Shown here one piece after another: positions 1-20,000 of a DNA stretch of 20,000 nt. The translations under genes and the position numbers were made by a program. The stretch is taken from NCBI RefSeq assembly GCF_004010195.1, contig NC_057719.1, forward strand, positions 39,032,029 to 39,052,028, in the 5' to 3' direction. Origin of the DNA: Chiloscyllium plagiosum. Taxonomy: Eukaryota. The notes beneath the pieces were generated by a model. The model saw nothing but the letters and a program-made list of their open reading frames with translations. It did no database searches and was not told the DNA's origin. Every line of letters starts with the position of its first letter. The stretch's first letter is position 1.

Positions 1-418
1 GGTGTCCCAAACGTATGTGGGAAGTTCCTGGACTTGGGGGATAGGACAGTATCGAGGTAGGAGAGGAGTTCGGTGGGGCAGAAACAGGCTGAGACGATGG
101 GTCAGCTGGGGTGATTAGACTTGTGGATCTTGGGAAGGAGGTAGAATCGGGCGGTGCAGGGTTCCAAAACTATGAGGTTGGAAGCTGTCGGTGGGAGATC
201 TCCTGAGGTGATGAGATTGCGTATGGTCTGGAAAATGATGGTTTGATGGGGTGTGAGGTCATGGTTGAGGGGGCGGTATGAGGAGGTGTCTTCGAGTTGG
301 TGCCTGGCTTCAGCAGTGTAGAGGTCGGTGCGCCAAACTACCACTTCACCCCCTTTGTCTGTTGGTTTGATGGTGAGGTTGGGATTGGTTCCGCTGGTTT
401 GATGGCGAGGTTGGGATT
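1..418 (-). mobile_element. Penelope-like retroelement (PLE) fragment, N-terminal RT region, decayed; continues off the left edge
   Basis: Minus ORF gives IKPTDKGGEVVVW...Y..EA..QL.D...ARFYLLPKIHK, then past a TGA: P-I-V-S-A-C-F-C-P-T-E. This matches the PLE RT motifs IKPADKG / PKIHK..P.RPIVS. The stop at 102-104 sits where Arg is expected. Confidence 0.85.
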
Positions 419-732
419 CCCAGGAATGGTCTGGGAAGCTGGGTTTGAATCCCACCATAGCAGATTGTGGAATTTGAACTTAAAAAATAATGAATCTGTA
501 ATTAAGAATATAACGATTACCATGAAACCACAGTTGATTGACAAAAAAACACATCTGGTTCACTAACATCCTTCTTTTAAAAAAACTGTCATCCTTAACT
601 GATCTAGTCTATATATGAGTCCAGACCCACAACCATGTGGTTGAGTCTCATCTGCCCTCTGGGCAATTAGGGATGGTCAATAAATGCTGACTTACCCAGA
701 GGTAACCTCACCCCATGGATGAGTAATAAAAA
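419..732 (+). mobile_element. tRNA-derived SINE, 5' part of head missing
   Basis: B-box-like GGTTTGAATCC at 442-452; body catctggttcactaa...ccagacccacaaccatgtggttga...gggcaattagggatggtcaataaatgctg; A-rich end. A homologous inverted copy lies at ~13495-13855. Confidence 0.8.
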
Positions 733-735
733 GGA

Positions 736-1674
736 TTATGCCTCAGAGTCTAATCTAAGTAGTGAACCCACCAAGGTGAAAGTCCCCAAGTTGGTGAAAG
801 TTGTAGGTGAAGGTGCTGGTACTTCCTCTGAGGGTTGAATGACTTCCTCCTGAGAGATAGAGATGAAGGTGAGGCTGAGGATCTGTGATGCTCTCAGCCT
901 CTTTGGATCAAAATTGTGCTGGGTTGTGCAAGTAACTGCGTACGAGAAAAGAGGGAATTAGCTGTTTATAAGATATAAAAGGTTGTGCATGTTAAGATTC
1001 AGTTGGTGTTGGTGATAGTGGGAGAACAGAACAGGACAATGAAACTTACTGGGTTGGTTGCCAGTGGAGGTACTCAATGTCACGCCATCATGAGAGTCGA
1101 TGTATTCTTCTTCAGACAAATCCAAGATCTTCCCTTCATTTGGAGCAAGGAACTTTATGTCCGCCATGACTACCCATGCCAGTCTTCACCTTCTTGGTCC
1201 AATTGTGAGATGTTTTATTCATACAATGAGACAAAAAGGAGAAATGTATGGGACAGAAATTGACTGAGTAGGAAGTGCAAAAGGAAGGAAAGGTTAGTAG
1301 TTTGCAAAGATGAGGCGAGAGCCATCGAGTGGACATGATGTTTGCAATAGACAGTGTTGTAGTCCGTTAGTCTTGGTTAGAGATGTGTGGAGAATTACAG
1401 TGAGTGCTGACCGTGTGAGTGAGAGAATCTGGTGGATATTACCAACACAGAGTTTAGAAGACCATTCGCATTCTTCCTGCAGTACCGTGCATTGTTTCTC
1501 AGCTGGGATACTTTACTAACCCAATCATCTTTGTCTAGACTGGCTAAGCTTACAGGTATGATCTACTTTGCCTATCAGCAGAGAAAAGTATGGCCCTCTT
1601 GCAACTATCCCATTCATCAATACTTTCAGGTCCTTGTCATCAAAGCAGGATGGCAGCTTCCCTTTCTGGACCAT
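736..1674 (-). pseudogene. Decayed Harbinger-type Myb/SANT-like DNA-binding protein gene, three exons (1674-1443, ~1220-1050, 935-736)
   Basis: Manual translation: exon 1 MVQKGKLPSCFDDKDLKVLMNGIVAR/AILFSADRQ...YCRKNANGLLNSVL|gtaata; exon 2 KTSHNWTKKVKTGMG/ADIKFLAPNEGKILDL...|gtaagt; exon 3 follows a polypyrimidine-CAG acceptor. Frameshifts and stops present. Homologous to 16697-16892. Confidence 0.7.
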
Positions 1675-1703
1675 GTCAATAATGATGAAAAGTCACTTAC
1701 AGC

Positions 1704-1982
1704 GAGTTAGGTTGAAAGCTGAAGAGCAGGACAAGTAGAATAGTGATCTCAGGTTTGCTACTGGTGCCACGAGATCGTGAGATGAGGAACAGCCAGTGAA
1801 TGCAGCTTAACATGTGGCTGCGAGGCTGGTGCAGGAGGGAGGGCTTCAGATACCTAGACCATTGGGATACCTTCTGGGGAAGGTGGGACCTGTACATGAA
1901 GGACGGGTTGCACCTGAACTGGAGGGGCACAAATGTCCTGGGTGGCAGATTTACTCGTGTGATTCAGGAGGGTTTAAACTAG
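1704..1982 (+). pseudogene. CR1 ORF1 C-terminus, SGNH/GDSL esterase domain
   Basis: RIVISGLL.VPR...QLNMWLRGWCRREGFRYLDHW...DGLHLN (block V D-x-x-H) ending GLN*; internal stops. Confidence 0.85.
1970..1982 (+). other. Candidate -1 ribosomal frameshift site (G GGT TTA AAC TAG) at the CR1 ORF1/ORF2 junction
   Basis: TTTAAAC at 1973-1979 is in X-XXY-YYZ phase of ORF1 (codons start 1971, 1974, 1977); stop at 1980-1982; the ORF2 frame is -1 and open across the site. Confidence 0.55.
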
Positions 1983-3046
1983 TTTGGCAGGGGGGTGGGA
2001 ATCAGAGCCACATGTCTAAGAGGGGGTCAGTTGCAGATGGGGCAGTCACAGAATGTATTGAATCTATCAGGAAAGTTTCTCACGCGATGAAACAAAGGGA
2101 TTGGTTAAAGTGTGTCTGCTTTAATGCAAGGAGTGTCCAAAATAAGAGTGACGAACTTAGAGCATGGATCAGTACTTGGGGCTACGATATTGTGGCCATA
2201 ATGGAGACATCGGTTTCACTGGGGCAGGAATGGTTGCTTGATGTTCCAGGGTTTAGAATGTTTAAAAAGAACAGGGGCGGAGGGGTGGAAAATGAGGAGG
2301 GGATATCGCATTGCTAATCAGAGAGTGCATCACAGCTACAGAAACGAAGGTTGTTGAGGAAGGTTTGTCTACTGAGCCAGTATGGGTGGAAGTTAGGAAC
2401 AACAAGGGAACAGTCACCACACTGGGGGCTTTCTACAGACCACCTATTAGCTGTAGAGAGATTGAAGAACTCAATAGGCGGGCAGATTCTGGAAAAATGC
2501 AGAAGTAGCAGGATTGTTGTTATAGGTGATTTCAACTTTCCCAACATCGACTGGAACTTCCTAAGTGCAGATGGTTTGGATGGAACCTTTTTTGTCAGGT
2601 GTGTTCAGGACGGTTTCCTTATTCAGTATGTAGACAGATCGACGAGGGGAGAGGCCATTTTGGATTTGGTGCTCAGCAATGAGCCAGGACAGGTGTCAGA
2701 TCTCGCGGTGGGAGAGCACTTTGGTGACAGTGATCACAACTGCCTCACATTTACCATAGCCTTGGAGAGTGAAAGGAGCAGTTACTGAGGGAAGATATTT
2801 AATTGGGGAAAAGGAAATTATGACGCTATCAGACAGGAATTGGGAAGTGCAGACTGGGAGCAATTGTTCCACAGAAAGGGCATAGCAGACATGTGGAGAC
2901 TATTTAAGGAGCAGTTGTTGCAAGTGATACAAAAAATTTGTTCCTCTGAGATAGGTAAGAAGGGGTAAGATTAAGGAACCTTGGATGACGAGAACAGAGG
3001 AACTTTTCGTCAAAAGGAAGAAGGCAGCTTACGTAAGGTGGGGGAA
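1979..3046 (+). pseudogene. CR1 ORF2 N-terminal APE endonuclease region, frameshifted
   Basis: ORF pieces 1814-2317, 2311-2508 and 2351-2788 tile one APE domain; stop at 2786-2788; no plus-strand RT domain follows. Confidence 0.85.
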
Positions 3047-3238
3047 GTAGTGGACCCAGCACTGATCCTTGTGGCACACCACTGGTCACAGGCCTTCAGT
3101 CTGAAAAGCAATCCTCCACCACCAACCTCTGTCTTCTACCTTCAAGCTAGTTCTATATCCAAATGGCCAGTATTCTATATGATCTAACCTTGCTTACCAA
3201 TCTACCATGAGGAATCTTGTTAAACAGAAGTCCATATG
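3047..3238 (-). mobile_element. CR1 reverse transcriptase fragment in opposite orientation
   Basis: Minus strand reads ...PHGRLVSKVRS...VTSGVPQGSVLGPLL, the CR1 RT motif GVPQGSVLGP. Confidence 0.85.
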
Positions 3239-4274
3239 GAGCCGTAGAAGAAATGGAAGAGTGTGGAAGGTTATCTGGTACACCTAAATAAAACCCTCTC
3301 AGATTGAGAAAGGAAGGAACATTTTACAGAGTCAAATGGAGACCGTAGAAAATTAAAAGTTGTCTTGTAAAACTGTACAGCAAAAGATATGTAACCAGTC
3401 AAGATTCTGTAAGGACCTGAGCCAGCATCATTTTTAAGGGATTCAAGTTCCCATTCTTATCCAATCCTAACTCCATTTGTAAAAGAAATGTACCCTTGAC
3501 TGCATTGTCCCTTATTTTTGACCATCAGTCTTGGAAACAAATTGAAAAACATTCTGTCATTATCTTTATCCCTCAAAATCAATTCACCAACATTAGCTCT
3601 CCAGTTCAACAGCAATGGTAGATCTTGTGGCACATTCAAAGATCTGAAGATTAAAATCCCAATAAAGCAGACTCTGGCATGGCTTCACATAATTCAGTGA
3701 ACAACAGCAGAATTTCTATTTTCCTCTATATTAGGAGTGGGCTCACTGAATGGATACTGGAATCTGGTTGATACAAGAGTATTGTTTAAATCAAAACTGA
3801 AAGAAAAAGGTTTCCTAAAATAATTTTAAAAAGAACCTTTCTTAGGCTGTAATGTTGGTTTGCATCACAAGGAGGATGTTAGCACTATACAGCCTGCTAA
3901 TGCTAATATTTGGTGTGTGGTTTTGACCAGTGAAAATTCAAATAGATAACTGGAAAGTTAAATGACTTGATTGTGGATTATGGAGGCTCCACTGAAATTA
4001 CAAAATTAGCAAAATAATCAAAACAGCCACAAATATTTTGCCAAGGTGATTTTATTTCTGAAAGATTGTCAATCTCAACGAACTAAAAATTTATAACTCC
4101 CATTAACTCAAATATTTGAATCACAAGCTACTATTCTGCAGAGTTTAATTATTTTATCTATGAAGTACTTTTCTAACAAGTTGTTTACTTGCTAAATACC
4201 GCCAGATACAAATTTTCATGAAGATAAGAATAATCCATAGGTGATGAATTTAGATCTGTATCTCATCTGACAAC

Positions 4275-4552
4275 TTGGTGCTTGTAAAAGATTCCATGGC
4301 ACTACTTTAATAATAGCAAGGAAGTTACCAATATTCCCTAATTCCTCAGCAATCCTCAATTAACATCACACATAAAAACAATTCTGGTCATTAGCTCTAA
4401 ACTGTTTGTGGAAGTCTGTTGAGCATGTATTGATTGCCTTGTTTCCCAATTACAACAGTCACTACATTTTGTAAGTACTTAATTGACTGTAAAGCATTGA
4501 GACATCTGGTAGTTCTGCAAAGTGCCATGTAAACACAAGTGCTTCTTTTTTT
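4275..4552 (+). mobile_element. Deu-domain SINE remnant (SacSINE1/AmnSINE1-like) with L2-like tail
   Basis: taaaagattccatggcacta...ctggtcatta...tttcccaattacaacagtcactaca...aagtacttaattgactgtaaagc...gccatgtaaacacaagtgcttctttt resembles the DeuSINE core and tail as I recall them; no alignment run. Confidence 0.65.
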
Positions 4553-4607
4553 AAAAATGTATATACAGCGTGGACCTGTCTTGGTCAAAGTTTATACCTT
4601 TTTTGGA

Positions 4608-4655
4608 ATGCCTTTACAGAATGTGGGATGCTAGGTCAGCATTTATTGCCATTAT
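4608..4655 (-). mobile_element. Short 3'-tail fragment of the same SINE family as 419-732
   Basis: gtcagcatttattgcca is the near reverse complement of tggtcaataaatgctgac at ~674-691. Confidence 0.45.
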
Positions 4656-6142
4656 TAGATCTCAAAACAGCTCAAATATTTAATGGGAGGTTAGAAAATA
4701 GTATTGAAACACAACAAAAGCATGGAGGGCAGTGGAATGTAGAGATCAATGGACAGTGTCAAATACGAAATGTAGGAAACTGAAGGCTGTACAAACCTGC
4801 ACTTGTGATCTAGGGTTTTTCACACTGCAGAGAAAGGGGACCGACTACCTGGAGCACGCAAGGGTGGAAAAGATGGTCTACTGGATGACAGAGTTCGACA
4901 GTAGCTGAAATTTTGATTACCTAATGATGCTTTAAAATTTAGAAATTAAGTCAGTGACATGTTTGTGGCATTTTGGCCTCATGCTGTTTGCTATTGACAG
5001 TTCCCCATTTTTAATACCTTTGCATGTCATGAATAGCTATTGTGAGAAACGAAGCTCACTCACTTCAATAATTTCAGTCCGAGACAAGATCTGAAGCAAT
5101 CAGTATGTTTATTATATACTTGCAAGCGTGGTGTCTAAAATAGACAGAGTTTAGCAAGTACATATCTTATATAGGATTCACTACTCCAAACCCGGTGCCC
5201 ATTACTATTGTTTATCTCTTGCCTTATGCATAACAAAGTACAAGTTTTACTTGGCCATTCATCACATCCTGCTGTTAGGTATATCCTCCTTCACTGCTAT
5301 CTATTTCCCCCACTTGTGACATTTCCTCCCTTTCCCCAACCATATTGATCATTATGACCTTTTAATTGGGGTTTGTTTTTTGTGTTTGCAGAAGTGGGAA
5401 ACAGATGCTTATAACTACTGCTTGTATAAGCATGTCTGGCTTAATCTACATCCTCACAGCACCTTATCTATTTGTTTGTAACATCTACCATTGTTTGCAG
5501 GCACGTTTCATTCTTGTATGCACATTTTAGCTAATACAAAAACAATTATATATTTCCTTCACATTGTTTTCATTCTTGTTGATTCAGCTCTTGGTTGAAA
5601 CAATTATACACTGATGTGAGTTCATTTATCTTGCATAAGTAATTATGATTGCAGAAATAACACTACTTTACCTATATTCCACAGTTATTCATGGGGGAGC
5701 ACACCAAATTCAGTCCCACCTTCCAAGATTTAGTCAATGGTGCAAATGAAACTCATATACTCTGTTTCTAAATCAGCTTTAAAAAAAAGGCATGCACCAG
5801 TGAGATTGCTCAATCTTTTAATGAGTTGAAGTCTAGTCTTTGTCTAAATCAGCAGCTTAGGGAATGTTAGCAGGGGTGAAGAACACAATGGATAAGGTGG
5901 TACTGCAAGGTATGATGCTCAATTAGCATAGCAATTGGGTTGGTCAAAGGGTGGGATTTGTGGTCTGGTTGTGAAGCAGCAGCACACCTAGGCAGTGGCG
6001 TATTTGGGGACTGGAACAAATAGTAGACTGAAAGGAGCCAGGAATAGCTTAGAGATTGGGATCCATCATTAAAATAGTCTTGTTTTACGTATCCAGAGGA
6101 GACAGTATGGAAAATAAAGAACATGAAAGCAAGGGAAGGGTT

Positions 6143-6149
6143 AAAGCAT
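6143..6149 (+). repeat. Target-site duplication of the L1 (AAAGCAT; partner 11951-11957)
   Basis: TT|AAAGCAT at the 5' side and poly(A)-AAAGCAT at the 3' side; extends to 11/13 matches (AAAGCATagAGAC vs AAAGCATgaAGAC). TT/AAAG resembles the L1 endonuclease target. Confidence 0.7.
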
Positions 6150-6164
6150 AGAGACTGGACTCGG

Positions 6165-6176
6165 CAAGATGGCGGC
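6165..6176 (+). promoter_or_regulatory. YY1-binding motif at the L1 5' end (internal promoter)
   Basis: CAAGATGGCGGC matches the YY1 consensus and lies 10-15 nt from the inferred element start. Confidence 0.6.
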
Positions 6177-6321
6177 GATTCTGTAGAACTGCTGTGGACA
6201 GCTCTGCCTAACAGCCAAGGCATACCAGTGTTTTTTGCCATCCCTGGCCAACTTATGTGGTGGAATCATTAGTTTAAAATCTTACAGAACACATACTTGT
6301 TAATATTTGGGATTGGGAAGG

Positions 6322-7196
6322 ATGCCAAAGGGAAAAAGAGCAAGCAAACAGCAGCACGGAGGACACTCCCCTGCAGCACCGGGTACACCAGAGACTGCAG
6401 CAGCAGCAGCTTCTCCTGAACCCCCCGGGAACCTGACAGACTCACGGGAATGGGCTGCAGCGACGGAGAGACCTATCTTGAAAGTTGTGGCTGCGATTGA
6501 GGAAATCCGTGGGGAGATTCGTGCCCAGGTCCAACCTATTGCATCCATGCTGCAGAAGCATGAGCAGGAGATCCAGGGCCTCGGGGAGAGGCTAGAGGAG
6601 GTGGAGGGTCGAACTAAGGCCTCAGAAGCTGCAATGGAGTCCTCATCCAGTCGGATCCAAGTGCTGGAGAGAGAGGTCTTGCGAAACCATATCGACGACC
6701 TCAAAAATCGAGGTTGGAGGATAAATCTCCGAATTGTCGGGCTCCCTGAAGGTGAGGAAGGTGAGCAGCCAGTCAGCTTGTTTGAAAGCAGGCTGCCGAA
6801 ATTTTTGGGCCTTCAGATGGAGTCCAGCAGGCTTCAGATTGAAAGGGTGTATCGGGTTACAGTGCAAGGTCAGGCCCAGTGCAGCATCTCTGCTCAGTCC
6901 TAGTGCACATCTATTCATATAAGGACAAGCAAAAAGTCATAGAAGCTTCTAGATCCCTGGGAAAAGATCCACAGGCACTGCTGTGCAAGGGGTCAAAAAT
7001 CATGTTTTTCCAGGATTTTTCAGCAGCTGTAATTCGAAAGAGGAAGTCCTTCGATGAAGTTAAAAAGAGGCTGAGAAATCTGGGCATCCAGTACTCCACG
7101 AGATACCCTGCAGTGCTTCGTTTCAGCCACGAGGACTCAGTTTATACATTTGACTCGGTGGATAAGGCTAAAGACTTTGTGGACACTTTAAAATAG
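6322..7196 (+). pseudogene. L1 ORF1 (coiled coil, RRM, CTD), frameshifted near 6870-6900
   Basis: Heptad region LQKHEQEIQGLGERLEEVEGR; RINLRIVGLPEGEEG; IERVYR; FFQDFS...KRKSF...YPAVLR. Confidence 0.9.
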
Positions 7197-7796
7197 ATGG
7201 ATTGGCCTGAAGAATATGGTTAATGTTTGTTCTCTTTTCTATCTTTCCCCATGTTTTCCCTTCTTTTTTTTATTCCTTTCTGACTCCCTAATAATTTCCT
7301 TTTTGGAAAATGGGGAAAAGATTGTGGAATAAGTTGTTCCTATTTTTTTGAATAACTGGATTTTCTGATGGGAAATTTTGTGGATGTTCTTTGTTGTCTC
7401 TCCCTTTTTTTTGTTTGTTCTGCTTCTCTTTAGTCACAAGTAGGGGTGACATGAAGCCAAGGATGGGTGACTTTGTCTTTTTTTCTGTTGATTTAAGGAT
7501 CATCTCCTTGTTTTTTTTTCTGGCCTAAGGCTGGGGCACAGTCCAGGTTTGAAGGAGCTGTGAAGGAGGGGATGGGTAGGGCGAGTGCCCCCTATGGGCA
7601 GGTGGAAGAGACTTCCATTCAAGGTTCTATAGTTGGTTTTCTTTGTAGTTTTTTGGTATAATAGTTGTTTATAGTTATGATAGAGTAGTTTTTGTATATA
7701 TAGTTTTTCAATTCTATGAGTCTTTATTTACTTATGCGCAGTACTTTGTAAGCAGAGTTGTCCCTCCGAGGGGTTCAAGGGTGTCTGAAAGGGGAT

Positions 7797-10700
7797 ATGG
7801 CTAAGTGTCTTATTAAATGGTGCACCTGAAACATTAAGGGAAGTCATTCACCTGTTAAAAGGAAAAAAAGTGCTTTCTAGCCTTAAGAGGGAAAGGGTTG
7901 ATATCGCTTTGTTGCAGGAAACCCATCATGATGATGGGGAACACCTGAAATTACAACAGGGGGATTATGACAGGGTATTCTTTTCATTCTTTACCAGTAA
8001 AAGTAGGGGAGTGGCAGTACTTATACAAAAAATCATCCGTTCACATTATTAGAGCAGGTGAAAGACAAGCAGGGATGGTTTGTGATACTTAAAGCCCTGA
8101 TACATGGGGAGAAATGTGGCATTTTAAACATTTACTGTCCTCCGGTGCATCCCCTCAAATTTTTGATTAGAGCTTTCTCTAAGTTGAGTGCTTTTGGAAC
8201 ACGGCACATTATTATAGGGGGGGATTTTAATTGTTTTTGGATCCGACAGTGGACAGGATGCCTTGTGGGCCCCCAATTATTTCTTCGCAGGCCAAGCAGG
8301 TGGTTGACTTATGCAAGGAGTTGGGTCTGGTGGATATTTGGAGATGTCTTCACCCTACCGGCAGGGACTTTACCTTTTTTTCAAATCCACATAAATGTCA
8401 CACAAGGACTGACCTCTTTCTGGCTCCCTCAGCCCTTCTGGATTCGATTATGGGTTGTAAAATTGGGAATAAAGCTATCTCTGATCACACAGCAGTATAT
8501 TTGGAGGTTAAGGCCAAGAGTGAAGGGCTAGGTTTGCGGCACTGGCGTTTGGACCCTTTTCTCCTTAAGGATTCCAAATTTGTGGAATACTTTTTGAAGG
8601 AGTTTCAGGAATTCTTGATTATCAACTCAGGCACGGCTAGTAGTCCATCTATGCTATGGGAGACTGCTAAGGCTTTTGCGAGGGGATTAGCTATTTCCTA
8701 TTCGGCTAGCTGGAAATGACAGGAGGAGGAACAGCAGCGTCTTTTTGAGACACGGTTGAAAGCCGCGGAGGCAGCACATTTTGCGCGGCCTTCGGTGACT
8801 AAGCTACAGTGGATCATGGCCCTTCGGGTTGCCTTGAATTCAATACTGACACAAAACGCAAAGAAAGAACTTCCTTTTGCTAAACAGAGGCTGTTCGTAT
8901 ACGAGGATAGGCCAGGGAAGTATTTAGCGTACCTGACTAGGAAAAAGCGTGCTCCCCAATCCATTACTGCAATCAGAGACAGCGCCAGGGTCCTTACATA
9001 CGATGCTAAAAAGATTAATGAGGCTTTTCGGAGCTTTTACTCTGAATTGTATCAGTCTGAAGGTTGCAAAGACAGGAGGACTAAAATGAAGGCCACTTTT
9101 AAGAACCTGGACCTCCCAGGGGTAACCTTGGAACAGGCCTCTCTCCTTAATGTCTCCTTGATAGTTCAGGAAATACAGAAGGCAGCTAGGCAACTTCAGA
9201 GTGGGAAAGCGCCTGGCCCTGATGGTCTTCCGGGTGAGTTTTATAAGGAGTTTATAGGGATTCTGTCAGGGCCAATGTTGGAGATGTACAATCACTCCTA
9301 TATACATGAATGCATACCACCGTCTTTTAGAAAAGCTAATATTTCCTTAATTCTTAAGAAGGGGAAGGTTCCTGAGGATTGTGCCTCATACAAGCCCATC
9401 TCTCTATTAAATTCAGAGATCAAGATTCTGTCCAAGATCCTGAGATTGGAAAGGGTGTTGCCCCATACTATTAAAGAGGACCAGACAGTCTTTATAAGGG
9501 GCCGTAGGTCCTCTAATAATATTAGAAGGTTGCTGAATGTGGTCCAAGTTTGTCAGCAATGATCGGATTCAGGGGTTGGTGATTTCCTTAGATGCAGAGA
9601 AAGCATTTGACCGGGTGGAATGGCCGTATCTTTTTTATGTCTTAGAACAGTTCGGGTTGGGTGGGGTCTTTGCTCGGTGGGTGGAGGTTTTATATCGCAA
9701 CCCTCTGGCTGCGGTCATCACCAACGGGGTGAAGTCTGGGAATTTTACGATTGGTAGGGGTAGTCGGCAAGGCTGCCCCCTCTCACCGTTGTTGTTTACA
9801 TTGGTGATAGAGCCACTGGCAGAGTCCATTCGTCAGAACATCCACATAACCGCTCCAGAAGTGGGATCGAGGGCACACAAGATTACACTGTACGCGGATG
9901 ATGTCCTTCTGTTTTTAATCGAACCCGATGACCTCTGTACCCTATTTGGTACAATGTATCCATTCATTTGGGGCTATTTCAGGATATAAGATTAACTTTG
10001 CAAAATCGGAGGCTATGCCTTTGGGGAGCCTTAAGGATGTGCCAGAAGTTGAAGGTGGCCCTAAGTTCCCTTTTAAGTGGTCATGGGCAGGGTTCCGACA
10101 CCCAGGCATTTTTATTACCCCTAAGTTTGATCTGTTATTTCGGACTAACTTTGCTCACTTGCTCGACAATATTAGGCGGGATCTCCAGAGATAGGGGACT
10201 GTTCCAATTTCATGGTTGGGCCGAATATCTCTCATTAAGATTAATGTTCTTCCTCGTTTGCTTTATTCCATGCTATTGCTCCCTATAATGTTTCCCAGGT
10301 CAACGCTGTGGAAGCTTATGGGGTGGTTTGGTTCCTTTGTCTGGCATCATGGGCAGCCCCTCATCAAACTTACTAAATTGCAGTTGCCTCAAGGAGGGGG
10401 AGGAGTTAATTTCCCAGACATCAGGAGGTATCAATTGAATTCTTTGCTGTCCTTTATCTGTGATTGGCTCGGTAACGATCCAAGCTCAATATGGCTGGAT
10501 ATTGAGGCCTCCCAAGCAAAGTGTCCTCTTATTAACCTGTTGTTCATGGATAAGATGAGGACAGTTATGGACCACTTCCGGAACCCCATTGTCATTAGTA
10601 CAGTCAGGGCTTGAAGGGCGATGCATCAGAGTGAGAGTTGTTTATCCAAGACTTCGCTACTTACACCTATAGTTGGCATGCCGGGATTCCGACCAGGGAT

Positions 10701-11609
10701 GATGGACTCAGGATTCAAACTATGGGCAGCAAGAGGAGTTTCTAGTTTGGGAGACTTGTTTGAGGGGGACGTTATGATGTCTTTTGAGCAACTGAGCTGC
10801 AAATACGGGTTACCCAGCAGAGATCTTTCTGTTTTTTTCAGATAAGGGATTTCATCCAGAAGAAGACTACATTTCTCACTAAGCCCTATAAACCAGATAC
10901 AGAGAGGTTGTTGCTACGTTCCACAAGCACCCTTTTTTTTTTAGTGCCCTGTATTGCCTGCTAGGTGGCAGGGCCTGGCAGGATATTAACCGGTTATGTG
11001 AGGTCTGGCAGCAAGAGCTAGGAGTGGAGATCTCTTTTGAAACATGGGAGAACATATGGGAGAATACTCAAAAGATCTCAATCTGTAATAGGACATGCGC
11101 TACGCAGTTACAAGTTCTGCACAGGACTCATCTGGCACCAGACCGTCTGGCGAAGTTTTAAAAAGGGGCATCTTCAGTGTGCCCCAAATGTAAAATAAGT
11201 GTAGGTACTCTTACCCATTGCTTCTGGACATGCCGCAGGCTCAGTGTTTATTGGAGCACTGTGGCGGGAGAGATAGCGCGGGTATTGAGGACTGAAGTCA
11301 AAGTAGACCCGATATCTCTCCTCTTCGGTCTACCGAATTTACCATCTTTAGACGGGCATGGGAAGAAACTATTTAATATTCTTGCATACTGTGCACAGAA
11401 GAATATTCTGATGAATTGGATGTCTGAGAACCTGCCGGGCTTACTGGGATTGCAGAAATTAATTATGGAGCACATTCCCTTTGACTTTTTTACAAACATG
11501 GTGCACCACACAACAAGTAGGGCTGCCATGTTTTTATAAGACATGGCAGCCCTACTGGAGTTATTTGGAAACAAATTTGTCAGTTGTCATAACTAGGGCG
11601 TTTGTTTAA
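7797..11609 (+). pseudogene. L1 ORF2 (APE endonuclease, RT, C-terminal CCHC), multiple stops and frameshifts
   Basis: T*NIKG, LLQETH, GGDFN, ISDH; GKAPGPDG, LDAEKAFDRVEW, RQGCPLSPLLF, YADD (9891-9902); CPKC-x7-H-x4-C; ends ...TRAFV*. Confidence 0.92.
11516..11556. repeat. Perfect 16-bp inverted repeat with 9-nt spacer
   Basis: AGTAGGGCTGCCATGT (11516-11531) / ACATGGCAGCCCTACT (11541-11556). Confidence 0.95.
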
Positions 11610-12069
11610 CCAGGATGGTTAGATTTGTCAAGCCCTGGGCCCTGGAGGGGGTCTCCTGAGTTAATACGGGTATGTATACAATGCTCCTGTTCCTCTGTTT
11701 GGGAGCTTTGCGCAGAGCATAGCTGTTCTGTATTCTTTTTTTTTGTTTTGTTGCTTTTTTTTTGGTGTTGCTTTGCACAGTGTTAGGGTTTGTTTTGTAT
11801 TAGAGGGTAAGTTAATAGTTAGTAGTTTGTATTGTTTTTGTGTTTGTTTTCTTTTTATTATACTGATATTTATTATTGATTGTATTTTTCAATAATTTTA
11901 TATGTTTGTAAAGTTAAAAAAAATTTGCTCATACATATATTTACAAAAAAAAAGCATGAAGACCACTGCCGATCTGGTGCAAGGGGTCTGTGGAACGCAG
12001 GATGGGATAAGAATAGTGGAATGCTCTTACACCAATTAGCAGAGTAAGGCGGAGTCTAAAAGGTCACTA

Positions 12070-12403
12070 TGTTGAGATGAGATATCACAGTTAGTAAAGT
12101 TAGCCTCCCTGTTAAGTATCATCATGACAAAGTATAGTGGGACAACTAAAGAGATAATGGGAACTAACATCACTAGTTTATTATGTAGCTAGAGTGAGGT
12201 ACTTTGATTAACATGGTTGGACATGCTGATCAGCTAACAGAAACATGTAAAAAAATATAAAAAACCATGAACCCAGAAGTTCAGGGGCATTCAAGAATCT
12301 GCTTTCTCAGTGTCAAGGTTTTTATGTTTGCAAATAAAAGACCTACTTCTTGAAGAACTCTTTGCGTCTCCTGGTGATTATCTACATTTTCTCCATGACA
12401 ACA
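12070..12403 (+). mobile_element. Probable solo LTR (334 bp)
   Basis: TGTTG...CAACA inverted termini, TATAAAA at 12256, AATAAA at 12333; no clean TSD (acta vs gctg). Confidence 0.5.
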
Positions 12404-12727
12404 GCTGCATAAAGATGACAGATCAGCAAAATGATATTGAAGCCAGAGCAAATCCAGCTGCAGGATCTCACTGTTGGTGTCCATTGATGGGGCTGCTAAG
12501 AAAATGTGCCTTGCTGGAGATCAGGTGCCATAAGGAAACTTATACCTTATCGACAGGTGGTTCTGAGAGGCAGCAACTGTGGAATGAGACACATTCTGTT
12601 TGTGGCTGATCAGAGTATCATGGAAACCCATTGGTCAGTTGTAATTGTCTTAGAAATTAAAGCCAAGTCAACAGAGCGCTTGTATCCCTTCTTGCCACCT
12701 TCTCACAGTTCAATTTATGGATTTACA

Positions 12728-13930
12728 ATGGGCTTCATACACCCAGACATTTTGCAACCTCAGGTGGTGGAGGAGAGGATTCTCCAGTTGACAGCCTTAC
12801 TGGCACAATATAGGCCATAAAATTGATATCTGGCACCAGTCAAGGGGATGGAACTCAGGAGAAACTGAACCAAATCATCATCATTGAAGAACATTGGAAC
12901 TTTAGCATGCACACCAATTATCTCCAGGTGTCTCAGAGTCAAAAACAGATAGCTAAGGTTTTCAAACAAGATGACCACTTGCCTGTCTATGCACTTTTAA
13001 TGCACTCTATAGCTGTGAAGGGAACCCCATGCCAGACATCCCCTGCCCTGTACCCTCACCAAGTACAGGCTCTAAACATCTCAAACACTTGAGTGCTCTA
13101 TGTGTCATTTCATAGGCTGCAACACAGATGTATATAAGAGATGACAAAGGCTAGTCATTTCATCTGATTAACAGATGCCAGAAGCTAGGCAGCTAGACCA
13201 ATTGATTTCAGGCCTACAGCATAGTTCCCATAAGTCCATGATGTAATCAAAAGGACACAATTGGGCAATTGAGTTCTCTGTCAGCAACAAGTTGCATTTG
13301 TATAGAAGGAGGTTCACTCCTATAACTTTCAAGATGTCTGTAACTACCAAAAAAGTATAATGTAGGTGTGTACTAATTTTCTGATGAGCTCCAATAGCAC
13401 ATAAATCTTAAACTCCTAGCTGCCTAATCATAGGGTTGGAATCTGAGCAACAAGGGCTATTACCTCAGAAAGCAGTTTATAAGAACAGGCTTTTTACCCC
13501 TTTTTTTGTATTAGTTAATGGGATTGGGTAGGATTTGCTGGATAAATTGCACTTATTTCCCATTTCCTATTGCCCAGAGGACATTTAAAAGTCAACCACA
13601 TTGCTGTGGGTCTAGAGTCACATGTAGGCTCTGCCAGGTAGGGGTAGCAGATTTCCTTCTCTAAAAGGACATTAGTAAACCAAATAGTTTTATGTGGTAA
13701 TCAATAGTGGTTGCATGTAGTTTTCTTTATCCTCTAGATTTTCCATTGAATTCAAATTTCACCATCTGCCTTGGTTGAATTTGAGCCCAAGTCAAAACAT
13801 TAAACTGAGTTTTGGGATTACTAAATCGGTGACAATACCATTACACTATTGCTTCACTCTGAAAGCCCTCTAGACCAGTGTTATAACACTGCACAGTGTT
13901 CAACATGGGCAATCTTAGAGCATACTATAG
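12728..13930 (+). pseudogene. Heavily decayed PIF/Harbinger DDE transposase (HARBI1-like family), interrupted by a SINE
   Basis: Manual translation gives, in order, QALNI, LCVIS*AA, A*FP*VHDVIKRTQ, HSYNFQDVC....IM*VCTNF, LSNKGY and, after the SINE, YNTAQCSTWAILEHTI. These correspond to ALNF, GISQ, GFP.V.G.IDCTH, HS.NVQ.VC, GDKGY and YN.AH..TR..IE.TI. Confidence 0.75.
13495..13855 (-). mobile_element. tRNA-derived SINE, near full length, same family as 419-732
   Basis: gtcaaccacattgctgtgggtctagagtcacatgtaggc and ttcaaatttcaccatctgcc are reverse-complement homologues of segments in 419-732; T-run tail on the left, tRNA-like head on the right. Confidence 0.8.
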
Positions 13931-14515
13931 AGTCTCAGAACTTTTACAGCACGGAAAGCGTGTCTATCGTCTCCATGCTGGTCATGAAACATCCATCTGT
14001 TCTAATCCCATTTTCCAGCAGTAGCTTTGTATGCTATGCATTCATTTAAATAGTTCTTAATTGTGTTGAGGATCCTTACCGCTGCAACCCAGTGAGTTCC
14101 AGATTGCTATGACATTCTTGGTGATTTTGTTTTCATTCAAATTCCCTCTCAACCTCCTGCTCTTTACTGTATCCATAATTATTGACCTCCCTACCAAGGG
14201 GAAAGATTCTATCTATTCTATCTATGCCCCTTAGAAATGTCTACACCTCAAATCAGATCCCCCCTCAGCCTTCCCTGCTTCAAGGAAAACAATTTCCAGA
14301 ATTGCATACTCTGAGGAGTGCTTTCTAGATCCTAATCACTCACTGTGTGAAATTATACTCCCTCATATTGCCTCTATCTCTTTTACAACCATCTTAAATT
14401 GATGTCATTTTAACCTGTCTGACAATGAGAACAGTTTCCATCATATACCATCTCAATCACTCTTGATTGGAAAATAGCTTCAGCTTTGCCAATCCACCCA
14501 CATAACTAAAGTCTA
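13925..14515 (-). mobile_element. Degraded CR1 3'-end fragments (probably two, break near 14300-14315)
   Basis: atagagtc...tacagcacggaaa terminus, gagttccagatt, cagatccccctcagcctt...caaggaaaacaa resemble reverse-strand CR1 ORF2 end and 3'UTR. Confidence 0.65.
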
Positions 14516-15157
14516 AATCACTTATTGAAAATAAAACCACTATATGTTGAGCTTTTACAATAACATCATAAGAAAGTTATTTACCTCATGTGAATTTCAG
14601 GTCACGCAAATTATTCACCAACACATTGCTTCCAGTAAAGGCCTGAAAGGAGACTGCCATTTATGCAAAACTCCGCTAATAGCATGAACCTCTCTTGAAA
14701 GTTATGGTCAGCTTGTGAAACCAAAGCATGCAGGCTGGCTCAGTGTGCTGCATTTTGCAACCACGAACATCATCAAGGCTTTTTGGAGACTGCAATACTG
14801 ATCAGAGCAATCCTCATTAAAATTTCAAATGTTCTATAAATTTAGGTTTTGTTACTGGCGTCCTTCTCACCCATAGGAAACTACTGAAATGGGAACAGCA
14901 GCAATGAATTTTAGGGATGGGATACTCAAAAGTGAATTTTACTTGTTAACAGTTGCTTGTCTAAGTAAATTGGTCAAGACCAATCTTCACAACGATTAAA
15001 ATAACTTTTTTTCCTGCAAATTCTCCTCAGACTTTAAACTTGCACAGCTAACCATACCTTTAAATTTGATCTACTATTCAGAATATATGCCTCCTATAAT
15101 TAAAACAGCTTTCATTCAGTGTCATACTAGGGGTTCATGGTAATTATTTGAATCTCC

Positions 15158-15672
15158 TGTTATGGATCAGACAAAACTCCCTCAAAACATGACAAGGAGA
15201 TGGACTAGACCCTAACTTTCTCTTATTTAAAGGCATTGCCAGCCATTGCATTCTGGATGCAATTCAATTGGTCAAACTATTAGGCTTAAAACAAAATACA
15301 CTTTATTCATTCACTATAGTAAAAATACAGACAAAATTAAAAAATTGGCTTAACTGTAACTTTATTGAAATACTTAGTAAAGTAATGAACTAGTCATTAA
15401 CTCTTCAATAATAGTAACATCCCATAAATACACCCTTGCCAAGGATAAAGTCATTAAAATAGATTGCCTCACAAGCAAGTCTAGCAGCAGGAACAGAACT
15501 CTGAGTTTAAGCTGCAACAAAGAGAGGAATAAGAGTTTCCACATCCAGCTTTAAGACCCCATTAACTGCTACTGAAAGCTAAGCTAAAGATCCTGGTTCA
15601 GTGAGAACTTGACCACACCCATTCAGGCTGCTTCTATTGTTCCAACTTTTAAAAAAAAACCCAAGGCCTCAC
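15158..15672 (-). mobile_element. LTR-like interspersed repeat remnant
   Basis: Begins TGTTATGG; minus-strand AATAAA at ~15302-15307; recognised by resemblance to a common shark repeat; right boundary uncertain. Confidence 0.45.
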
Positions 15673-15989
15673 AAGCCCCCCAAAACATGAAAAGGTGCCT
15701 TAAAAGTTTTTAACCTGGTTTTGAGTAATTCCAAGCATAGATTGTCCTGGAACTGCGGAACTGGGCTAAGATGAGATCTGCAAATAGGCAAAGAAAATTA
15801 GGATATTTTAAATTTATGATTGAAATGTATAAATAAATGTGAAAATCTCCATCAAATCACTTACTAAAACCAACAAAGTTATTGCATAGTACATGAGCTT
15901 CCTTGGCATATATTTTTGATTATGCTTATTATCTGACCTAACCATGATCAGCACTATATAATACCAGTACTGAGCCAGCCATACATGTC

Positions 15990-16440
15990 ATAACAATAAC
16001 TTGTTTTTGCAGAGCATTTTTTGTTTAGTCATATGAATGCTTATAAACAATTTTTGATACTAAGTCAAAAGGGGGAGATATTAAATTGAGGGGGGAGCAG
16101 AAATGAAGATTTGTTTAAGGGAGATTTAAGGACAATATTCCAGAGTTTAGGATCTAGGCAGTTGAAGACACAATTACCAAAGGTAGAGTGAATAGATTTG
16201 GGGATGTACAAGGAGCCAGAATTCAAGCAACAAAGATCTGAAATGCTATTAAATTAAATAAGATTATAGGGGTAAGGAGGGGCAAGCTATGCCATAGAGG
16301 AAGCAAGATTGAAAATGCTAAGACTCAAGTAATTGACAAACCAGAAGCCACTACTGGTCAGTAGGCACAGAGTTAAGTGGTTAACTAAGCCTTGTGCAAG
16401 CTAGGTTATAGGTAGCAGATTTTTGGATGAATTCAAGTTA
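15990..16440 (-). mobile_element. Degraded L2-clade LINE 3' end
   Basis: Minus translation LELIQKSATYNLACTR resembles the L2 ORF2 motif L.LIQNSAARILTRT; ttccagagtttaggatctaggcagttgaagacac and the aacaataacttg terminus fit an L2 tail. Confidence 0.7.
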
Positions 16441-16696
16441 ACCAGAAATCAGGTAAATGTCAATTTTTTTGAGATCCATGGAGGTGTTCTCTGCCCAAGT
16501 CCTCGCATGAGAAAATTTGCTACTTACCTCATTACCTATACACCACAGCCCTCTCCTAGTTTCTTTCTTCTGAATACAGGTGGAAGAACTCACCACTGCT
16601 GGGACCTTCCAGGATTTCTGGCTATATTTAAAGTGCACCAGTTTAGGTCATGTTAGTGCAGAGGTACCCTGCATGGTTTGTTTGAATTGCCCAAGC

Positions 16697-17260
16697 ATGT
16701 CGGAACAGAAAGAAACTAGCAACCTGTTTTGCTGATAAGAACCTGGAAGTCCTGCTAGACAGGGTGACACAGAGAAAGGCCATCCTCTTTCCTCAGGACT
16801 GGCAAAGAAGACCACTACTAGATCCTGAAATGAGGTTCCAAAGTCTGGAGGACTGCCCAATGCAAAAAGCGGGTCAATGACACTCCACTGAGGTAAATGT
16901 CACCATCTTCTCTCTACTACCTCACACTCACTTCTATCACTGCTGCAGCATCTACCTCCCCGCCAAGATTCATGATTTACCATTCCCACAATATCTTCTC
17001 TCCAGCTCAGATACTGACTCTGAGAGTATTTTCGCCAGATTAGAATTGGGAGCACAGGCAGATGAGTACATCACTGCCACTTCTCTGCAGATGGTAGAGC
17101 TAAAAACACTCCAGGTCACTGGCACTTGAAGGCCTGCAGAAACCAGACACATGCATGGCTCCAGACAGGAGAAGACCCATGATGATGGCAATTCAGATCC
17201 TCACAGAAATGCAAAAGCAGACTCAGCAACATCAGGCTCATTTGTTAGAGGCACTGGGTG
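16697..17260 (+). pseudogene. Second decayed Harbinger-type Myb/SANT-like gene, internally deleted
   Basis: KLATCFADKNLEVLLDRVTQRKAILFPQDWQRRP / VWRTAQCKKRVND...|gtaaat (donor at 16893); downstream coiled-coil-like AIQILTEMQKQTQQHQAHLLEAL; no equivalent of exon 2 seen. Confidence 0.72.
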
Positions 17261-17299
17261 AAGGGTTCAAGGAATGAAGAACTTCACAAACACTTTTTT

Positions 17300-17397
17300 G
17301 CAGTTCTGAAGTATCATCTTGTTTCAAAACGTTAATTCTTTCTCTTTTCATGGATGCTTCTAGACCTACTGAGTTTCTCCAGCACTTTGTTTTCATT
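17300..17397 (+). mobile_element. Penelope-like terminal (pLTR) remnant
   Basis: ttctgaag...aaacgttaattct...gatgct..tagacctactgagtttctccagca resembles PLE terminal repeats; recognised from memory. Confidence 0.55.
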
Positions 17398-17836
17398 AAC
17401 CCCAAATGGTGACTGACCAGAACCTGATTGATCTGTGTGCCACTTTTCGAATAGCCAGCTCAAGTTGTGGATGGGATTTCTATCACATGCATTAATATTA
17501 TCCTATGGTTCTGTCCGGCAAGTGCTTTCATTTCTTTAGGTAGAATTACCTTAAGTGATACAGAAGGCATAAACTGGCACCAACCATAAAAGTAACATCA
17601 GGTCAAAGGGTATCTGGGGCAGAATGCAGTACTGCACTCGTGTGCCTTTTGGCTTGCCATAATAATGCGCTCTCTACTACAAGCAGAAATCCAAATCAAT
17701 AAAGAGGTGGTACAAGCTAAACTGTCACTCTGTAAGCTCACAACAAAGGGTGAATGGAAAGAACATTCTGGTTTCCTTCTAAACCTACTCTCTAAAAGTG
17801 CACAATTTTAATCAGATTCTTAATGCAATCCAGGAA

Positions 17837-17864
17837 ATATATTTTATATATATATTATATATAT
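17837..17864. repeat. Imperfect (AT)n microsatellite
   Basis: atatattttatatatatattatatatat. Confidence 0.8.
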
Positions 17865-18479
17865 GTAACCAAGATAAAATATATAATTCTGCTAATTAAA
17901 CAGAACATTAAGCAATTGGAAGGTGACACAACAGTTGTCATCCTTTTATGAAAAATAAATTCTGCGCAATGGATATAATTTTCCCACAATTAACTTTCTA
18001 AGTGAGGTAGGTGAAGTCATGAGTCGTTGTCAATGTTTCAAATGAATCTAAAGCTACTGAATTCAAGTCAGATGTCACATAATCATGCTCATGGACATTT
18101 CAGATTACCATAGTAACATCTTCTGTACCTTGTCAGTGTATCTCATTGTAAGTCATCGTTCTTACATTTTTCTCACAGTTGTCATTTTGCTCACAAAATT
18201 GAAAGTGATGTGCATGGATTATATTTTGATTTCAAGTCAATGCAAGGTGTATTCATACTGCTCTAACCATTGGTGTTCAGAACAGCCTGGCAAGCAGTCA
18301 AGATTACAATGCCATTTATATATGTTCCTTGACAATAGCATTAATCTTAGTGCAAACTGAAGAATATTTATTGTTTAATCAGCAAATCAAAATCTATTTT
18401 AAAAATTAAAGTGAGTATACTAAATAATTTTGTTAAAACCAATAGGAGAAAAGCATAGATGGTCCTTAGAAAATGCTAG

Positions 18480-19465
18480 ATGGAAATGTTAGATTATTAA
18501 AAAGTGTTTTTAGAATCAGGGCATAGACCAATAACTTACAATTAATTTATGCGACAAATATACATGTAATAGATGTAATTTGTCTGGAATTTCAAAAGGC
18601 CTTTGATAAACTGCCAACAATACAAAATGATAACATCAAAAAAATGTGAAGTCTGAGGGATAGGTGGCACAATAGATTGCTAGTTGGCTTGAAGAAAGAA
18701 AGCGGTAGAAACAAAGGATGGTTATTCAGAGTGGAAGAAAATGGGAAATGGATTTCCCCAAAGCTCAATGCTGAAATCATTGCTGTTCACAATTTACTGT
18801 TACATTAAAGATTTGTACTTTGGACTCAAAAACACATTTTCTAAATTTAATATGACACCAATACTGGAGATTTCTGCAACAAGTTACAGAATTGCATTAA
18901 CTTGCATAATAGGCAAATAATTGACAAATGAAATTCAATACTTATAAACATAATGCAGTACATCTTAGGTGGTCATGCATTATTTGGAAAGTGCAAATCT
19001 ATGTAGTGTAGGGGAAGATATTCAGAACTAGGAGTAAGATGTAGCAATCATTAAAATTTGTGTCACACATTATCAAGTATATAAGATGAACAAAGAAAGC
19101 ACTAAGTTTAATTTCCAGAAGGATAGACTTGGAAAGCCTTACTGAACCTTGATTGACCACATTTAGGATATTGTATGCAGTTTGGTTGCTATATTGTGAA
19201 ACAAATAGGGAAGCATTGGAGAGAGTACACGAAACATTTCCAAGGACAAAACTAGAAATGCATAGTTATACTTATCAGGAAAGAATTGATAGGCTAGGCT
19301 GGGACTCCTGTCTCTTGAATCAAAAATGTTGAAAAGTCTTTAAAATTATTAAAGATTTGATAGAATAGATACAGGTAAAATTTTTCCAGTTGTGGGAAGG
19401 AGCATAACTAGAATCAATTAATATAAGATAATCATCAAGAAATCCAATAAGAAATTAGGAAGAAA
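18480..19465 (+). mobile_element. Old, heavily degraded CR1 RT-domain segment
   Basis: DVICLEFQKAFDKLP, GFPQSSMLKSLLFTIY, YIKDL...FSKF, QMKFN, FKIIK in order, with many lesions. Confidence 0.75.
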
Positions 19466-20000
19466 GCACAGATAGGCGGTTCTGTGGGGGCGAGAGAGAC
19501 TGACGTTTGGTATGTTTCCTCTCAGGTGCAAGGGTACGTGACGTCTCTGATCGTGTTTTCCGGGTCCTTAAGGGGGAGGGGGAGCAGCCCGAAGTCGTGG
19601 TCCACATTGGCACCAACGACATAGGTAGGAGGAGGGCTAAGGATGTTAGGCAGGCTTTCAGGGAGCTAGGTTGGAAGTTCAGAGTTAGAATGAACAGAGT
19701 TGTTGTCTCTGGTTTGTTACCGGTGCCACGTGATAGAGAGTCGAGGAATAGGGAGAGAGAACAGTTAAATGCGTGGCTACAGGGATGATGCAGGAGGGAG
19801 GGATTCTGGTATCTGGATAACTGGGGTTCTTTCTGGGGAAGGTGGGACCTCTATAAACAGGATGGTGTACACCTGAACCTGAGGGGCACCAGTATCCTTG
19901 GTGGGAGGTTTGCTAGTGCTCTTGGGGAGGGGGATTTAAACTAACTCTGCAGGGGCATGGGAACCCAGACTGTAGCTTTAGGGTGCAGAACCTGGAGTGT
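19466..20000 (+). mobile_element. CR1 LINE, 5'-truncated within ORF1 SGNH esterase; continues off the right edge
   Basis: VCFLSGARVRDV, VVVHIGTND (block III), VVVSGLLPVPR, DGVHLN, ending GDLN* at 19944; one W-to-TGA at 19786. Confidence 0.92.
19935..19944 (+). other. Candidate -1 frameshift site (T TTA AAC TAA), second CR1 copy
   Basis: TTTAAAC at 19935-19941 is in ORF1 phase (TTA 19936, AAC 19939); stop at 19942-19944; the -1 frame is open to the window end. Confidence 0.55.

Follow-up and report, generated by a model that had tools for sequence, protein, structure and literature searches.

A fixed slippery heptamer at the ORF1/ORF2 junction suggests programmed -1 frameshifting in esterase-ORF1 CR1-type LINEs

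The window, i.e. the whole stretch of 20,000 nucleotides of Chiloscyllium plagiosum DNA analysed here (contig NC_057719.1, positions 39,032,029 to 39,052,028, forward strand), carries near its start a decayed fragment of a CR1-type LINE that spans the boundary between the two open reading frames (ORFs) of the element, and at its end a 5'-truncated second CR1 copy from another subfamily (group B; 19468-20000, + strand). The features on which the analysis is built are as follows (window coordinates, all on the + strand).

1686-3062 (approximate), +: decayed CR1-type LINE fragment with the end of ORF1, the junction and the endonuclease part of ORF2; reverse transcriptase (RT) lost
1698-1982, +: 3' remnant of ORF1 (SGNH/GDSL esterase), with internal stops at 1713 and 1797, ending in ...QEGLN-TAG
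1970-1976, +: overlapping heptamer G GGT TTA, lineage-specific (5 of 10 groups of copies)
1973-1979, +: conserved heptamer T TTA AAC (U_UUA_AAC), the predicted -1 shift site; exact in 137 of 154 grouped copies and the majority form in 10 of 10 groups
1980-1982, +: ORF1 stop codon TAG directly 3' of the heptamer; the stop is adjacent in 9 of 10 groups and one codon later in group D
1986-1999, +: G-rich tract GG-CA-GGGGGG-T-GGG, a candidate stimulator whose sequence is conserved
2012-2014, +: first in-frame ATG of ORF2, in weak context; kept in 30 of 30 copies of group A, not across subfamilies
1973-2317, +: -1 frame with a 50-codon linker followed by the start of the APE endonuclease (Asn of FNARS at 2123), broken by a stop at 2315-2317
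19935-19944, +: heptamer (19935-19941) followed by TAA in the second, diverged CR1 copy

The first fragment shares approximately 88-91% identity with its siblings, and since blastn matches begin at 1685-1696 and stop at 3047-3062, it is truncated at both its 5' and 3' ends. It belongs to a family with thousands of related copies in the 3.56 Gb genome (5127 first-look candidates in the genome search). Pfam searches of the window identified a GDSL lipase in the ORF1 frame (E-value 1.3e-4), Exo_endo_phos in the -1 frame (3.6e-3) and Exo_endo_phos_2 in the next piece (8.6e-9); the RT domain (RVT_1) was found in the siblings L265 (6e-24) and L274. Relatives of ORF1 comprise an N-terminus with Cys pairs, a coiled-coil-like stretch and an SGNH esterase, and their best match in the PDB is the retrotransposon ORF1 esterase 4C1B (E-value 1.3e-39). 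The closest named proteins come from sharks and rays. We assign the element provisionally to the CR1 type, judging from the layout of its ORF1 and from its kin among the proteins of birds, frogs and rays. The 3' ends of CR1 elements carry short tandem repeats instead of poly(A), and a candidate for such an end is a short repeat of the (TTCTATG) type in the sibling L268, some 890 nt past the RT motif, with one unit in L265. Because of the truncation and the stops in ORF1 (1713, 1797) and ORF2 (2315), the window copy is unable to express either protein, and the question of frameshifting therefore concerns the family; the window copy itself is a dead relic of the slippery-junction design that still carries the signal. 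In four RNA runs the coverage of the locus was too thin to weigh, with 51 reads in one run and none in another, and with no GT..AG joint among the eight listed.

Other elements are present in the window and among the related proteins. A broken LINE, which we take to be L1-like from its motifs, occupies approximately 6300-11540 (+), in which frames resembling a coiled-coil ORF1 lie at 6304-7196, pieces resembling an endonuclease near 7800-8700 and an RT at 9537-9986 (RVT_1, E-value 2.7e-19). A frame of 125 aa at 102-479 (-) gave no Pfam match; its motifs (KPTDKGG...FYLLPKIHK) are presumably those of the RTs of Penelope-like retroelements. A protein labelled as a GDSL hydrolase of Pseudomonas aeruginosa (P0007) ends in REGLN and shares 74% identity with the ORF1 piece of the second CR1 copy, and is probably a contamination with fish DNA. 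Ray gene models in the NCBI (P0045, P0055 and P0016) contain pieces of CR1 ORF1 and ORF2 under the names of host genes (hydroxyacid oxidase 2, ribosomal protein S24); they are probably annotation artefacts, or possibly exonised repeats.

The first-pass annotation of the window had proposed that the junction is a -1 ribosomal frameshift cassette, and all the features that it names were found where it puts them. ORF1 ends in GAG GGT TTA AAC TAG (1968-1982, GAG starting at 1968), in which the two overlapping heptamers are both in the ORF1 phase. According to the available text of PMC3542737, a heptamer of the type X_XXY_YYZ in phase with the upstream frame defines a -1 signal, and T TTA AAC at 1973-1979 is of this type. 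The endonuclease frame is indeed -1 and is open across the site (1811-2314), where it reads FKLVWQGGGNQSHM...LKCVCFNARS; the G-rich tract lies 3' of the site, with G-runs at 1990-1995 and 1997-1999; and the in-frame ATG at 2012 has the weak context CAC ATG T, with a second in-frame ATG at 2087. The TGGC and GCCA letters of a proposed stem are also present (1985-1988 and 2007-2010), but neither folding nor conservation supports their pairing, as discussed below.

To study the family, 179 junctions were gathered by searches of the same genome and from fetched stretches, using the esterase His motif as an anchor and queries that exclude the end of ORF1. Five duplicates were removed and 18 more junctions were set aside: five masked at the junction, eight truncated or rearranged, two spurious, and three single copies (L225, L072 and L129) that were treated apart. 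The working set comprised 154 copies in ten groups, plus the single copies L203 and L128. The groups share 49-80% DNA identity between clusters (A and F result from the manual division of one cluster, and two clusters were combined into G), and as they are mutually related, counts across groups are not independent. Evenly spaced stretches of the genome, 400 kb in total, yielded three junctions. At least five of the group B copies (L047, L050, L051, L057 and L060) have a stop right after the first Met-Ala of ORF2, and may perhaps represent a non-autonomous sub-lineage copied in trans, or else a mutation hotspot.

At fixed positions counted from the esterase His anchor, the last three codons of ORF1 are NNT-TTA-AAC in all ten groups. 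For the codon control, group J (two copies, one of them frameshifted upstream) was excluded and nine groups were compared. In all nine the Leu and Asn codons are fixed as T-TTA-AAC rather than drifting among synonyms, while in the same ORF1 stretch outside this site TTA accounts for only 8 of 75 Leu codons and AAC for 22 of 45 Asn codons. The codon that precedes TTA-AAC is GGT in five groups and GTT, CAT, ACT or GCT in the others, i.e. it encodes five different amino acids and invariably ends in T. A single codon was retained at only 4 of 40 positions with a conserved residue, and the third base was kept at 3 of 38 positions with a variable residue, the codon before TTA included. Canonical heptamers in phase occur at 1 of 729 interior codon positions of ORF1 in the nine groups, versus 9 of 9 at its end. 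Among the copies without the exact heptamer most differ from it by one base, as expected since the copies are decaying; an old single copy, L072, also lacks the exact form. Judging by these codon counts, the heptamer is conserved at the nucleotide level beyond the need of the protein. On the other hand, of the two heptamers noticed in the window only T TTA AAC is general, and the upstream G GGT TTA is a peculiarity of half of the groups. The adjacency of the stop codon likewise holds for most groups without being obligatory: in group D one sense codon separates the two, the stop having shifted away while the heptamer stayed. The stop that follows the heptamer is TAA in groups B, H, C, C2, E and G.

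Of the twelve groups, single copies included, eight have tallies that extend to the endonuclease with no stop in the linker (A, F, B, H, C, C2, D and L128). All eight place ORF2 at -1, as the first-pass annotation would have it, and the linker comprises 48, 50, 55, 59 or 69 codons. In group E the -1 frame is open but runs past the aligned stretch, and its copy L180 reads through in -1; groups G and J are too decayed for the tally to reach the endonuclease, and the decayed single copy L203 is in frame 0 with four stops. The endonuclease motif was located in 87 individual copies; 65 have it at -1 and 22 in another phase, which we tentatively attribute to decay by insertions and deletions. Upstream of the heptamer the -1 frame is closed one codon away in group D, three codons away in L128 and five codons away in groups B, H, C2 and G, therefore entry into it must in these cases take place at the heptamer or just before it.

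The same junctions bear on the possibility that ORF2 is translated by termination and reinitiation at a nearby AUG, either by coupling through a UAAUG overlap as in SART1 or by scanning over a short distance as far as the ATG at 2012, so that ORF1p and ORF2p are separate proteins. This route has been described for SART1 and L1 (available parts of PMC5972666 and PMC3708506), a TAATG stop-start overlap lies directly 3' of the heptamer in groups C and C2 (L062-L091), and the ATG of the window copy is kept throughout group A. However, no start codon is conserved across the family: the first in-frame Met codon is number 13 in group A, 27 in B, 3 in C and C2, 16 in D and 28 in L128, and none precedes the endonuclease in groups F and H (an ATG being present in 2 of 10 and 1 of 5 copies, respectively) or in the single copy L225, and L129 has no Met before residue 76, which falls within an endonuclease match starting at residue 29. 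The TAATG overlap is not a conserved feature either, as it is confined to 2 of the 10 groups and absent from the window copy. Moreover, reinitiation leaves unexplained both the fixed heptamer and the stretch from the heptamer to the ATG that is open in the -1 frame. We therefore regard reinitiation as an unlikely general mechanism, although it may serve as a side route in groups C and C2, which could use both frameshifting and reinitiation of the SART1 type.

Relatives of the element outside this genome provide a second view of the junction. At the protein level, ORF1 of rays, of the frogs Hyla sarda and Xenopus tropicalis and of the bird Rissa tridactyla ends in LN. We compiled 76 distinct ORF1 ends of distant relatives from the 150 listed representatives at 50% identity, taking those in which 20-70 residues separate the His motif from the end. 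According to the accessible text of PMC5009743, U_UUA_AAC, G_GGA_AAC and A_AAA_AAC are among the shiftiest heptamers, and as these encode LN, GN and KN, such endings are compatible with a slippery site. A compatible dipeptide terminates 44 of the 76 ends (LN 31, GN 10, KN 2 and KK 1; background 5.3%), and the remaining 32 are incompatible at the last dipeptide. Forty-eight ends have N as the final residue; before it stands L in 31, G in 10, E in 3, S in 2 and K in 2. Furthermore, 9 of the 10 GN ends have Q in front, and in 30 of the 31 LN ends the residue in front has a codon with T as its third base (P about 0.02, with the sequences not independent). In four database proteins that extend into the other frame, the residues at the place of the heptamer are FKL. 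No protein reading across the site was identified among 11 matches in a search for longer fused proteins, and two loci with 'open frames' of more than 1000 aa, considered as natural ORF1-ORF2 fusions, proved on inspection to be runs of N.

Junctions at the DNA level outside this genome come from metagenomes: among 42 metagenome loci, two are LINE junctions (L128 and L129), with 33-36% identity to a frog-type query and with the esterase followed by the endonuclease. L128 reads G TTA AAC TAG, where GUU is a tolerated variant, and L129 reads G GAT TTT CAC TAA, matching pea enation mosaic virus both in the heptamer and in the distance to the stop, a stop that is of importance in the virus. Both appear to be intact LINEs with an esterase ORF1, and since the available part of PMC4120745 reports this type of ORF1 only from vertebrate CR1/L2 groups, the identity of their host is of interest at the level of phyla. 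In the GTDB genomes there were 16 weak matches, in contigs titled bacterial, and no matches to the junction element were found in viral contigs, plasmids or phages.

These relatives help to evaluate another explanation, according to which ORF2 starts independently of AUG at the ORF1 stop, as in L1, and the heptamer is frozen merely because it encodes LN in ORF1 and FKL in the overlapping ORF2. An AUG-independent start is considered likely for ORF2 of L1 (PMC5009743, in the accessible text), dual coding can indeed freeze codons, and the stop is never more than one codon away from the heptamer. Nonetheless, the codons for FKL precede the stop, and those of group D come one codon after a stop in the -1 frame, so that FKL could hardly be reached except by a shift. 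Besides, the distant lineages swap LN for GN, KN or DF, which correspond to other slippery classes and not to similar residues. These observations make an AUG-independent start very unlikely, and point again to a shift at the heptamer.

What would stimulate such a shift is less clear, and here the frameshift model is at its weakest. The TGGC/GCCA stem suggested for the window copy fails in this role, as it is lineage-specific and folding and covariation analyses revealed no conserved stem: the fold of the window is no better than those of shuffled sequences (z = +1.95 and +0.09), there are no consensus pairs downstream of the heptamer among 16 diverse sequences, and no conserved stem-loop or pseudoknot was found 5-9 nt downstream by stem folding and covariation. 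A long-range partner for the G-tract was sought within -900/+1400 nt, but the best sites share no common offset. The G-tract itself is conserved at +9 to +20 after the heptamer, with G at +11, +12, +14 and +18 in all ten groups, and in each of the 8 groups where its two Gly codons are both present they are GGG, versus 26 of 79 Gly codons in ORF1. The tract occupies the usual place of the stem-loop and is a candidate stimulator that may act as a quadruplex, by protein binding or otherwise. Quadruplexes 5-8 nt after UUUAAAC stimulate -1 shifts to about 7% at most, using G3 tracts (PMC3919603, available text); ViennaRNA predicts a two-tier quadruplex from 7 nt past the heptamer in groups A, F and C only (3 of 9 sets).

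The combination of an A+T-rich motif and a G-tract could alternatively have been kept for a role outside translation, e.g. as a splice or processing signal, an internal promoter or a site of polymerase or RT slippage, with ORF2 made from another RNA; G-rich sequences can stimulate slippage of reverse transcriptase (PMC5737552, in part). Yet the motif always stays in the codon phase of ORF1 with ORF2 at -1, the AG of the TAG stop is not conserved, as evidenced by the groups with TAA, and the types of heptamer covary with the rules for slippery sites, all of which renders a non-translational role extremely unlikely.

Three outcomes that the first-pass annotation had named as refuting its proposal, namely free synonymous variation at the heptamer, a variable phase of ORF2 and a conserved ORF2 ATG, did not occur. 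Taken together, the fixed heptamer, the -1 phase of ORF2 and the lack of a conserved ATG support the gag-pol-style frameshift proposed by the first-pass annotation for this CR1 family, and on this comparative evidence it is likely that CR1-type LINEs with an esterase ORF1 make their endonuclease and RT by programmed -1 frameshifting at the U_UUA_AAC that ends ORF1. Most ribosomes would terminate at the ORF1 stop and release ORF1p, and a minority would pause, probably aided by the stop codon and by the G-tract 9-20 nt downstream. The tRNA-Leu and tRNA-Asn would then re-pair from UUA-AAC to UUU-AAA by tandem slippage, the shifted ribosomes would continue as ...GLN-LVWQG..., and the product would be a fusion of ORF1p, linker, endonuclease and RT made in a low, fixed proportion, as gag-pol is. 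A broader version of this model, to which we give somewhat more belief than doubt, extends to sharks, frogs, birds and more distant animals: a -1 shift of the gag-pol style would be ancient and common to CR1 LINEs of the esterase type, its stimulator would be the stop codon with a short G-tract, unstructured or forming a quadruplex, in place of a hairpin or pseudoknot, and the esterase-endonuclease-RT fusion would be the active retrotransposase.

If this broader version holds, it would provide an undescribed answer to the question of how ORF2 is translated in a major LINE clade. The translation of ORF2 from a bicistronic LINE RNA is described as unclear (PMC3708506 and PMC5009743, accessible parts), and in chicken no interspersed repeat is more abundant than CR1 (PMC11835228, accessible part). 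The shift would fix the ratio of ORF1p to ORF2p and tether a membrane-binding esterase to the RT. It would also change the annotation of CR1 ORF2, whose starts would be incorrect where they have been set at an internal Met, as well as the design of retrotransposition assays for CR1, and would add a candidate frameshift stimulator that lacks the classical hairpin.

The architecture of the element is the same as that of vertebrate CR1 with ORF1 of type IVB (zinc finger/leucine zipper and esterase; CR1 subgroup 7), as given in the available part of PMC4120745. A frameshift signal for CR1 goes unmentioned in the accessible sections of that paper, PMC3905857 and PMC11835228, and no report of CR1 frameshifting was found in the literature searched, the coverage of which did not extend to the 1997 papers on chicken and turtle CR1, the 2003 esterase paper, supplements and Repbase descriptions. 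The statement of the first-pass annotation that the studied bicistronic LINEs use termination-reinitiation holds for SART1 and L1, but a -1 shift has been stated for other LINEs: for TRE5-A and TRE3-A of Dictyostelium, which are non-LTR elements of the APE type like CR1, a review (PMC5911963, in part) states that a -1 frameshift is required for translation of ORF2. Hosts and ORF1 differ between these elements and CR1; still, a LINE with a -1 shift has, by this statement, been described before. SART1 with its UAAUG and mammalian L1 with its unconventional reinitiation likewise have a bicistronic RNA, and TAATG recurs in groups C and C2; unlike them, however, CR1 exhibits neither a conserved AUG nor a conserved spacer, and its ORF2 frame overlaps ORF1 through the fixed slippery heptamer. 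With the coronavirus-type U_UUA_AAC and retroviral gag-pol, the CR1 junction shares the in-phase X_XXY_YYZ, a polymerase in the -1 frame and a structural gene upstream, and with pea enation mosaic virus, in which G_GAU_UUU is followed by a stop 3 nt past the site, the spacing seen in group D and L129. The viral -1 sites, however, have a stem-loop or pseudoknot 5-9 nt downstream, where the CR1 junction has the G-tract and no conserved structure. Frameshifting has been stated for other LINEs, and no description for CR1 was found in the literature searched; the CR1 junction is a real and conserved, ordinary-looking putative -1 site with an unusual downstream element.

Follow-up and report, generated by a model that had tools for sequence, protein, structure and literature searches.

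A candidate programmed -1 ribosomal frameshift site at the ORF1-ORF2 junction of CR1 retrotransposons

CR1 retrotransposons are abundant in sharks and reptiles as well as in birds, and how their ORF2 is translated appears unsettled. The question is raised by a junction at the right edge of the window, i.e. the whole stretch analysed (20,000 nucleotides of Chiloscyllium plagiosum DNA; contig NC_057719.1, positions 39,032,029 to 39,052,028), which holds two CR1 copies in which the end of ORF1 adjoins ORF2 (copy 1 and copy 2; Table 1). A preliminary description of copy 2, made from the sequence alone, proposed that both copies share a slippery heptamer, a stop codon, a spacer with a downstream stem and a -1 peptide, and that this favours frameshifting over reinitiation. 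The preference for frameshifting is supported by the relatives of these copies; the part of the argument that relied on a conserved stem is unsupported. The evidence points, with a probability of about 0.75, to an ORF2 that would be made as an ORF1-ORF2 fusion via programmed -1 ribosomal frameshifting; the support given by outside sequences is far stronger than that given by the two window copies.

Table 1. Features of the window that belong to, or accompany, the two CR1 junctions
Feature	Positions	Strand	Basis or remark
Open frame	102-479	-	
Copy 1, C-terminal remnant of CR1 ORF1	1695..1979	+	68% identical to P0002 residues 214-308
Copy 1, heptamer TTTAAAC and TAG	1973..1982	+	
Copy 1, remnant of ORF2, read in the -1 frame	1973..3038	+	48-codon linker, then APE endonuclease
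Copy 1, G tract	1990..1999	+	
Inverted CR1 RT fragment	3021-3224	-	Right after the cut end of copy 1
Long decayed L1/Tx1-like element	6300-11540	+	Coiled-coil ORF1 followed by ORF2 pieces
3' remnant of a further CR1 ORF2 (RT), decayed	18563..19412	+	tblastn with P0029, E 7e-19
Copy 2, ORF1 3' half (SGNH/GDSL esterase domain), 5'-cut	19468..19941	+	90% identical to P0002 residues 152-306
Copy 2, slippery heptamer T TTA AAC (X_XXY_YYZ), final ORF1 codons	19935..19941	+	Sequence
Copy 2, stop-free -1 frame (beginning of the ORF1-ORF2 linker)	19935..20000	+	Runs off the window
Copy 2, ORF1 stop TAA abutting the heptamer	19942..19944	+	Sequence
Copy 2, stem of the preliminary description	19947..19975	+	Can form in copy 2; unconserved
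Copy 2, GGGG at +11..+14 past the heptamer	19952..19955	+	Candidate cis element

The ORF1 of copy 2 ends in GAT TTA AAC TAA (19933-19944), in ORF1 phase, and its -1 frame reads FKLTLQGHGNPDCSFRVQNLEC, with neither stop nor Met over 22 codons to the window edge; both had been read correctly from the start. In related loci, the APE motif lies 33-88 codons downstream of the heptamer, and the 22 codons visible in copy 2 therefore cannot by themselves show an ATG-less ORF2. TTTAAAC has 8 matches in the window (4.9 expected), so that the heptamer by itself is not rare and its conservation was tested in sequences from elsewhere; what lies beyond chance is its position and conservation, not its mere occurrence.

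Copy 2 is a dead member of an abundant CR1 family. It is 5'-cut, its cut end adjoining the older decayed RT fragment, and its ORF1 carries two in-frame TGA codons (19501-19503, 19786-19788); its junction signal therefore describes its family. Both stops are specific to this copy, since family reads have a different base at 19502 and at 19788; the summed depth of these reads across the copy 2 element is very high. The GAT codon before the heptamer is probably also peculiar to copy 2, since base 19934 is G in the family contigs (97% of depth, run X1) and P0002 ends EG-LN, one residue shorter. The copy 2 fragment matches Pfam Lipase_GDSL_2 weakly (E 5e-5, below cutoff); P0002, its full-length homolog, passes the cutoffs for PF13472 and PF00657.

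Copy 1 is 72% identical to copy 2 across 310 nt, and its ORF1 ends in GGT TTA AAC TAG (1971-1982). Its -1 peptide, FKLVWQGGGN..., agrees with the one given in the preliminary description and leads into an APE endonuclease that is broken by frameshifts and stops (Pfam Exo_endo_phos_2, E 9e-9; also tblastn with P0029). Two Met codons are found in its linker, one of them the ATG at 2012-2014. In copy 1 (1970-1979), another in-phase heptamer, G_GGU_UUA, begins one codon earlier and overlaps U_UUA_AAC; the same overlap is found by read evidence in the family of copy 2, not in locus L001 or in the bird-like loci. Among the other elements of the window, the L1/Tx1-like ORF2 pieces comprise an endonuclease (weak), an RT (RVT_1, E 3e-19) and a Cys/His-rich end. 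The open frame near the left edge has no Pfam match and is taken here to resemble the beginning of a Penelope-type reverse transcriptase.

Relatives were fetched with the ORF1 alignment, using search patterns that lie far from the junction and exclude it. Of the 27 loci from the metagenome scan, 11 have a readable junction, one has it deleted, 12 are CR1-like but end earlier, and three are bacterial-type SGNH loci; the two loci given by the genome search are both unrelated SGNH genes. The five unrelated SGNH loci (three metagenome, two genome) served as controls. The 13 readable junctions, i.e. the two window copies and the 11 fetched loci, include the shark-type copies, L001 and ten related bird-like elements, and should thus be counted as about three deep independent lineages. 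The ORF1 end of L001 matches a sturgeon-named protein in 24 of 26 residues, and the ORF2 of L011 matches bird records at about 70%. In L015 (bird-like), a deletion at about 3345-3350 removed the ORF1 end and the heptamer, together with roughly 22 codons from the start of the linker. No CR1 junction was found in the viral contigs searched, and plasmids and phages gave no match.

Named vertebrate homologs of ORF1 are shark, skate and sawfish records; 24 of the 25 aligned ORF1 homologs end in LN and one in IN (a 26th, a partial match, was omitted). P0005 and P0029, which come from records named Pseudomonas and Carnobacterium, are actually shark-type CR1 ORF1 and ORF2; the bacterial names probably reflect contamination of public bacterial assemblies. 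The assignment of these elements to the CR1 group is based on predicted domain layout and on similarity to shark, bird and turtle records. An SGNH/GDSL esterase domain is recognized in ORF1 through full-length P0002. In ORF2, copy 1 has the APE domain, and L011 and L012 have APE plus RVT_1 in a single frame running from the heptamer. A 3' UTR stem-loop and a short tandem repeat tail were seen in the relative L011; they are absent from the window, where the copies are cut.

TTTAAAC is exact, and in phase before the 0-frame stop, in all 13 readable junctions (shark, sturgeon-like and bird-like); none of the five control SGNH loci has an in-phase heptamer before its stop. The stop follows the heptamer directly in 11 of 13 (TAG in 9, TAA in 1, TGA in 1); the codon there is TGC in L014 and AAG in L021. 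The codon that precedes L-N specifies six different residues (G, D, H, A, C, S) and ends in T every time. The heptamer Leu is always TTA (13/13), a codon used for only 5 of the 80 other Leu residues in these ORF1 ends; likewise, the heptamer Asn is AAC in 13/13, against 19 of 42 elsewhere in the same ends. A single codon is kept in none of five other invariant ORF1 columns and in one of 12 invariant APE columns. Given the protein ending alone, the chance of the heptamer codons is about 0.006 per lineage. To judge from these alignments, the junction is under nucleotide constraint beyond that of the protein.

Downstream, the APE domain was expected in the -1 frame, with no conserved ATG at its beginning. 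The -1 frame is stop-free from the heptamer to the APE motif in seven of nine long loci, with linkers of 33, 37, 37, 37, 48, 51 and 88 codons, and no ATG is shared among the relatives; in the other two, L003 and L021, which are decayed, it does not reach the motif. In L011 and L012, this frame extends over about 950 codons that take in APE and RT. In 8 of 13 junctions, the -1 frame is closed by a stop 2-7 codons before the heptamer, and the interval in which this frame can be entered therefore contains the heptamer. Over nine loci (L003 and L021 omitted as decayed), stops account for 0 of 357 -1 codons and for 51 of 711 codons in the two remaining frames; of the 357, 110 precede the first Met (P about 3e-4, ignoring relatedness).

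The index of the first Met is 13 for copy 1, 22 for L004 and 4 for L007, L008, L011 and L012; L001 has no Met ahead of the APE motif. The linker from FKL on is included in 28 of 120 bird and turtle ORF2 gene models. It is Met-less in two of these 28, and in 23 the first Met has index 68-93; the models are biased to open frames, and 25 of these linkers seem to belong to a single long-linker subfamily that comes almost entirely from one stork. A profile of the N-termini matches L1 endonuclease structures (1vyb, 2v0s; E about 5e-7) from residue 16 on, so that a start at the first Met of L001 would cut into the domain. The -1 peptide of L001, searched alone against the PDB, gave no match. The stretch that a start at this Met would lose presumably holds a catalytic Asn.

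Under programmed frameshifting, the majority of ribosomes would stop at the ORF1 stop and release abundant ORF1p. A minority would slip at the heptamer, tRNA-Leu and tRNA-Asn moving in tandem from UUA-AAC to UUU-AAA, and would resume at CUA, giving a minor Gag-Pol-like ORF1-ORF2 fusion whose joint would read ...L-N-L-x-x-Q-G-x-G. The pause would probably come from the adjacent stop and the invariant G tract at +11..+14 rather than from a classical stem-loop; this is the weakest step. Codon invariance, an open -1 linker of variable length, the lack of a conserved Met and the covariation of ORF1 ends favour frameshifting; the lack of a frameshift-type 3' structure, the four bird-like ATGs at codon 5 and the ORF1 ends without N speak against it. 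The lack of an AUG is by itself indecisive, since ORF2 of mammalian L1 is thought to start by AUG-independent initiation (PMC5009743).

U_UUA_AAC, G_GGA_AAC and A_AAA_AAC rank with the heptamers most prone to shifting on mammalian ribosomes, and X_XX may be G_GA; in the umbravirus PEMV, a nearby stop on the 3' side of the shift site has an effect (PMC5009743).

The main rival to frameshifting is termination-reinitiation, which is judged improbable. Ribosomes would stop at the ORF1 end and restart nearby in the -1 frame, either at an ATG 2 nt downstream or at a non-AUG codon, the heptamer and the G tract then being a ribosome-retention signal. An ATG stands at codon 5, an ideal placement 2 nt past the stop, in four of 13 junctions (the bird-like L007, L008, L011 and L012), and near-cognate CTG, GTG or AGG is found at codon 5 in copy 2, L005 and L001; L1 offers a precedent (PMC5009743), and a frameshift-type structure was not found at the junctions. 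But codon 5 is TGG, TCG, GAC or TCC in six of 13 junctions and Met in none of the 28 linker-bearing gene models, and reinitiation explains neither the exact X_XXY_YYZ phase nor the LN/QGN/KN swap described below. It may coexist with frameshifting in some bird subfamilies.

The junction could also be a splice acceptor (..CTAG followed by the joint) or a polymerase slippage site, ORF2 then being put in frame at the RNA level. CTAG follows in nine of 13 junctions, and eukaryotic gene models often enter ORF2 near FKL; but TAA takes the place of TAG in the family of copy 2, as does TGA in L003, an upstream pyrimidine tract is absent, and no joint or indel lies at the heptamer among those listed, with 57 RNA reads there (X21). 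Polymerase slippage would call for longer runs than three T and three A, which counts against it, and both variants are very unlikely. Least probable of all is a junction without recoding, where L-N-stop would be protein-constrained and ORF2 would come from a separate or 5'-cut RNA at whichever AUG is first: most linkers do carry some Met ahead of the APE motif, and turtle gene models begin at a Met 24 residues before it, but synonymous positions are not fixed by protein constraint (0/5 control columns), L001, P0252 and P0261 have no Met before the motif, and the stork subfamily keeps 60-80 Met-free linker codons open.

More distant ORF1 proteins bear on frameshifting through their ends. A profile search (representatives at 50% identity) gave 150 proteins, 106 of which extend beyond the DGxH motif; 97 of these end near the shark ORF1 end and were counted, and nine were dropped. 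N is the last residue in 67 of 97 (LN, 50; GN, 10; EN, 3; SN, 2; KN, 1; FN, 1), turtle- and lizard-named records being among the LN-ending representatives. Q precedes GN in nine of 10 and LN in none of 50 (Fisher P 7e-10, ignoring relatedness). This swap is expected, because CAG GGA AAC and NNT TTA AAC require such residues. A residue that has no T-ending codon precedes LN in one of 50 (background 0.13, P 0.007; P 0.024 on 33 distinct tails). In a quick tree, the GN, KN and EN ends cluster in one 24-row group with one LN end. The ends LN, QGN, KN and EN would thus fit an X_XXA_AAC site that is kept while X changes, the GN group being read from protein ends only. The remaining 30 of 97 lack a final N, two fully supported clades (6 and 8 rows) among them. 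P0085, P0100, P0125 and P0157 end in F-F-x, not x-N; such ends could reflect a U-run shift site.

The stem of the preliminary description (19947-19952/19970-19975) has the coordinates given there and is part of the minimum-energy fold of copy 2, but it is not conserved, and copy 1, described there as having the same 5-nt spacing between heptamer and stem, does not form this helix. The copy 2 fold is no better than shuffled sequences (z -0.4 and -0.9), that of copy 1 is worse (z +0.9 to +1.5), and the L001 junction is essentially unstructured. Across 11 junctions, the six pairs of the stem hold in 33% of cells (38% in shuffles), folds of 59 nt have z above -1.2 in 11/11, and the RNAalifold consensus has 0 pairs; as a conserved element, the stem is rejected. 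No conserved stem-loop or pseudoknot was found 5-9 nt downstream, in a comparison that includes only two shark sequences, and Rfam gave no match for the junction. By inspection, ACCC (19963-19966), in the loop of the proposed stem of copy 2, could pair with GGGT (19981-19984) as an H-type pseudoknot, in which a C>T variant at 19966 would preserve a U-G pair; copy 1 shows no sign of it.

GGGG at +11..+14 after the heptamer is invariant in 11 of 11 aligned junctions, and the Gly codon of this tract is always GGG (11/11, against 79 of 243 Gly codons in ORF2). Searches nearby, over long range and in the 3' UTR gave no conserved pairing partner for the tract, and in seven loci no long-range partner upstream or downstream beats shuffles. 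L011 is the sole locus with both junction and 3' UTR; its 3'-UTR candidate (-13.4 kcal/mol) ranks 19-24 of about 74 sites, has its arm tied up in the UTR's own hairpin and is unsupported. A site late in ORF2 of L011 (3457-3486) pairs with the G tract at -28.8 kcal/mol and outdoes every one of 12 codon shuffles; the corresponding site in L012 ranks just 51 of 74, and this candidate was rejected. The G4Hunter score tops all ORF1 background windows in eight of 11 junctions, copy 2 not being one of them, and ViennaRNA folds a two-tier quadruplex in three of 11. These predictions are no more than suggestive of a G-quadruplex at the G tract.

No paper that proposes CR1 frameshifting was found in the literature covered, which does not extend to Kapitonov and Jurka 2003 or to the original CR1 descriptions from turtle and chicken (1997). 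The overlap of the ORFs may reportedly have been remarked upon in those works, and priority is therefore uncertain. The CR1-group LINEs (ZfL2-1 type; chicken CR1) likewise have an SGNH-esterase ORF1, then an ORF2 with APE and RT (PMC3905857, PMC11835228); the papers on this group describe two ORFs, and the junction reported here has the anatomy of a -1 shift site. In the available parts of these two papers, 'frameshift' is absent from PMC3905857 and used in PMC11835228 only for ALV (retroviral) gag-pol; it is also absent from the review PMC5633606, and the whole word CR1 is absent from the part of PMC5009743 covered. The Dictyostelium elements TRE5-A and TRE3-A, also APE-type non-LTR, are said to need a -1 frameshift for ORF2 (PMC5911963). 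They differ by LINE lineage, by their amoeba host and by their ORF1, and the shift site is not given in the available part of that paper.

IBV has the same heptamer, U_UUA_AAC, and viral cassettes share the Gag-Pol-like ratio logic (PMC5009743). Unlike these, the CR1 junction has an unpaired G tract and no conserved pseudoknot or stem 5-9 nt downstream, and it sits in a chromosomal non-LTR retrotransposon. Shifting can also be stimulated without a classical pseudoknot, as at the protein-stimulated sites of arteriviruses and cardioviruses, and natural stimulation by a G-quadruplex was unknown as of 2016 (PMC5009743). Mammalian LINE-1 likewise has a bicistronic RNA, an ORF2 independent of a particular AUG (PMC5009743) and a homologous endonuclease; a spacer lies between its ORFs and its ORF2p is a protein of its own, whereas ORF2 of CR1 overlaps ORF1 in the -1 frame at the slippery site.

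A broader reading is offered tentatively, at somewhat less than even odds: esterase-type CR1 elements from sharks to birds, with relatives that use G_GGA_AAC, A_AAA_AAC or G_GAA_AAC, would make their RT as a Gag-Pol-like fusion, triggered not by a stem or pseudoknot but by the adjacent stop together with a G tract lying unpaired at the mRNA entry channel (as a G-quadruplex or with a bound protein). The tract would then be a natural stimulator of a type for which synthetic constructs, or viral sites with a different binding motif, are so far the only examples.

Among the LINEs of birds CR1 is dominant, and it makes up 11.8% of chicken chromosomes (PMC11835228). The cassette, of about 100 nt, can be tested in a reporter and offers a candidate natural G-tract stimulator, and the protein ends LN, QGN, KN and EN provide a signature with which the mechanism may be mapped across LINE lineages. 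If frameshifting is true, ORF2 annotations that begin at the first Met miss the real N-terminus, and CR1 would make an esterase-endonuclease-RT fusion at a fixed low ratio, like retroviruses and unlike L1.
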